64,000 nt of DNA from a candidate division FCPU426 bacterium (GTDB taxonomy: Bacteria; Oederibacteriota; PGYV01; Palsa-1178), in NCBI GenBank assembly GCA_963840035.1, contig CAWIXE010000003.1, positions 32,001 to 96,000 of the forward strand, written 5' to 3'. A program made the translations under genes and the position numbers. Below the pieces are notes generated by a model. The model was not told the DNA's origin, made no database searches, and was given only the letters and a program-made list of their open reading frames with translations. Of the stretch, positions 1 to 64,000 are shown piece after piece. The first letter of the stretch is position 1. Each line of letters starts with the position of its first letter.

Positions 1-294
1 TTTCCTGCAGGCATAGGAAGCGGGCCTGAAATCCTGGAGGCGAGGCTTACGGCAGTAAAGGTGCGTATTGAAACCGGCGACAAAATCATTATTTATACCG
101 ACGGTATATTTGAGGCAATGAATGAAAGCCGCAAGCAGCTGGGCATGGAAAAATTCGTCGAAATAATTGAAAAAAACGCGGATAAAAACACGCAGCAGCT
201 AAAGGACGCGATCATCAGCGCAGTATCGGATTTTACAAAGGGCGTGGAGCAGTTCGACGACATGGCGCTGCTTATTTTAGAGAGGATGGGTTGA
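1..294 (+). CDS. PP2C/SpoIIE-family Ser/Thr phosphatase (C-terminal part; 5' end outside window)
   Basis: Frame open from base 1; GDKIIIYTDG and QFDDMALL motifs of SpoIIE/RsbU phosphatases; next to a STAS gene. Confidence 0.88.
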   Translation, partial: FPAGIGSGPEILEARLTAVKVRIETGDKIIIYTDGIFEAMNESRKQLGMEKFVEIIEKNADKNTQQLKDAIISAVSDFTKGVEQFDDMALLILERMG

Positions 295-336
295 TCCGAG
301 ACTAATATATTGAACCTATTTTATCAGGAGGCAAAT

Positions 337-678
337 ATGAATTTCAGCATAAAAGAAACGCAAAAAGGCGTTGTTACGATCCTGGAACTTTCAGGCGGGC
401 TGGACGCGCATTCGGCGCCGCAGCTTGATTTGAAATTAAAGGAAGCCCTCGGCCAGGGCAGGGTAAAACTTGTCATATCAATGGCCGGGCTCGACCTTAT
501 AAGCTCCGCGGGCTGGTCCATTTTCATAGAAACAGCCATGCAGTGCAAGCAAGGCGGGGGGGATATAAGGCTCGCGGAAATGAAAAGCGACGCGGCCAAG
601 ATTTTCAGGATCATGGGTTTGAACAGCATCCTTAAAAGTTTTGAGAGTTCTGCGGAAGCGGCGGCAAGCTTCAAGTGA
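337..678 (+). CDS. STAS-domain anti-sigma factor antagonist (RsbV/SpoIIAA-like)
   Basis: LSGGLDAHSAP and DLISSAG (phospho-Ser motif); AGGAGG RBS before ATG 337. Confidence 0.9.
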   Translation: MNFSIKETQKGVVTILELSGGLDAHSAPQLDLKLKEALGQGRVKLVISMAGLDLISSAGWSIFIETAMQCKQGGGDIRLAEMKSDAAKIFRIMGLNSILKSFESSAEAAASFK

Positions 679-701
679 ACTATAGGTAAACGGAGGAAAA
701 C

Positions 702-1718
702 TTGGAAATCAGGAAAGTGGCAAAACTGGCAGGCGTGTCCCATATGACGGTTTCCAATGTCATTAACAACAAGGGCAGGATGTCGCAGAAGACCAGGGAA
801 AAAGTCCTGCGCGTCATGAAAGAGCAAGACTATTACCCGAACGAAGCGGCTAGGGTGCTTTCCACGGGAAAAAAAGACGTGATCGCTTTTGTGAGCGCCA
901 GGCTGGCGTCGCCTTTCATATCGGAGGTTCTCGCGTCCATAGAGGACAGGGCGTTTGAGGCCAACAAATACGTATACGGCATAGAGCACTTTTCCACGCG
1001 CGGGATTGAAAGCACGGGAGAAGAGCTCTTAAACAGGCTGCTTTTTTCAAAGAAAGTAAGCGCGGTCATTATCCTTTCAATACAGCCGAGCGCGGAAGTG
1101 GTCATGAAATACAGGAAAAAAGGCGTGCCGCTAATACTGCTTGAAAGCAGCGTAATAGGCGCGCACTCGGTACGCACCGATAATGTAAGGGCCTCCTTTG
1201 AAGCCGTGGATTACCTGGCCAAAAAGGGCAGGAAAAGGATCGGCATCATTGCGGGCAGGCAGATAATAGCCGCCAATGAAGAGCTCATGCCGACTTCCCT
1301 TGAAAGACTAAAGGGCTACATGGACGCGCTCAGGGCCAACGGCATAACCTTTGAGCCCGGGTTTGTGGAGGAATCATCGGATTATTCCTTTGAGGATGGC
1401 GTGAGAGCGCTGGATAATTTTATCGCAAGGAAGGCCGCCCTGGATGCGGTCTTTTGCCCGGCAGGCGATTTAACGGCAATGGGCGTCATGAGCAGGGCCA
1501 AGGAGCTCGGTATAAAAATACCGGGAGACCTGGCTATAATAGGATACGACGATACGCTCGCGGCAAGACTGCTGTCGCCGGCGCTGACCACTATCAGGCA
1601 GCCAATCGCGCAAATGGGCAGGCTTGCTTTTGACCTCGCGCTTGAGGCAATCCAGGGGAATATAGAAGATAAAGTCATTAACTTGCAGGCCGAGATGGTT
1701 GTGAGGGAATCAGCGTAG
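702..1718 (+). CDS. LacI-family transcriptional regulator
   Basis: N-terminal HTH IRKVAKLAGVSHMTVSNVIN, YYPNEAAR hinge, PGDLAIIGYDD...PALTTIRQP; TTG start with GGAGG RBS. Confidence 0.93.
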   Translation: MEIRKVAKLAGVSHMTVSNVINNKGRMSQKTREKVLRVMKEQDYYPNEAARVLSTGKKDVIAFVSARLASPFISEVLASIEDRAFEANKYVYGIEHFSTRGIESTGEELLNRLLFSKKVSAVIILSIQPSAEVVMKYRKKGVPLILLESSVIGAHSVRTDNVRASFEAVDYLAKKGRKRIGIIAGRQIIAANEELMPTSLERLKGYMDALRANGITFEPGFVEESSDYSFEDGVRALDNFIARKAALDAVFCPAGDLTAMGVMSRAKELGIKIPGDLAIIGYDDTLAARLLSPALTTIRQPIAQMGRLAFDLALEAIQGNIEDKVINLQAEMVVRESA

Positions 1719-1719
1719 A

Positions 1720-1954
1720 AGCATGGCTTTAGGGAGCCGTACTTCCAGACTCTTCTGAAATTATATCCGAGAAAGTCAAAGCTGTCCGTTTCCGTCTGTA
1801 TGACCCTTGTTTTCTCACCCTTTAAATGCAAATCAAACCGTTTGCACCGCCGTTTGTACCAGCCTGTCTTTCACAGTCGGTATGCCCGGTTTGTTGGCCT
1901 TAACCTGCGCCCACGCTTCCTCAAGAACCTCTTTTGCGGAGTTAATAGGCTCAC
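1720..1954 (-). pseudogene. Internally deleted group II intron reverse transcriptase remnant
   Basis: Minus strand encodes, in order, MSLLTP, EVLEEAWAQVKANK (RT0), PGIPTVKDRLVQTAV (RT2) and, in another frame, LHLKGEKTRVI...SFDFLGYNFR (RT7); YADD-containing core absent. Confidence 0.75.
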
Positions 1955-2063
1955 ACAAATCCCCAATCCTTTCCTGTAAATTTAACTTTCGTCTGCGAGG
2001 GGGGCTAAGACTGGACAAGTTTGCTGAAAGGGCATAATATAGGAAAAATAGTAAAAGTAAATT

Positions 2064-2132
2064 ATAGAGACGAGGCCCGAGCCCGTCTCTGGGAAGGGCC
2101 TGCTTTGAGAAGGGTACGGGCCCCTTCTCTAC
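2064..2132. repeat. GTAG-type REP-like hairpin pair
   Basis: agagacg-aggcccgagcc-cgtctct and gagaaggg-tacgggc-cccttctc followed by tac (GTAG on - strand). Confidence 0.5.
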
Positions 2133-2143
2133 GCCCCCTTTGG

Positions 2144-2172
2144 TTGACATATTCAATTCCCAGGGTTATAAT
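2144..2172 (+). promoter_or_regulatory. sigma70-type promoter
   Basis: Perfect TTGACA-N17-TATAAT upstream of ATG 2216. Confidence 0.8.
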
Positions 2173-2215
2173 CTTGAACACGGGAATAAACGATACGACT
2201 CAAACAGGAGACTAC

Positions 2216-3379
2216 ATGAAAATAATAATCATTGGCAACGGCGCTGCGGGGATTGCCGCGGCAGAGGCTGTACGGAAAAAGGACGCCGACGCGGAAATTA
2301 TCATGCTCAACAGTGAGAGGTATTATCATTACTCCAGGCCGCGCGTTATTGAATTTCTCGCCGGCAAAGTATCGCTCGAGCAGATAACCATAAAGAATTC
2401 AGAGTTTTATGAAAAGAACCGCATCAGGCTTGTTATGCTCGTGAAGGTGGAAAAGATAGACCCTGCGAAAAAGACCGTTTACCTCGAAGGCGGCATAGAC
2501 GAGACTTACGACAAACTCATAATCGCGGCAGGGGCGTATTCGTTCCTTCCGCCGGTTGAGGGTTCTGACAGCGAAGGCGTCTTCACGCTGCGCACCATAG
2601 ACGACGCCAAAGCCATCATAGAATACGCGAAGGATAAGAATGAAGCTGTTTTAGTCGGAGGCGGTCTGCTGGGCATAGAGGCGGCCATATCCTTAACCGC
2701 TCTTGGCTTAAAAACAACGGTTGTTGAGGTCTTTGACAGGCTCCTTCCGAGGCAGCTTGACGCGGAATGCGCCGCGCACCTGCAGAAACTCCTTGAAGAA
2801 AAATCGCTGAACTTCCTCCTGCCAAGGCAGTCGGCGTCCATAGTTAAAGATGGCGCCGGATTAAAACTGAATTTCAAGGACGGGTCATACGTGTCAGCCG
2901 GGCTGATACTATTTTCGGCCGGCATAAGATGCTCCATGAAATTAGCCGAAGGCTCCGGATTGGCGATGGATAAGGGTATTAAGGTAAACAATTACATGGA
3001 AACAAATATTCCTGACATTTACGCGTGCGGCGATATAGCCGAGTATAACGGCATGGTCTACGGCATATGGCCCGCGGCCAGGGAACAGGGCACGGCAGCG
3101 GGTCTGAACGCGGCCGGGGAAAAGACAGAGTATAAAGGCAGCGTACTCTCCACAAAACTTAAAGTGGCGGGCATAGACCTGGCTTCGCTGGGTAACATTG
3201 AAGCTGGAGCCGGGGTGGAGGCCTTTGTTAAAAAGGAAGGCAGCGCCATAAAAAAGATATTTATTAAGGACGGTAAAATATCAGGGGCGATACTGCTCGG
3301 AGAAACGTCTAAATATCAGGCGTTGCAGGAATTGATGAAAAAGGGCGCGGCAGTCAGCAGCCCTGAAAATTATATTTAG
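2216..3379 (+). CDS. FAD-dependent NAD(P)H oxidoreductase (NADH:rubredoxin oxidoreductase / NirB N-domain-like)
   Basis: IIGNGAAG, LVGGGLLGIE and IYACGD motifs; AGGAG RBS before ATG 2216 (track start 2021 is an over-extension). Confidence 0.88.
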   Translation: MKIIIIGNGAAGIAAAEAVRKKDADAEIIMLNSERYYHYSRPRVIEFLAGKVSLEQITIKNSEFYEKNRIRLVMLVKVEKIDPAKKTVYLEGGIDETYDKLIIAAGAYSFLPPVEGSDSEGVFTLRTIDDAKAIIEYAKDKNEAVLVGGGLLGIEAAISLTALGLKTTVVEVFDRLLPRQLDAECAAHLQKLLEEKSLNFLLPRQSASIVKDGAGLKLNFKDGSYVSAGLILFSAGIRCSMKLAEGSGLAMDKGIKVNNYMETNIPDIYACGDIAEYNGMVYGIWPAAREQGTAAGLNAAGEKTEYKGSVLSTKLKVAGIDLASLGNIEAGAGVEAFVKKEGSAIKKIFIKDGKISGAILLGETSKYQALQELMKKGAAVSSPENYI

Positions 3380-3387
3380 GAGGGATT

Positions 3388-3780
3388 ATGAAAAAAACAC
3401 TCGTACTGGTACTGACGCTCGCGCTTGCAGGATTTTTTGTTTCATGCTCACAGCCTTCAAAAGAGGCAAAACCCACAAAGGAAGAATACTCAAAGCAGGT
3501 AAAACTGAAGCTTTATGACGCTGAGAGGAAGATTGACCGGCTTGACAGGGCCGCGGCCGCGAAGAAAATAAAGGCAAAACAGGCATCGGCCGCGAAAGCC
3601 TCCAGAGAGCAGTTTGAGGCGCTGCAGGATAAGGTGTCGGAAATGGAAAGCGCGGCAGCGGACAACTGGGACTCATTTACAGCCGGAATTGAGTCGGGTA
3701 TGGCAAACCTGAATTTCAACCTTGAGCAGCTGCTGCAGAATGTTCAGGAAGAGAAAAGTGAAAGCGTTGAAAAAAACTAG
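3388..3780 (+). CDS. Coiled-coil lipoprotein, hypothetical
   Basis: Signal peptide with lipobox FFVSC; helical K/E/A-rich body; GGAGG RBS. Confidence 0.7.
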   Translation: MKKTLVLVLTLALAGFFVSCSQPSKEAKPTKEEYSKQVKLKLYDAERKIDRLDRAAAAKKIKAKQASAAKASREQFEALQDKVSEMESAAADNWDSFTAGIESGMANLNFNLEQLLQNVQEEKSESVEKN

Positions 3781-3907
3781 AAAATAGGACAAACATAGAG
3801 AAAGGCCAGTTTAATTAAGGATATGAAATATGTGTCCATTAATTGTGTACATTTCCCAGAATATCAATCTGCAGCTAAAAAAGCCGATAAAATAGCGATT
3901 AAAACAT

Positions 3908-3951
3908 TTGACAAGCATGGCGCTTTCGTGTATATTTGTAATCATTACAAA
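3908..3951 (+). promoter_or_regulatory. sigma70 promoter overlapped by a Fur/PerR-like operator
   Basis: TTGACA(3908)-N17-TATATT(3931); perfect 8-1-8 palindrome TTTGTAAT-C-ATTACAAA at 3935-3951. Confidence 0.7.
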
Positions 3952-4043
3952 GTTGTTATGTAGTCAAACTTGTAAAAAAAGTTGAAAATGAGTATTTATA
4001 GGCTATAATTATAAGGCAACATCAAATCTAAGGGAGGCTTAAA

Positions 4044-4535
4044 ATGATCGGAAAAAAAATGGAAGCGGCAATCAACAAGCAGATCAACGCGGAGTTTTAC
4101 TCGTCTTTTCTTTATCTCTCAATGTCGGCTGATTTTGAATCAAAGAATTTAAGGGGTATTGCCCAGTGGCTTAAAGTACAGGCTGAAGAGGAAACAAAAC
4201 ACGCGATGAGGTTTTATACGCATCTTGTTGATAGGTCAGGAAAGGTAAAACTCGACGCCATAGACGCGCCAAAGCAGGAGTGGAAATCAGCGCTTGAAGC
4301 TTTTGAAGAAGCATACGCGCATGAGCAGAAAGTCACCGGCATGATCTACAAACTCGTGGAAATTTCCAAAGACGAAAAAGACTACGCCGCTGAATCAATG
4401 CTCAAATGGTTTGTTGACGAGCAGGTTGAAGAAGAAGCCCAGACCCTGGAGATAGTTGACATATTAAAAATGATAGGCGACTCAAAAGGTTCGCTATTCC
4501 AGCTCGACCATAAGCTCGGACACAGAAAAGACTAA
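4044..4535 (+). CDS. ftnA: Non-heme ferritin
   Basis: NKQINAEFYSS, QAEEETKH, HEQKVT, WFVDEQVEEE ferroxidase motifs. Confidence 0.95.
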   Translation: MIGKKMEAAINKQINAEFYSSFLYLSMSADFESKNLRGIAQWLKVQAEEETKHAMRFYTHLVDRSGKVKLDAIDAPKQEWKSALEAFEEAYAHEQKVTGMIYKLVEISKDEKDYAAESMLKWFVDEQVEEEAQTLEIVDILKMIGDSKGSLFQLDHKLGHRKD

Positions 4536-4555
4536 AAAATCTGACGGAGCGCGTG

Positions 4556-4984
4556 ATGGAAAACACAAAATTCAGCCCTAAGGAAACCGGCGACAGGCTT
4601 AAGTCAAAAGGAATAAAACCTTCTGTCATCAGGATAAAGGTCCTTCAGTACCTGCTTGAGAACAGGGCCCACCCGAATGCCGACGCCATACACCGGTCTC
4701 TTTCCCGCGAGATGCCCACGCTCTCAAAGACAAGCATATATAACGCCCTTAAATTATTTTCCGAAAAAGGAATGGTAACGGAAATAAAGGGCGAGAATGG
4801 GGAACTGCGTTACGACGGCTATACGAACAGGCACGCGCATTTCCTGTGCACGGAGTGCGGCAAGCTTTTTGACATAGACCTTGAGTGCCAGGCATGCAAA
4901 AGCAAAGACCTTATTGGTTCAAAGATAACAGAGGAATCTGTTTACTTAAAGGGGCTGTGCGCCTCCTGTAATAAGCAGGGATAA
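4556..4984 (+). CDS. Fur-family regulator, probably PerR-like
   Basis: HPNADAI, SKTSIYNAL, HAHFLCTECG and C-terminal CASC; located inside the oxidative-stress operon. Confidence 0.9.
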   Translation: MENTKFSPKETGDRLKSKGIKPSVIRIKVLQYLLENRAHPNADAIHRSLSREMPTLSKTSIYNALKLFSEKGMVTEIKGENGELRYDGYTNRHAHFLCTECGKLFDIDLECQACKSKDLIGSKITEESVYLKGLCASCNKQG

Positions 4985-4988
4985 CGCC

Positions 4989-5489
4989 ATGGCCGGGATA
5001 CTGAAAAGCGGCGCTAAGGCGCCCGCGTTTAAGCTAAAGGACGCTAAGGAAAACGAAGTAAGCCTGAAGGACTTCGCGGGCAGCTGGGTAGTGCTCTATT
5101 TTTATCCGAAAGACAATACGCCTGGATGCACCATAGAGGCTAAGGATTTCACAAAGGAACTGGCCGGTTTTGAAAAGCTCGGCGCCCGGATCCTCGGAGT
5201 CTCCGCGGACTCATGTGAAAGCCACAGAAAATTCATAACAAAACAAAATTTAAAAATAACTTTATTGTCGGACGAATCAAAAACCGTGCTGAAAAAGTAC
5301 GGCGTATGGGGGAAGAAGAATTTCATGGGAAAAAGTTTTATGGGGGTTATCCGCACTACATACCTCATAGACCCTAAGGGGAAAGTGGCGCGCGTGTGGG
5401 AAGAAGTATCCGTAAAAGGGCACGCGGGGGATGTGAAAAAAGCCGTTAAGGATTTTCAGACGGAAACCGGAGGAATTAATGGGAAATAA
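4989..5489 (+). CDS. bcp: Bcp/PrxQ peroxiredoxin
   Basis: YFYPKDNTPGCTIEA motif. Confidence 0.93.
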   Translation: MAGILKSGAKAPAFKLKDAKENEVSLKDFAGSWVVLYFYPKDNTPGCTIEAKDFTKELAGFEKLGARILGVSADSCESHRKFITKQNLKITLLSDESKTVLKKYGVWGKKNFMGKSFMGVIRTTYLIDPKGKVARVWEEVSVKGHAGDVKKAVKDFQTETGGINGK

Positions 5490-6657
5490 GCTGGCGGAAA
5501 ATGTTTATCTGGTAGGGGCGAAACACTGGGACAGGAAGTTATTTGACGAGTTGATACCGCTGCCTGACGGCACAAGCTACAATTCATATCTTGTCAAGGG
5601 GTCGGATAAGACGGCGCTGATAGATACCGTAGACCCGGCAGTCAGGGAACAGCTTTTCGAAAACCTGAAAAAACTGGGAATTAAAAAAATAGACTACGTC
5701 ATAGCAAACCACGCTGAGCAGGACCATTCAGGATCCATACCTTACGTGCTGGCGGCGTTCCCTGAAGCGGTGCTCGTCACGAATGAAAAGTGCGCGGCTA
5801 TGCTCAAGGATTTTACCCTGATTACGGACAGCAGGCTTAAGGTAATTAAGGACGGCGAAACCATTGACCTGGGCGGGAAAACCCTTGAGTTCTGCCTTAT
5901 CCCGTGGGTACACTGGCCCGAGACCATGTCAACCTATCTTAAGGAAGACGGAATACTTTTTTCATGCGATTTCTTCGGCTCGCACGTGGCAGCCGCGGAT
6001 ATGTTCGACTCCGCTCATTTTTACAGGCAGGCAAAGCGCTACTACGCCGAGATAATGTCCCCCTTCAGGAACAATGTCAGGAATAACATCGCAAAAGTCG
6101 AAAAATTCAAACTGAATATAATCGCGCCGTCCCATGGCTATATACACACAAAACCACAGGCTATAATTGACGCCTATAAGGACTGGTCGTCTGAGAGCGT
6201 AAAAAATGAAGTGGTGCTGGCGTATATCTCCATGCACGATTCCACAAAGAAAATGGCCGAGTACTTAAGGGAAGCCCTGATAGACCGCGGCATAGATGTG
6301 CATTTTTTCAACCTTTCGGGTGCTGACCTGGGAGAGATAGCCATGCAGCTGGTGGACGCGGCAACTCTCGTGCTCGGAGCGCCAACAGTGCTTGCCGGGC
6401 TTCATCCGGTGGGAATGAACATCGCGTATATCGCGAACGCCCTGCGGCCGAAGACGAAGTTTGTGTCGCTTATTACCTCCTTTAGCTGGGGGGAAAAAGC
6501 GGCAGAGGCTGTTAAGGCCACACTTACTAATTTTAAGGCCGAACTGTTAACTCCGGTCATATCTAAGGGATATCCGAAGGAAGCGGAATTTAAGGAATTG
6601 GACAGACTGGCCGACGAAATAGCGGCTAAGCATAAGGAGATAGGGGTACTTAAATAA
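5479..6657 (+). CDS. fprA: Flavodiiron protein (A-type flavoprotein, O2/NO reductase)
   Basis: GTSYNSYL, HAEQDH, HWPE, CDFFG, PSHG motifs plus C-terminal flavodoxin domain. Confidence 0.93.
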   Translation: MGNKLAENVYLVGAKHWDRKLFDELIPLPDGTSYNSYLVKGSDKTALIDTVDPAVREQLFENLKKLGIKKIDYVIANHAEQDHSGSIPYVLAAFPEAVLVTNEKCAAMLKDFTLITDSRLKVIKDGETIDLGGKTLEFCLIPWVHWPETMSTYLKEDGILFSCDFFGSHVAAADMFDSAHFYRQAKRYYAEIMSPFRNNVRNNIAKVEKFKLNIIAPSHGYIHTKPQAIIDAYKDWSSESVKNEVVLAYISMHDSTKKMAEYLREALIDRGIDVHFFNLSGADLGEIAMQLVDAATLVLGAPTVLAGLHPVGMNIAYIANALRPKTKFVSLITSFSWGEKAAEAVKATLTNFKAELLTPVISKGYPKEAEFKELDRLADEIAAKHKEIGVLK

Positions 6658-6658
6658 T

Positions 6659-6787
6659 ATTTTAGATTTTTGATTGCAGATTTTAGATTTAATGAGCTCC
6701 GCGGCACTATTATAATAGAGCCATGGAATACCTTAAATTTAAAATATAAAATTTGAAATCTAAAATTACAAAAACGGAGGTATTATC
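6659..6787. repeat. ~130-bp intergenic unit, copy 1 (inverted TTTTAGA/TCTAAAA 7-mer arms)
   Basis: Near-identical to 7173-7297; central TATTATAATA palindrome; ends in AAACGGAGGTA RBS. Confidence 0.85.
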
Positions 6788-7168
6788 ATGGCAAAAGCTT
6801 TAGAGATCTACAAATGCGCGAAATGCGGGAATGTAATTGAAGTACTCATCGGCGGAAACGGGGAGCTTGTGTGCTGCGGCGAGCCCATGAAGCTGCTTGA
6901 CGAGAAGAACAAGGAAGGCGCCGGGGAAAAGCATCTGCCGGTCATCGAACTTAAGGACAATGGCGTGCTAATCAAAGTTGGCTCAGTGCCGCATCCTATG
7001 GACGCTGACCACTGGATACAGTTCATAGAGGTCATCCGCAAGGACGGAAAAGTCGGCAGGAAAAACCTGAATCCGGGCGACAAACCAGAGGCTTTCTTCA
7101 TTATGAAGAAAGAGGACATCCTGCAGGTCAGGGAGCTTTGCAATAAACACGGGCTCTGGACGGCGTAA
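6788..7168 (+). CDS. dfx: Desulfoferrodoxin (2Fe superoxide reductase)
   Basis: CAKCGN...CCG, EKHLP, HPM..DHWIQ, CNKHG. Confidence 0.96.
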   Translation: MAKALEIYKCAKCGNVIEVLIGGNGELVCCGEPMKLLDEKNKEGAGEKHLPVIELKDNGVLIKVGSVPHPMDADHWIQFIEVIRKDGKVGRKNLNPGDKPEAFFIMKKEDILQVRELCNKHGLWTA

Positions 7169-7172
7169 GGCG

Positions 7173-7297
7173 ATTTTAGATTTTTGATTGCAGATTTTAG
7201 ATTTAAGGAAGGTGAGGCGTTTATTATAATAGAGCCATGGAATACCTTAAATCTAAAATATAAAATTTGAAATATAAAATAAACGGAGGTAATTGAA
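7173..7297. repeat. ~130-bp intergenic unit, copy 2
   Basis: Direct repeat of 6659-6787. Confidence 0.85.
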
Positions 7298-7873
7298 ATG
7301 GCATCGTTAAAGGGAACACAGACTGAAAAAAACCTTCTCGCTTCGTTCGCGGGGGAGTCGCAGGCGCGCAACCGGTACACGTTTTTCGCTTCACAGGCAA
7401 AAAAGGACGGATTCGAACAGATATCGGCCATATTTTTAGAGACGGCCGAGAATGAAAGGGAACACGCGAAAAGGTTCTTTAAGTTCCTTGAAGGCGGGGC
7501 AGTGGAGATTACGGCAATGTACCCGGCGGGACAGATAGCCACAACGCTCGAGAACCTGAAAGCCTCGGCCGAGGGTGAACACGAGGAGCATTCAAAGATA
7601 TACCCTAAATTTGCGGATATCGCCGAAAAAGAAGGGTTTAAGGACGTTGCCGCCGCGTTTAAGTATATAGCAAAGGTCGAAGTGGAGCATGAGAACAGGT
7701 ACTCAAAACTTATAGCAAATATAGAAAATGAGCAGGTATTTAAAAAGGACGGCAAAGTGCGCTGGAAATGCAGGAACTGCGGCTTAGTGCACGAAGGCCC
7801 CGAAGCCCCGGAAAAATGCCCGGCATGCCTGCACCCGAAAACGTACTTTGAGATAAAAGAGACGAATTACTGA
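7298..7873 (+). CDS. rbr: Rubrerythrin
   Basis: FAGESQARNRY, ENEREHA, EVEHE, C-terminal WKCRNCG...CPAC. Confidence 0.96.
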   Translation: MASLKGTQTEKNLLASFAGESQARNRYTFFASQAKKDGFEQISAIFLETAENEREHAKRFFKFLEGGAVEITAMYPAGQIATTLENLKASAEGEHEEHSKIYPKFADIAEKEGFKDVAAAFKYIAKVEVEHENRYSKLIANIENEQVFKKDGKVRWKCRNCGLVHEGPEAPEKCPACLHPKTYFEIKETNY

Positions 7874-7877
7874 TATA

Positions 7878-7954
7878 GTCCCAGGACCCATGACCCAAGA
7901 CCCAGAAATACAGGCCCGTTATTGACTTGGGTCATGGGTCTTGGGGCATGGGAC
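7878..7954. repeat. Inverted tandem-heptamer element (GACCCAN unit, 4+4)
   Basis: gtcccag gacccat gacccaa gacccag ... ttgggtc atgggtc ttggggc atgggac. Confidence 0.8.
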
Positions 7955-7971
7955 AAACAGAATGGGGAAAA

Positions 7972-9717
7972 ATGGGAAAAACAAAAAAGGGTAAAAAAAC
8001 AACCACAACAGCGTCCAGCTTTAACATTGTATTAGCCGGCGAGGCCGGGCAGGGGATACAGTCGATAGAAACCATCCTTGTTTCCATCCTGAAAAAAGAC
8101 GGCTTTAATACCTTTGCCACCAAGGAGTACATGTCCAGGATACGCGGCGGGGTTAATTCAACGGAAATCAGGGTATCTGACAAACCCGTGCGCTCGCATT
8201 CTTCATCCATAGACCTGCTTATCCCGTTCAGCAACGAATCTATAGGGCACCTTCAAAAACGCATTTCAAAGTCAACGGTTATACTGGCCGATAAAACCAA
8301 CGTTACTGACAGCAAAATCACGAACATACCTTTTCAGCGCATAGCTTCGGAGTTCGGCGATGTTATTTACACCAATACGGTCGCCGTGGGCACGATATGC
8401 GGAATACTCGGCACGTCGGAAGACGTGATGGCCGCTGAAATAACCTCGCGTTTCTCAAAAAAGGGCGATGAGGTTGTGGCCAAGAACATACAGTCCGCGA
8501 AAAGCGGTTATACCATAGGAAGTGAGCTTGTAAAGAACGGCATCATAAAATCCGTGGTAAAAAAAGACCCGTCAGTTATTCACCAGTACATGTTAAGCGG
8601 GGCTGACGCAGTGGCGCTCGGCGCGATTGCCGGAGGGTGTGATTCCTGTTTTGCATACCCCATGACCCCCGGTACGTCGGTATTTACATTTATGGCGGAT
8701 AATCAGAACAGGACGGGGATGGCAGTCGAGCAGGTGGAAGATGAGATAGGAGTAATTAACATGGCCATCGGAGCCTGGTACGCGGGCGGGCGTTCAATGG
8801 TTTCCACATCAGGCGGCGGGTTTGCGCTCATGACCGAAGGCGTATCGCTCGCCGGCATGATAGAATCACCGGTTGTAATTCATCTGGCGCAGAGGCCGGG
8901 GCCGGCCACGGGACTGCCCACAAGGACCCAGCAGGGGGACCTGAACATGGCATTATACGCGGGACACGGTTTTTTTTCCCGCATCATACTCGCGCCCGGC
9001 GACACTAAACAGGCGTTTTATTTGACCCAGCGGGCTTTTAACCTGGCGGCAGAGTTCCAGCTGCCGGTTTTCATTTTGACTGACCAGTACTTTGTGGACT
9101 CATATTATAATGAAAAAGGAATAAGCGTAAATGGGCTCAGCATAGACAAGCATATAACAGAAACAGCCCCGGGATATAAAAGATACGCTTACACAAAGGA
9201 CGGAATATCACCCAGGGGAGTCCCGGGTTACGGGGCCGGAATGGTATGCGCGGATTCAGACGAGCATGACGAAGAGGGGCGCATAACAGAGGATTTGGAC
9301 GGAGTCAGGCAAAAGATGACGGAGAAAAGGATGAAGAAGGCGGAAACGGTTAAAAAGGCGGCTTTAGCGCCGGAACTTATAGGGCCTAAGGATTATAAGA
9401 AACTGATCGTGAGCTGGGGTTCAAACTACAATACCATAAAGGAAGCCATGGAAATCATAAATGATAAGGCGCTCGCTTTCCTGCACTTTCCGCAGGTTTA
9501 CCCGCTGCCAAAAGAAACAGCCGCGTACTTAAAGAAAACCAAAAAAATTATCCTTATAGAAAATAATGAGACAGGCCAGTTTGGAGACCTGATAAAACTT
9601 GAAACAGGAATAGATATTAAGGAACGGATACTTAAGTTTAACGGCATGCCGTTTAGCGTGGAAGAAATAGTCAGCAGTCTCAAGACCCAGGACCCGGGGC
9701 CCAAAAAACATAAATAG
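7972..9717 (+). CDS. 2-oxoacid:ferredoxin oxidoreductase alpha subunit (gamma-alpha fusion)
   Basis: AGEAGQG, EYMSRIRGG, AYPMTP, EDEI, TSGGGFALMTE, QRPGPATGLPT; substrate not determinable. Confidence 0.93.
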   Translation: MGKTKKGKKTTTTASSFNIVLAGEAGQGIQSIETILVSILKKDGFNTFATKEYMSRIRGGVNSTEIRVSDKPVRSHSSSIDLLIPFSNESIGHLQKRISKSTVILADKTNVTDSKITNIPFQRIASEFGDVIYTNTVAVGTICGILGTSEDVMAAEITSRFSKKGDEVVAKNIQSAKSGYTIGSELVKNGIIKSVVKKDPSVIHQYMLSGADAVALGAIAGGCDSCFAYPMTPGTSVFTFMADNQNRTGMAVEQVEDEIGVINMAIGAWYAGGRSMVSTSGGGFALMTEGVSLAGMIESPVVIHLAQRPGPATGLPTRTQQGDLNMALYAGHGFFSRIILAPGDTKQAFYLTQRAFNLAAEFQLPVFILTDQYFVDSYYNEKGISVNGLSIDKHITETAPGYKRYAYTKDGISPRGVPGYGAGMVCADSDEHDEEGRITEDLDGVRQKMTEKRMKKAETVKKAALAPELIGPKDYKKLIVSWGSNYNTIKEAMEIINDKALAFLHFPQVYPLPKETAAYLKKTKKIILIENNETGQFGDLIKLETGIDIKERILKFNGMPFSVEEIVSSLKTQDPGPKKHK

Positions 9718-9757
9718 CAGTTTTTTGACTTGGGTCATGAGCCATGGGTCTTGGGAC
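9677..9757. repeat. Inverted tandem-heptamer element (GACCCAN unit), left arm inside the 3' end of the alpha-subunit CDS
   Basis: gtctcaa gacccag gacccgg ggcccaa ... ttgggtc atgagcc atgggtc ttgggac. Confidence 0.78.
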
Positions 9758-9771
9758 ATACAAGGAGCTTT

Positions 9772-10626
9772 ATGGAAAATCTATTCGACAGAGGCAAAGA
9801 CACAGCATGGTGTCCCGGATGCGGGAATTTCGGAATCAGGAACATAATGCTTAAAGCCATTGCCGAGCTCGGGTTAAAACAGGAAGAGGTTGTTTTTGCC
9901 TCCGGCATAGGCCAGGCTGCCAAGGCGCCTCAATACTATAATGCCAGCTATTTTAACGGGCTTCACGGCAGGTCATTGCCGGCAGCCGCGGGAATCAAGG
10001 CCGCGAATCCAAATGTAAAGCTTATTGTGGAAAGCGGCGACGGCGACATGTACGGCGAGGGAGGGAACCATTTCATCCACGCCATCAGGAGGAACCCGGA
10101 CATAACAGTGGTCGTACATAATAATATGGTTTACGGCCTGACCAAAGGCCAGGCTTCACCGACATCATCCATAGGCATGCGTACTCCCATACAGGTGAAC
10201 GGCGTTTTTGAAACACCGATAAACCCTATAGCACTTGCCATATCGCTTAACGCTTCTTTTGTGGCGCGCGGTTCCGCAGGGGAGCAGGAGCGGACAAAAG
10301 AAATCATAAAACAGGCCATAAACCACAGGGGCTTTGCGCTTGTGGATGTTTTCCAGGCGTGTATTTCCTTCAATAAGATAAACACGTTCAAATGGTTTAA
10401 AGAGCACACATATTTTCTGGAAGAAGGGTATGACCCCGGCAACAGGGAAGCGGCGTTTAAGCGCGCGCTTGAAACAGACCCCATGCCGCTGGGCATATTT
10501 TATAAGAACGCCGCACTGCCGGTTTTTGAGGACAACCTCGCGCCGTATAAGACGGATAAAACACCGCTTTACAAGAGGGCAAACGGTTTAAGAATTGCCG
10601 AAGAAATACTTAATTCAAAAAAGTAA
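9772..10626 (+). CDS. 2-oxoacid:ferredoxin oxidoreductase beta subunit (TPP-binding)
   Basis: [37 protein letters not shown] before ATG 9772. Confidence 0.94.
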
Positions 10627-10685
10627 GGAACAAATGCAAATACCGGGTGTTGCCACACGTTTTCGCATAAGCTTCAACGTGCATG

Positions 10686-10753
10686 GCCGGCTCACCCCTA
10701 CGAAACCGGGGCATGTTTTCACGCCTTCGTAGGGGCGAGCCGGTGGCTCGCCC
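10686..10753. repeat. GTAG-type REP-like hairpins
   Basis: ggctcacccctac ... gtaggggcgagcc-ggt-ggctcgccc. Confidence 0.6.
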
Positions 10754-10778
10754 GGACTTTCAACGCAGGAGGTTTAAC

Positions 10779-11243
10779 ATGGGACGTATTAAGGTCGGCG
10801 ACAAATTCGGGGATTTTATGCTGAAAAACCAGAGCGACCTGGAGATAGACACGGCGGGAATTGAGGACAAAAAAATCCTGCTTTCATTCCACCCGCTGGC
10901 ATGGACAAGCGTTTGCGCAAAGCAGATGCAGTCGCTCGAGGACAAATACGAGGGCTTCGCTGATTTGAATACCATACCCTTAGGCATCTCCATTGACACC
11001 TCGCCGAGCAAAAAAGCGTGGGCCGAGAGCCTCGGCATAGAACAGCTCGACCTGCTTGCTGATTTCTGGCCGCACGGGGAATTAGCCTCCAGGATGGGGA
11101 TTTTCCTGGATAAGTTCGGTTTTTCGGAAAGGGCGAACATAATCCTGGATGAACAGCGCAAGGTCATATTTGTGAAAGTTTACCCGATAAAAGAACTGCC
11201 GGATGTAAAGGAACTCCTGGAGTTCCTTAAAAAATCAAAGTAA
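10779..11243 (+). CDS. AhpC/TSA-family (AhpE-like) peroxiredoxin/redoxin
   Basis: FHPLAWTSVC peroxidatic motif, LADFWPHG, ERA; AGGAGG RBS before ATG 10779. Confidence 0.88.
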   Translation: MGRIKVGDKFGDFMLKNQSDLEIDTAGIEDKKILLSFHPLAWTSVCAKQMQSLEDKYEGFADLNTIPLGISIDTSPSKKAWAESLGIEQLDLLADFWPHGELASRMGIFLDKFGFSERANIILDEQRKVIFVKVYPIKELPDVKELLEFLKKSK

Positions 11244-11257
11244 GCACAGGAGGAAAT

Positions 11258-11632
11258 ATGAAAAGAATTTTGTTAGCGCTTATTTTTATGCTGTCCGTTT
11301 TAGCCGCAGCCGTTGCCACACCGCCCAGTGACATTATAATCACTTTTGACCTGTCAAAATCCATGGTATTTGCCGATATCATTCACGAGACCAAGGCGCC
11401 GAAGGACCATTATATCTACATGGTACAGGTCAATATCAACGGAAAAAAAGCCATAAAGCAGGAGATGACCGAACAGCTCAATTCCGCCCTGCAGAAAGTG
11501 GCTTACATCATCCCCGGCTTGAAAGCGGGGGATAAGGTTTCTGTCGACGCCGACTGCAATAAGTACGGTGATCTGACCGTGGAAGCGGTGGCGAAAGACG
11601 CTCCGGCAAAAAAAGACAAAAAGAAGAAATAA
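11258..11632 (+). CDS. Exported protein with degenerate superoxide-reductase-like motifs
   Basis: Signal peptide; H....DHYI..V and CNKYG echo HP...DHWIQ and CNKHG of the dfx gene in this window. Confidence 0.55.
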   Translation: MKRILLALIFMLSVLAAAVATPPSDIIITFDLSKSMVFADIIHETKAPKDHYIYMVQVNINGKKAIKQEMTEQLNSALQKVAYIIPGLKAGDKVSVDADCNKYGDLTVEAVAKDAPAKKDKKKK

Positions 11633-11641
11633 GGGGATGAC

Positions 11642-12403
11642 ATGAAAAAAACAATTGCGTTGGTCATTGCCTTCATGCTGGCGGCGGTATTTATTTTCGC
11701 GGAACAGTACGAGAACCCGATGCTTAACATGACGGTCCCGTCGGGGCTGGAAGACGGGCAGGCGTACATAGTCATCAACCATATGTTCTTAAGCACCCTG
11801 CATGACTATCCCACGGACGACTTTTATGCCGTCTTCGACGGAGGCGCTAACTTTGGGCTGGGTTTCAGGTACATGATAGGCTGGGGCATAGAGGCAAAGG
11901 CCGGTTATACCACGAAAAACAGGGAGCAGTCAGCGGGCTTAAGCTACACCTTTAAAGCGCCTAAACTGTTCTTTAACGCGCAGGCGGATGTGAGTTTCTT
12001 TTCATACAGGGATTTTGTGCACTCCAACTACGACCAGAACCTCTTTTACCTGCTTTCTTTGCAGAGCGTGCCTTTGCTTGACGACATTTTTGTCCTGTCA
12101 GTGGACGCGGGATATGACGGGTATAACCAGAATTTCGGGATGTCAGTGGGATTAAGCGCCGAAGTCCTTAAGCACCTGAGGGTGATTGCCGAATACTACC
12201 CGGTCTTTAAAGGGCCTGACGCGAGCCCTCTCATCGGGAATACGGGCTACTTTTCTTTCGGCCTCAAATACGACACTTTCGGGCACCAGTTTATACTCAG
12301 GGCTGGGAATTCATCCGATATAGGGACCCGGGTGCTGATGCTTGGCACAAATAAGCAGGATATTTATGTGGGGCTTACAATTATGAGGCTGATAGCATTT
12401 TAA
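11642..12403 (+). CDS. Outer-membrane beta-barrel protein (DUF5777-like), paralog 1
   Basis: Signal peptide, amphipathic strands, NHMF, AEYYP, TFGHQFIL..GNS, C-terminal F; DUF5777 assignment from remembered motif pattern. Confidence 0.65.
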   Translation: MKKTIALVIAFMLAAVFIFAEQYENPMLNMTVPSGLEDGQAYIVINHMFLSTLHDYPTDDFYAVFDGGANFGLGFRYMIGWGIEAKAGYTTKNREQSAGLSYTFKAPKLFFNAQADVSFFSYRDFVHSNYDQNLFYLLSLQSVPLLDDIFVLSVDAGYDGYNQNFGMSVGLSAEVLKHLRVIAEYYPVFKGPDASPLIGNTGYFSFGLKYDTFGHQFILRAGNSSDIGTRVLMLGTNKQDIYVGLTIMRLIAF

Positions 12404-12415
12404 GAAGGAGGAACA

Positions 12416-12976
12416 ATGAAAAAAATATTTGCCGCCTTTTTGCTATTAATACTGTCAGGGTTTGTATTTTCCTGCTCAACGCATAAAAATGAGCCGGCCG
12501 CTCCTGTGATACCGACTCCTGATATTAACGGTTATTACGGCGCGACATCAGCCGGCGCAACCTTCAAATGGAAGATCAACGGTTTAAGGCTGGACTGTAA
12601 GCTCAGCGCCGCCACCACAGGCTGGATCGGCATAGGGTTCGGTCCGGACGGCACCATGGCGAACGCGCAGAATTTTATCATGGGATATGTCACCTCGGGA
12701 AATATCGCCACCATAAGCGATATGCATACTTCGGGCCACGCCGCGCCTTCGCCTGATGCTATGCAGAACATCATAAACCCGGCAGGCACGGAGTCGGCCG
12801 GCGTTACGGAGCTTACTTTTACCATACCGCTAGATTCAGGCGACAGTGAAGACATGGTCCTTACCCCAAACATGAGCGTCTGGCTGCTATTCGCGGCCGG
12901 GCCCAATGGAGCGGATGATTTTACAACTCCGCACGGGTCGTCGGGGTACGGCGCTTTACAGATTACATTGTATTAA
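12416..12976 (+). CDS. DOMON-domain lipoprotein, paralog 1
   Basis: Lipobox VFSC; TGWIGIGFG...M, GTESAGVTELTFTIPL, TPHG (Met/His heme-ligand positions). Confidence 0.82.
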   Translation: MKKIFAAFLLLILSGFVFSCSTHKNEPAAPVIPTPDINGYYGATSAGATFKWKINGLRLDCKLSAATTGWIGIGFGPDGTMANAQNFIMGYVTSGNIATISDMHTSGHAAPSPDAMQNIINPAGTESAGVTELTFTIPLDSGDSEDMVLTPNMSVWLLFAAGPNGADDFTTPHGSSGYGALQITLY

Positions 12977-13000
12977 AATTTAAAATAGGAGAAAACAAAA

Positions 13001-13561
13001 ATGGTTAAAAAAATTATACTTATATTTTTATCAGCACTTCTTATTTTTTTAGTCTCATGCACAAAAGCTTCATCCCCGGGAGAACCCTCCACACCGCCTA
13101 CGCCGGATGTTAACGGGTATTACACCGTGTCAGCCGCGGGAGTGACTTTTAAATGGAAGGTAAACGGAGCAAACCTCGACTGCAAATTAAGTGCGGCAAC
13201 CACGGGCTGGGTGGGAGTAGGGTTCGGTACAACCGGGAACATGATAGATGCAAAAGATTTTGTTATGGGCTATGTAACAGGCGGGACTACAGCGACAATC
13301 AGCGACAGGCATGCGGATGGATACAACCCGCCGCCGGTAGATACAGTACAGCACATATCAAACCCCGCAGGTACAGAAGCATCAGGAACAACGGAAATAA
13401 CCTACACAATACCGCTTAATTCATTGGACGCGCAGGACATGGCGCTTACGCAGAACATGAGTTTATGGATTCTGCTCGCGCGTGGGTCAAACGGGGCCGA
13501 TAATTTTACAACCCAGCACGTATCAGGCGGATTTGGCGCCGTACAGACTACACTATACTGA
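13001..13561 (+). CDS. DOMON-domain lipoprotein, paralog 2
   Basis: Lipobox LVSC; TGWVGVGFG...M, GTEASGTTEITYTIPL, TQH; closely similar to 12416-12976. Confidence 0.82.
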   Translation: MVKKIILIFLSALLIFLVSCTKASSPGEPSTPPTPDVNGYYTVSAAGVTFKWKVNGANLDCKLSAATTGWVGVGFGTTGNMIDAKDFVMGYVTGGTTATISDRHADGYNPPPVDTVQHISNPAGTEASGTTEITYTIPLNSLDAQDMALTQNMSLWILLARGSNGADNFTTQHVSGGFGAVQTTLY

Positions 13562-13573
13562 TAAGGGGAAAAA

Positions 13574-14386
13574 ATGAAAAAAATCGCGATAACAGCGTTG
13601 TTGGTACTTTTAACGGCAGGAATCTCTGCGGTACAGTATGAGACGCCGCTGCTCGACATGACTGTGCCGTCCGGCCTGACTGACAATTCTTTGTATTTCA
13701 ATTTTGGGCATAAGTTCGGCCAACCGCTTAACGATTATCCATCAAACAATTCTTTCGCGCTGCTGAAAAATGGCGCGACGCTTAACCTCGCGCTGCGGTA
13801 TATGGTGTGGAACGGGATTGAAGCAAAAGCGGCGTATGATTCGCTCGCGGACGAGAAGAATATAGGGTTAAGCTACGCCCGCAAATTCCCTGAGCTGTTT
13901 TTTAGCGCGCAGGCTGACCTGCAGTTTTTCAGCTATGACGATCCGGGAAGGTTCCAGACGGCCAAAAATTTCTTTTACCTGATATCCCTGCAGTCTGTGC
14001 CCCTTGTGGATAACAGGTTTACCATAGCCGTGGACGCCGGATATGACGGATACTTTGACACGACCAGGTTCGCGTTGGGTATAAGCGCGGAAGTAATTAA
14101 GGACGTGGCGCTCGTTTTTGAATACTACCCCCAGCCGCCCGCGCTATCAGCAGGAGACGGTGACGGCGATGAAGACGGCGGCGGAGCCGCGGTTTCAGGG
14201 CCTGCTGTCAATGGCTGCTACAGCATAGGGATAAAGTACGCCACTTATGGACATCAATTCATGCTGAAGTTCGGAAACTCCACTGCCATGGAAACAAGGA
14301 CATTAATGCAGGGGACAACTTCCGAAAATATATACGTGGGCATCAGCATAATGAGGCTGGTGGATTTCATGGAGAAGTCTGAATAA
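13574..14386 (+). CDS. Outer-membrane beta-barrel protein (DUF5777-like), paralog 2
   Basis: Signal peptide; GHKFG, FEYYP, TYGHQFML..GNS; paralog of 11642-12403 with an acidic Gly-rich loop insertion. Confidence 0.65.
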   Translation: MKKIAITALLVLLTAGISAVQYETPLLDMTVPSGLTDNSLYFNFGHKFGQPLNDYPSNNSFALLKNGATLNLALRYMVWNGIEAKAAYDSLADEKNIGLSYARKFPELFFSAQADLQFFSYDDPGRFQTAKNFFYLISLQSVPLVDNRFTIAVDAGYDGYFDTTRFALGISAEVIKDVALVFEYYPQPPALSAGDGDGDEDGGGAAVSGPAVNGCYSIGIKYATYGHQFMLKFGNSTAMETRTLMQGTTSENIYVGISIMRLVDFMEKSE

Positions 14387-14415
14387 GCTATAAATCACCA
14401 TTTAAATAGTAAAAA

Positions 14416-14463
14416 GGCGTATTCAACTATTGTGTGCTTTAGGGTATAATAGTTGAGTACGCC
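14416..14463. terminator. Long hairpin, probable terminator
   Basis: ggcgtattcaactatt ... aatagttgagtacgcc (16-bp stem, one G-U) with A-run before and T-rich tract after. Confidence 0.55.
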
Positions 14464-14485
14464 GTTAGTTTTTAAGGTGCTGTCC

Positions 14486-14598
14486 GTCATTGCGAGGAGG
14501 CGTTTTAGTTTTATGCCAACGAAGCAATCTTGTTGTTGTTCAGGGCGAAATCGAGATTGCTTCGTCACCATAAGACAGGAACGGTTCCTCGCAATGAC
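14486..14598 (+). repeat. GTCATTGCGAG...CTCGCAATGAC palindromic element, copy 1 of 5
   Basis: Terminal IR GTCATTGCGAGG/CCTCGCAATGAC; inner CGAAGCAATCT/AGATTGCTTCG stem. Confidence 0.88.
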
Positions 14599-14631
14599 AG
14601 CAGTTTAACTGATTTATGACGAAGGAGATAT

Positions 14632-16638
14632 ATGCCAAAGAAAAAGACAAATACAGACCAGCTTTCCATAAACACGCTCCGTCTTTTATCCGTTGACATG
14701 GTGGAAAAGGCCAAGTCGGGCCATCCAGGCATGCCCTTGGGCGCAGCGCCTTTTGTGTATACGCTGTGGTCAAAATTTATCCGTATCTCCCCGCGCAATC
14801 CGAAGTGGTACAACCGCGACAGGTTCATATTATCGGCGGGCCACGGCTGCGCGCTTTTATATTCACTGCTGCATTTATCAGGATTTGACCTTTCCATGGA
14901 TGACCTGAAGGCATTCAGGCAGTGGGGCTCAAAAACCCCGGGACATCCCGAGTACGGACACACTGCGGGCATTGAAGCTACCACCGGGCCGCTCGGCCAG
15001 GGGTTTGCCATGGGCGTGGGAATGGCCATTGCCGAGCGTACAATGGCAAAATGTTTTAACAAGCCGGGATTTAAACTCATAGACCACCACACTTATGCCG
15101 CGGTCTCGGACGGAGACCTCATGGAAGGCATTGCTTCTGAGGCGGCATCCCTTGCCGGAACCATGAAGCTGGGAAAACTGATATATTTATATGATGACAA
15201 TGACATATCCATAGAGGGCAACACAACGCTTGCTTTTACTGAAAACGTGAAAGAGCGCTTTGATTCCTACGGATGGGACACATATACCGTGAAAGACGGA
15301 AATAATATTGAAAATGTGGAAAAGGCCATTGCAAAGGCAAAGGCGCAGGGTAAAAGGCCGTCCCTCATTATAATAAGCACAAGGATAGGATACGGATCGC
15401 CAAAAGCCGGTGACGCGTCGGTGCACGGCGAACCGCTGGGCTGGGACGCGGCGAGGAAGACCAAGGAATTTTTCGGGTTTGACCCCGAGAAAAGTTTTTA
15501 CGTTCCGCAGGAAGCGCAGAAGAACTTTGATAAGCTGAAAAAGAAATGGGCCGCGGAAGAGGCTGCGTGGAATAAATTATTCGCATCTTACAGGGAGCAG
15601 TACCCGAAAGAGGGAAAACTTTTTGAAAAATACATAGTGGGCCACGTAAACAGGAATCTGCAGGCAAATCTCCTGCCGTTTAAGACCACTGACGGGCCGA
15701 TTGCCACAAGGAGCGCTTCGGGTAAAGTCATGAACCAGATAGAACTTTACATGACCGAATTCATAGGCGGCTCGGCTGACCTCGCGCCTTCCACAAAGAC
15801 GCTTTTAAACGGCCACGGCAGTTTCGGCATAGCGGGGCTGCTCGAGCGCAACCTGCACTTCGGGGTGCGCGAGCACGCCATGGGAGCCATAGTAAACGGC
15901 ATGGCACTGCACGGAGGGGTCATACCGTACTCAGCCACCTTCCTTTCATTTTCAGATTACATGAGGCCGGCAATCAGGCTCTCCGCCATAATGCAGTCGC
16001 ACTCCATATTTGTATTCACGCATGATTCCATAGGCTTGGGCGAGGACGGGCCAACGCATCAGCCGGTGGAACACTTAGCGTCGCTCAGGCTGATCCCGGG
16101 GATGACAGTAATAAGGCCCGCCGACGCGAACGAGACTGTGGCGGCATGGTATCACGCCATAATCACAAAGAAACCTTTCATCCTGGTATTTTCCAGGCAG
16201 GACCTGCCCGTGCTTGACGCGGAAAAATATAACATAATCGAGAACGCCCAGAAGGGCGCCTACATACTTGAAGACTGCGCGGGCAAACCCGAGGTGATAC
16301 TTATTGCCACGGGTTCGGAAGTGCACCTGGCCGCTTCAGCTCAGGTTAAGTTAAAGGAAAAGGGAATAAAGACAAGGGTCATATCCATGCCGTCATACGA
16401 GATGTTCATGAACCAGCCCCAGCAGTACAGGGAATCAATAATACCATCCAACGTAAAAAAACGCCTTATCATAGAGGCAGGTTCAACCTCATTCTGGCGC
16501 GCGTTAGCCGGAGAGCAGGGCGACGTGCTTGGAGTGGATACGTTTGGCGCGTCCGCGCCGGGGAAAGTGGTAATGGAGAAATACGGGTTTACGGTTGAGA
16601 GGGTTTTGGATATGGTGTTGGAGATTTTAAAAAGATAG
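14632..16638 (+). CDS. tkt: Transketolase
   Basis: SGHPG, DRFILSAGH, TTGPLGQG, DGDLMEG, GVREH, THDSIGLGEDGPTHQP. Confidence 0.97.
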   Translation: MPKKKTNTDQLSINTLRLLSVDMVEKAKSGHPGMPLGAAPFVYTLWSKFIRISPRNPKWYNRDRFILSAGHGCALLYSLLHLSGFDLSMDDLKAFRQWGSKTPGHPEYGHTAGIEATTGPLGQGFAMGVGMAIAERTMAKCFNKPGFKLIDHHTYAAVSDGDLMEGIASEAASLAGTMKLGKLIYLYDDNDISIEGNTTLAFTENVKERFDSYGWDTYTVKDGNNIENVEKAIAKAKAQGKRPSLIIISTRIGYGSPKAGDASVHGEPLGWDAARKTKEFFGFDPEKSFYVPQEAQKNFDKLKKKWAAEEAAWNKLFASYREQYPKEGKLFEKYIVGHVNRNLQANLLPFKTTDGPIATRSASGKVMNQIELYMTEFIGGSADLAPSTKTLLNGHGSFGIAGLLERNLHFGVREHAMGAIVNGMALHGGVIPYSATFLSFSDYMRPAIRLSAIMQSHSIFVFTHDSIGLGEDGPTHQPVEHLASLRLIPGMTVIRPADANETVAAWYHAIITKKPFILVFSRQDLPVLDAEKYNIIENAQKGAYILEDCAGKPEVILIATGSEVHLAASAQVKLKEKGIKTRVISMPSYEMFMNQPQQYRESIIPSNVKKRLIIEAGSTSFWRALAGEQGDVLGVDTFGASAPGKVVMEKYGFTVERVLDMVLEILKR

Positions 16639-16711
16639 TGGTATGTGATAAGTGGTACGTGGTATGTGCAATAAACAGGCCACATAGCACATATCACGCG
16701 CCACATACCAC
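16638..16711. repeat. Inverted tandem-heptamer element (GTGGTAT unit)
   Basis: gtggtat gtgataa gtggtac gtggtat gtg ... cac atagcac atatcac gcgccac ataccac. Confidence 0.78.
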
Positions 16712-16731
16712 GTCCTTAGGAGGTTTATTTT

Positions 16732-17706
16732 ATGCAAATAGGAATCATCGGGCTTGGCCGTATGGGTGCTAACATGGCGCGCAGGCTCATGGCTGCCGGT
16801 CATGACGTTGTAGCTTACAACCACCATAAACCGAAACTCCGCGAGATAGTTAAGGAAGGCGCCACAGGCTCCACGTCGGTGCATGACCTCATAAAAAAAC
16901 TGAAAAAACCGCGAGTTGTGTGGCTCATGCTGCCCGCGGGGCATATCACGGAGAAATTCCTTCACTCAGCCGGCAGCCTGCTTTCAAAAGGCGATATAAT
17001 TATTGAGGGCGGGAACAGTCATTATAAGGAAGATATTAAACGCCACGCTTTTTACTGGAATAAAGGCATCCATTACATGGACGCCGGGGTATCCGGCGGC
17101 ATATGGGGATTGAAAAACGGCTACGCCACCATGGTGGGAGGCGACAGGAACGCGTTTCTCAGGATTGAACCGCTGTTAAGGTCGCTGGCCCCTAAGGGCG
17201 GTTACATGCACTGCGGCGGCCCCGGAGCCGGCCATTTTGTAAAGATGACCCACAATGCAATTGAATACGGCATGATGGAAGCGTATGCCGAGGGGTTTGA
17301 ACTTTTAAAGTCGTCCCCTTACGCAAAAGGGCTTGACCTCTCCAGGGTGGCCTCCATGTGGAACACGGCAAGCGTGGTAAAGTCATGGCTGCTGGAGCTT
17401 CTCATTAATGTATTCAAAAATCCTAAAGAACTTGAAAGCCTGCGGGGATACGTGGAAGATTCCGGCGAAGCGCGCTGGGCAGTAAAGGAAGGCGTGGACA
17501 ACGGCGTTTCTATGGAAGTCATAACCGCTTCCCTTTATAAGAGGTTCAACTCAAGGCAGAAGGATGTATACGCAAATAAAGTGCTTGCGGCTCTAAGGAA
17601 CGAGTTTGGCGGGCACATGACTTTAAAGGCCGGGGATAAGATAAAGGTTTCATCGGCCGGCGCGGGCAGTACATCGCACGCGAAGCCTGACAGGAAGCAC
17701 GCGTAA
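16732..17706 (+). CDS. gnd: 6-phosphogluconate dehydrogenase, decarboxylating (short YqeC-type)
   Basis: GLGRMG, EGGNS, DAGVSGG, GHFVKMTHNAIEYG, ALRNEFGGH. Confidence 0.95.
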   Translation: MQIGIIGLGRMGANMARRLMAAGHDVVAYNHHKPKLREIVKEGATGSTSVHDLIKKLKKPRVVWLMLPAGHITEKFLHSAGSLLSKGDIIIEGGNSHYKEDIKRHAFYWNKGIHYMDAGVSGGIWGLKNGYATMVGGDRNAFLRIEPLLRSLAPKGGYMHCGGPGAGHFVKMTHNAIEYGMMEAYAEGFELLKSSPYAKGLDLSRVASMWNTASVVKSWLLELLINVFKNPKELESLRGYVEDSGEARWAVKEGVDNGVSMEVITASLYKRFNSRQKDVYANKVLAALRNEFGGHMTLKAGDKIKVSSAGAGSTSHAKPDRKHA

Positions 17707-19235
17707 TGGACTTAAAAGCTGATTTTGACATAAAGACATCAGGCGTATGCGAGCTTACAAAGGCCGGCCCGTGCGGTATGGTCATATTCGGCGCCTCCGG
17801 CGACCTTACAAAACGTAAACTCCTTCCATCCATATTTAAACTCCATAAAGCTGGCGCGATTCCCAATAATTTCTTTTTAATGGGCGTGGGCCGCACAAAG
17901 ATGGATGACGCGGCTTTCAGGGCCATGATAAAGGACAGCCTGAAGGATGTTCCCGGAGTAAACGGCGACGCGCTGAATGGATTTTGTTCGAAGTGTTATT
18001 TTATGTCAGGCGAATATAATGACGACGCGCTCTATACTGCCCTGGCAAAAAAAATGGAAAGCCTTGCCGCAACGCACGGTACCATGGGCAATACGGTTTA
18101 TAACATGGCACTGCCGCCGGACGTTTATACTGTCGTCTCTGAAAAACTGGGTAAGAACGGCCTTATAAAAAGAGGGCAGGAATCAGAGCCATTCCATCGG
18201 CTTATGGTTGAAAAGCCGTTTGGCAGGGATTTATCAAGCGCGAGGGAGTTAAATGCGCTCTTATTAAAACACATGACAGACCCGCAGATATACAGGGTGG
18301 ACCATTACCTGGGAAAAAACACAGTGCAGAACATACTTGTCTTCAGGCACGCCAATTTCATTTTTGAGCCGTTGTGGAACGCGGAGTGCATAGACCACGT
18401 GCAGATAACCGTGGCCGAAGATTCAGGGGTCGGCAGCAGGGCCGGTTACTTTGAGAACGCCGGCATGATCAGGGATATGCTGCAGAACCACATACTCCAG
18501 CTGGTAAGCTTAATAGCCATGGAAAAACCAAAGTCCTTAAGCATTGAGGACGTCACGCGCGAGAAAAACCAGGTCTTAAAAGCCATAAGAAAACCTGACA
18601 TGAAAAAACTGGGCGAGACCATGATACGAGGCCAGTACACAGCCGGACTGAACATGCCGGGTTACAGGCAGGAAAAAGGGGTAAGCGAAAAATCCTGCAC
18701 AGAGACATATTTTGCAGCGAAGTTCTTTGTGGATAATAAAAGGTGGAAGAACGTGCCGTTTTACTTAAGATCGGGAAAAAGGCTCAACGCGAAGGAATCA
18801 AAGATAACCATAGTCTTTAAATCAGTCCAGAACTGCCTCTTCTGCAAAAAAGGCGACGAACACCTGCCCAACACCCTGACCTTTTCAATGTTCCCCGAGC
18901 AGGGAGTCTCCATAAAATTCATAGCCAAAGTCCCCGGGGCAAAGATGTGCCTGGCCCCGCTTGACATGAATTTTTCCTACGACAAAGTATTCGGTTCAGT
19001 GGACGTAGACGACTACGGAACCATAATCTTAGACTGCATGACCGGAGACCAGACATCCTTTTGGCGCAAAGACAGCATTGAAGAAGCGTGGGCGATTTTA
19101 ACCCCGGCGCTGCAGAGCTGGGAGAAATGCTCGCTGAAGGAAAAAAGCAAGATGATGTTTTTTTATGAGACAGGAACTGAAGGGCCGAAAGAGGCAAGGG
19201 AATTTATAGGAAAAGACGGAAGAACCTGGATTTAA
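17706..19235 (+). CDS. zwf: Glucose-6-phosphate 1-dehydrogenase
   Basis: FGASGDL, EKPFG, YRVDHYLGK, RDMLQNH, PFYLRSGK. Confidence 0.96.
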   Translation: MDLKADFDIKTSGVCELTKAGPCGMVIFGASGDLTKRKLLPSIFKLHKAGAIPNNFFLMGVGRTKMDDAAFRAMIKDSLKDVPGVNGDALNGFCSKCYFMSGEYNDDALYTALAKKMESLAATHGTMGNTVYNMALPPDVYTVVSEKLGKNGLIKRGQESEPFHRLMVEKPFGRDLSSARELNALLLKHMTDPQIYRVDHYLGKNTVQNILVFRHANFIFEPLWNAECIDHVQITVAEDSGVGSRAGYFENAGMIRDMLQNHILQLVSLIAMEKPKSLSIEDVTREKNQVLKAIRKPDMKKLGETMIRGQYTAGLNMPGYRQEKGVSEKSCTETYFAAKFFVDNKRWKNVPFYLRSGKRLNAKESKITIVFKSVQNCLFCKKGDEHLPNTLTFSMFPEQGVSIKFIAKVPGAKMCLAPLDMNFSYDKVFGSVDVDDYGTIILDCMTGDQTSFWRKDSIEEAWAILTPALQSWEKCSLKEKSKMMFFYETGTEGPKEAREFIGKDGRTWI

Positions 19236-19285
19236 GTGGGTGGTGAGTGGTGGGTAGTGCGTGGCAAACAGAAAAATGCGCCCCT

Positions 19286-19374
19286 GTAGGGGCGGACCTG
19301 TGTGTCCGCCCGATAAGGTAGGATTTGTATTGATGTGTTGCATTGATCTTGTAGGGGCGATTCACGAATCGCCC
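19286..19374 (+). repeat. Two GTAG-type REP-like hairpins
   Basis: gtag-gggcggac-ctgtgt-gtccgccc and gtag-gggcgattc-ac-gaatcgccc. Confidence 0.65.
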
Positions 19375-19448
19375 ACAAGCATTAAACGACACCAGTACGG
19401 GAGGTCTTTAATGGATGCCCGTAATGTAATATTCAATAGGAGATCTAA

Positions 19449-19880
19449 ATGAAAAAAATTTTTGTTTTTTTGACAAATGCAATAATATGCCCTATTTTAT
19501 TCATTTCTTGCAGCACGACAAATGAAGTAAAAACAGCCGTTGATAATAAGCCCGCAACAACTATAAGCGTCGACGCAATTATAGATGCAAAAAACATACG
19601 AAGTAATGACGTGGAAGAAAAAATGTATATTTATTACAATACGGATTTTGCTTCGGACGAGTCTAAAGATGACTTTGAAACCATTCAGGACGATCTGCTT
19701 TATTACCTATCATCAGCTGAACGAAAATTAAAAGAAATGAAAGTTGAACTTAGAGAAAAACGCCTGGATAAAAATATTTCAATGTTATTTGTAAAAGGTG
19801 ACAAAACAAAGGAAGCACATAGCGTGTTAGAATCGCAGGAAATCTTTAGATTATTGTCCGATGTTTTTGGGGTGAAATAG
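19449..19880 (+). CDS. Hypothetical lipoprotein (AT-rich) between zwf and pgl
   Basis: Lipobox FISC, AGGAG RBS; visibly more AT-rich than the flanking genes. Confidence 0.6.
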   Translation: MKKIFVFLTNAIICPILFISCSTTNEVKTAVDNKPATTISVDAIIDAKNIRSNDVEEKMYIYYNTDFASDESKDDFETIQDDLLYYLSSAERKLKEMKVELREKRLDKNISMLFVKGDKTKEAHSVLESQEIFRLLSDVFGVK

Positions 19881-19993
19881 TTGTTTGACCTAATGAAAGC
19901 ATATAAGAGCGGTTGGTAATATTTGACCGCGCGGAAGTAATCTACGTATCGCAACCTGAAGGCTGCGGTTACCAAAACTAAAAAGGACAAAAC

Positions 19994-20725
19994 ATGAAAA
20001 AAACTATAAAATACTTCAAGAACCTCGACCTTCTCAGCCACGCCGCCGCCGCCTTCATCGTTAAAAACGCCAAAACCGAAGTAAAGCGCAAAGGCTACTT
20101 CACCATTGCTGTCTCAGGTGGAGACGCGCCGGTAAAGACATACAGGCTGCTGGCAAAGAGCGATTTGCCATGGAAAAAGACTTACATGTTCTGGGAGGAT
20201 GACAGGTTTGTTCCTTTTGATAATAAGGACTCCAATGTAAAGCTTGTATTTGACAACCTCATATCAAAGGCAAAGATTGAGTATGAGAAAGTTTTTCCCG
20301 TGCCCGCGCCGGAGAATATAAAGCCTGTTTATAAGGCAGCGCTGGCTTATGAGCTTATTATTAAAAAGATGTTCAGGCTCTTTACCCCTTCGGTCAAGGT
20401 GCCGTCAATTGACCTTATCATCGCGGGGGTTGGGCCGGACGGGCACACTGCTTCGCTTTTTCCCGGGGATAAGAAGGCATTAAGCGAAAAAAAGGCGCTG
20501 GCAATCGCTGTGAAGGCGCCTAAAGGCATGGCTGTGAAGGACAGGGTAACAATGACGCTGCCGTTTATAAACAACTGCAAAAACCTTTTATACATAGTTT
20601 CAGGCAAAGGCAAGGCAGGGGTGATGAAGGAGATTCTGAAAGGCAACAGGAAATACCCGGCGGCATTAACAAAGGCAAAACAAAATCTGGTTTGGTTTAT
20701 AGATAAAAACATTTATTTGCTTTGA
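19994..20725 (+). CDS. pgl: 6-phosphogluconolactonase
   Basis: IAVSGG, WEDDRFVP...SN, GVGPDGHTASLFP, RVTMT; clustered with zwf/gnd. Confidence 0.92.
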   Translation: MKKTIKYFKNLDLLSHAAAAFIVKNAKTEVKRKGYFTIAVSGGDAPVKTYRLLAKSDLPWKKTYMFWEDDRFVPFDNKDSNVKLVFDNLISKAKIEYEKVFPVPAPENIKPVYKAALAYELIIKKMFRLFTPSVKVPSIDLIIAGVGPDGHTASLFPGDKKALSEKKALAIAVKAPKGMAVKDRVTMTLPFINNCKNLLYIVSGKGKAGVMKEILKGNRKYPAALTKAKQNLVWFIDKNIYLL

Positions 20726-20733
20726 AGCATCCT

Positions 20734-20822
20734 CCCCCTCTCCTTATTAGGAGAGGGGCTGGGGTGAGGTGAACCAATGCTTTTATTTCCCCTCACCCTA
20801 CCCTCTCCCAAGGGGAGAGGGA
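20734..20822. repeat. CCCTCTCC...GGAGAGGG palindromic doublet
   Basis: cccctctccttattaggagagggg-ctggggtgagg ... cctcaccctaccctctcccaaggggagaggg; related single unit at 25330-25363. Confidence 0.7.
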
Positions 20823-20927
20823 TAAAAATACGATAATATACAACGCTTTTAACGTAAAAAGTATAAATATAATACCTACCGTCTATCCTGTTAAAACCAA
20901 AGGTGTTATGCTATATTTTACATTACT

Positions 20928-20996
20928 GTAGAGAGGCGGCTTGCTGCCTCTCAAAAGCAGGACCTGCGTTTTAGAGGGGGCAAGCCCCCTCTCTAC
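20928..20996. repeat. GTAG-type REP-like inverted doublet
   Basis: gtagagaggcggcttgctgcctctc ... agagggggcaagccccctctctac. Confidence 0.6.
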
Positions 20997-21030
20997 GAAA
21001 AACAATTTTGAAACACAAAGGAGAAACAAC

Positions 21031-22200
21031 ATGAAAAATTTTGCAATCAACAACCCTGTAAAAATTCTTTTCGGCGCGGGGGAAGTAAACAGCACCGGCA
21101 AAGAGGCAAAGTTGCTTGGCAAAAAAGCCATTATCGTTACCGGCAAAGGTTCCACAAAAAAGTCAGGACTTCTTGACAAAGTCGTAAAACTGCTTGAAGC
21201 CGAAGGCGTCAAGTCGGCGGTTTACGCGGGCATCACCCCAAACCCTAAAAACACCGAAGTTGACGAGGCCGCGGGGCTGGCTCTAAAAGAAGGTTGTGAT
21301 TTGGTTATTGGCCTTGGCGGCGGGTCTGCCATGGACGCGGCAAAGGGAGTATCTGTTGTGGCGGCCAGCGGCGGAAAGCTCTGGGATTACATCGGTTCGC
21401 CGACAAAAAAAGCTGGAACCATAACCTGCGCGCTTCCTATAATGCTCATACCCACACTTGCGGCAACCGGCTCTGAGGGCAATCCCGCATCTGTTTTTAC
21501 AAACCCGTCCTTAAACCAGAAATCAGCCATTTGGAACCCGATATGCTACCCGAAAGTTTCCATCGTTGACCCTGAGCTCACGTTATCTGTGCCCGCAAAG
21601 CCGACAGCCGAAGGCATCATAGACGTTGTCATGCATGTGCTGGAGGAATATTTTACCGGCGAGCCGGACTGCGATGTGCAGGATAGGTTTACGGAAGGCA
21701 TTATCCTTACATGTATTGAACACGGAAAAAAAGTAATGAAGAACTTAGGCGACGCGCAGGCGCGCGCGCAGATATCGCTGGCTTCAACGGTCGCGCTTCA
21801 AGGCATGCCGAACTCAGGCCGCGCAGGCGCGTGGGTTGTCCATCCGCTCGAACACGCGGTCACCGCGTATTACGACAGGATAGCTCACGGAGCCGGCATA
21901 GCTGCCATACTGCCATCCTACATGAAATTCTTAGGCGAGGTTAAAAAGGACAAAGTGCTTCAGCTGGCTGACAGGGTGTTTAACGCGCCTAATGACATAA
22001 GCGACGAATTAAAAGTGGCTTTCTGCATAGAAAATATGAGGAAGTTTATCACTGACATAGGCCTGGCTGATAATTTCAAGGACCTGGAAATTGGCATGGA
22101 AAATATGGAAAAATTCGCGGATAAGGTCATAGAACAGGGCGGATTGCCGTGGAAGCTGGATAAAGCCAGGCTGGTGCAGGTGTTTAAAGACGCTTTTTAA
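21031..22200 (+). CDS. Iron-containing alcohol dehydrogenase (BdhA/YqhD-like)
   Basis: GLGGGSAMDAAK, IPTLAATGSE, IVDPELT, HPLEH, HGAG; AAGGAG RBS before ATG 21031. Confidence 0.92.
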   Translation: MKNFAINNPVKILFGAGEVNSTGKEAKLLGKKAIIVTGKGSTKKSGLLDKVVKLLEAEGVKSAVYAGITPNPKNTEVDEAAGLALKEGCDLVIGLGGGSAMDAAKGVSVVAASGGKLWDYIGSPTKKAGTITCALPIMLIPTLAATGSEGNPASVFTNPSLNQKSAIWNPICYPKVSIVDPELTLSVPAKPTAEGIIDVVMHVLEEYFTGEPDCDVQDRFTEGIILTCIEHGKKVMKNLGDAQARAQISLASTVALQGMPNSGRAGAWVVHPLEHAVTAYYDRIAHGAGIAAILPSYMKFLGEVKKDKVLQLADRVFNAPNDISDELKVAFCIENMRKFITDIGLADNFKDLEIGMENMEKFADKVIEQGGLPWKLDKARLVQVFKDAF

Positions 22201-22283
22201 GTAATAAGTTAGAAGGAATAGGTAATAAGTGAGACAAAACATATAAAAGCGATAGTTATGATTAGTGTTTACAGTTTTAGTCC

Positions 22284-22397
22284 GTCATTGCGAGGAGGCG
22301 TTTTAATAACTTTGCCGACGAAGCAATCTCGCAGCCTTTAAAGGCTGAAACGAGATTGCTTCGTCGCCATACACATGATGCGGCTCCTCGCAATGAC
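22284..22397 (+). repeat. GTCATTGCGAG palindromic element, copy 2, enclosed by GTAATAA/TTATTAC 7-mer arms (22201-22462)
   Basis: Same IRs and inner stem as copy 1. Confidence 0.88.
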
Positions 22398-22541
22398 AAA
22401 CTGCATACTTAAAAACTGTCTTCCTTAGCCCCACTTCTGACTTATTACCTCTTACTTATTACTTTACCGGGTTTGACTTGGGTAATTCATGTGGTATACT
22501 TTGAATAGCAGGTTAATCGACTAAAACATACGGAGCTGCCC

Positions 22542-22904
22542 ATGAAATACTGCGAATTCATTAATTATAAGGGAAAGAGAATACTGAGGCTCAATATCAA
22601 CACTAAAACAATCGACCAATTCGAAGAAATGCTTCAGGAATCCTCAAATATAATCAGAAAAGAGCCTCCCGGAACTGTGCTGTCGCTTGCGGCCGGCGGC
22701 GCGGATACGCCTATTTTTACCAACAGGGACCTTTTTATAGATTATCTTAAGGGAAATGAACCATACATGAAAGCCTCTGTGGTATCAGGGCTGGATAAGC
22801 TGAAAGCTTCAATTTTTTTAACCATTGTCACTTCCACGGGCAGGCAGTTGATGCTCACCGCCTCTGAAGACGAGGCGAGGGAATGGCTGGTATCGCAGGT
22901 TTAA
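22542..22904 (+). CDS. Hypothetical protein (possible STAS/SEC14-like fold)
   Basis: GGAG RBS, upstream TTGACT-N16-TATACT; C-terminal EDEAREWL typical of SpoIIAA-like proteins. Confidence 0.6.
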   Translation: MKYCEFINYKGKRILRLNINTKTIDQFEEMLQESSNIIRKEPPGTVLSLAAGGADTPIFTNRDLFIDYLKGNEPYMKASVVSGLDKLKASIFLTIVTSTGRQLMLTASEDEAREWLVSQV

Positions 22905-22937
22905 TTTAAACCCTAAATTACCAATTACTAATTAGTT

Positions 22938-24010
22938 CGGTTCTAACATTTAACGCAACACTTTGATAGGATTATATTATCAAAGGAGGCGTTAATAACC
23001 AATGAACAATCCGAACTACAAAAGGTTAAGTTTCGAAGAACGGGAAGAAATTAGCAGGTATTTAGCAAGTGGTCTAAAAGCTGGCCGAATAGCAATGTTG
23101 ATAGGTAGAAATAGAAGCACCATAACGAGAGAAATAAGAAAGGGTTTTAAAACAAATACATATCGCGCGGTACAGGCGAATAATAGAGCCAAAAGAAACG
23201 CCAAAAGGCGAAGGTTCGGAAAACGTAAGATAGATAAGTGCAAAAGGTTAAAAAGGTTCATTGAAAAGCATCTCTGGTTAAAGTGGTCGCCGGAACAGAT
23301 TGCAGAAAAATTAAAAATAGAGTATCCTACGGACATGGACATGAGAATATCACCCGAGAGTATTTATGCATATTTGTATGTGAAGCCCAAAAGCCACTTG
23401 AAAAGAGAGCTGCTAAAGCAGTTTCGGCAAAAGCATTCCAGGCGGTTTAAAAGGAATGCCAGAATGACCGGAATTGCAAAGGATTTAGAAGATATAACAA
23501 GCATAGATGAACGGCCTGCGGAAGTTGAAACACGAGAGATTCCCGGACACTGGGAAGGCGACTTAATGATTGGCAGACTTCGGCAGTCAGCCATCGGAAC
23601 GCTTGTTGAAAGAAAAACAAGGTATTTACGGATTGTCCGGTTAAAAAACAGGACTGCAAAAGAAGTCAAGAAACAATTTGAAGCTACGTTTAAGAAACAC
23701 CCTAAACAACTTAGATTGAGCATGACATATGACCAAGGCAGAGAAATGGCGGATCATAAGGCGCTAAGTAAGGCGTTAAATATTAAGATATATTTTGCGC
23801 ACAAGAGAAGCCCGTGGGAACGTGGAACAAATGAAAACACAAATGGGTTAATACGGCAGTTTTTCCCTAAAGGCACAGACTTCAATAAGATAAGTTTAAA
23901 AGAACTCAGGTATGCAGAAAGACTGTTAAATCAAAGACCCAGAAAAACTTTGGGCTGGAAAACACCCGAAGAGGCGTTTTATCAAGATGTTGCGTTAAAT
24001 ACTTGAAACC
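22938..24010 (+). mobile_element. IS30-family insertion sequence
   Basis: Imperfect terminal IRs sharing ATTTAACGCAACA (22948-22960) / TGTTGCGTTAAAT (23988-24000); ends approximate to within a few bp. Confidence 0.9.
23002..24006 (+). CDS. IS30-family transposase
   Basis: GRNRSTITREI HTH, WSPEQIA, GHWEGDL, TYDQGRE, PWERGTNENTNGLIRQFFPK. Confidence 0.96.
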   Translation: MNNPNYKRLSFEEREEISRYLASGLKAGRIAMLIGRNRSTITREIRKGFKTNTYRAVQANNRAKRNAKRRRFGKRKIDKCKRLKRFIEKHLWLKWSPEQIAEKLKIEYPTDMDMRISPESIYAYLYVKPKSHLKRELLKQFRQKHSRRFKRNARMTGIAKDLEDITSIDERPAEVETREIPGHWEGDLMIGRLRQSAIGTLVERKTRYLRIVRLKNRTAKEVKKQFEATFKKHPKQLRLSMTYDQGREMADHKALSKALNIKIYFAHKRSPWERGTNENTNGLIRQFFPKGTDFNKISLKELRYAERLLNQRPRKTLGWKTPEEAFYQDVALNT

Positions 24011-24078
24011 AAGTTACGAATTACTAATATAACCAAAAAAACGTCATTATTAGTCATTAGTGATTGGTAATTTGTATT

Positions 24079-25185
24079 TTAAATGTATTCCTGTTTAAAA
24101 CTCTGTATTGATTTTTCTTTGTTCCACCATATTCTAAAGTTTGTCGTAATCTTTTGTGTTTTACCGGTTTTTGACGACAGGTACGCCTTGTCCATCACTT
24201 CCATTATATGCAGGCTCTGCGCGGCGTCGTAGACCGGGCTGATCCCTGATCTTATATAACCTACAAACTTGCCCATGATGTCGTCCTCAGGGGCGAACTT
24301 CGGGAAGTTATCAGGGACATAACAATTGTCAAAGTTCCTGAACGTTACTTTTTTGCCGCTTATTTTGCTGTCTGTTTTTACAACCAGCTGCTGGTTGTCC
24401 GCGTTTATGTATATGGCGCCTTTTCTTCCGAATATCGCCGTGTAGTTCTCATAATGCGTGTGCGCCCATGAAGCCTTTACAGTGGCAAATATGGAATTGC
24501 CGAAGTCCAGTATCATGATGGCCTGGTCATCGACATCAGGGGTTATTTTATCGCCGTTTGGAAGTTTTCTTTTAGGTATTACCATACCGGCCATTGCAGT
24601 AACCTTTTTAACCGGCCCCATTATGGAGATAAGGCGCGAAAGAGCATAACACCCGACATCCAGCAGAGCGCCGCCTTTCGCGATTTTCTTTACATAATAC
24701 CAGTTGTTCCTCGGCGGGCCCTGTACCGAAAGTTCGGAATGGCCCGAGAGTATTTTGCCTATATATTTTTCCTTCACAAAATCAAGGGCGCGCAGGTAAT
24801 GCGGGTAATGGTCAAAGGGAAGCCCCATCATGATTTTTTTATATTTTTTTGAGGCAAAAGCCATCTTTTTCGCGTCCGCGAATGAGGTGGCGACTGGTTT
24901 TTCCACAAGAACGTGCGCGCCGGCTTTCATACAGGCGATAGCGTGCTCCGCGTGGAGCGAATGAGGGCTGGTGATGACGACACAGTCCGGTTTTTCGGTC
25001 TTTAACATCATCTTATAATCGTCATAGTAGCGCTGTATGCCGAACTTCTCTGCCTTTTCCTCGGCGTTCTTCCTGTGCTTTGAAAATATGGCGCACAGAT
25101 GAAGCCCTTCAAGCTTTTTAGCCATTAAAATAAACCTGTCCGATATCTCGCCGGCGCCAAGAAAAGCTACCTTTAGTTCTTTCAT
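24079..25185 (-). CDS. Gfo/Idh/MocA-family oxidoreductase
   Basis: AFLGAGEI, HVLVEKP, GGALLDVGCY; GGAGG RBS before ATG 25185. Confidence 0.9.
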   Translation of the reverse strand: MKELKVAFLGAGEISDRFILMAKKLEGLHLCAIFSKHRKNAEEKAEKFGIQRYYDDYKMMLKTEKPDCVVITSPHSLHAEHAIACMKAGAHVLVEKPVATSFADAKKMAFASKKYKKIMMGLPFDHYPHYLRALDFVKEKYIGKILSGHSELSVQGPPRNNWYYVKKIAKGGALLDVGCYALSRLISIMGPVKKVTAMAGMVIPKRKLPNGDKITPDVDDQAIMILDFGNSIFATVKASWAHTHYENYTAIFGRKGAIYINADNQQLVVKTDSKISGKKVTFRNFDNCYVPDNFPKFAPEDDIMGKFVGYIRSGISPVYDAAQSLHIMEVMDKAYLSSKTGKTQKITTNFRIWWNKEKSIQSFKQEYI

Positions 25186-25329
25186 ATAATCCCTCCATTT
25201 ATTTGAAATTAGATGCAAAAACATTATAGTACAAGTCCTGGAAAGATAAAAGAACAAATAGGAAAATGAAAGTCCGCAATTTTTACGTAAAATTACAACA
25301 CGGGAACATGAAGTTCCTCGTTCTTTTAC

Positions 25330-25363
25330 CCCTCTCCTCTTTAGGAGAGGGTAGGGTGAGGTG
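25330..25363. repeat. CCCTCTCC...GGAGAGGG palindrome
   Basis: ccctctcctctttaggagagggtagggtgagg, same family as 20734-20822. Confidence 0.6.
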
Positions 25364-25451
25364 AAATTGAAGTGCTTCTCAGGTCGGGCAGGTGTGGTAA
25401 ACTATGCAAGGGGCAGAAACGTCATATATTTATCTGAATTAGGGGAGTATC

Positions 25452-26459
25452 ATGAAAAAACTAAAGTTAATCGCATTAATTTGCGCTGTTGTTTTCTTTA
25501 CCGGTTGTGCCAGCATGAAGATGCCCCACGAGGCATCTTTCCTGAAGGCGCCGGAGCCGGACCTTCTGCCGCAAACCGCGGGAGCTCTGCCAAACACGGT
25601 CATTATCCTGCCTTTTGAGGACCGCAGGGTGGGAGAAAAGATTTCATACTATTACCAAAAACCCTTAAGCCTGCTCATGGCCGAAAGGCTGAGGGTTAAT
25701 CTTATTAAAAAAAGTGTATTTAAAAATGTCGTCTGGATAGACCCGAAGATGCTCTGGGAAAAAAAGTTCAAGGTGGATAAAGCTCTGCTCGAAAGGCTGG
25801 GCGCAAAGACCGGCGCTGACGCCATAATATGGGGGGAGATAAATGAATATGACTTCCATCCTTCCGGGCCGTCAAGCGCTAGGATAAGGATAAAGTATAT
25901 GGATAAAAGCGGGTATATTTATACCATAAATCCGGCAGCGGAAAATCAGGTAAGCTGGGAAATGCTTGCCCTGAAAATACCGGTAGAGAATTTCTTGCCG
26001 CGCCCGCTCGGGCTGATGGTTGAGTTTGGCAAAGATGAACTTGAAAAAGAAGCCATTAAAACAGCGATAGGCGGATTCATGGACTACTGCAGCGTAAAAC
26101 AGACGGAGGCAATCATAGGCCGCTTTAAGGCCGGCAACGCCGGGCAGCCCATAATAGCGGCTACAGAGCTGGAATTTCCAGCCAAAAATGCCAGAGTGTT
26201 GCCAAAATACAGTCAAAGTTTTATTATGACGGCATCACACGTCACAGGTATGTGCGCCGGCCTGGCAGCGACGCTTTTGCTGATAAAAAATTCCGGATAT
26301 TTAACTGAGAAATATGCAGTACAGGACTCACTAATAGCCCTGTTAGGCACGGCCACCGGAGGGGTATTCGGGGCGATGGTGGGGAATTTACTGGACCCAG
26401 ATAACACGGAGAAAATGGAAAAGAAGAAAGTTTACGCGTACGCGAATTTTAGTTATTAA
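25452..26459 (+). CDS. Hypothetical lipoprotein with C-terminal glycine-zipper-like helices
   Basis: Lipobox FTGC; VIILPFEDRR and GADAIIWGEI resemble CsgG/TolB-N-like lipoproteins; GTATGGVFGAMVG. Confidence 0.6.
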   Translation: MKKLKLIALICAVVFFTGCASMKMPHEASFLKAPEPDLLPQTAGALPNTVIILPFEDRRVGEKISYYYQKPLSLLMAERLRVNLIKKSVFKNVVWIDPKMLWEKKFKVDKALLERLGAKTGADAIIWGEINEYDFHPSGPSSARIRIKYMDKSGYIYTINPAAENQVSWEMLALKIPVENFLPRPLGLMVEFGKDELEKEAIKTAIGGFMDYCSVKQTEAIIGRFKAGNAGQPIIAATELEFPAKNARVLPKYSQSFIMTASHVTGMCAGLAATLLLIKNSGYLTEKYAVQDSLIALLGTATGGVFGAMVGNLLDPDNTEKMEKKKVYAYANFSY

Positions 26460-26515
26460 AGTTTGAAAAAGTAAGGTATGACAGGTGTGTTTTAAGACCA
26501 CGCAAAAACATGGAA

Positions 26516-27361
26516 TCAATTGACCAAATCAACTTTTTTTGCGTTCCAACAGCCGTTATATTTCCACCCGTGTTTTGTGTTAATCCACGCCTCATAAAAA
26601 TTTTGAGTATTACCAGCAGAATCTTCAATCATGACTTTTGTCATAGCAATTTTTTTATCAATTTGAATCACTCTAGCATCATAATACATAATAATATTTT
26701 TACTTTTTTTATATGCTTTTTCTAAGTCGCACAAACATTTTGCGTTACATAATTGATTTCCCAATACTTCGGTAAAAAAACTTATCACTTCCGAATGCTT
26801 GCCGGCAGTAAATTTTTCCCACAGCAAAAAGCTGTTTGCTTTAACAATTTCTTCATCACTGAAAGTAATTTCGCCGCTGGCGACTTTTGTGTAGCTGTCT
26901 TTCGCCATTTTTTCGTCAAGCCCGACCCCGGCGACCTTCCATTCATTATTCTCAATTGTCAACACCTCGTACAACTTACTGCCCGTATTGTTATTGTATT
27001 CTTTTTCGACAATTACAATAACCCCGGGTCCAAATTTTTTCATCAAGCGTGCTTTGAATGTTTTTATTCTTTGCAATGCATCCCTATACATAATCTTGTT
27101 CTCCATTACATACTCCGCTTTCCTGTTGTTTTTATTTATGTTTTTGGTAAAACCGTCATATACTTTTTCAAAATCCCCATCTTTTTCAAATTGGCATAAT
27201 TTATTTACGGTATTTATGACTTCCTTATTGGCGTTACTGGTATTTTCATTGCACCCAAATAAAAAAAACCATGCAATAATGGACAGACCAAACGTTGTAA
27301 ATCGTTTTAAAAAAATATTGCTGTTTAAAAATATGGAATTTGCCGTGTTGTTAGAACTCAT
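26516..27361 (-). CDS. Hypothetical AT-rich lipoprotein (possible tandem NTF2-like domains)
   Basis: LFGC lipobox-like segment; two halves ending ENNEWKV and TKHGWKY; start uncertain. Confidence 0.55.
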   Translation of the reverse strand: MSSNNTANSIFLNSNIFLKRFTTFGLSIIAWFFLFGCNENTSNANKEVINTVNKLCQFEKDGDFEKVYDGFTKNINKNNRKAEYVMENKIMYRDALQRIKTFKARLMKKFGPGVIVIVEKEYNNNTGSKLYEVLTIENNEWKVAGVGLDEKMAKDSYTKVASGEITFSDEEIVKANSFLLWEKFTAGKHSEVISFFTEVLGNQLCNAKCLCDLEKAYKKSKNIIMYYDARVIQIDKKIAMTKVMIEDSAGNTQNFYEAWINTKHGWKYNGCWNAKKVDLVN

Positions 27362-27748
27362 AATTTTTAACCGCCTTTTTTCAATTGATTGTTTTACATT
27401 AATCTGAATAAAAGTTTTGTTTCCGTTTCGTTGAATTTTTACCCCCCTGAAAGCCTGTCTTGGGGTAATATAACATGGCTTATCGGGAAAAGCAATGTTA
27501 TCCCTAAGGCCAGCTTCAAGGACTTCAAATAGCCGATATCAAGGCAGAATTGTTTCAATAAAATCGAATTACTCAGTATTATTTCGTGATCCAGCGTAGG
27601 AAAGCGCACAGGCAGGCAGGATATAATCCTGCCGCTACAATTACAAAAACCTTATTTCTTCTTGTTTACCTCAAAAACGTGTGATAAAATTAGTTATCTG
27701 GTAAAAATTGGGGCGCGTTCAGTGCGTCTCTACAAACAGGAGAAAAAC

Positions 27749-27910
27749 ATGAACAAATGGGAATGCACTGTATGCGGATACATTTATGACCCTGCAAAGG
27801 GAGACCCGGACGCAGGTGTTGTGCCGGGGACGCCTTTTGACAAGATTCCTGACACCTGGTCATGCCCTGAGTGCGGCGCTTCAAAGGCCGACTTTAAAGA
27901 ACTGAAATAA
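27749..27910 (+). CDS. rub: Rubredoxin
   Basis: [12 protein letters not shown]...[15 protein letters not shown] before ATG 27749. Confidence 0.96.
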
Positions 27911-27914
27911 ACTG

Positions 27915-28640
27915 ATGAAAAAAGTACTTAAGCTGATATTGGCCTGCGCTTTTTTCGCGCTGGTAATATACCTGCTTAAATTCTCCCCTTACTCTTATTA
28001 CCTTTTTGACCAGACAGGCCGCTCGGAATTCATCGGCAAATTTGAGTCCTATCTTTCGCGCATGGGCATATGGGCCCCGGTGATATTCTGCGTTTTTTAT
28101 GTGGTCAGCGTCGTGTTTTTTGTGCCGGCAAGCGTGCCGTCTTCCATCGGCGGGCTGATATTCGGGCAGTGGCTGGGGCTTTTGCTGAATTACGTAAGCG
28201 CCCTGATAGGCGCCATGCTTACGCTTATCATTGTCAGGTTCCTTTTGCGCGATTTCGCGGCAAAACTGCTTACCATGGGCCACTTTAAAAAACTCGACGA
28301 CAAGGTCGGGCAAAACGGGTTTTCAGTCATTGTTTACTTAAGGCTCATGTTCGTGCCTTTCGGGTACTTAAACGCGGTATCAGGGCTCTCAAAAATATCG
28401 TTTAAGGATTTCTTCTGGGGTTCTGTCGTGGGGCTCCTGCCCGGGCTTGCGGTCATAACTTTTTTAACAGGAGCTGTAAAATCACTTTTAAAAACTTACA
28501 AGCAGCCGTCGGATTTTCTGCGGGCGGACATAATAATACCCCTTGCACTTTTCATCTTCTCTTTTTTTATACCCGCCATCATAAAGAAATTCAGGGACAG
28601 GTTTGGCGTGACAAATGCGGAAGCGGAGATAGGGGAGTAA
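27915..28640 (+). CDS. TVP38/TMEM64 (VTT/DedA superfamily) membrane protein
   Basis: GGLIFG, LRLMFVPF, FFWGSVVGLLPG. Confidence 0.85.
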   Translation: MKKVLKLILACAFFALVIYLLKFSPYSYYLFDQTGRSEFIGKFESYLSRMGIWAPVIFCVFYVVSVVFFVPASVPSSIGGLIFGQWLGLLLNYVSALIGAMLTLIIVRFLLRDFAAKLLTMGHFKKLDDKVGQNGFSVIVYLRLMFVPFGYLNAVSGLSKISFKDFFWGSVVGLLPGLAVITFLTGAVKSLLKTYKQPSDFLRADIIIPLALFIFSFFIPAIIKKFRDRFGVTNAEAEIGE

Positions 28641-28692
28641 GTACTAATTCTGAATTCTGGATTCTAAATTCTGGATTAAAAGCAGGGACGCA

Positions 28693-29418
28693 ATGATAAA
28701 ACTTACAGACCTTAAAAAGGATTACGGAGATTTTACCGCTGTTAAAAACCTTAACCTCGAGATAAAAAAAGGCGATGTGTTCGGGTTTCTGGGGCCCAAC
28801 GGCGCGGGGAAAACATCCACCATTAAAATGATGTGCGGGCTTACTTCCATAACCTCGGGCGACGCTCAGATAGACGGCATATCCATCCTGAAAGACCCGG
28901 TGGGTTACAAGAGACAGTTCGCCCTTATTCCGGATAAACCCTACATGTTCGAAAAATTGCGCGGCATTGAATACATGGAATTCATAGCAAACCTTTATGA
29001 CGTAAAAAAAGAGCGGTATAAGGAACTCCTGAACAAATACGCGCCTATTTTCGGCGTAGATGAATATGTCAATGACTTCATAGAGAGCTATTCCCACGGG
29101 ATGAGCCAAAAACTGCTCATCGTCGCCTCCCTTATTCATACACCCAAGGTATTCATATTGGACGAGCCCATGGTCGGGCTTGACCCGAAATCCATGAAAA
29201 CCCTGCGCCACGAGTTCAAAAAGCTCGGAAAAGAGGGGATGACCGTTTTCATGTCCACACATTCGCTTGATACGGCCGAGGAGGTATGCTCCACGGTGGG
29301 AATCATCGACAGGGGGGTGCTGCTGGAATCCGGAAATATAAAGCAGATAAAGAAAAAAAGGAAGAGCAGAAAACTTGAGGATATATTCTTCAAACTTACC
29401 GAACCGGGAGTAAAATGA
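28693..29418 (+). CDS. ABC transporter ATP-binding protein
   Basis: GPNGAGKTS, YSHGM, ILDEPMVGLDP, STH. Confidence 0.95.
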   Translation: MIKLTDLKKDYGDFTAVKNLNLEIKKGDVFGFLGPNGAGKTSTIKMMCGLTSITSGDAQIDGISILKDPVGYKRQFALIPDKPYMFEKLRGIEYMEFIANLYDVKKERYKELLNKYAPIFGVDEYVNDFIESYSHGMSQKLLIVASLIHTPKVFILDEPMVGLDPKSMKTLRHEFKKLGKEGMTVFMSTHSLDTAEEVCSTVGIIDRGVLLESGNIKQIKKKRKSRKLEDIFFKLTEPGVK

Positions 29419-31064
29419 GGGATAACGCGTGGCTCAACAGGTTTTATTTCACGCAGTTTATAAATAAGCTCTTAAACCCGACAAAAGAGGGGCTGATAAA
29501 ATCGTTCCTTGTCCTTTTATTCGCCGCCGGATTTTTTCCCATAGTCTATCAGCTCTTTTTCTTCATCTTCAAGCACTTCTATTCCGTGCCATTTATCGGC
29601 GGGCTTTTGGTCAGCAAACTCTTATACACGTTTTTCCTGACATTCTCTGTAATGATAATCCTTTCCTCGGTCGTATCGGCCATCCCGATACTATACTTAA
29701 GCCGCGACATGGATTTCCTTTTTTCATCGCCCATCAAGGTGGAATCGGTATTCGCCTCCCAGGCGCTTAAGATCATAGCGGGCGCGAGCTGGATGATACT
29801 CTTAATGAGCCTGCCCATATTCGCCGCTTACGCGAAGGTGCTGAAAATCGGGCTGGACCAGTACCTGTTCATCATAATAGCGCACGTCCCGTTTTTCATC
29901 ATACTGGCCTGCATCGGAATCGTCCTTACCATAGTGCTTGTCCGATATTTCCCGGCTGAAAATGTCCGCAATATCGCGCTGGCTTTAAGCGGAATATTTG
30001 TGGTCATATTTGTCATATACTTCAGGATGCTCCAGCCTGAAAAACTCTCCGGCTCAAGTTTTGTGGAGGTGAATTCCTTCATACAGAATTTAAGGACGCC
30101 TGAGTCGCCGTGGCTGCCGCATACCCAGTTCGTCAGGCTCATTGAAAAGATATCCGCGAGCGGCATATACGCCGGCATTGGCCCGTTCCTGTATTTTCTG
30201 TCCGCAAGCTTTATCATCCTGGCGCTGGTGCTTAAAGCGTCCGGTTCCCTGTATTTTGAGGGCTATGGAAGGAAAGGCGCTTACATAAAACAAAAGCCCT
30301 TGGCAGAGGCGTATGAGTATAAAAAGAAACTTAAATTTTTGTCCCAGATGGATAAGGACTTTAAATACCTGGTGCGCGACACATCGCAGTGGATACAGCT
30401 GGTTTTTCTCACGGGCATTGTCTTCATATACCTTTTCAACCTGTATAAACTGCCTTCCGAACTTTACGGCCTTAAGGATTTCATATTCTTCCTGAACATA
30501 GGGTTCATAGGCATGGTGTTATCCGCCGTGGGAGCTAGGTTCGTCCTGCCGGTGATTTCAACCGAGGGGAAGGGGTTCTGGATATTTAAGACGGCGCCCA
30601 TGTCCATGGAGCAGTTTGTCATGTACAAATTCATAGTATACAGCCTGCCGCTTGTCATAACCGGGCAGATTGTGGCATTCATATCGGTGAGTATGCTAAA
30701 GCCGGGGGCGTTCATCGACATCCTGACGTTCTTTTCCACTTTTTTTATAACCATAGTAATATCCTCGGTGGGAATAGGCTTCGGGGCGTATTTCGCCAAT
30801 TTTAACATAAAAAACCCCGAGGACCTGATAACCGGGGTGGCAGGGCTTGCTTACATGTTCGTTTCCTTCCTGTTCGTGGCGCTGGTGCTTTTCATAGAGG
30901 CGGGCATAGTAAAGGATTATTATATGTCCAGGCTGGTTAAGGCATATGCCTTTAAACCCTGGTCTTATACGGTTAATTTTCTTCTGATATTTCTGGCCGC
31001 CATAATAATATCGTCAGCTGCCATATGGGCCGGCATACGCAAACTAAAGAGGATGGAAATATAG
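29415..31064 (+). CDS. ABC-2-type exporter permease (multi-TM)
   Basis: Many TM helices, DFLFSSP, ISTEGKGFWIFKTAP; ATGA overlap with the ATPase gene. Confidence 0.82.
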   Translation: MRDNAWLNRFYFTQFINKLLNPTKEGLIKSFLVLLFAAGFFPIVYQLFFFIFKHFYSVPFIGGLLVSKLLYTFFLTFSVMIILSSVVSAIPILYLSRDMDFLFSSPIKVESVFASQALKIIAGASWMILLMSLPIFAAYAKVLKIGLDQYLFIIIAHVPFFIILACIGIVLTIVLVRYFPAENVRNIALALSGIFVVIFVIYFRMLQPEKLSGSSFVEVNSFIQNLRTPESPWLPHTQFVRLIEKISASGIYAGIGPFLYFLSASFIILALVLKASGSLYFEGYGRKGAYIKQKPLAEAYEYKKKLKFLSQMDKDFKYLVRDTSQWIQLVFLTGIVFIYLFNLYKLPSELYGLKDFIFFLNIGFIGMVLSAVGARFVLPVISTEGKGFWIFKTAPMSMEQFVMYKFIVYSLPLVITGQIVAFISVSMLKPGAFIDILTFFSTFFITIVISSVGIGFGAYFANFNIKNPEDLITGVAGLAYMFVSFLFVALVLFIEAGIVKDYYMSRLVKAYAFKPWSYTVNFLLIFLAAIIISSAAIWAGIRKLKRMEI

Positions 31065-31130
31065 CTGTCAGCGCGGTTAAAATCAGCGACGGACTTTGCG
31101 GGGCTGGTTTAACTGAGCCGCGGCAATAAT

Positions 31131-32711
31131 ATGAAAAGGGGATTTAATTTGGAAAAACACGGGGTCTTAAGGTATTTTCTGGACAGGAAATATGAAATAG
31201 CTTTTTTTTCGGCGCTTGCGGTATTCTTGCTGAATTGCGCCAGATATTCCGCCGGGCTTAACCTGTGGGGCGACGAGGCTTTTTATATGGGCCTCGCATC
31301 CTCAAGTTTCGGGGATATAATGAAAAACATCACGAACCATTCGCCGGTTTACCCGTTTTTTCTGAAGCTGGTTATTTCGGTTGCCGGCGCCTCCTTTAAG
31401 TCGGAGGTCATCGTGCGCATGGTACACGCCGTTATTTTCGCGGGAGGGCTGTGTTTCGGATACGCCTCGCTTAAGGCTGTTTTCGGACGCGGATGGATGC
31501 CGGTGCTGGCGGCTTTGTACGCCATGTTAATACCCGGCTATATGTTTTACGCCACCAATATAAAGATGTACTCGCTTACCTTCCTTTTTTCCATGTGGGT
31601 CATTTACGCGGTACTGCGCCTTATAATCGCGGAAAAGGGTTTTTCCGCGAAAAAAAACTGGGACATACCGCTGGCGGGTTTTTTACTGATAATTTCGGAC
31701 TATACGGGGCTGCTCTATTATTTTATGGCAGCCGTGTTTGTTTTATTAAAAACGGGGAATAAAAAGTCAATACTTCCGGCGGCAGCCGTGCTTTCAGCGC
31801 CGCTTGTGCTCGTGGCGCTGCTTATGGGGCCGGGTTTTTTTGCCTCTATCGGGGTGATAATGCAATTAGTCACAGACTGGCTGCAGAGGAGCATTCACGG
31901 GAAGGGCGGCACGTTCGCGCTGGCTTCAGGGTTGTTTTTTAAGGCGGGCCGCCCATTTTTTGAATTATCGGATATATCTTTTACTTTTGCAGTATTCCCC
32001 GCAACGCAGCTGATTTTTGACGGGATATTCCTTCTTGCCGGGACCCTGTATATTATTAAGGAAATGAGGGAGAAAAGCAGATATATCGCGGCGGCGCTGA
32101 TTTTGGCGTCCGCTTTCCTCTGGCTTGCTACGTCAATTACAGGTTCCGCGCTTACCCGCGTTTTTCTGCCGTCCCAGTTTTTTATGGGCGCTGTTATTAT
32201 CCATGCCTTATTCAGGTTTAATATACCGCGTCCCCTGAAGTACGCGGGGTACGTGATGATAACAGGTTTTAATATTTTCCTGTTCCTCATGCCGGCTTAC
32301 CATTTAAGCTCTATAATACCATACAGGCAGATAGCCGCGGCTGCGGTTGCCGAAGCAAAAAATTACGGAACAGACAAAGTGCTGCTATCCTATAACACGT
32401 TAAACAGCGTTTCCGTATACCGGTATATCTCAAATGAGGAAAAAGGCGGAGGGCTGAAAATAACCTTTGTGGGCCCGGATTTCACAAAAAATGAGGCGCC
32501 GCGGGGGAAATTTATTTTTCTTTCATTCATGGGGGAGGACAATAAATTTGTTGATAAAAGCAGGTTCATAAGCGGGGGATACAGCCGCCGCCTAATGCCG
32601 GTAAAAAACTTTGTAAAGCTTGAGGATTTGCCGTATAATAAATTCTGGAAGAACCATTTTCAAAATAACGCAATGCAGGAATATGCATGTATTGTGTATG
32701 ACGCGGAGTGA
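31131..32711 (+). CDS. GT-C (ArnT/PMT-like) membrane glycosyltransferase, putative
   Basis: LWGDEAF after the first TM, HSPVY, KMYSL; many TMs; upstream of a GT4 gene. Confidence 0.65.
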   Translation: MKRGFNLEKHGVLRYFLDRKYEIAFFSALAVFLLNCARYSAGLNLWGDEAFYMGLASSSFGDIMKNITNHSPVYPFFLKLVISVAGASFKSEVIVRMVHAVIFAGGLCFGYASLKAVFGRGWMPVLAALYAMLIPGYMFYATNIKMYSLTFLFSMWVIYAVLRLIIAEKGFSAKKNWDIPLAGFLLIISDYTGLLYYFMAAVFVLLKTGNKKSILPAAAVLSAPLVLVALLMGPGFFASIGVIMQLVTDWLQRSIHGKGGTFALASGLFFKAGRPFFELSDISFTFAVFPATQLIFDGIFLLAGTLYIIKEMREKSRYIAAALILASAFLWLATSITGSALTRVFLPSQFFMGAVIIHALFRFNIPRPLKYAGYVMITGFNIFLFLMPAYHLSSIIPYRQIAAAAVAEAKNYGTDKVLLSYNTLNSVSVYRYISNEEKGGGLKITFVGPDFTKNEAPRGKFIFLSFMGEDNKFVDKSRFISGGYSRRLMPVKNFVKLEDLPYNKFWKNHFQNNAMQEYACIVYDAE

Positions 32712-32713
32712 CC

Positions 32714-33859
32714 ATGGACATAAAAGGCAAATACATAGTTGAAGCAGGCCACGTGACGGAAGTATACGGGCCCGTGCAGGCACTCAGAAATTACCTCATA
32801 AAGAAAAAAGCGGATTTTGACTATATCACCCACCCTTTTTCTTACTCGAAGCTTGAATCTACGGCGGTGGACCATTATAAAGATGGCATACTGACAGGAA
32901 CAGGCAGGGGGCATGCCCGCATGTCAAATCAGGTCCTGCAGTGGGTTAAAGACGTTTTTTTTAACATAGGGTTTTTCGTTTCATCCAAGAGGAAAGTAGA
33001 CCTTTTTGTAGGGGTCGACAACTTAAACGCCGTTACCGGGATAATAATGAAAGCGTTCGGGAAAGTCGATAAAGTGGCTTACTATATCATAGACCATATG
33101 GACAGGCGTTTTAAAAACCCCGTTATAAACTGGTTTTATGAGGCCATAGACCATATGGCCTGCTCGGGTTCGGATTATGTGTGGTCGCTCTCAAAAAGGA
33201 TGGCGGACGCGAAAATAAAAAAATACCGTTTAAAGCCTGAAAAGAACTATGTGGTGCCCGTGGGCGTAGAGCTTGACAGGGTGGATAAATTCACCGTGGA
33301 GGAAAAGCTGGCAAAAAAGTCCCTTGTGCTGATGTCCATGTTAGACGAGACAAAAGGGGTGCAGCTGCTTGTGGAAGCCATGCAGGATATAATAAAGGAA
33401 GAGCCCCTGGCGCAGCTTCTGATAATCGGCACAGGACCGTATGAGCCAAACTTAAAGGCGCAGACAAAATCCTTAAACCTGGAAAAAAGCGTAAAATTCC
33501 TGGGGCTGATGAACCATGAAGAGCTCTTCAGATTCATACCGCACGAGCGCGTCAGCGTGGCGCCGTACATGGACGACCCGAATAACTACACATATTACGC
33601 CGACCCGACAAAGCCCAAGGAATACCTGGGTTGCGGCCTGCCCATGGTAATCACGGATGTCCCGTGGATTGCCGAAGAAGTGGCAAAAAGGCCCATGGGT
33701 GTGGTGTGTAAATACAGGCGGGGAGAACTCGCAGCCGCTTGTTTAAAGCTTTTAAAGGACGATGCTTTTTATAAGGTATGCCTAAAGAACGCGCTGGAAT
33801 TCGCTTCCACTCTTAATTGGGACGGGATATATGATGAGGTTTTTTTAAGGATGAAATAG
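32714..33859 (+). CDS. GT4-family glycosyltransferase
   Basis: VPVGV, KGVQLL, IIGTGP, KPKEYLGCGLPMVITD. Confidence 0.88.
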   Translation: MDIKGKYIVEAGHVTEVYGPVQALRNYLIKKKADFDYITHPFSYSKLESTAVDHYKDGILTGTGRGHARMSNQVLQWVKDVFFNIGFFVSSKRKVDLFVGVDNLNAVTGIIMKAFGKVDKVAYYIIDHMDRRFKNPVINWFYEAIDHMACSGSDYVWSLSKRMADAKIKKYRLKPEKNYVVPVGVELDRVDKFTVEEKLAKKSLVLMSMLDETKGVQLLVEAMQDIIKEEPLAQLLIIGTGPYEPNLKAQTKSLNLEKSVKFLGLMNHEELFRFIPHERVSVAPYMDDPNNYTYYADPTKPKEYLGCGLPMVITDVPWIAEEVAKRPMGVVCKYRRGELAAACLKLLKDDAFYKVCLKNALEFASTLNWDGIYDEVFLRMK

Positions 33860-33944
33860 TAAATTACTAATTACAAATTACTAATGACTAATAAAAGGCA
33901 AAAGTATATAATGGCAATAATATATTATCAGGAGGTTTCATGAT

Positions 33945-35006
33945 ATGGCTAAATTAATCGTAACCGGCGGATGCGGATTTTTAGGGTTTCATGTCTGCAA
34001 AAAACTTTCTAAAAAATACTCGAAAATACTTGTGGTGGATATTGACGAATTCAGGAAAGGCGACTACGCGAAGAATGTCGAGTATGTAAAGCTTGATGTG
34101 CGCGACCTTGAAGGGCTGAAAAAGGCTTTTAAAGGCTATGACGCTGTTGTGAACGCGGCAGCGGCACTGCCTCTTTGGAAAGCTTCTGATATATATTCCA
34201 CAAACGTTGACGGCATGAGAAATGTGCTGGAAGCGGCAAAAGCCAACAAAATAAAAAGGGTCGTACAGATAAGCTCCACTGCCGTTTATGGTGTACCTGA
34301 CCATCACCCTTTATTTGAAACAGACGAACTCGTAGGAGTAGGCCCGTACGGCGAGACCAAGATAACAGCTGAAAAGATATGCGAAGAATACAGAAAAAAG
34401 GGGCTGATAGTGCCGGTTGTAAGGCCAAAGACCTTTATCGGGACCGAAAGGCTCGGCGTCTTCCAGATACTTTATGACTGGGTCGAGGCAGGCGCGCTTA
34501 TACCGACTATCGGCAACGGCAGGAACAGGTACCAGCTGCTTGAAGTGGAGGACCTTGTTGACGCTATCACGCTTTGTCTTAACAAACCGGCAAAGGTTGC
34601 CAATGATACGTTCAACATAGGTGCCAAGAACACCAAACCAATAGAGGAATACTTAACAGAGTTCTTTAAATTTGTAAAAAGCAAATCAAGCGTCATGAAG
34701 ACACCCGCAGGGCCGCTTATATTCCTCCTGGAGATATTCTGGATGCTGCGCATATCACCCCTGTATAAGTGGGTTTACGGCACCGCGCATAAGGATTCTT
34801 TTGTCTCAATAGAAAAAGCCGAAAAAAAGCTGGGCTGGAAGCCGAAATTTACAGAAGCACAGGCTTTAGAACACGCGTATCTCTGGTATAAAAAGCATGA
34901 GAATGAGGTAAAAGGCGCATCCGGTGTAACACACAGGGTGCCGTGGAAGCAGGGGATACTGGCGCCGTTTAAGGCGATAGCGGTGTGGCTGAATCCTAAT
35001 AAGTAA
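33945..35006 (+). CDS. NAD-dependent epimerase/dehydratase (extended SDR)
   Basis: VTGGCGFLG, SSTAVYG, YGETK. Confidence 0.9.
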   Translation: MAKLIVTGGCGFLGFHVCKKLSKKYSKILVVDIDEFRKGDYAKNVEYVKLDVRDLEGLKKAFKGYDAVVNAAAALPLWKASDIYSTNVDGMRNVLEAAKANKIKRVVQISSTAVYGVPDHHPLFETDELVGVGPYGETKITAEKICEEYRKKGLIVPVVRPKTFIGTERLGVFQILYDWVEAGALIPTIGNGRNRYQLLEVEDLVDAITLCLNKPAKVANDTFNIGAKNTKPIEEYLTEFFKFVKSKSSVMKTPAGPLIFLLEIFWMLRISPLYKWVYGTAHKDSFVSIEKAEKKLGWKPKFTEAQALEHAYLWYKKHENEVKGASGVTHRVPWKQGILAPFKAIAVWLNPNK

Positions 35007-35009
35007 TTA

Positions 35010-35119
35010 ATTTTCGATTTTATATTTTCAATTTTCAATTGAAGGCATAAAGGGCGTGTAAAAGCGCCCTTTTGCCTTTTTAATGTTAAATTGAAAATTC
35101 TTAATTGAAAATTGAAAAT
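35010..35119. terminator. Terminator hairpin enclosed by ATTTTCA/TGAAAAT 7-mer arms
   Basis: aggcataaagggcg-tgtaaaag-cgcccttttgcct followed by a T-run; flanking heptamer arms. Confidence 0.65.
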
Positions 35120-35138
35120 CCGTTTTAATTCTAACCAT

Positions 35139-35168
35139 TTGACAACACCCCCTGCCCTGTATTATAAT
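35139..35168 (+). promoter_or_regulatory. sigma70-type promoter
   Basis: TTGACA-N18-TATAAT upstream of the TPR gene. Confidence 0.6.
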
Positions 35169-35256
35169 CATACGAAGCACATTGTTTCATTATATTTTCC
35201 GTATTTACGTCTTTATATGTAATATATTTTAGCAAATTCGGGAATAAAGAGGGTTT

Positions 35257-37887
35257 ATGGCAGAGAATAAAAAAGACATCCTAAAGATGGCTATGATTTA
35301 TACCCAGGAAGGGCGCTGGGATAAAGCCGTTGGCGAGTATAAGAAACTGCTCACCCTGGATCCCACGGATTATAACATTCATAATATGCTGGGCGATGTT
35401 TATTCAAAAAAGGAAGAGGACGCCCTCGCTTACCAGTCATACATAATGGCGGCTGAAGCCTATGCCAAGCAGGGGCTCGGCGATAAGGCTGCCATAATAT
35501 ACAAGAAAATAGGCAAGTTAAACGCGGATAAGCTTCCTGAGGCTGATAAGCAGAAGGCTATCCTGATAAAAAGAAATACCGTGGCCGAGAAACTCATAGA
35601 AGAGGGGCAGATAGACAAGGCCATAGAGGAATATAAGGAAATACTCAAAATTAACCCGGCTAATTTTGACACCTACCAGAAGCTGGGGGAACTTTTTTCC
35701 CAGAAAGGCGACCAGAAGGAAGCCTTAAGCTATTATAAAAAGATAGTGGACGTTTATTTTAAAAACCGACTTTATAAAAAAGCCCTTCCCATATACCAGA
35801 AGATACTCGAAATGCAGCCTGATTCTATTGCCACCCGCGAAAAGATAGCCGAGATATATGAGCGCGAGGGAAATGAGACGGACGCAAAAAGGGAGTACCT
35901 GTTCCTTTGCGAATTTTACTGGAAAGAAAAGAATATGGAAAAGACGGAGTTCTTCTCCCAGAAAGCCATTGAGTTCAAATCCATAGAAGCGCATTTCTTT
36001 AAAGGCGCGGCACTGGCCATGAAAAAGGACTACGCCGAGGCGAAAAAAGAGATGGACATGCTGCTTAAATTCAAGGCGAACCATTCAGGCGCGCTTATGA
36101 TAGTGGCGGAAATACAAAGGGACACGAACGCCGTAGATGACGCCATAACCACCCTTGCAAAAGTAACAAAAGCGGATATTGAGAATACGGACGCCTACAT
36201 ACTGCTCGGGGAAATATACACTAAGAAATCGCTGAAAAAGGAAGCTGAGACCAGTTTCTTGACAGCCGTGAACATATTCAGCAAAAAACATGAAAATGAA
36301 AAGGCACTTGGCCTGCTGAGAAAAGTCCTTGAACAGGACCCGGAAAGCATTAATGTCATACAGAAAATGGCAGAGCTGAACCTGCAGACAGGTAAGAAAA
36401 GGGAAGCAGCCGACGCGTATCTTAAGATATCTGAAATATATAAAAAGGAAAACATGGCTGATAAGGCGCAGGAATTTTACAAGCTTGCGCAGGAAAATGA
36501 CCCGGGAAACTCCACCATAGTGGACAACGCGAAGAAAACAGGGTCGGCTCCGGCCAAAGCGCCTGAACCGGCAAAGCCCGCGCCGCTGCCTGAAATAAAA
36601 GCAGCCCCGGAAAAACCAGCGGCCATGCCGCCAATGGATACTGTCAAGCCGGCGCCGCTTCCGCCTGTAGATACCGTGAAACCCGGGCCGGCAAAGCCGG
36701 CGGACACTGTAAAAACCGCGCCTATGGCCCCGATTGATACTGTAAAGCCGGCGCCGCCGCAGCAGGGCGCGCCTGCTCCTAAACAGGAGCAGACTGAACC
36801 TGCTTTAAAGATACAAAGGGGAATGTTCTACGACATGAGTTCGACGCCGACGCCTTCAAAACAGGCCGCGCCTAATGTCCCGCCTCCCCAGCCGCCGGCT
36901 CAAAAACCGCCTGTAAAGCAGGAACCGCCGGCTTTCTTGGACTCGCTTCCTGACCTGGGCGACATTAAATTTGATGTCCCGCCGGTTTCAAAAAAGCAGG
37001 AAGCGCCGCCACCGCCACCTCCTCCTAAAAGGATGGAAATGGAGCCGCTGCCGGAGTTTGACCTGAATTCAAAGAAGAAACCTTCTGACCAGATTAAAGA
37101 AATGGAAGACGCGATGGGATTTGACACTTCGCTGTCCATGACGCAGTCAAAAGAAGATGTGCCATCAATGATAGCAATGGGTGACAGCCTGGTCAAGACC
37201 GGGTCGTTTGATGAGGCCATAGAGATGTACCAGAAGGCTTTATCACTGGACCCGAATAACGATACTATAAAGAACAAATTAAACATGGCATATTCCAAGT
37301 ACGCCGGGGTGCCCATGCCGGATCCTGCGGCAAAAGAGGCGGAAAGGAAAAGAAAAGAAGAAGAGGAAAGAAAAAGGAATGAAGAGGAAGAAAAGAAAAA
37401 GAAGGAACTTGAAGCAAGGGAAGCCGCGGCAAAAGACGCTGCGGTAAAAAACGCCGCCGCAAAGGATACCGCGGACAGGGAATCGGCAAAGAAAAAAGAA
37501 GAAGAGGACAGGAAGAAAAAGGAAGAGGAAGAACGCAAAAAGAAGGATGAAGAGGCGAGGAAAAAGAAGGATGATGAGGAAAAGAGGAAGCGCGAAGACG
37601 AGGAAAAAAGAAAACAGGCCGAAGAAGAGGCCATAGAAGAGCCGGAGATAAGCGAGGATTTTGTGACAGTCACTACGGCTGAGATATTCATGAAACAGGG
37701 GCTTTTAACCGAAGCCGAGAAGATACTCAATAAAATACTTGGCAAGGAACCCGATAATATGGAAGCTCGCATGCGCTTAAATGAACTCAAAAAGCTCCTG
37801 GTGGAATTCGGCGAGGAAGAAAAAAAGCCGGCGCCCGGGCCCGATGAAGACAAAGGCCCGAAGGGGAGTAAGGTCTCGTACATCTAA
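35257..37887 (+). CDS. Large cytoplasmic TPR protein with Pro-rich and E/K/R-rich regions
   Basis: Many TPRs in the N-terminal half, DTVK repeats, charged helix, C-terminal TTAEIFMKQG TPR-like motif; no signal peptide. Confidence 0.85.
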   Translation: MAENKKDILKMAMIYTQEGRWDKAVGEYKKLLTLDPTDYNIHNMLGDVYSKKEEDALAYQSYIMAAEAYAKQGLGDKAAIIYKKIGKLNADKLPEADKQKAILIKRNTVAEKLIEEGQIDKAIEEYKEILKINPANFDTYQKLGELFSQKGDQKEALSYYKKIVDVYFKNRLYKKALPIYQKILEMQPDSIATREKIAEIYEREGNETDAKREYLFLCEFYWKEKNMEKTEFFSQKAIEFKSIEAHFFKGAALAMKKDYAEAKKEMDMLLKFKANHSGALMIVAEIQRDTNAVDDAITTLAKVTKADIENTDAYILLGEIYTKKSLKKEAETSFLTAVNIFSKKHENEKALGLLRKVLEQDPESINVIQKMAELNLQTGKKREAADAYLKISEIYKKENMADKAQEFYKLAQENDPGNSTIVDNAKKTGSAPAKAPEPAKPAPLPEIKAAPEKPAAMPPMDTVKPAPLPPVDTVKPGPAKPADTVKTAPMAPIDTVKPAPPQQGAPAPKQEQTEPALKIQRGMFYDMSSTPTPSKQAAPNVPPPQPPAQKPPVKQEPPAFLDSLPDLGDIKFDVPPVSKKQEAPPPPPPPKRMEMEPLPEFDLNSKKKPSDQIKEMEDAMGFDTSLSMTQSKEDVPSMIAMGDSLVKTGSFDEAIEMYQKALSLDPNNDTIKNKLNMAYSKYAGVPMPDPAAKEAERKRKEEEERKRNEEEEKKKKELEAREAAAKDAAVKNAAAKDTADRESAKKKEEEDRKKKEEEERKKKDEEARKKKDDEEKRKREDEEKRKQAEEEAIEEPEISEDFVTVTTAEIFMKQGLLTEAEKILNKILGKEPDNMEARMRLNELKKLLVEFGEEEKKPAPGPDEDKGPKGSKVSYI

Positions 37888-37975
37888 TTTTATATTTTCA
37901 ATTTTAAATTTTAAATTGAAGAATAAACATGACTGGCATTTAATTGAAAATCGAAAATTCATAATTTAAAATTGA
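37887..37975. repeat. Inverted tandem-heptamer element (ATTTTCA/TGAAAAT unit)
   Basis: ttttatattttcaattttaaattttaaatt ... aattgaaaatcgaaaattcataatttaaaatt. Confidence 0.65.
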
Positions 37976-37989
37976 CCTTGAGGTGTTCC

Positions 37990-38808
37990 TTGAGCTACGA
38001 GCAATTCTACGGCCTTACAGAACAGCCCTTTTCAAATTCCCCTGATTCGCGTTTTTTCTTTGAAAGCGAGCCGCACGTTGAGGCTTTGACGCGCATCATG
38101 CACGCGGCCGAGACCATGAAGGGCCTTGTGGTTATGGTGGGGGATATAGGCACGGGGAAAACAACTCTGGCGAGGATGGCCCTGGAAAAGCTCGGGGCGG
38201 ACGATAAATTCGTGGAGTCCCTGCTTGTAATGGTGCATTCCGAAATAAGCGCTTCATGGCTCCTTCGCAGGCTTGCCATACAGATAGGCATAGAAAACCC
38301 GGCTGAAGGAAAAGAAAAGCTTATCCCGCAGCTCTACAGCAGGTTAATCGACCTGCATGACGCCGGCAAGAAGGCAGTGGTCATCATAGACGAAGCGAAT
38401 ATGATCACAAAAAAAGAGGTCTTTGAGGAATTCCGCGGGCTCATGAACCTGGAAGTCCCGGGCTCAAAGCTGATAACGCTTGTGTTAGTCGGCATGCCGG
38501 AGCTTAAGCAGAATATCGCCCTGGACCCGCCGCTGCAGCAGAGGATTGCCATACAGTTTGAACTTAAAAGACTTGATAAGGATACTTCAATCAGGTATAT
38601 AAACCACAGGATGAAGATTGCCGGAGCGCAGAAAAAAATATTTTCCGACATGGCCCTTGAAAATGTGTATGATTACTCAAAAGGCACACCAAGGCTGATC
38701 AATACCATATGCGATAACGCCCTGCTCGAAGGGTTTTTAATGAAACGGGATATGATAGATATAGCTGTCGTGGATAATGTGGTTTCGGACTTAGGGCTGA
38801 CAAAATAA
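37990..38808 (+). CDS. ExeA/GspA-family AAA ATPase
   Basis: YEQFYGLTEQPFS..PD, GDIGTGKT, IIDEA, LVGMPEL, GTPRLINTICDNAL; TTG start with GAGG RBS. Confidence 0.9.
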   Translation: MSYEQFYGLTEQPFSNSPDSRFFFESEPHVEALTRIMHAAETMKGLVVMVGDIGTGKTTLARMALEKLGADDKFVESLLVMVHSEISASWLLRRLAIQIGIENPAEGKEKLIPQLYSRLIDLHDAGKKAVVIIDEANMITKKEVFEEFRGLMNLEVPGSKLITLVLVGMPELKQNIALDPPLQQRIAIQFELKRLDKDTSIRYINHRMKIAGAQKKIFSDMALENVYDYSKGTPRLINTICDNALLEGFLMKRDMIDIAVVDNVVSDLGLTK

Positions 38809-38878
38809 AGCCCAAAGTTCAGAGCCCAAAGCCCAAAAGGGGGACTTCCCTTGGGCTCTGGGCCCTGGGCTTTGGACT
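38809..38878. repeat. Inverted tandem-heptamer element (AGCCCAA unit, 4+4)
   Basis: agcccaa agttcag agcccaa agcccaa ... ttgggct ctgggcc ctgggct ttggact. Confidence 0.8.
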
Positions 38879-38893
38879 ATAAGGGGTGGATTT

Positions 38894-39715
38894 ATGAAGA
38901 TCGGTCTCGCGCTCGGCGGCGGTGTTGTGTACGGCTACGCTCACATAGGCGTTTTAAAGGTCCTGGAAGCTAACGGCATAAAACCTGATATTATTTCCGG
39001 AACATCGATAGGTTCGCTCATGGGCGGAATGTACGCTTCAGGGATGTCCCTTGCCGAGCTGGAAAAACTTGCCCGCGATTTCAAATGGCAGGAAGTGATG
39101 AATGTTACGCTGCCCACGGAAGGGCTCATATCAATTGAAAAACTTAAGACATACGCGGATAAGCACGCGAAAAAGCAAAACATAGAGGATTTCCCCATAA
39201 AGTTTTCGGCTATGGCGACGAACCTGCTGGACGGAAAAGAAAGGGTCTTTGACGAAGGCTCTCTAGGCGATGCCGTGCGCGCGTCATGCAGCCTGCCCGG
39301 AATATTTACCCCGGCTATTTATGACGACGGCGTATATGTCGACGGGGGACTTACAAATAACGTGCCCATAAGCGCGGCAAAAAAGGCCGGGGCTGATTTT
39401 ATAATAGCCGTGGACATCACGGCAAGGGCTAAGTCAAACGTAATTAAAAATCACGATATATTCAACATAGTCTGGCAGAGTTTTATGCTTATGATACAGG
39501 ACAATACCGTGGTAAAAGCATATAAAGACGCTGATTTTGTCATACAGCCGGATATTAAGTCCTTCAGCCCGTTTGATTTGTCAGCCATGGACAGGCTCAT
39601 TAAGAAAGGCGAAGAAGCCGCGGAAAAGGAAATAGGCAATATCCTGGCAAAAATAAAGGAAAAAGGGTCGCTTTTGGGCAAGGTTAAGGACATGCTTAAA
39701 AAGGAAATAACCTGA
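38894..39715 (+). CDS. Patatin-like phospholipase (RssA/NTE family)
   Basis: LALGGG...AHIGV, GTSIG, ASCSLPG, VDGG. Confidence 0.92.
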   Translation: MKIGLALGGGVVYGYAHIGVLKVLEANGIKPDIISGTSIGSLMGGMYASGMSLAELEKLARDFKWQEVMNVTLPTEGLISIEKLKTYADKHAKKQNIEDFPIKFSAMATNLLDGKERVFDEGSLGDAVRASCSLPGIFTPAIYDDGVYVDGGLTNNVPISAAKKAGADFIIAVDITARAKSNVIKNHDIFNIVWQSFMLMIQDNTVVKAYKDADFVIQPDIKSFSPFDLSAMDRLIKKGEEAAEKEIGNILAKIKEKGSLLGKVKDMLKKEIT

Positions 39716-39819
39716 TTAATAGACAATTGGCAATAATCAATCGTTTATGATTGCAACCCGGCAACGGTTTTAGCGTTATATTTGTGCCGGGAACGGCGTT
39801 TTGAAAGGCATTATTTCCG

Positions 39820-39848
39820 TTGACATAATAGCGGAAAATTAATATAAT
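39820..39848 (+). promoter_or_regulatory. sigma70 promoter of tRNA-Gly
   Basis: Perfect TTGACA-N17-TATAAT. Confidence 0.8.
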
Positions 39849-39867
39849 AAAAACCGCTTTTTATGAT

Positions 39868-39942
39868 GCGGGAATAGCTCAGTGGTAGAGCGACTCGTTG
39901 CCAACGAGTAGGTCGCCGGTTCAAGCCCGGTTTCCCGCTCCA
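39868..39942 (+). tRNA. tRNA-Gly (GCC)
   Basis: Cloverleaf: GCGGGAA/TTCCCGC acceptor, ACTCG-TTGCCAA-CGAGT anticodon arm, TTCAA T-loop, encoded CCA. Confidence 0.97.
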
Positions 39943-39986
39943 TTTACACTTAAAGGGATATTGAAATATATAAGGAGGTCAGATAA

Positions 39987-40805
39987 ATGCTTAAGAGATT
40001 CAATGTACTGGTTTTTGTAGCGGCATTTTTTGCTCTGTTTTTTGTCCTCACAGCAGTATCAGTCGGCGAGGATTTTGCGTTACCGCCTCCGCCGGACGCG
40101 AATGAAGATTTAGTTCCCCCTCCGCCGGGTGATTCCGGCATGGCAATGGGCGGGGATGAAATGCCTCCGCCTCCGGGCGAGGATACAGGCGCACTGCCTC
40201 CGCCTCCGGGAGATGATTCCGGCGCGCTCCCTCCGCCTCCGGGCGAAGAAGCAAGCTCTGACATGCCGCCGCCTCCTGGCGATGAAATGTCAGGCGACAG
40301 CGCAATGCCTCCGCCTCCGGGCGAGGAAGCAAGCTCTGACATGCCTCCGCCTCCGGGCGAAGAAGCCTCTGGCGAAGTACCTCCTCCTCCGGGAGAAGAA
40401 GCAAGCTCGGACATGCCTCCGCCTCCGGGCGAAGAAACAGCTGAAGCTCCGCCTGCTGAAGAAGAAGCAGTAGCAGCGCCCGCTGAAGAAGAAGAACCCG
40501 CAAAAGTCGTAAAGACAGCGTCAGTTAAAGCCGGATCTTCCAAGTACTCCGTAAAAAGCGGGGACAGCCTCTGGAGGATATCGGGCAAAGACAGCATATT
40601 CGGCGATTCATTCAGGTGGCCGCTTTTATTTAAAGCCAATAGGGCATCCATCGAGGACCCGGATTTAATTTACCCGAGACAGGCTCTTAAAGTCTCAAAG
40701 AATTTCTCGGATGAAGAAGTTGAAGACGCAATCGGAAAAGCGAAAGAAACACCGCTCTATGAGCCGCACTCCGAGCCGAGGAAGAAACTCCCGATAAAGT
40801 ATTAA
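39987..40805 (+). CDS. Exported LysM protein with acidic PPPPG repeats
   Basis: Signal peptide; about ten PPPP(G) units; YSVKSGDSLWRIS...WPLLFKAN...IEDPDLIYPRQ LysM domain. Confidence 0.88.
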   Translation: MLKRFNVLVFVAAFFALFFVLTAVSVGEDFALPPPPDANEDLVPPPPGDSGMAMGGDEMPPPPGEDTGALPPPPGDDSGALPPPPGEEASSDMPPPPGDEMSGDSAMPPPPGEEASSDMPPPPGEEASGEVPPPPGEEASSDMPPPPGEETAEAPPAEEEAVAAPAEEEEPAKVVKTASVKAGSSKYSVKSGDSLWRISGKDSIFGDSFRWPLLFKANRASIEDPDLIYPRQALKVSKNFSDEEVEDAIGKAKETPLYEPHSEPRKKLPIKY

Positions 40806-40824
40806 TTGAACGTCTGAAATATAA

Positions 40825-40863
40825 GGCCCCCGGTTTCCAAAAGAGACCGGGGGCTTTTTCTTT
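40825..40863 (+). terminator. Rho-independent terminator
   Basis: gcccccggtttc-caaaa-gagaccgggggc followed by tttttctttt. Confidence 0.85.
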
Positions 40864-40930
40864 ATAAGGCAGCTGAAAACTTAAAACTGAAAATTTAAAA
40901 TGAGGACAAACAAATAAGGCGGTTGTTTAT

Positions 40931-41356
40931 ATGCGTTTATGGTCGCTTCACCCGAAATACCTCGACCCTGCCGGGCTTGTGGCGCTTTGGCGTGAGGGGC
41001 TGCTGGCAAAGAAGGTCCTGGAAGGCAAAACCCGCGGATACAGGAACCATCCGCAGCTCCTGAGATTTAAGGCTTCAAAAAATCCGCTTAAAGCGGTCAA
41101 TGCGTATCTTGGCGCCGTGCTTGAGGAGTCGGTTGCCAGGGGTTATAAATTTGACGGCGGCAAGATCAGGCGTATAAAATCCCTAAGGCTCATTAAAGTC
41201 ACAAAAGGCCAGGTAAAATATGAAACACAGCACCTCAGGAAAAAGCTAAAAAAAAGGAATATGGATTTTTATGCGGGGCTCAAAGGCACAAATGTGCCAT
41301 GTGTAAATCCGGTTTTTATCATGGTCAACGGTAAAAAGGAAAACTGGGAAAAATAA
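40931..41356 (+). CDS. Pyrimidine dimer DNA glycosylase / T4 endonuclease V-like protein
   Basis: MRLWSLHPKYLD...LVALWREGLLA...GYRNHPQL. Confidence 0.88.
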   Translation: MRLWSLHPKYLDPAGLVALWREGLLAKKVLEGKTRGYRNHPQLLRFKASKNPLKAVNAYLGAVLEESVARGYKFDGGKIRRIKSLRLIKVTKGQVKYETQHLRKKLKKRNMDFYAGLKGTNVPCVNPVFIMVNGKKENWEK

Positions 41357-41403
41357 GGCACAGCCGGAACCATCACCTTAAGATATTTATATTACAAATA
41401 AAT

Positions 41404-41432
41404 TTGACAACATTAAAATCATATGCTATATA
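41404..41432 (+). promoter_or_regulatory. sigma70-type promoter
   Basis: TTGACA-N17-TATATA with extended TG. Confidence 0.55.
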
Positions 41433-41725
41433 TTCATTCGGGTGATGAAATTCAAAACAACAGGTGCTTTTAATATCGCTGAAACAGGGCTTTAACAGGG
41501 CGGGTAAAAGACTAAATAATACGGCTTAAATATGGAAAACTTACTGTGAAACGGATTAAATCATAAAAAAACCCTGCTTTAAATCTAAATAACCGCGCTT
41601 AAATCATTTTGCCCATTACATCGCCATTATTTTATTCTTTGTATTTGCCGGTTTGTGAAAAATTAAAAAATATGATTTTTTAATTTTTATGTATTTTGTT
41701 TTTAACGGCTAAGGGGGCGGATTTA

Positions 41726-41902
41726 ATGAAAGAAAAATGGCGTCACAGGGAGATGGAAAAGTGTAATAGGAAGGAAAATAAAAGGAAAAAGAGCAAAAGG
41801 GATTTTGCCCAATATGACGCTTATGACCTGGAAGAGGGTTTGTATGGGACAAACCCGGATGCGGACGCCATGGATGGAGGGATGGAAGAACGGGGCTTAT
41901 GA
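41726..41902 (+). CDS. Small hypothetical protein (basic N-half, acidic C-half)
   Basis: G-rich RBS; ATGA overlap with the next ORF. Confidence 0.45.
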   Translation: MKEKWRHREMEKCNRKENKRKKSKRDFAQYDAYDLEEGLYGTNPDADAMDGGMEERGL

Positions 41903-41967
41903 ACATCTTTAATGCGTTAATCAGCGCTTCCGCGGGCATCGCGGCTAAAAAACGGAGGGATCTATGA
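41899..41967 (+). CDS. Putative 22-aa peptide MNIFNALISASAGIAAKKRRDL
   Basis: ATGA overlaps at both ends; below the ORF-track cutoff. Confidence 0.3.
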   Translation: MNIFNALISASAGIAAKKRRDL

Positions 41968-42149
41968 AAACGAAAAAGAAAGAGAAAGAGGGCAGGGGAA
42001 AGGAACTTAACACGAAACAAAGGAATGTGGAAAGGGCGTCGGATTACATGAATTATAAGATAGGCCAGGAAGACGATATTTTTGTGCGGCTTCATATGAT
42101 ACTGGGGACCTCGAAAAAAGAACTGCGCAGCATGCTGGATAAATTTTAG
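41964..42149 (+). CDS. Small hypothetical protein
   Basis: GGAGG RBS, ATGA coupling, followed by a hairpin. Confidence 0.5.
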   Translation: MKTKKKEKEGRGKELNTKQRNVERASDYMNYKIGQEDDIFVRLHMILGTSKKELRSMLDKF

Positions 42150-42188
42150 GCCCTTATAAACCGGAAAAAGCAGGACAGCCTGAGAAGG

Positions 42189-42245
42189 CGGGATTATATA
42201 TAAAAACCGGCGGATAGCCTCCGTCCGTTTATATATATAATCCTG
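42189..42245. terminator. Long hairpin between convergent genes
   Basis: ggattatatata...cggcgga-tagcc-tccgtccg...tatatataatcc. Confidence 0.6.
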
Positions 42246-42253
42246 AACTGTTT

Positions 42254-44767
42254 TTACTGGTACCTGTAGACCTGCATGGATCCGGAGCTGTCGTTATACG
42301 CGGCGTAAGGAAAACCGCCGGAATATGTTATAAAGGGATATGTCCCGGTAGTCGGCGTAAACGACGAGTCGGAATTGATGAAAATCCACGATGTGCCGTT
42401 AAATTTCCGCACAGCCCCCTTTGATGTGCCAAGAACAAGGTATGACACATAAACTTCATTGTACGCTACGGCTTTTATGGTGTTGTACCTGGATGCGACC
42501 ACTGACGGGAAGGAAGGCACCCCCAGGTCAACCCATGAAGACCCGTTCCACATGTGCACGACAGCCGCATTTGAGGAAACATTATATATGACATAAACGT
42601 GCGATGAATCAACCACGCTTATATCTATGTTTGAGCCTGTATCAGAGGGTTCGTAAGACACAAAACCGCCGCCTAAGTCAGCCCAGGCAGACGCCCCGTT
42701 TTTCCACATGACGCGGGGCCTGTTTCCGTCAGAGGCATCCACATACGCCACATAAAGTTTAAGCGAACCGTCATTATACCCGTCCATTGCCACTGAGGTA
42801 TACCCGTCCATCCTGGTGGGAGGGGTGAAATCAGCCGCCCCGTAGTTGACCCAGCCGGAGCTGTATGTTTTTACAGTTATGCTGTTTCCCTGAGTGGAGT
42901 CTGCATAAGCAACATATGGCGTATCACCGTCGGTGAAAATGCACGGCATTGAGCCGAACCCGAGGGAAGACCCGTATGTGGATGTCAGGTCGGAGCTCCT
43001 CCTGACATATATGGCGTCAGAGGTGTTGTCCGCGTAAGTTATGTAATCATATGTGGAGCCCTTTGCAAGCCATCTGTGGCCCATGGAGGACGCCTTCAGA
43101 GAGCAGTTTGCCGACCCCGCGTTGACATAAGCTGTCACGCTTTTAATAAAACCGGATGAAATCCCGGAACCGTCTGATGCAAGCACCGCGTTTGAGGCGG
43201 CTGACTGGGAGCCTGACGACTGGTAAACCCATGAGCCTAATGTGGGCTGGGTTGTGGGAGTTGTGGTCATGGTGGGGCTGTTCGTGGGCGTCGGCGAATT
43301 GGTAAACGTGCATGTGGGCGTCATGGCTATGGCTTCAAGTTTCAGGCTGTAACCGTAAGAGATAGAACCCGATACGGCTATATAAACCGGGCCGGGGGTC
43401 CTGACGTCGCGTATTATAGTGGTTGTACCCGGGGTGCTTTCATCCCTGGTATTTCCTCCGGAAAAATTAATGTAATAATATGACAGGGGGTCGCCCCACG
43501 CTGAAGCGGTGAGCACTTCATCACCCGGGGAATTATAAACCACATAATCATCGTCTGCTTCAGGCCATATAGAATGCGGCTGGGTCTCCCCGGCCGCAAT
43601 TGCTTTTGCTGAAGCTGTGTCATCATCCTGCTCATACGCGTCCTCAACGGGTTTTTCCGTGGGCGTGGCGGATGCCGTGGCTGAAGCGGTTATGGTTGAT
43701 GTCGGTGTGTGCGTGAAGTAAGTTACACTGTAAGAAAGGGTGTAACCGACAGGGACCGAAGGCTGCGTGTTTTCCAGGCGCAGATAGTAGTCGTCAGTGA
43801 CATTTGCCGCATCATGGTAAAGGTCATAAGTTGCCTGCACCTGCCCCGAGGAATAGTCATTTACAATCGGGATAAGCCCAAAAGGGTTGTGCGCGTAAGA
43901 AAGGTAGAGCGCGACATTTTCACATGAGGCGGTGCCGGCAGCGGTAATTGTCACCCTTCCCGGCGAATCCATGTGGAATATGAGCCAGTCGCGTTCGTCT
44001 GATTCGGGAAATAGAGTGTGCGCCTGCGGGCTGCCCGCGATAAGTGTTTTTGCTTCGGAATACCCATCATCAGGTTCATACGCGTCAGAGGCCCATTGAG
44101 TTTGCGTTATTGTCGGGGTCAGTGTAGTTGTGGATGAGATTGTATTGGTCTGTGTAGGGGTATGTGTGCCTGAAACACCAGGAGTGTTTGTTTCTGTCAC
44201 GCTTTCAGTCGGGCTCACTGTCTGGCTTAAGGTAAAAGTTTCAGTCGGAACCCCGGCAGCTGCGATATTAATTGAGAGGGTGTAAATAAAAGTATCGCAC
44301 CCTGGCGACGCGTAATTCCACGCGCGCGTGTTTCCATAATAGGTTCCCGGGTTTAAGCCTGTCACTGTCGATGATATCGGCGTAGTGCCGTCGCCGCCGA
44401 AGAGCGCGCCGTTGGCGGTATGCGTGACAGCGCCGTCATAGCTTTCCAGGTACATGGGTTTTGTGCTGGTCACGTCAATTGTCACGTCTGAAATTTCAGT
44501 AAGGGTAAAATAAAACCAGTCATCCTGGTTGCAGTCATGTATGGTTTTGTTCTGGGGGACTCCGGAGGTTATGGGTTTTGCCTGGGCCGGGATATCATCG
44601 GGTTCGTAAGCGTCAGGGAGAGGGTAAGTCGGGGTAATAGTGGGGCTGTTATAAGGCGGAGGCGGAGTGGGCGAAGAAGGTGATGATTTCGGCCCGCAGG
44701 ATACTATAAGGGCTAAGGATATTATTACTGCGATTGCGATGATGATATGGTTTTGAAATTTATTCAC
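42254..44767 (-). CDS. Large surface lipoprotein: three DAYExDD (PPC-like) modules, Thr/Pro linkers, C-terminal propeller-like domain
   Basis: Lipobox IVSC; DAYEPDD x2 and DAYEQDD; TPT-rich linkers; GTG start at 44767 chosen from GGGGAG RBS spacing. Confidence 0.75.
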   Translation of the reverse strand: MNKFQNHIIIAIAVIISLALIVSCGPKSSPSSPTPPPPYNSPTITPTYPLPDAYEPDDIPAQAKPITSGVPQNKTIHDCNQDDWFYFTLTEISDVTIDVTSTKPMYLESYDGAVTHTANGALFGGDGTTPISSTVTGLNPGTYYGNTRAWNYASPGCDTFIYTLSINIAAAGVPTETFTLSQTVSPTESVTETNTPGVSGTHTPTQTNTISSTTTLTPTITQTQWASDAYEPDDGYSEAKTLIAGSPQAHTLFPESDERDWLIFHMDSPGRVTITAAGTASCENVALYLSYAHNPFGLIPIVNDYSSGQVQATYDLYHDAANVTDDYYLRLENTQPSVPVGYTLSYSVTYFTHTPTSTITASATASATPTEKPVEDAYEQDDDTASAKAIAAGETQPHSIWPEADDDYVVYNSPGDEVLTASAWGDPLSYYYINFSGGNTRDESTPGTTTIIRDVRTPGPVYIAVSGSISYGYSLKLEAIAMTPTCTFTNSPTPTNSPTMTTTPTTQPTLGSWVYQSSGSQSAASNAVLASDGSGISSGFIKSVTAYVNAGSANCSLKASSMGHRWLAKGSTYDYITYADNTSDAIYVRRSSDLTSTYGSSLGFGSMPCIFTDGDTPYVAYADSTQGNSITVKTYSSGWVNYGAADFTPPTRMDGYTSVAMDGYNDGSLKLYVAYVDASDGNRPRVMWKNGASAWADLGGGFVSYEPSDTGSNIDISVVDSSHVYVIYNVSSNAAVVHMWNGSSWVDLGVPSFPSVVASRYNTIKAVAYNEVYVSYLVLGTSKGAVRKFNGTSWIFINSDSSFTPTTGTYPFITYSGGFPYAAYNDSSGSMQVYRYQ

Positions 44768-45001
44768 AGACACGCTCCCCGGGCAGTTTTGATTGCAAAG
44801 CATACATATTATATAGCATATGATGAAAATTTTCAAATTAATATATGGTTAAAGGCGCGTTTTTAATTTCATTTATTGTATTTACATGCAGGTAAAAAAA
44901 TGTTTAAATTTATCGATGTTACTCGTTTAAATAAAGCAAAAAATGACTTAGGGCAAATAAATGGATAAAACAACAAAAGCAGGCGGCACAGGAGGCGGAG
45001 C

Positions 45002-45757
45002 ATGGGAACATTTTTTAAAAGGCACGGGATACTTTTATACACATCAGTTGTTGTAATTATCTTTATCGGCATAAAGTTTGTGGCGCATCATTTCAGGCTT
45101 GAGTTTATACCTGTTAACCCCATATTAAACAGCCTGATAGCCGGCGCCACATTTATATGCGGGTTTCTTTTAGCCGGCGTGCTGGCAGACTATAAGGAAA
45201 GCGAGAGGGTACCCGCGGAAATACGCGGTTCCATGGAAAACATATGGGAAGAGGCGTCGTCGTTTAAAAAACAGAACCCGCAGTTTGACCTGGAAAAAAC
45301 CAGGGATAATTTAAAGGGAATCTTAAGGGCTTTTTTTGAAGGGATAAAAAAGACTGATTTTAACAGCTGCCTGGGGCTCATAGACTCGCTTTCAGCCAGG
45401 TTTGACGAGATGGCAAAGCTGGGCTTTCTGCCTAACTACGTGGTCAGGCTTAAGGCTGAGCAGGGAAACATACGCAGGATGGTGCTCCGGGTATATCACA
45501 TGCAAAAGACCACATTCCTGCCATCCGCCTACATGCTGGGGGAATCAATGGTTTTCCTGATAGTGATGATACTGCTCTTTGTCAAAACAGAGCCGTACTA
45601 TGAGGGCATATTCCTTTTTACCATAGTATCATACATGTTCATCTATATCACAAAACTCATACGCACGGTAGAGACTCCCTTTAAGGAAGGTGAGGATTCC
45701 ATGGATGAAGTGAGCCACTTTTTAATGCATGACTTTGAGAGTGAGCTTGATAAGTGA
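45002..45757 (+). CDS. Membrane protein (bestrophin/DUF4239-like topology), hypothetical
   Basis: Two TM pairs around a helical soluble domain; DYKESER, ETPF. Confidence 0.6.
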   Translation: MGTFFKRHGILLYTSVVVIIFIGIKFVAHHFRLEFIPVNPILNSLIAGATFICGFLLAGVLADYKESERVPAEIRGSMENIWEEASSFKKQNPQFDLEKTRDNLKGILRAFFEGIKKTDFNSCLGLIDSLSARFDEMAKLGFLPNYVVRLKAEQGNIRRMVLRVYHMQKTTFLPSAYMLGESMVFLIVMILLFVKTEPYYEGIFLFTIVSYMFIYITKLIRTVETPFKEGEDSMDEVSHFLMHDFESELDK

Positions 45758-45762
45758 TAATA

Positions 45763-46668
45763 ATGAAAAATAGAAAATGGCTGTTGTGGGCGGCCCTTTT
45801 CCTGCTTTATACCACGTGGAGTTCCACGTACCTGGCCATACGTGTGGCTGTTAAAACCATACCTCCGCTTGCCATGACATCAATACGTTTTATCGCGGCA
45901 GGCGGGCTCATGCTGCTTATAGCATTCTTAAGGCGCGAGAAAAACCCGTCCCTGAAAGAATGGGCCGCGGGCAGCCTTGTCGGGGTGATACTTTTTCTGG
46001 GCGCGAATGTACTGTTGTGCTACGCGGAGCAAAGCGTCAGCTCCGGAATATCAGCCGTGGCAGTTTCATCAGGTGCCATATGGATATGCCTTTTTTCCGG
46101 TTTCTTCGGCAGGTGGCCGACTAAAATGGAATGGGCCGGTATCGCCCTGGGTTTCGCCGGAATCGCCATACTCGCCACAGGACGGGAAATGAGCGGAAAT
46201 ATACTGGGAACAATACTGCTCATACTTTCGTCTATGGTATGGGCTTTCGGATCGGTCTTAAGCACCCGGCTTCCGGTCCCAAAAGGTTTTATGGGAAGCG
46301 GCGTTGAAATGTCAGCCGGCGGCATCGCAAGCCTGATTGTTGTTATTGTCACGGGCCAGGGGCTCCACTTTAACCCGTCGCGGGAGTCAGTGATTGCCCT
46401 CATATATTTGGTTATAATAGGCGCCATGGTGGGTTTCTCCGCCTTCATGTACGTCTTCCAGAACGCCAGGCCGGCGCTGGCATCGAGCTATTCGTATGTA
46501 AACACTATAGGCGCTGTAATACTGGGCGCCGTTATACTTAAGGAACAGGTCGGAAGCCGCGAGATAGTCGCGATGATTGTTGTAGTGGCAGGGGTTATAG
46601 TCATTGCGCTTGCGGGAATGAAGGCAAAGCCCGGAATAAAAAAGACAGTGCCGGATATCGAAAATTAG
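45763..46668 (+). CDS. EamA/DMT-family transporter (YedA-like)
   Basis: WSSTYLAIR, PPLAM..IRF, SYSYVN; about 10 TMs. Confidence 0.9.
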   Translation: MKNRKWLLWAALFLLYTTWSSTYLAIRVAVKTIPPLAMTSIRFIAAGGLMLLIAFLRREKNPSLKEWAAGSLVGVILFLGANVLLCYAEQSVSSGISAVAVSSGAIWICLFSGFFGRWPTKMEWAGIALGFAGIAILATGREMSGNILGTILLILSSMVWAFGSVLSTRLPVPKGFMGSGVEMSAGGIASLIVVIVTGQGLHFNPSRESVIALIYLVIIGAMVGFSAFMYVFQNARPALASSYSYVNTIGAVILGAVILKEQVGSREIVAMIVVVAGVIVIALAGMKAKPGIKKTVPDIEN

Positions 46669-46758
46669 TCGGTATTTAGTGGAAAAATAGGGGCGTTCTT
46701 TTCTTGACAGAAACCGTCTTTTTGTTAATAATGGATGATATTATTATAATGAGGAAAC

Positions 46759-49728
46759 ATGGGTAAAACGATTAAAACCACAGTTATTACAGTTGTATTT
46801 GCTTTTTTAGCCGTATTTGCGTATGCGCAGCCGCCGGAACTGCAGTATGAGTTCGCTCAGAGGCTCTTTAGCAACGATAATTACGGGCTGGCTGAGACCA
46901 TATTCAATTCGTTCTCGACGTCCTTTCCTGAAGCCAAGCTGGCCGGCAACGCGCGTTTTATGGCGGGGGAGACAGAGTACAATACGGGGCAGTATAAAAA
47001 GGCCCTCGACGCCTACATTTCCATAGTTGAAAAATATCCCTCCACCAAGACAAAATTCAAAAAAGAACTCTATTACAGGACAGCGGAGTGCTATTTCCAG
47101 CTTAAAGACTACCCCAACTCCATCAAATACATAGAACTTCTCCTGAAAGAATACCCGGGTTCATACCTTACCAAAGACGCCTATCTGCTCCTGGGGGAGA
47201 ACCGTTTTTTAAACGGCGATTATGACGCGGCCATAGACGCCTTAAACCGCATGGACTCATTCAATGACTACGCGCACTTTGATTATGTCTATTACTTAAA
47301 GGGCCGCGTGTATTACGAGAAATCCATGGACTGCGGCCCTAAGATGGATGAAAATCTGAAGGAATCCATAAGGTACTTTGACAGGGTCAAGACAGAATAC
47401 CCGCAGTCCAAAATAATCAGCCACTCCGAGTTCAGGAAGGCCAACGCGCTTTACGCTTTAAAGCAGTACGAACCGTCGATCAAAATAATCACCGGACTTA
47501 TAGGGAAAGAACAGGATCCCAAGCTTAAGGTCCTGATGAAATATTTCCTTGCCTGGAATTATTACATGACAAAGCAGTATAAAAAAGCCATATCCATATA
47601 TGACGATGTCATAGACAATTACGGCGAAGACCTGCTCAAGATATGGTCGGAGTATAAAAAGGGACTGTGCTACGAGGCTTTGAATGATAATGATAAGGCT
47701 CTGGCGCAGTATAAAAAGGTTATAACTGAGCACCCGGACACTGTGCCGGCGGCTTACGCGCAGTACGCTCTCGCGCAGAATCTTTATAATAAAAAGGATT
47801 ACTACGAGGCTTTAAGCGAGTTTGAAACGGTAGTGACAAAGTATAACGTGGAGGAACTAACCCGCGCCGCGTCATTCATGTCGGCCGACATCTATGTGAC
47901 GCTGAATAATTTTTCAAAGGCGAGGGAGATATATTCAATAATAGAAAAGGCAAATGACGCCGACCGTTTTACCGCAAGGTATATGGAGGCGTGGTGCATG
48001 TATAAGGAAGCCAACTACGACGGCTCCACCGCGATTTACGCAGGGCTCATAAGCGACCCGGCAGCGCCGCTGGAGCTGAAGAAAAAATCAGTTTTAAAAA
48101 CCGGCGATAATTTCTATGAACTTGGCAACAGCGCCGAGGCTGTAAAATACTATGACATGGCAGCCTTGGATTCCGAAGGGTTCCCTGACGTGCTCGCCGA
48201 GGCGTTATACGGCAAGGGGTGGGTGCTCTACGGACAGGGAAAACTGAACGAAGCCATGGAAGCATTTAACCGCGTAAAAAAGTCGGCAAAGTCCAGGGAA
48301 ATAAAACTGAAGGCTGATTTTATGAGGGCTAACGCCTTATACGGCAATTATAAGTTTGACGAAGCGCTCACGCTTTACACATCCATCATGGATGAAAAAT
48401 CCATACCCGAATCCATGCGCAGCGATTCCGTGTTTTACGCGGGATGGTGTTATTACAGGAAGGAAAATTTTGACAAAGCAGTCTCGCTGTGGGAGCGGTA
48501 TAAGACTATGGTAAGCGACCCGGTAAAAAAGGCGGAGGCGCAGTACAGGATAGGCTGGTCATATTTCAGGCAGAATATTTTTGACAGGGCCATTACGGAA
48601 TTTAAAGTGATTCTTGATAATTATAAGGCGACCCACCTGTACCAGGAAGCGCTGTTAAAGACAGGAGACAGTTACTATAATATGAAGGATTATAACAAGG
48701 CCATTGAGTTCTATAAGGAGCTCGTTGACAAGTTCCCGCAGCACTACAGGATAGGCGAGGCGCTATACGGCATACAGTGGTCATATTACCAGTTAAACGA
48801 GCCGGAAAAGGCCATAGAACTTTCAAAAGAGTTCGTTGACAAGTACCCGGACTCGTCCTTCTCGCCGGAAATACAGTACAGGGTGGCGGAGCATTATTAT
48901 AATACGGGCAATTACGCTACGGCCGTAAAAGAGTTCTCCAAATTCATAGACAAGAACCCGAAAAACGACCTCGCTGACAACGCCTATTACTGGCTTGGCA
49001 TTTCCCACCTGACACTTAAAAATTACGGGGACGGGGTTACGGCATTAAGGAACCTGGTGGTAAAATTCCCGGCGACCCAGTTCGCTGAAAAAGCGATATT
49101 TAAGACCGCGGGCGCGTATTACCAGCTCCATGACTACACGAACGCCGCGGCCACCTATACGGAATTCATAGAAAAATACAAGGATTCAAAATACATGGCT
49201 GACGCGTATTTCAACCTTGCCATGTCGTACAAAAGGAACGGCGACCTGGAAAACACAAAGAAGTGGTATGGAAAACTCATAGCGGAGTTTAAAGATTCGG
49301 AACTCTATGAAAAGGCGCACATGAACCTGGCTTACCTTCTCCAGGATAATAAGGAATATGACGCGGCCATTGATATGTTCAAAAAAGTTGTGGACGGAAA
49401 AATGACAAAAGCGGCTGAGGCGCAGTTCTGGATAGCCGACTGCCTGTCGTCAAAGAAGGAATATGACGCGGCAGCGGAAGAATACATGAAGGTGTATGAC
49501 AACTATAAATCGGAAGAGCTATGGGTGATATCGGCCCTTGACGCGGCGGGAAAAATATATGAGAAAAAAGGCGACTTAAAAAGCGCGATTAAGGCGTATA
49601 AAAAATTAATGGGATCCACGAAACAGGCAAAGTACACCGAGACGGCCGCGAAGAAAATATCCCTGCTTGAGGAGCAGTACAAGCTTTTAAACCCGGCCGA
49701 AGGCCCGGTAAAAGGGAAGGCAAAATGA
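46759..49728 (+). CDS. Exported ~1000-aa TPR protein (CpoB/BamD-like repeats)
   Basis: Signal peptide AYA-Q; continuous TPRs with YP.S...A.Y pattern. Confidence 0.88.
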   Translation: MGKTIKTTVITVVFAFLAVFAYAQPPELQYEFAQRLFSNDNYGLAETIFNSFSTSFPEAKLAGNARFMAGETEYNTGQYKKALDAYISIVEKYPSTKTKFKKELYYRTAECYFQLKDYPNSIKYIELLLKEYPGSYLTKDAYLLLGENRFLNGDYDAAIDALNRMDSFNDYAHFDYVYYLKGRVYYEKSMDCGPKMDENLKESIRYFDRVKTEYPQSKIISHSEFRKANALYALKQYEPSIKIITGLIGKEQDPKLKVLMKYFLAWNYYMTKQYKKAISIYDDVIDNYGEDLLKIWSEYKKGLCYEALNDNDKALAQYKKVITEHPDTVPAAYAQYALAQNLYNKKDYYEALSEFETVVTKYNVEELTRAASFMSADIYVTLNNFSKAREIYSIIEKANDADRFTARYMEAWCMYKEANYDGSTAIYAGLISDPAAPLELKKKSVLKTGDNFYELGNSAEAVKYYDMAALDSEGFPDVLAEALYGKGWVLYGQGKLNEAMEAFNRVKKSAKSREIKLKADFMRANALYGNYKFDEALTLYTSIMDEKSIPESMRSDSVFYAGWCYYRKENFDKAVSLWERYKTMVSDPVKKAEAQYRIGWSYFRQNIFDRAITEFKVILDNYKATHLYQEALLKTGDSYYNMKDYNKAIEFYKELVDKFPQHYRIGEALYGIQWSYYQLNEPEKAIELSKEFVDKYPDSSFSPEIQYRVAEHYYNTGNYATAVKEFSKFIDKNPKNDLADNAYYWLGISHLTLKNYGDGVTALRNLVVKFPATQFAEKAIFKTAGAYYQLHDYTNAAATYTEFIEKYKDSKYMADAYFNLAMSYKRNGDLENTKKWYGKLIAEFKDSELYEKAHMNLAYLLQDNKEYDAAIDMFKKVVDGKMTKAAEAQFWIADCLSSKKEYDAAAEEYMKVYDNYKSEELWVISALDAAGKIYEKKGDLKSAIKAYKKLMGSTKQAKYTETAAKKISLLEEQYKLLNPAEGPVKGKAK

Positions 49729-51425
49729 AAAAAATAATAATACTCCTGATGGCGGCTTTATTCGCGGCGCCGGCTTATTGCGCGGACTCGGAAGCTGACG
49801 CCATAAAGGACATACAGGAAAAACCCGTATATGAAAAAGGCTCCTACGCGGCCAGCGAGGACACCACCACGCTTAACGCGAAAAAAGGCGAGGGTTTTGA
49901 TTTCAAGGTGCCCGAGATTATCATCACGGGCCAGGTGGACACCAAAATAATGCTCAAAAGGGAAATAACAAGCCTGGAGAATTTACAGAGCGTTAAGAAC
50001 ATATTATATGAGAATGAGAAAATATATATGCCCGATTATTACTTAAAGGAAGAGGCTTTAACGCCAAAGGCCCTTGAGATGGCGGCAAACAGGGACTTTG
50101 TGGGGCAGCTTAAGCTGCTGGCCGGAAGTTACTCAAACATTTTCGCGGACGGCATCATAGGGAAGGCTTTTGACAAAGACAACAAGGTTGTGGTCAGGGT
50201 AATGCATAATAACTTTGACAATGAAAGGGTCAACGGCGTGGACACTTACAAGAATATTAACAACGCCGACCTTTATTATTCCACAAAGTATGATTTTGTG
50301 GACGCTGTTTACAGGCTCGGCGGGGATTTAAGCGTGTATTCGTCGCCTTTCCCGGCTGACCCGGCTTATGCCAGGAGCCAGAGCGTAAATGAGGCGCTTG
50401 CTTCGGCAGGCTACTCGTTTGGCCTGGAAAAATACCTTATTAACGCGGCAGTTTCATACCAGTACCTCGGAATATTAAAGGACGGCGGAGGCTATGTTTT
50501 TAAGGAAAACAGGACTTCGCTTAAGGCGTCAGTGGAGCGCGATTTTGACATAGACGGCGGCTCCAAGGTCAAGCTGGTTTCCATGCTTGACGGCTGGCAC
50601 GCCAACCAGTCCTACGGGAATGAACTCCGGGACAACTGCATGAACCTTAATATTTTCGCGAAGGGGATTCTTTACCTTGAGCCATGGGTAGTTCAGATCG
50701 GGCTTTCTTTAAGGGATTTCAAACTGGCGGATAATTACTTCGCGCTTAACCCGTACATAAAAGCCAATTATGACATACTTCCGGACCTATCAGCATACGC
50801 TGAGTTTACACCTGAAATGGCAATCCCCGATTACGCGGCCATGCTGCCGGGCCACTTCATAAAGCCGGCATCGGGGATTAAGCCGACGACCGAGAACATA
50901 GACCTTAAAGCGGGTGTTAACTTTAATTTCTTTGAAGTGTTTTTTAACGCGTATTACGGATATAAATCGCTTAAAGACAATATTTACCTGGACGAAATAC
51001 CGGGCACGGGCATTTTTGAGCCGCTTAATAACAGCCTGGATTACAGTTTTGCCGGAATTGAGCTCGAGACATTGAAATTAAAAGGGCTTACCATAAGCGC
51101 CGGTTATGAATACAGGAACATAGTAAGCGCGGATACGCAGGCTGTGACATACCTGCCCAACAATGAGTTTAATTTAAAACTTTCAGCCGATATCTTTGAA
51201 TGGACATTCAAAACTTCGGCGGCCCTGCGCAGCGGCACATACGGGACATCGTCAAAAAGGCTGCCCGCCTGCGCAGTCATAGACCTCTCATTATCCAGGA
51301 AAATAAACGATTTCCTCACTGTTGAGGGGTATATAAATAACGTGTTGAATAATAGCTATTATCTGTTATATTATTATAAAGAAAAATTATTGAATCTCGG
51401 AATCGGAGCAACCTTAAACTTTTAA
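49725..51425 (+). CDS. Outer-membrane beta-barrel, TonB-dependent-receptor-like
   Basis: Signal peptide; PEIIITG (TonB-box-like); DLSLSRKI...INNVLN.SY and terminal LNF as in TBDR C-termini. Confidence 0.7.
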   Translation: MKKIIILLMAALFAAPAYCADSEADAIKDIQEKPVYEKGSYAASEDTTTLNAKKGEGFDFKVPEIIITGQVDTKIMLKREITSLENLQSVKNILYENEKIYMPDYYLKEEALTPKALEMAANRDFVGQLKLLAGSYSNIFADGIIGKAFDKDNKVVVRVMHNNFDNERVNGVDTYKNINNADLYYSTKYDFVDAVYRLGGDLSVYSSPFPADPAYARSQSVNEALASAGYSFGLEKYLINAAVSYQYLGILKDGGGYVFKENRTSLKASVERDFDIDGGSKVKLVSMLDGWHANQSYGNELRDNCMNLNIFAKGILYLEPWVVQIGLSLRDFKLADNYFALNPYIKANYDILPDLSAYAEFTPEMAIPDYAAMLPGHFIKPASGIKPTTENIDLKAGVNFNFFEVFFNAYYGYKSLKDNIYLDEIPGTGIFEPLNNSLDYSFAGIELETLKLKGLTISAGYEYRNIVSADTQAVTYLPNNEFNLKLSADIFEWTFKTSAALRSGTYGTSSKRLPACAVIDLSLSRKINDFLTVEGYINNVLNNSYYLLYYYKEKLLNLGIGATLNF

Positions 51426-51442
51426 CCCTTTAGGAGGATACC

Positions 51443-52060
51443 ATGTTTGGAGAATTGTCATTCTGGCAGATGCTTATGAAAGGCGGCGTGACCGTCATAG
51501 TATTAATCGCCGTTTCTGTTTTGTCGTGGTGGATCATTATTGACAGGATAATCAGGCTAGGAAAGGCGAGGGTAAAACCGGCCGAGTTCATGGAAAAGGT
51601 AAGGCGTATGGTCGAATCAGAGGACGATGACGCAGTCATCACCCTGTGCCAGTCCACATCCGGCGTCATACCTGCTGTCATACTTGAAGGGATGAAAAAC
51701 AAGAAAAAGGACACCGATAAGATAGAAGCTGCCATGCAAAGGACCTTAAACGCGGAAAGCGAACGCCTGCAGTCGCTGTTAGGCTGGCTCGGCACCATCG
51801 GCAACGTCACACCGTTCGTCGGATTATTCGGAACCGTCCTGGGCATTATCAGGGCGTTCCATGACCTGTCGCTCTCATCAGGCGGAGGCCCGGCAGTTGT
51901 GGCTTCCGGCATAGCAGAAGCGCTTGTGGCAACGGCCACGGGCATATTTGTGGCCATACCCGCGGTAATATTTTACAATTATTTCGTGCGCATGATAGAC
52001 ACGGTGGAAACAGAGGCCATTAACGCGGCTTCGGAATTCATAGAGATCATAGAGGGCTGA
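51443..52060 (+). CDS. exbB: MotA/TolQ/ExbB proton channel
   Basis: LGTIGNVTPFVGLFGTVLGII, GIAEALVATATG.FVAIPA. Confidence 0.9.
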   Translation: MFGELSFWQMLMKGGVTVIVLIAVSVLSWWIIIDRIIRLGKARVKPAEFMEKVRRMVESEDDDAVITLCQSTSGVIPAVILEGMKNKKKDTDKIEAAMQRTLNAESERLQSLLGWLGTIGNVTPFVGLFGTVLGIIRAFHDLSLSSGGGPAVVASGIAEALVATATGIFVAIPAVIFYNYFVRMIDTVETEAINAASEFIEIIEG

Positions 52061-52061
52061 T

Positions 52062-52496
52062 ATGCTTAAAAAAAGGGAACGCGAAAAGTTAATATCCGAC
52101 ATAAACATAACACCGCTGACTGACGTCATGCTTGTGCTGCTTATCATATTCATGGTCACCACGCCCTTTATCATCCAGGGTAATATCAAAATCAACCTGC
52201 CGTCGGCCAAGGCGCCATCCGACGAGATGCTCGAGCAGAACATTGTAGTCGGCGTATCCCAGGACGGAAAAGCATATTTAAACGGCAAGGAAATGGCCGA
52301 TGATACGCAGCTTTCAACGGAACTTAAGGATATCATTACAAAGACCGGCAATAAAAGGGTCATCATAGAAGGCGACAAGCTTACAATGCACGGCAATATC
52401 GTAAAAATAATGGGGATAGCAAGGGATTCAGGCGCTGACAAGCTGGCCATATCCACCATACCGGATACAACCGGAGTAAAAGAGGAAAAAAAATAA
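52062..52496 (+). CDS. exbD: ExbD/TolR
   Basis: INITPLTDVMLVLLIIFMVT. Confidence 0.9.
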   Translation: MLKKREREKLISDINITPLTDVMLVLLIIFMVTTPFIIQGNIKINLPSAKAPSDEMLEQNIVVGVSQDGKAYLNGKEMADDTQLSTELKDIITKTGNKRVIIEGDKLTMHGNIVKIMGIARDSGADKLAISTIPDTTGVKEEKK

Positions 52497-52497
52497 A

Positions 52498-53217
52498 ATG
52501 ATGCCGGATAGGACGGATTTTACATCGTTCGCGATCTCGGTCGTGATGCACCTGCTGGTCCTGCTTTTATTATCAAGGCTTATCACACAGCAGGAGCCGC
52601 GCAGGGTGGCGTTAATCACAGATGTCACTTTAGTTGACGTGAAGGACCTTTCAGGCCGGGTCGGCACGGAAGAAAAGACCGTCGGCATGGAACAAAAACA
52701 GGAAAAGATTGCCACCACCATAAAGAAAAAGGTGGTAAAAAAGACTCCGGTTAAAAAGAGCGAAGTCACTGATGTCAAAAGCCTTCTTAAAAAAATAGAG
52801 GCTGAAAAGGCCAAGCTTGACATGGGGATAACAAGGGAAAATTTAAGGGATACAACGGACACGGAAGCTTCCAATAACGCCGTGAGCGATGATGAAGGCA
52901 CCGAGAGCACCGAGGAAAACGTGGTGGCGGGAAGCGCGCCGGCCATATCAGGCGATATAGCAGCCAGAAAATACAAAAGCCTTGACTGGAAATTTCCGGA
53001 AAAGCTTCCGGAAGAAACAGAGCTTATGATAGAGATAACGGTTTTGCCAAGCGGCATCATAAAGAACGTGAAACTTGTAAGGACTTCGGGTTACCCCGAG
53101 CTTGACAGGCTGGCTTTTTCACAGGCCAGAAAGATGCAGTTCGACCCTTTACCTCCCGGAGCAAAGGAAGAAGAGCAGCTCGGAGTATTGCTATTCAAGT
53201 TTGGAGTTGAAAAATGA
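52498..53217 (+). CDS. TonB/TolA-family energy transducer
   Basis: SVVMH TM anchor, charged linker, C-terminal TSGYPELDRLA. Confidence 0.82.
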   Translation: MMPDRTDFTSFAISVVMHLLVLLLLSRLITQQEPRRVALITDVTLVDVKDLSGRVGTEEKTVGMEQKQEKIATTIKKKVVKKTPVKKSEVTDVKSLLKKIEAEKAKLDMGITRENLRDTTDTEASNNAVSDDEGTESTEENVVAGSAPAISGDIAARKYKSLDWKFPEKLPEETELMIEITVLPSGIIKNVKLVRTSGYPELDRLAFSQARKMQFDPLPPGAKEEEQLGVLLFKFGVEK

Positions 53218-53750
53218 AGGCAAAAAAAGTTAAAAAGATAAAAAAGGCCGCAAAAGCAAAAGCAACCGGGCCGGTAAAAAAGAAAACAGCGTCAAAGCCG
53301 AAGGCGAAATCCGCGGTCAGGCCGAAAACAAAGGCAAAACCCTCAAAGAAAAAGGCGGCGGCTGTAAAGCCGGAAATAAAAATTGAAAAGAAAGAAAAAA
53401 TTGACCTTCCGGAGGCTGTGGTAAAAGCAATACAGTCGCTTGACGCAAGGAAAGCGGTCGACATAAAGGTTTATAATGTTTCCGGGTTAACGGCCCTGTG
53501 GGATTATTTCATCATATGCGGCGCCACATCTTCCGTGCACGGCGGGGCGCTGCGTGACAGCCTGAAAAAAGACATGGCGGCATTGGGTATGCCCATATCA
53601 CGCGAGGACAGGGGCCGGGAATCAAGCTGGCACATCGTTGATTTTGGCGACATGCTGGTGCATATTTTCGAGGCACAGTCGCGCGCTTATTATTCACTTG
53701 AAGAAGTCTGGGGCGGCAGGGAAGTCAACATTAAAAATATCCTGATCTGA
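53214..53750 (+). CDS. rsfS: Ribosome silencing factor RsfS with Lys/Ala-rich N-terminal extension
   Basis: KAVDI, DYFIICGATS, WHIVDFGDMLVHIF, RAYYSLEEVW. Confidence 0.9.
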   Translation: MKAKKVKKIKKAAKAKATGPVKKKTASKPKAKSAVRPKTKAKPSKKKAAAVKPEIKIEKKEKIDLPEAVVKAIQSLDARKAVDIKVYNVSGLTALWDYFIICGATSSVHGGALRDSLKKDMAALGMPISREDRGRESSWHIVDFGDMLVHIFEAQSRAYYSLEEVWGGREVNIKNILI

Positions 53751-53762
53751 AAAACGGGAGAT

Positions 53763-54014
53763 ATGATGAAAAAAATATCCTTAAAGCTTGAAATCGACGC
53801 GTACACGGAAAAAGCGGTCCGCAAATACTGCAGGGACGCCGGCATAACCATGGAAAAGTTCATGGAAGAGGCTGTTTTTGAAAAACTGGAAGCCGGCGAC
53901 CTTGGCGGCGAGTTTGTCGGCGTGGATGAGATAGACGACTCCAGGTTTGACGCGGGAACCCCGGAAAACACACTTTTTGAATCCGAAGAGGATTTATACA
54001 AGAAGAAGCACTGA
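53763..54014 (+). CDS. Small hypothetical protein (possible ribbon-helix-helix)
   Basis: ISLKLEID strand followed by two helices; GGGAG RBS. Confidence 0.6.
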   Translation: MMKKISLKLEIDAYTEKAVRKYCRDAGITMEKFMEEAVFEKLEAGDLGGEFVGVDEIDDSRFDAGTPENTLFESEEDLYKKKH

Positions 54015-54015
54015 C

Positions 54016-54642
54016 ATGAAAGTTTTTGACAGTTTGAAAAGTTTTGACATGGAATACGCCGGCAGCGGCGCGCTCGCGGGAGTGGATGAAGCGGGCCGCG
54101 GGCCATGGGCCGGGCCGGTGGTCGCGGCCGCGGTTATATTAAACCCGGCAATGACAGAAACCCTTTCTGAAATAAACGACTCAAAAAAAATCAACGAGAA
54201 GAAAAGGGAAGAACTTTTTGATGTTGTTATAAACGCCTCGCTTGCTTATTCCATAGCTGAGGTATCAAGCTTAATGATAGATAAAACGGATATTTTAAAG
54301 GCGACCATGGAAGCGATGAAAAACGCGGTAAAGGGGTTAAAGACGCAGCCTTCCCTGGTGCTTGTTGACGGCATATCAAAGCCGGACACCGGGGGAATAA
54401 AACTGGAGACAGTTGTGGACGGGGACGCGAAGTCGCTCTCGATTGCGGCAGCTTCGATACTTGCAAAAGTTTACAGGGACAGGATAATGAGAAACTTTGA
54501 CAGGCAGTACCCGGCATACGGGTTCGCTAAACATAAGGGATACGGCACGGCCGCGCACATAAAGGCATTAAAGGAAAACGGTGTCTGCCCGATACACAGG
54601 ATGACTTATAAACCCGTTAAAGAGATAAGTAATAAGCGATAA
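54016..54642 (+). CDS. rnhB: Ribonuclease HII
   Basis: GVDEAGRGP, DSKK, LVDG, GDAKS.SIAAASILAKV.RD, HKGYGT. Confidence 0.96.
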   Translation: MKVFDSLKSFDMEYAGSGALAGVDEAGRGPWAGPVVAAAVILNPAMTETLSEINDSKKINEKKREELFDVVINASLAYSIAEVSSLMIDKTDILKATMEAMKNAVKGLKTQPSLVLVDGISKPDTGGIKLETVVDGDAKSLSIAAASILAKVYRDRIMRNFDRQYPAYGFAKHKGYGTAAHIKALKENGVCPIHRMTYKPVKEISNKR

Positions 54643-54680
54643 GTTGCGGAAGTAAAAGTTGTGTTGATAGATTTAATGAT

Positions 54681-54792
54681 GTCATTGCGAGGAGGCGTTT
54701 TTGTATTTTGCCGACGAAGCAATCTTGCTGCTTTTAAAGGAGAAACGAGATTGCTTCGTCGCCATAAAGCAAGTACGGCTCCTCGCAATGAC
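54681..54792 (+). repeat. GTCATTGCGAG palindromic element, copy 3
   Basis: Same IRs and inner stem as copy 1. Confidence 0.88.
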
Positions 54793-54810
54793 AAACTGTA
54801 AGGGGGATTT

Positions 54811-55191
54811 ATGCAGGGGGGGTTTAAAAACCGCAGGCAGAAAGGCATTGAATTCGAGGAAGAGGCGGTGGAGTATTTAAAGGGCCTCGGGTATGAAATT
54901 ATAGAAAAGAACTATAATGCGCGTTTTGGCGAGATCGACATTGTAGCGGGCGTACCTGATGAAAAAACCCTGGTGTTTGTTGAAGTTAAGGCAAAAGACA
55001 TAAGCACGGGCATTCATCCGTTTGAAGCGGTGGACGCCAGGAAACAAAAAAACCTTATCATGGCAGCCAGGGAATATATGGCTTCGCATAATATAGAAAA
55101 TACATATATAAGGTTTGATGTAATAGGCATAATTTCCAGCGGCAAAGAAGTGCGTAAGCTTGAGCTGTTAAAGGATGCTTTTCAGGCGTGA
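54811..55191 (+). CDS. yraN: YraN (UPF0102) family nuclease-like protein
   Basis: GEIDIVA, LVFVEVK, RFDVI; follows rnhB. Confidence 0.92.
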   Translation: MQGGFKNRRQKGIEFEEEAVEYLKGLGYEIIEKNYNARFGEIDIVAGVPDEKTLVFVEVKAKDISTGIHPFEAVDARKQKNLIMAAREYMASHNIENTYIRFDVIGIISSGKEVRKLELLKDAFQA

Positions 55192-55233
55192 AGATCCAAT
55201 AATTGGATGCTGTGAAACAGTTGTTTTTTGTTT

Positions 55234-55347
55234 GTCATTGCGAGGAGGCGTTTTGGAATTATGCCGACGAAGCAATCTTGATGTTTCTTTAAGGCAAATA
55301 CGAGATTGCTTCGTCGCCGTAAAACAAGAACGGCTCCTCGCAATGAC
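55234..55347 (+). repeat. GTCATTGCGAG palindromic element, copy 4
   Basis: Same IRs and inner stem as copy 1. Confidence 0.88.
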
Positions 55348-55464
55348 AGCAAAATAGAATACAGCAATAAAATACGGGTTTTCCGGCGTTGTCATTTAAT
55401 TTGTTTTTAACTTAATCACCATACAAAATATGCTATAATATAGAAAAGAAAACTTGGAGATGAC

Positions 55465-56295
55465 ATGGCGGACATACAGATAGCGGTAGCGGCGGCTAAT
55501 TTTGCGCACACATATCCTTCACAGATGTGTAATTTCATACAGTCCAACTTAAGGCCGGGGCAGACGCTTATACAGTGCTCCACCGCGGGTATGGCGGATA
55601 CGGAAAAAGACCGTCTGGAAAAGATACTTGAAAAATCACAGCCTTCTGCTTTGATAGGTATTTGCATTAAGCCGGACCCTAGGACTATCGCGGCATATAA
55701 CGCGGCTAAAGTGCCTGTAATACTCATTGACGAGGAAATAGCCGGCACCTCCACGGTTACCACCGATAACTTCATGGGCGGGTTTATGGCCGGGGATTAC
55801 CTGGCGAAAAAAGGCAGGAAGCATATAGCCGTAGTATGCGGAAGGATGCGCATTGAAGGCGGGTATAACGCCATACAGCGTGTCAGCGGATGCGTCAAGG
55901 CGCTCGCGGAAAACGGGCTGACCCTTCCCGAGGGAGGCATTGTGGAAGTGGTGAGCTATTCATATAATGACGGCGTCGAGGCCATGGCTAAGCTGCTCGA
56001 CGAGAAGCGGGGCATTGACGCCATATTCTGCGCGGCCGGGGACATGTGCGCTGTGGGTCTTTTAAAGACAGCCAGGGAGCGCGGCATCAGAATACCTGAG
56101 GACATAGCCATAATAGGTTACGACGACATAGATGTGGCCAGGACATCAAAACCGCCGCTGACCACCATAAAACAGCCCGAGGAACAAATCGCGGGCACGG
56201 CATACCGCATGGCCACGGAAGAAAAGATAGAGATACTCATGAAACCTAAAAAAATCGTATTTAACCCCGAACTAATCATCCGTCTTTCGGCGTAA
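55465..56295 (+). CDS. LacI-type effector-binding domain lacking the HTH
   Basis: TDNFMGG, LAKKGRKHIA, DAIFCAAGD, IPEDIAIIGYDD, PPLTTIKQP; no HTH or signal peptide; GGAG RBS. Confidence 0.85.
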   Translation: MADIQIAVAAANFAHTYPSQMCNFIQSNLRPGQTLIQCSTAGMADTEKDRLEKILEKSQPSALIGICIKPDPRTIAAYNAAKVPVILIDEEIAGTSTVTTDNFMGGFMAGDYLAKKGRKHIAVVCGRMRIEGGYNAIQRVSGCVKALAENGLTLPEGGIVEVVSYSYNDGVEAMAKLLDEKRGIDAIFCAAGDMCAVGLLKTARERGIRIPEDIAIIGYDDIDVARTSKPPLTTIKQPEEQIAGTAYRMATEEKIEILMKPKKIVFNPELIIRLSA

Positions 56296-56309
56296 AAGGG
56301 ACAGGTGCC

Positions 56310-57473
56310 ATGGCTGACACAGTAGTTATAAAAAAGTGCGGAGCTTACGCGCTTGACGATGTGCAAAAAAAAATCGAAGAAGGCCTTCAGCTCATCGGCG
56401 GTATAGAAAATTTTATAAAAGAAAACGAAAAGGTCCTCATAAAGGTCAACTGCCTCTTCCCGGCGGAGCCTGAAAAAGCCGTCACTACCAACCCCGTATT
56501 CCTGCAGGCTGTGGTCAGGATACTCAAGAAAAAAACAAAAAACATCATCATAGGAGATTCGCCGGGGTTCGGTAATTTCGCGGCCTCAAAAAAGACCGGA
56601 TACAGGGAAGTGGCGCAAGCGGAAGGCGTGGAGCTTGTTGACTTTAAGGATGACGGCGAGATAAAGAACGAAAAAGGAATGCTGTATAAGACCTTTAGAG
56701 TCACGGACTATGTGAACAAAGTTGACAAGGTAATAAACCTCCCCAAGCTTAAAACACACGGCCTGATGTATATGACGCTGTGCGTTAAGAACATGCTGGG
56801 GACCGTGGCCGGCACCGGAAAGCCGGCTTACCACATGAGGGCCGGCCGCGACAAGATACTCTTCGCGCAGATGCTAGTCGACCTTTTCATGGCAAAACCG
56901 CCGGTATTAAACATTGTGGACGGTATCATAGGGATGGAAGGCAATGGACCGGGCGGCGGGGAACCGGTAAAGACCGGCGTCATAGTAATGGGCGCCGACG
57001 GTTTTGCGGTGGATCATGTAGTCCCCCAGATAGTGGGCTTAAATCCGGACAGGTTATATACGAACGCCGTTTACAGGAAATATATACTGGGCGGCAAATC
57101 GCCTGACGTTGAGATAAGGGGCGATTCCATAAAGGACGCCGCGTATGCGGGAAAGTTTAAGCCCGTGGCTGACGCGGCTGAGGATTCCGGCAAGATGAAC
57201 CGCGGGTTTTTTGGATTCATGTATAAGTCAGCCAAGGACACCATAACACCGAAGCAGGTTTACATTAAGAGCAAATGCACGGGCTGCCTTTCGTGCGTAA
57301 AAGCCTGCCCTGTTGACGCGCTTGTGTACGATAAAAAAGGGAAACGGATCATATGCGATTATGACAAGTGCATCAGGTGTTTCATATGCCAGGAAATATG
57401 CCCGGAAAAGGCAATAGAAATAAAATACCCGCTCATGGGTAAGGTATTAAGCAAACTGATGAATCTGGGATAA
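56310..57473 (+). CDS. DUF362-domain protein with 2x[4Fe-4S] ferredoxin domain
   Basis: KVLIKVN, INLPKLKTH, IVDGIIGMEGNGP; CTGCLSCVKACP and CIRCFICQEICP. Confidence 0.88.
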   Translation: MADTVVIKKCGAYALDDVQKKIEEGLQLIGGIENFIKENEKVLIKVNCLFPAEPEKAVTTNPVFLQAVVRILKKKTKNIIIGDSPGFGNFAASKKTGYREVAQAEGVELVDFKDDGEIKNEKGMLYKTFRVTDYVNKVDKVINLPKLKTHGLMYMTLCVKNMLGTVAGTGKPAYHMRAGRDKILFAQMLVDLFMAKPPVLNIVDGIIGMEGNGPGGGEPVKTGVIVMGADGFAVDHVVPQIVGLNPDRLYTNAVYRKYILGGKSPDVEIRGDSIKDAAYAGKFKPVADAAEDSGKMNRGFFGFMYKSAKDTITPKQVYIKSKCTGCLSCVKACPVDALVYDKKGKRIICDYDKCIRCFICQEICPEKAIEIKYPLMGKVLSKLMNLG

Positions 57474-57487
57474 ATTACGGAGGAAAC

Positions 57488-58420
57488 ATGAAGAAGATTA
57501 CGGCAGCATTAATAATTTTATTAGCCGCGTTTCAGGCTGTTTCAGCGGCGACAGCCGTGGAAGTAACGGCGCTCACAGACAGGACAAGCGCCAAGTTAGG
57601 CGATGTCATAAGGTATACGCTTTCCATAAAAAGGACAGGGGACCTGTCACAGTCGCCGGCTTTGAGCCTTCCTTCTTTTGAGGGGTTCAGGGTGGCAGGG
57701 TCATATTCAAATAATTCAATGTCAATTATTAACGGGGCTGCCGCGGCCACAACGCAGCAGATTATAGACCTGTTAGCCGTAAAAAGCGGGGCTGTCGTTA
57801 TAGACCCTTCAAAGGTAAGGTTCTACAACCCCGAGACAAAGCAGTATGAGAATATTGAAACAAAAGCGATCACCATACAGGTGGCCGGCGGAGGCAGGCA
57901 TGCCGCCTCTCAGACGCCGACCGTGGCAGCGCTGCCGACGGCGGTGCCTGACATACGCGGCATCAAGATGAGCTATCAGATAGATTTTACCTCACTGCTG
58001 CCGTATATCATTATTGCGGTCATTTTTCTGGCGGTTTTATATTTTGCCTATAAAAAGTTATTTAAGAAGCCTGCCGCAATACATGCTGTCATTCCTGAGG
58101 ATGATTTCAGGAAAGAGGCGGCAAGAAAACTTAAGGCTGCCCGCGAACTGCTTAAAAAAGGGGATGTCAAAGGGTATTACTCCGGCATATATGAGGCTAT
58201 AAGGTTCTTTATATCAAAGAAACACAGCGATACTTTTGACGAGCTTACCACACAGGAGATAGTCCGCAAGCTTGCCGAAAAAAACATTAAGGAAGAGGGC
58301 ATTAAGCCGGTTTATGAGCTTATGAAGGACTGCGACCTGGTCAAGTTCGCCGATTATAAACCCGCTGATAAGGAAGCGGACGAGGCGTACGCGAGGGCAG
58401 AGGCAATAATTGAAAAGTAA
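57488..58420 (+). CDS. BatD-like exported/membrane-anchored protein
   Basis: Signal peptide, DRT..LGD Ig-like domain, one TM, C-terminal LTTQE...DLVKFA. Confidence 0.7.
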   Translation: MKKITAALIILLAAFQAVSAATAVEVTALTDRTSAKLGDVIRYTLSIKRTGDLSQSPALSLPSFEGFRVAGSYSNNSMSIINGAAAATTQQIIDLLAVKSGAVVIDPSKVRFYNPETKQYENIETKAITIQVAGGGRHAASQTPTVAALPTAVPDIRGIKMSYQIDFTSLLPYIIIAVIFLAVLYFAYKKLFKKPAAIHAVIPEDDFRKEAARKLKAARELLKKGDVKGYYSGIYEAIRFFISKKHSDTFDELTTQEIVRKLAEKNIKEEGIKPVYELMKDCDLVKFADYKPADKEADEAYARAEAIIEK

Positions 58421-58473
58421 TAAGTAATAGGTAATATGTACTGTTAACATGTCCTGTTTACAGTTTTATGCTT

Positions 58474-58624
58474 GTCATTGCGAGGAGGCGTTTTTGTCAC
58501 TTGCCGACGAAGCAATCTCGCTGTTTCAGAAGGAAAAAACGAGATTGTGATTCGATGAACTCACCACCGTGAGCCTGTCGAACGGCTTCGTCGCCATAAA
58601 CCAACAGCGGCTCCTCGCAATGAC
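58474..58624 (+). repeat. GTCATTGCGAG palindromic element, copy 5, with a 38-bp hairpin insert; enclosed by GTAATAA/TTATTAC arms (58418-58717)
   Basis: Insert 58548-58585 between GAGATTG and CTTCG, absent from the other four copies. Confidence 0.85.
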
Positions 58625-58734
58625 AAACGGTAAACGCATCTTCTTAACAGTACGGGTAATAAGTGAGGCGTTAGGTTTGGTTCACTTCTGACTTATTAAT
58701 TATTAGTTATTACTTATACCAAAGGGAGGGTATC

Positions 58735-59115
58735 ATGGCAAAGGAAATCATTTCAACGGGAAAAGCGCCGGCAGCGGCAGGGGCGTATTCGCAGGCGGTA
58801 AAATCTGCAGGTTTAATTTTTGTATCAGGCCAGCTTCCGATAGATATGTCGACAGGATTGCTGTGCAGCGAGGGAGTACATAAGGAGACAAGGCTTATAA
58901 TGGATAATATCGCGGCCATACTTGAGGCGGCCGGCACCAGCGACCAGAATATAATAAAACTGTGCGTATATTTAAGGAAGATAGACGACATAAAGTTCAT
59001 AAATGAGGTGCTGGCGGAACGTTTCGGGACAAACCTCCCGGCCAGGACGACCGTGGAAGTTTCCAGGCTGCCGAAAGACGCCAACGTGGAGATAGACGCG
59101 ATAGCAGCCGAGTAA
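58735..59115 (+). CDS. ridA: RidA/YjgF/UK114 family deaminase
   Basis: APAAAGAYSQA, VSGQLP, PARTTVEVSRLP...VEIDAIA. Confidence 0.92.
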   Translation: MAKEIISTGKAPAAAGAYSQAVKSAGLIFVSGQLPIDMSTGLLCSEGVHKETRLIMDNIAAILEAAGTSDQNIIKLCVYLRKIDDIKFINEVLAERFGTNLPARTTVEVSRLPKDANVEIDAIAAE

Positions 59116-59221
59116 AATCGACAATTGACAATTAAAAGGGTGCCGTCAATTTATTATATTAAAGAACCTTGGTTTTTATCCGATATATAATGAAACATCC
59201 TGAAAGGAAAGTAATATTATA

Positions 59222-62200
59222 ATGACAAGAAAAAAACTTGTTTTAGCCCTGTTTTGCCTTTCTTTTTGCCTCTCTTTTTCGGCGCTTTTTGGGGAACGCG
59301 GGCAGACTTCTCTTGTTGCCGGGTTTTCCCGCTATGACGGCGACGGAAACTCACTGCCTTCCGCCACTTTTAACCAGCCAAAGGACATAGCCGTATCAGG
59401 CGGATTCATGTATATTGCCGATACGTCCAATAATGCCATAAGAAAAGTAAACATGTCAAACGGCGTAGTGACTACCCTGGCCGGAAATAAATCAGGCGGC
59501 GATGCCGCGGGTTACGGGACAGCCGCAAGATTCAGCGCGCCGACGGCGCTTTGCGCGGACCCGACCGGGAACACGCTGTATGTGGCGGATACCGGAAATT
59601 CAAGGATAAAGGGCATCAACGCCGCAACCGGGCTTGTTTATAATATTTCGGGCATAGGATACGCCGGGTATCTTGACGGCAGCGCGGCACTTTCCAGGTT
59701 TTCCTATCCTATGGGAATAGCGGCAGACCCCACAGGCAGGTATGTATATGTTTCCGACACATCTAACTACAGAATCAGGCGGATAGACATGTCTTTAAAT
59801 ACCGTGGATACAGTAGCCGGGGCTGTGTTGAACGGTTATCAGGACGGCTCCGGCACAAGCGCGAAATTCAATTTTCCCCAGGGGATTGACATCAATGATT
59901 CAGGCACCATAATATATGTAGCGGATACCTGGAACCAGTGCGTCAGGAAAGTTGATCTGGCTAACAATACAGCCTGCTCGCTGGTGGCAGGCAATACACT
60001 GAGCAGCTATTACGTTGAGGGCACAGGAAATGCGGCGGGTTTTTTCAGGCCTGCTGACGTGTCCCTGGATAATAACGCCAATGTTCTATATGTGGCGGAT
60101 ACATTGCACAATATGATAAGAAAGATAGACCTCTCCACCGGGGCAACCTCGCCGGTAGCCGGAACGCTTACAGCCGGGTCTATAAATGGCATAGGGACGG
60201 CTGCGCTTTTTTCACAGCCAAACGGCGTGTTTTTCAGCCAGGATGACGGTAAAGTATATGTGGCAGACACAGTGAACTCATTTATCAGGGATATATACCC
60301 GGCAAATTCAAACTCGGTGACAAGATTCTGCGGCATGTCCCAGTATGACGGCGACGGGAACACGCTGCCCTCGGCCACATTTAACGCGCCTTCTGACGTG
60401 GCGGTCAATACACTTACAAGCAGGGTATATATCGCTGATTCGTCTAACCATGTGATAAGGATGATTGACGAAAACGGCGTGATTTCAACAATCGCCGGGG
60501 ACGGTAAACAGGGGTATAATTTAGGCATAGGGGCTGTGGCTGAGTTCTCAAATCCGAAGTCAATTGCGCTGGACCCCCTGGATAACCGGCTTTATGTATC
60601 TGATACGAACAACAACAGGATAATGGCAATAGACCTCGCAGACCCGAACTATACTGTTTCGCTTATAGCGGGAAGCGGGGCAGCTGCTTTTAACGATGCG
60701 ACCGGAAGCCTGGCTGCCTTTAAAAATCCGGCGGAAATTGACGTTGATTACATAGGCAAGAGGGTATTTGTGGCAGATGCGGGAAATAACAGGATAAGGA
60801 TGATTACTCTGAGCACCGGGGCTGTGACGACCGTAGCCGGAAAAGATACCACAGGATACTCTACCGGACAGACTATTGGGACCGCGACCTTTATGAATCC
60901 GGAAGGGATTGTTTATCACGCCGGTTCGCCCGGGCAATTCAGCGACGGCCTTTTTATCGCGGATACGGGCCATAACATGATAAGAAGGCTTCCCATAGGC
61001 TCAAGCGTCACAGTGACTGTGGCTGACATAACAGGCCTTAATTCATCGCCGTCATATGTTGACGGTGTGCTGACATCGGCCAGGTTTTATAATCCGTCGA
61101 GGGTAACGCTTGATTTTGTGAACTGGATGCTGTATGTAAGTGACAGCAACAATCACGCTGTAAGGTCAGTTGAATTATGGGTCGGAGGGCAGGTTACAAC
61201 CATAGGCGGCAACGGCACGGCAGGTTATAGCGAAGGCGTTTCCAAAACAGCGCTTTTTAACGCGCCCTTGGGCATGTTTTTCATGCCTGACACGCAGATG
61301 ATATATATAGCCGATGAGTTAAATAATAACATCAGGCTGATAGACGCGTACTATCCCACATGCACACCGACGTTGACGAACACTCCGACTCCCACATGGA
61401 CTTTAGGATACACATTAACGATTACCCCTACATATACGGAAACACAGACATTTACGCCAGTTTATTCGCCAACAGCCACGCAGACAGCGACGCAGACTTC
61501 GACGGTCAGCGATACGGCGACTGTAACGCCTACAATGACCGCAACCCTGACCGCCACCGTATCATCCACTGCGTCTGATACCTCAACTAATACGCACACG
61601 CGCACAGCAACTCCCACGCCGACCATTTCTGCCACGGGGACCATAAGCGCAACAGCCACATTTACTCCGTCACAGTCAGCAACAATGACAGTGAGCCCCA
61701 CGGAGTCAGTGACGGAAACAGCCGCGGCAACGGGCACGTCAACAGCCACGGCCACTGAATCGCCGGTTTATTCGCCGACTTATACGCCGTCATACAGCCC
61801 CACATACACCATCACGGTTACTGCAACCGCGCAGACATTTACAGCTACAGCCACAAATACTGCCACGGCGACAGTGACGGCGACTGCCACGCTGACAAAT
61901 ACGCCTACGCTGACAGACACTCTCACAATTACCGATACAGCCACAATGACGCGGACACCCGGAGGAACGCAGTCATACACGCCTACCATGACACACACCG
62001 CGCAGGCGACAGCCACGGAAACACCGGTGGATTTCTTTGAAAAATCAGTCTTTATAAATGATTTCCTGATATACCCCAACCCGTCGTTTGGCAGGCTTAA
62101 AGTTGTCTATGACATCATCGGGCAGGCCAGGGAAGTCAATTTAAGCGTATATACGCCATCTTTCAGGCTTGTGTGGAGAAAGAGCTACAGCAACGTGACA

Positions 62201-62332
62201 ACCGGCAGATACGAACCGCTCTTTGATGACTTCAAGAAATTCAGCTGCGGAGTGTACCATGTGTTAATCGAGTGCGTGGGCGTAAAAGGGGATAAAGTGC
62301 GAAGGACGGCGGAGATGGTTATAATACGTTAA
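59222..62332 (+). CDS. Exported NHL-repeat protein with Thr-rich stalk and T9SS-CTD-like C-terminal domain
   Basis: Signal peptide; about 12 F..P..I...YVADT.N..IR repeats; TPTAT linker; IYPNP...LSVYT...RLV. Confidence 0.85.
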   Translation: MTRKKLVLALFCLSFCLSFSALFGERGQTSLVAGFSRYDGDGNSLPSATFNQPKDIAVSGGFMYIADTSNNAIRKVNMSNGVVTTLAGNKSGGDAAGYGTAARFSAPTALCADPTGNTLYVADTGNSRIKGINAATGLVYNISGIGYAGYLDGSAALSRFSYPMGIAADPTGRYVYVSDTSNYRIRRIDMSLNTVDTVAGAVLNGYQDGSGTSAKFNFPQGIDINDSGTIIYVADTWNQCVRKVDLANNTACSLVAGNTLSSYYVEGTGNAAGFFRPADVSLDNNANVLYVADTLHNMIRKIDLSTGATSPVAGTLTAGSINGIGTAALFSQPNGVFFSQDDGKVYVADTVNSFIRDIYPANSNSVTRFCGMSQYDGDGNTLPSATFNAPSDVAVNTLTSRVYIADSSNHVIRMIDENGVISTIAGDGKQGYNLGIGAVAEFSNPKSIALDPLDNRLYVSDTNNNRIMAIDLADPNYTVSLIAGSGAAAFNDATGSLAAFKNPAEIDVDYIGKRVFVADAGNNRIRMITLSTGAVTTVAGKDTTGYSTGQTIGTATFMNPEGIVYHAGSPGQFSDGLFIADTGHNMIRRLPIGSSVTVTVADITGLNSSPSYVDGVLTSARFYNPSRVTLDFVNWMLYVSDSNNHAVRSVELWVGGQVTTIGGNGTAGYSEGVSKTALFNAPLGMFFMPDTQMIYIADELNNNIRLIDAYYPTCTPTLTNTPTPTWTLGYTLTITPTYTETQTFTPVYSPTATQTATQTSTVSDTATVTPTMTATLTATVSSTASDTSTNTHTRTATPTPTISATGTISATATFTPSQSATMTVSPTESVTETAAATGTSTATATESPVYSPTYTPSYSPTYTITVTATAQTFTATATNTATATVTATATLTNTPTLTDTLTITDTATMTRTPGGTQSYTPTMTHTAQATATETPVDFFEKSVFINDFLIYPNPSFGRLKVVYDIIGQAREVNLSVYTPSFRLVWRKSYSNVTTGRYEPLFDDFKKFSCGVYHVLIECVGVKGDKVRRTAEMVIIR

Positions 62333-62438
62333 TTGACGATTGACTATTGACTATTGCCAACTGACAATTAAAGAATATGCGTTTGTTTTGTGAAAGTTTT
62401 TGTGTGTTAATCTACAATAGACAATTGTCAGTCATCAA

Positions 62439-63371
62439 TTAAAGAAGTTTTGATCCGATAATATCCTTGTGCCCTAATGAAAAATCCCAGCCATTCATTT
62501 TCTTCCCCGACTCGGGCTGGACAACTTTCAGCAGAACACACCTGTCAGCGGCCTTGACCGCGATTCCCTGATTCTTTACGGCTTCAATAATGGTTCCCGG
62601 GGCCACATCAGATATGATGTCAATAGTTTCGGCCGAATGTATTTTCAGCGTCTTTCCCTTGAACGCGCAATATGCGCACGGCCACGGCACCAGGCCGCGG
62701 ACCTTGTTTACTATGGAAACCGCCGGAGTATTGAAATCCAGTTTTCCTGTCTCTTTTTTCAGGGTCTTTACCACGCTCGCCATGGCGTTGTCCTGCTTTG
62801 CGCGCTGCGCTTTTCCTTCTTCAATAAGGTTGATAACTTTTAAAACCGTATCCGCCGAAAGCCTGGAGAGTTTCTCAAAGAGCGCGGGCGCGTCGTCTTG
62901 TTTTTCTATTTTAATCTTTTCCTGATAGATTATATCCCCCGTGTCCAGGCCTTTGTCTATGAACTGGTATGTCACGCCGGTTTCTTCGTCGCCGTTTATT
63001 ATCGCCCAGTTAATTGGCGAAGCGCCCCTGTATTTAGGTAGCAGGGAGGCATGTATGTTTACGCTGTCATATTTGGGGTGGTAGATGAGTTCTTCCGGAA
63101 GTATCTGGCCGAAGGCAACTATTATGTTTAAGTCCGGGGAATATGTCTTATACTCGTCAAGGAATGAGGCGTTGGAGCATTTTTCCGGCTGGAGGATGTT
63201 TAAACCCGCTTCAAGGGCCGCCTGTTTTACCGGGGTGGGTTCTGTTTCCATGGACCTGCCCTTTGGCCTGTCAGGCTGTGAAACAACAAGGATAATCTCG
63301 TGTCCGGAGGATATGAGGGTTTTTAAGACAGGCACCGCGAAAAGCGGCGTGCCGAAAAAGGCGATTTTCAT
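62439..63371 (-). CDS. fmt: Methionyl-tRNA formyltransferase
   Basis: FFGTP.FA, QPDRPKGR, VAFGQIL, NIHASLLPKYRGASPI, LDTGDI. Confidence 0.96.
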   Translation of the reverse strand: MKIAFFGTPLFAVPVLKTLISSGHEIILVVSQPDRPKGRSMETEPTPVKQAALEAGLNILQPEKCSNASFLDEYKTYSPDLNIIVAFGQILPEELIYHPKYDSVNIHASLLPKYRGASPINWAIINGDEETGVTYQFIDKGLDTGDIIYQEKIKIEKQDDAPALFEKLSRLSADTVLKVINLIEEGKAQRAKQDNAMASVVKTLKKETGKLDFNTPAVSIVNKVRGLVPWPCAYCAFKGKTLKIHSAETIDIISDVAPGTIIEAVKNQGIAVKAADRCVLLKVVQPESGKKMNGWDFSLGHKDIIGSKLL

Positions 63372-63889
63372 TATTTTTTCTTCCCGTGGTATTTTTGTTT
63401 GATTTCTTTGAGTTCCTTATTGTGAAGCAGTTTTTTTACCGCGGACATCCTGTCTATGAAGGTGGTGCCGTTTAAGTGGTCTATCTCGTGCTGAAGCACG
63501 ACAGCCAGGAAACCGTCCGCTTCAATCTTTACGGGTTTGCCCTGCGGGTCCTGCGCCTCAACAGTCACTTTTTTTGGGCGGTATATTTTTTCGGTGATTC
63601 CGGGAAAACTCAGGCAGCCTTCCTCAAATTCGGATTTATCCTTCGAGTGGGCGGTTATTTTCGGGTTGGCCAGCATGTATATGATGGTCTGCTCTTCGGT
63701 GCTGGCGTCTAAAACAAGCGCCTGCTTCATAACGCCAACCTGTGTGGCGGCAAGCCCCACACCGCGGTTTGCGTACATGGTCTCAAGCAGGTCCTCAAAG
63801 AACTGGAATAATTCCGGGTCAAACTCTGTCACCGGCGCCGCCTTTTTTTTCAGGACCGGGTCTCCGTATTTGCGTATCTCTAATAGCAT
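63371..63889 (-). CDS. def: Peptide deformylase
   Basis: GVGLAATQVG, EGCLS, QHEIDHLNG; GAGG RBS before ATG 63889. Confidence 0.96.
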   Translation of the reverse strand: MLLEIRKYGDPVLKKKAAPVTEFDPELFQFFEDLLETMYANRGVGLAATQVGVMKQALVLDASTEEQTIIYMLANPKITAHSKDKSEFEEGCLSFPGITEKIYRPKKVTVEAQDPQGKPVKIEADGFLAVVLQHEIDHLNGTTFIDRMSAVKKLLHNKELKEIKQKYHGKKK

Positions 63890-64000
63890 GTGAAACCTCT
63901 CGTGAATTAGTGTATATGAATTATACATTCACCGTTATTTTTTATCAACTGAAAAGACCTTGTGGCGGGCAGTATGGGAGGAAATTAAACTTGACTTTAA

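Follow-up and report, generated by a model that had tools for sequence, protein, structure and literature searches.

A block of DOMON lipoproteins, DUF5777 barrels and a superoxide reductase-like protein closing an oxidant-defence operon: a candidate envelope redox relay

The five-gene block and its operon

The window (the whole stretch of 64,000 nucleotides that was analysed) carries a block of five co-oriented open reading frames at 11258–14386, with spacings of 9, 12, 24 and 12 bp. Each of the five has a hydrophobic signal at its N-terminus and is preceded by a ribosome site rich in purines. The first gene, for an exported protein of superoxide reductase (SOR)-like fold named SORL here, starts 14 bp past the stop codon of a peroxiredoxin gene (AhpC-TSA by Pfam). 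This confirmed the sequence-only reading, which had described tightly spaced, co-oriented, exported genes directly after a peroxiredoxin. A comparison of the five genes with NCBIfam gave no family above cut-off, and CxxCH is absent from all five proteins. The features are as follows.

3936..3950, no strand: predicted Fur/PerR-family operator, perfect 7-1-7 palindrome just 3' of a sigma70-type -10 box at the operon head
4044..11243, + strand: upstream oxidant-defence genes (Pfam; oxidoreductase pair by motifs)
11258..11632, + strand: SORL, exported protein of SOR-like fold, 124 aa (no Pfam family)
11642..12403, + strand: barrel A, DUF5777 outer-membrane barrel, 253 aa (Pfam, conservation)
12416..12976, + strand: DOMON lipoprotein B, 186 aa, predicted b-haem binder (Pfam, alignments)
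13001..13561, + strand: DOMON lipoprotein B', 186 aa, predicted b-haem binder (Pfam DOMON)
13574..14386, + strand: barrel A', DUF5777 outer-membrane barrel, 270 aa (AlphaFold2, 12-stranded model)
14416..14463, + strand: 20-pair hairpin followed by a T-rich stretch, predicted to terminate the operon

The upstream genes encode a ferritin, a Fur-family regulator, an AhpC/TSA (Bcp-type) peroxiredoxin, a flavodiiron-type protein, a desulfoferrodoxin and a rubrerythrin, followed by an oxidoreductase pair, which from its motifs we take to be 2-oxoacid:ferredoxin oxidoreductase alpha/beta, and by the AhpC/TSA peroxiredoxin adjoining the block (likely start 10779). The label PerR for the Fur-family regulator is likewise our assumption from sequence motifs. 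Promoter-like sites lie at 3908–3936 and 3982–4009. The 7-1-7 palindrome is the sole perfect match in the 3.46 Mb genome and recurs as a perfect copy at the same cluster in genomes G003 and G004; conserved and near the Fur-family gene, it is predicted to be a Fur/PerR-type operator. No convincing intergenic terminator was found on the + strand before 14416. Judged from the sequence, the five genes close an oxidant-defence operon bracketed by operator and terminator sequences, and the proposed oxidant-defence context was borne out by these features and by the Pfam assignments upstream.

The order A-B-B'-A' had been noticed for its symmetry. The order is real, and the paralogues share 46% (barrels) and 58% (DOMONs) identity, but symmetry as a designed feature was rejected: a barrel-DOMON unit is followed end to end by a DOMON-barrel unit, each of which occurs alone in relatives, and they group separately, barrel A and DOMON B with the barrel and DOMON of a SORL-barrel-DOMON locus in G003, barrel A' with DOMON-barrel loci in G004 and G016.

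Three protein families

Both lipoproteins have their lipobox cysteine at position 20 and matched DOMON (PF03351) with 74 and 71 bits; Atlas features for DOMON reached 0.97, and B' gave an additional CDH-cyt match below cut-off (E 9e-5). Met81 (GTM/GNM) and His173 (TPH/TQH) are present in both proteins; of 82 barrel-adjacent DOMON domains, 75 retain Met81 and 66 retain His173, with 11 truncated there. By motif position, both residues correspond to the haem Met/His pair of the CDH type in PMC10691727; the sugar-binding DOMONs treated there lack the pair. Against solved structures, the DOMON profiles gave weak matches only (NxrC, E 0.056; dopamine beta-hydroxylase, E 0.96), and B' alone matched none of the solved-structure sequences. 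B and B' are predicted to bind b-type haem via Met81 and His173, in keeping with the haem-type pair pointed out earlier. G002 has Met/Met variants, as does contig C2 of the window's own genome. The Met/His DOMON, predicted here to be an extracellular one-electron carrier, has its counterpart in CYBDOM (cytochrome b561 + DOMON) and in the cellobiose dehydrogenase cytochrome domain, and, as in CYBDOM, a membrane b-type cytochrome adjoins some of the relative loci; in contrast to both, the DOMON here is a bacterial lipoprotein accompanied by an outer-membrane barrel, with no membrane cytochrome in the operon.

The assignment of the barrels to a DUF5777-like outer-membrane family held, with 42.4 and 40.3 bits against PF19089 (curated cut-off 23.1). 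The AlphaFold2 model of A', the only barrel modelled, has 12 strands (pLDDT 88) and is closest to KdgM (Z 18.4, rmsd 2.4 over 167); its fold is common to the porins KdgM, NanC, FapF and COG4313 (Z 16–18), although identity is 8–14%, a sugar-catabolism context is missing here and the His motifs are DUF5777-specific. Barrel A retains His47 and His215 of these motifs (HRF and GHxF), which are found in 80 and 86 of 87 DUF5777 sequences, respectively, and together in 8/8 distant homologues. From hydrophobic alternation, both residues would be in lipid-facing register at opposite membrane rims, near the invariant Arg249. As an idealised 12-stranded barrel measures about 21–22 Å between C-alpha atoms, too narrow for a 150-residue domain, the MtrAB-like conduit suggested before had to be given up, and the block is not an MtrAB-type insulated wire. 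It resembles MtrCAB, PioAB and MtoAB in having barrel genes beside genes for exported haem proteins and in a presumed electron transfer in the envelope, but the 12-stranded model cannot sheathe a cytochrome (the MtrB barrel has 26 strands), and each carrier holds one predicted non-covalent haem, with neither CxxCH nor cytochrome c assembly. The assembly family PF01578 was not found in the window's genome, in line with the claimed independence from CxxCH cytochromes. Complex prediction for barrel A, DOMON B and haem led to a score of 0.01 against a mark of 0.32, which weighs neither way.

SORL is one of a large SOR-derived family of exported proteins that lacks annotation (E<=0.001; 1476 representatives, clustered at 50% identity), with a family site of the mature N-terminal His, His43, His51 and Cys100. 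The N-terminal His is kept in 129/148 homologues and replaced by Thr in the window copy, and the SOR CxxH position is F, G, S or Y in 119/148 (Tyr103 here). The window SORL therefore does not have the Fe(His)4(Cys) set of SOR centre II (PMC3116461); it has two His and the Cys and lacks two of SOR's four His. Structure comparison of the AlphaFold2 model (pLDDT 98) gave Z 10.5 to SoxZ and Z 10.4 to Giardia SOR, hardly more than generic Ig folds reach, and Foldseek returned nothing at E<=0.001. Alignment to desulfoferrodoxin SOR domains by hhalign gave P 65% with two motifs aligned, ESM Atlas a TM of 0.73 to desulfoferrodoxin, and the profile search of solved-structure sequences superoxide reductase at E 1.3 only. 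Of the SOR-like protein proposed originally, the fold, tentatively, and three ligands stand and the full site does not, the CxxH His being gone from the family and the N-terminal His from this copy. With centre II of neelaredoxin, desulfoferrodoxin and TAT-SOR, SORL has a probable Ig-like fold, His43/His51/Cys100 and the oxidant-defence context in common, but its family differs in the missing CxxH His, the Sec-type signal and the first His at the mature N-terminus. The SORL gene lies in an oxidoreductase-to-transketolase cluster in 18/20 genomes of its own phylum, and cytochrome b561 accompanies 68% of the members of an archaeal Atlas cluster in which one part is SORL-like.

Linkage and possible carrier exchange in other genomes

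The locus scan was run with a four-sequence barrel alignment; two broad alignments held no stretch conserved enough. At 74 loci of the barrel subfamily, kin among which are not independent, a DOMON was detected within 1.5 kb at 46, SORL at 34 and either at 63; for the 60 loci whose flanks extend 900 bp or more to either side, the numbers were 38, 31 and 53. Gene linkage in other genomes, which the sequence-only reading had proposed to survey, was recovered in several phyla. Seventeen loci, spread over three phyla, combine SORL, barrel and DOMON, for the most part in this sequence, and SORL-barrel pairs occur at 8/8 core loci of a fourth phylum, most of them beside Fur, rubrerythrin or ferritin. 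The obligatory pairing of one barrel with one DOMON is unsupported, because 28 of the 74 loci are without a DOMON within 1.5 kb.

Other partners were a Rieske lipoprotein at 4/8 DOMON-less loci of the G105 phylum, a cupredoxin at 8 barrel loci, a ferric-reductase/FAD/NAD protein directly upstream of barrel-DOMON in G002, and a two-helix His protein at 15 barrel loci (11 of which built the search profile). Four of the two-helix proteins match DUF4405 below cut-off, and a purified DUF4405 protein gave haem b peaks according to PMC11334425. Distant DUF5777 barrels adjoin c-type haem lipoproteins at 4/4 opened Bacteroidota plasmid loci (of five hits) and at 3/5 distant loci of the G105 phylum; in the DOMON/SORL subfamily a CxxCH frame is present at 2/53 loci only. 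Loci of Cloacimonadota encode three-DOMON lipoproteins and DOMONs with secretion-sorting tails. The linkage to DOMON and SORL, with Rieske, cupredoxin or c-type cytochrome partners elsewhere, suggests a barrel with an exchangeable one-electron carrier. Within a wider module of DUF5777 and a carrier, the block is the version with predicted b-haem; in Bacteroidota the carrier is a c-type cytochrome lipoprotein. With the Bacteroidota sets of DUF5777, YceI and monohaem c lipoprotein it shares the barrel family, the two His motifs and an adjoining lipoprotein carrier, but DOMON and SORL take the place of cytochrome c and YceI (not found in the window's genome by family profile search), and most carrier genomes are without HemB. 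A carrier slot taking c-haem, predicted b-haem, Rieske or copper proteins constrains the role of the barrel. The DUF5777 module, itself unstudied, is thereby extended beyond Bacteroidota; the open literature (subscription papers outside scope) yielded no paper naming DUF5777, none on the barrel-DOMON-SORL architecture, none on DOMON in Cloacimonadota and none that connects prokaryotic DOMON domains with haem b and methionine.

Candidate functions

The reading that we tentatively prefer is a relay of single electrons at the outer membrane, serving oxidant defence in the envelope. Via Met81 and His173, the DOMON lipoproteins would each hold a b-type haem taken from the environment. They would act with the small DUF5777 barrel and the periplasmic SOR-derived metal protein, and oxidants or Fe(III) would be reduced or intercepted before they reach the cytoplasm; for this relay we infer haem binding, contact between barrel and partners, the substrate and the way in which electrons flow. 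In its favour are the linkage of barrel, DOMON and SORL, the electron carriers among the other neighbours, the retained Met/His pair, the cluster position of SORL with the b561 of the archaeal cluster, and the operator and terminator around the operon. The c-haem and Rieske partners support it because covalent haem c and Rieske proteins are carriers, not haemophores. Several findings speak against it, namely the 28 DOMON-less loci, the many DOMON-bearing loci of other phyla outside oxidant-defence clusters, the Thr at the SORL N-terminus, the lack in both window DOMONs of a second His conserved in 74/82 family members, and the operon without an inner-membrane donor. Likewise, neither the two-helix His protein (profile search) nor any cytochrome bd, catalase, haem peroxidase or ferric reductase was found in the window's genome. 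A bolder version, which we regard as very doubtful, makes the DUF5777 barrels themselves cofactor-binding redox proteins: an A/A' dimer would grip two b-haems, or quinones, at its outer face, and electrons would cross the outer membrane along a path that starts at a periplasmic SOR derivative of His-brace type and ends at surface DOMONs with scavenged haem. This would be a beta-barrel cytochrome b in anaerobes making no haem. Little is known of oxidant handling or electron movement outside the cytoplasm in anaerobes without cytochromes c, and the set offers three small expressible proteins: SORL, a DOMON lipoprotein with the Met/His pair, and a 12-stranded barrel in which two His are conserved. 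If the DOMONs bind haem, a redox function would be run on scavenged haem in these organisms.

As HemB and HemC were not found by family profile search in the window's genome (98% complete), any haem would be environmental and scavenged, and this dependence keeps haem capture and non-haem metal binding in play. HemB was detected in 4 of 67 carrier genomes, which leaves the haem supply of a relay unexplained. An enrichment of the module in haem auxotrophs was rejected, base rates and kinship accounting for the lack of HemB. Haem capture, in which haem auxotrophs would use the DOMONs as haemophores or haem sinks on the cell surface while the barrel displays them or passes haem inward, is unlikely. 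It is favoured by the 63/67 carriers in which HemB was not found, yet cytochrome c assembly occurs in 7/20 tested, by G003, which has cytochrome bd without HemB/HemC, and by the Met/Met variants, and the three-DOMON lipoproteins of Cloacimonadota recall multi-domain haemophores. However, lack of HemB is the background state in the G103 phylum (HemB in 18/201 genomes); in the G105 phylum HemB is present in 45/133, but the 8 carriers there seem to form a single clade. Furthermore, cytochrome bd occurs in only 5/67 carriers, and in the window's genome there is hardly a recognised haem enzyme that would need a supply. The barrel is narrow, 12-stranded and without a TonB plug, whereas haemophore systems of the HmuY-HmuR type have a large plugged receptor in the locus; matches to the TonB-dependent receptor family PF00593 lie elsewhere in the genome. 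Homologous barrels also have Rieske or covalent haem c proteins as partners, which are unable to hand haem on.

Non-haem metal handling, with SORL and the DOMONs as Fe- or Cu-binding proteins and the barrel as a metal channel for reductive iron uptake or copper control, also appears improbable. It works without haem, and ligands would be the SORL N-terminal amine and His, two His and Cys, and the DOMON Met with one or two His (family DOMONs retain Met and two His). The SORL set, counted from the mature N-terminus, resembles that of His-brace copper proteins. Neighbours include ferritin, Fur-family regulators, the ferric reductase-type protein and cupredoxins, and the copper channel PcoB is among the structure matches of A' (Z 11.9), but at rank 19th, far under sugar-acid porins. 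Moreover, both window DOMONs are left with exactly the haem-type pair, the c-type cytochrome partners remain unexplained, and iron uptake genes are unexpected in one transcript with ferritin. That there is no single system, SORL being part of the oxidant-defence operon and the barrel-DOMON units independent surface modules for binding solutes or sugars that came to lie behind it, with incidental duplication, would fit the 13/20 own-phylum loci with no barrel near SORL (which also count against the relay), the lone barrels of G005, G006 and G007, the acidic-sugar porins as best barrel matches and the separate histories of the two units, but is quite improbable given the missing Met/His pair of sugar-binding DOMONs, the SORL-barrel pairs of the fourth phylum and the 17 loci in three phyla that unite all three families.

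The five-gene block and its operon

On re-reading the sequence, we found the five open reading frames, their spacing, export signals and Met/His motifs to be as the sequence-only reading had claimed:

11258-11632: SORL, exported superoxide reductase (SOR)-like protein
11642-12403: A, DUF5777 barrel
12416-12976: B, DOMON lipoprotein
13001-13561: B', DOMON lipoprotein
13574-14386: A', DUF5777 barrel

The HMM search proposed there assigned both barrels to DUF5777 and both lipoproteins to DOMON, above the Pfam cut-offs; SORL matched no Pfam family. Identity between paralogues is 46% for the barrels and 58% for the DOMON lipoproteins. The genome (G000; 3.46 Mb, 3 contigs, 98.3% complete) carries a single SORL gene, five DOMON genes and two DUF5777 genes, the latter both in this block. 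It is the last part of a gene series with Pfam matches to ferritin, a Fur-family regulator, peroxiredoxin, a flavodiiron-type protein, desulfoferrodoxin, rubrerythrin and later a second peroxiredoxin, the last two separated by what is, judged by its motifs, probably a 2-oxoacid oxidoreductase pair. Sequence scans gave promoter-like sites 5' of ferritin and a 20-pair terminator-like hairpin 3' of the last barrel, with overall totals of such sites not above shuffles. At 3936-3950 lies a perfect 7-1-7 palindrome that has no second perfect match anywhere in the genome; exact copies of it stand at the corresponding cluster of G003 and G004, two genomes with related loci. We infer that the block is co-transcribed with the upstream genes and controlled by the Fur-family protein.

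The symmetric A-B-B'-A' order holds as gene order, but the barrel grouping resolves it into two joined unit types. With strong support in both cases, A clusters with the G003 barrel (locus order SORL-barrel-DOMON) and A' with those of G004 and G016 (DOMON-barrel); judged by these sequences, the block is a union of the two. B and B' group together, along with the G003 DOMON (unrooted), and B' may have arisen from B by duplication or been converted by it.

Several repeats were also observed. Between the terminator and transketolase lies a palindromic repeat (14481-14605, about 115 bp) that is dispersed over all three contigs in dozens of copies, 70-88% identical; two near-identical AT-rich imperfect inverted repeats (6660-6790 and 7170-7297) flank desulfoferrodoxin, one 5' of it and the other 5' of rubrerythrin. 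Downstream of the pentose-phosphate genes lies a transposase-like ORF (23002-24006), presumably IS30-type by its motifs.

Barrels and their neighbours

The A' model (AlphaFold2) bore out the predicted outer-membrane barrel, with 12 strands, pLDDT 88 and structural matches to KdgM, GalP, FapF, COG4313 and NanC (Z 16-18). An outer-membrane conduit had been proposed, with MtrAB as a precedent; unlike in MtrAB, plugging of the barrel by a partner domain is excluded, because an ideal 12-stranded barrel (calculated C-alpha-to-C-alpha width 21-22 A) could not accommodate a DOMON domain. In an alignment of 87 barrels, His47 (80), Glu184 (86), Thr212 (85) and His215 (86) are nearly fixed and Phe217, Asn223 and Arg249 invariant; both His motifs recur in 8/8 distant DUF5777 proteins. 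Their register, that of hydrophobic strand positions, suggests a lipid-facing His pair at opposite rims.

For the neighbourhood survey 81 loci were scored, with 11 duplicates dropped (L067, L069-L072, L074-L076, L078, L082, L083); removal of two in which the profile found no barrel and five of distant types left 74 subfamily loci, kin among them not being independent. The expected linkage held in that DOMON (46) or SORL (34) lay within 1.5 kb of the barrel at 63 loci, and both did so at 17.

Loci with DOMON or SORL within 1.5 kb of the barrel
Own phylum: DOMON 5/11, SORL 6/11
G103 phylum (WOR-3): DOMON 8/15, SORL 8/15
G108 phylum (Cloacimonas): DOMON 25/30, SORL 11/30
G105 phylum: DOMON 0/8, SORL 8/8
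Other loci: DOMON 8/10, SORL 1/10

Most genomes of each group are non-carriers (carriers: own phylum 11/99 genomes, G103 15/201, G108 29/177, G105 13/133). Two observations count against a fixed unit: DOMON is lacking at six barrel loci of the genome's own taxonomic order, three of which lie in the cluster seen here but have a nitroreductase separating SORL from the barrel, and 13/20 own-phylum SORL loci have no nearby barrel. Other genes near the barrel encode Rieske lipoproteins (4 loci), cupredoxins (8 loci), a ferric reductase-type protein (G002) and a two-helix His protein at 15 loci, 11 of which were used to build its profile; four of these proteins match DUF4405 below the cut-off. Distant DUF5777 barrels of Bacteroidota plasmids adjoin YceI and c-type haem lipoproteins at 4/4 loci opened from 5 matches, in contrast to SORL and DOMON here; c-type lipoproteins also adjoin the barrel at 3/5 distant G105-phylum loci, and any CxxCH frame occurs at just 2/53 subfamily loci.

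SORL and DOMON families

A profile search gave 1476 SORL representatives, and conservation was counted in 148 of the best. His follows the signal peptide in 129/148 (in 30/33 barrel-adjacent copies), His43 is kept in 147/148, and His51, Gln73, Cys100 and Gly104 in 148/148 each. The fold is Ig-like, SoxZ and SOR sharing the top structural rank near generic Ig domains, and two motifs pair in hhalign with the SOR domain of desulfoferrodoxin. The ligand set is incomplete: the fourth-His position is F, G, S or Y in 119/148. Since the SOR site requires four His and one Cys, according to PMC3116461, membership of the SOR family was rejected. The vacant ligand position could be taken by the free amine of the N-terminus; the window copy has Thr at the N-terminal His position and may be weakened. 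Among the ESM Atlas matches by structure is an archaeal cluster (196 members) with a SORL-like part inside 267-aa proteins, 68% of them with cytochrome b561.

Of 82 DOMON domains next to a barrel, 75 retain Met81 and 66 retain His173, and 11 have a gap at the His173 column; position 111 carries a second His in 74/82 but Pro in both B and B'. The cellobiose dehydrogenase domain ligates haem b by Met/His, sugar-binding DOMONs lacking such ligation (PMC10691727), and in the dopamine beta-hydroxylase DOMON conserved Asp residues are assigned to a site for group 1 or 2 metals (PMC4846438). Haem binding by B and B' is therefore a prediction only.

Other DOMON arrangements were seen. In WOR-3 loci L085, L087, L089 and L090 a subgroup directly 3' of the barrel has lost Met81 and both His, two of these loci having an intact copy after the degenerate one. 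Lipoproteins with three tandem DOMONs lie immediately 3' of the barrel in Cloacimonadota (L100-L102, L105, L106, L110, L114, L115, L117), other loci of this group having DOMON, FlgD-Ig and a sorting tail. In L027 (7734-10421, G000:C2), a second oxidant/iron operon with DOMON, without a barrel, the order is Fe/Mn superoxide dismutase, pirin, DOMON lipoprotein (His ligand replaced by Met) and a bacterioferritin-like gene. L028 (6659-10445, G000:C1) and L025 (4705-11784, G002) pair DOMON lipoproteins with a larger porin-like protein of a different barrel type and an ankyrin protein, L025 additionally with an FMN-binding protein and a polyferredoxin membrane protein.

Haem supply and a putative redox relay

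Family searches, for which control genomes gave matches every time, found no cytochrome c assembly, YceI, HemB, HemC, cytochrome bd, catalase, ferric reductase or haem peroxidase in G000, and a single cytochrome b561 match below the cut-off. The lack of cytochrome c assembly fits the claim that no CxxCH cytochrome is needed; any haem in B and B' would have to come from the environment. HemB was found in 4/67 carriers, cytochrome bd in 5/67 and cytochrome c assembly in 7/20 tested, most genomes being incomplete assemblies; because background HemB rates, likewise from mostly incomplete assemblies, are 18/201 (G103 phylum) and 45/133 (G105 phylum), no enrichment of the module in HemB-less genomes can be claimed.

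As what the barrel partners share across lineages is a one-electron centre, not haem as cargo, and the block stands in an oxidant-defence context, we tentatively favour an envelope redox relay, which the five genes would form together. Haem capture and handling of a non-haem metal are less likely, to about the same degree, and chance co-location is less likely still. The module is real, conserved and unstudied: in the literature searched DUF5777 was named in no paper and nothing was found on a barrel-DOMON-SORL architecture, an MtrA-DOMON fusion being the sole relevant mention in the accessible part of PMC8805035.

Elsewhere in the genome, L147 (4880-13490; G000:C1:70.9-79.5 kb) encodes ApbE, two FMN-binding proteins, two porin-like proteins, NusG-II/HepS pairs and two His-rich membrane proteins of about 170 aa without family. 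It is likely a flavinylation-based envelope electron-transfer locus, and a candidate electron donor for the relay.
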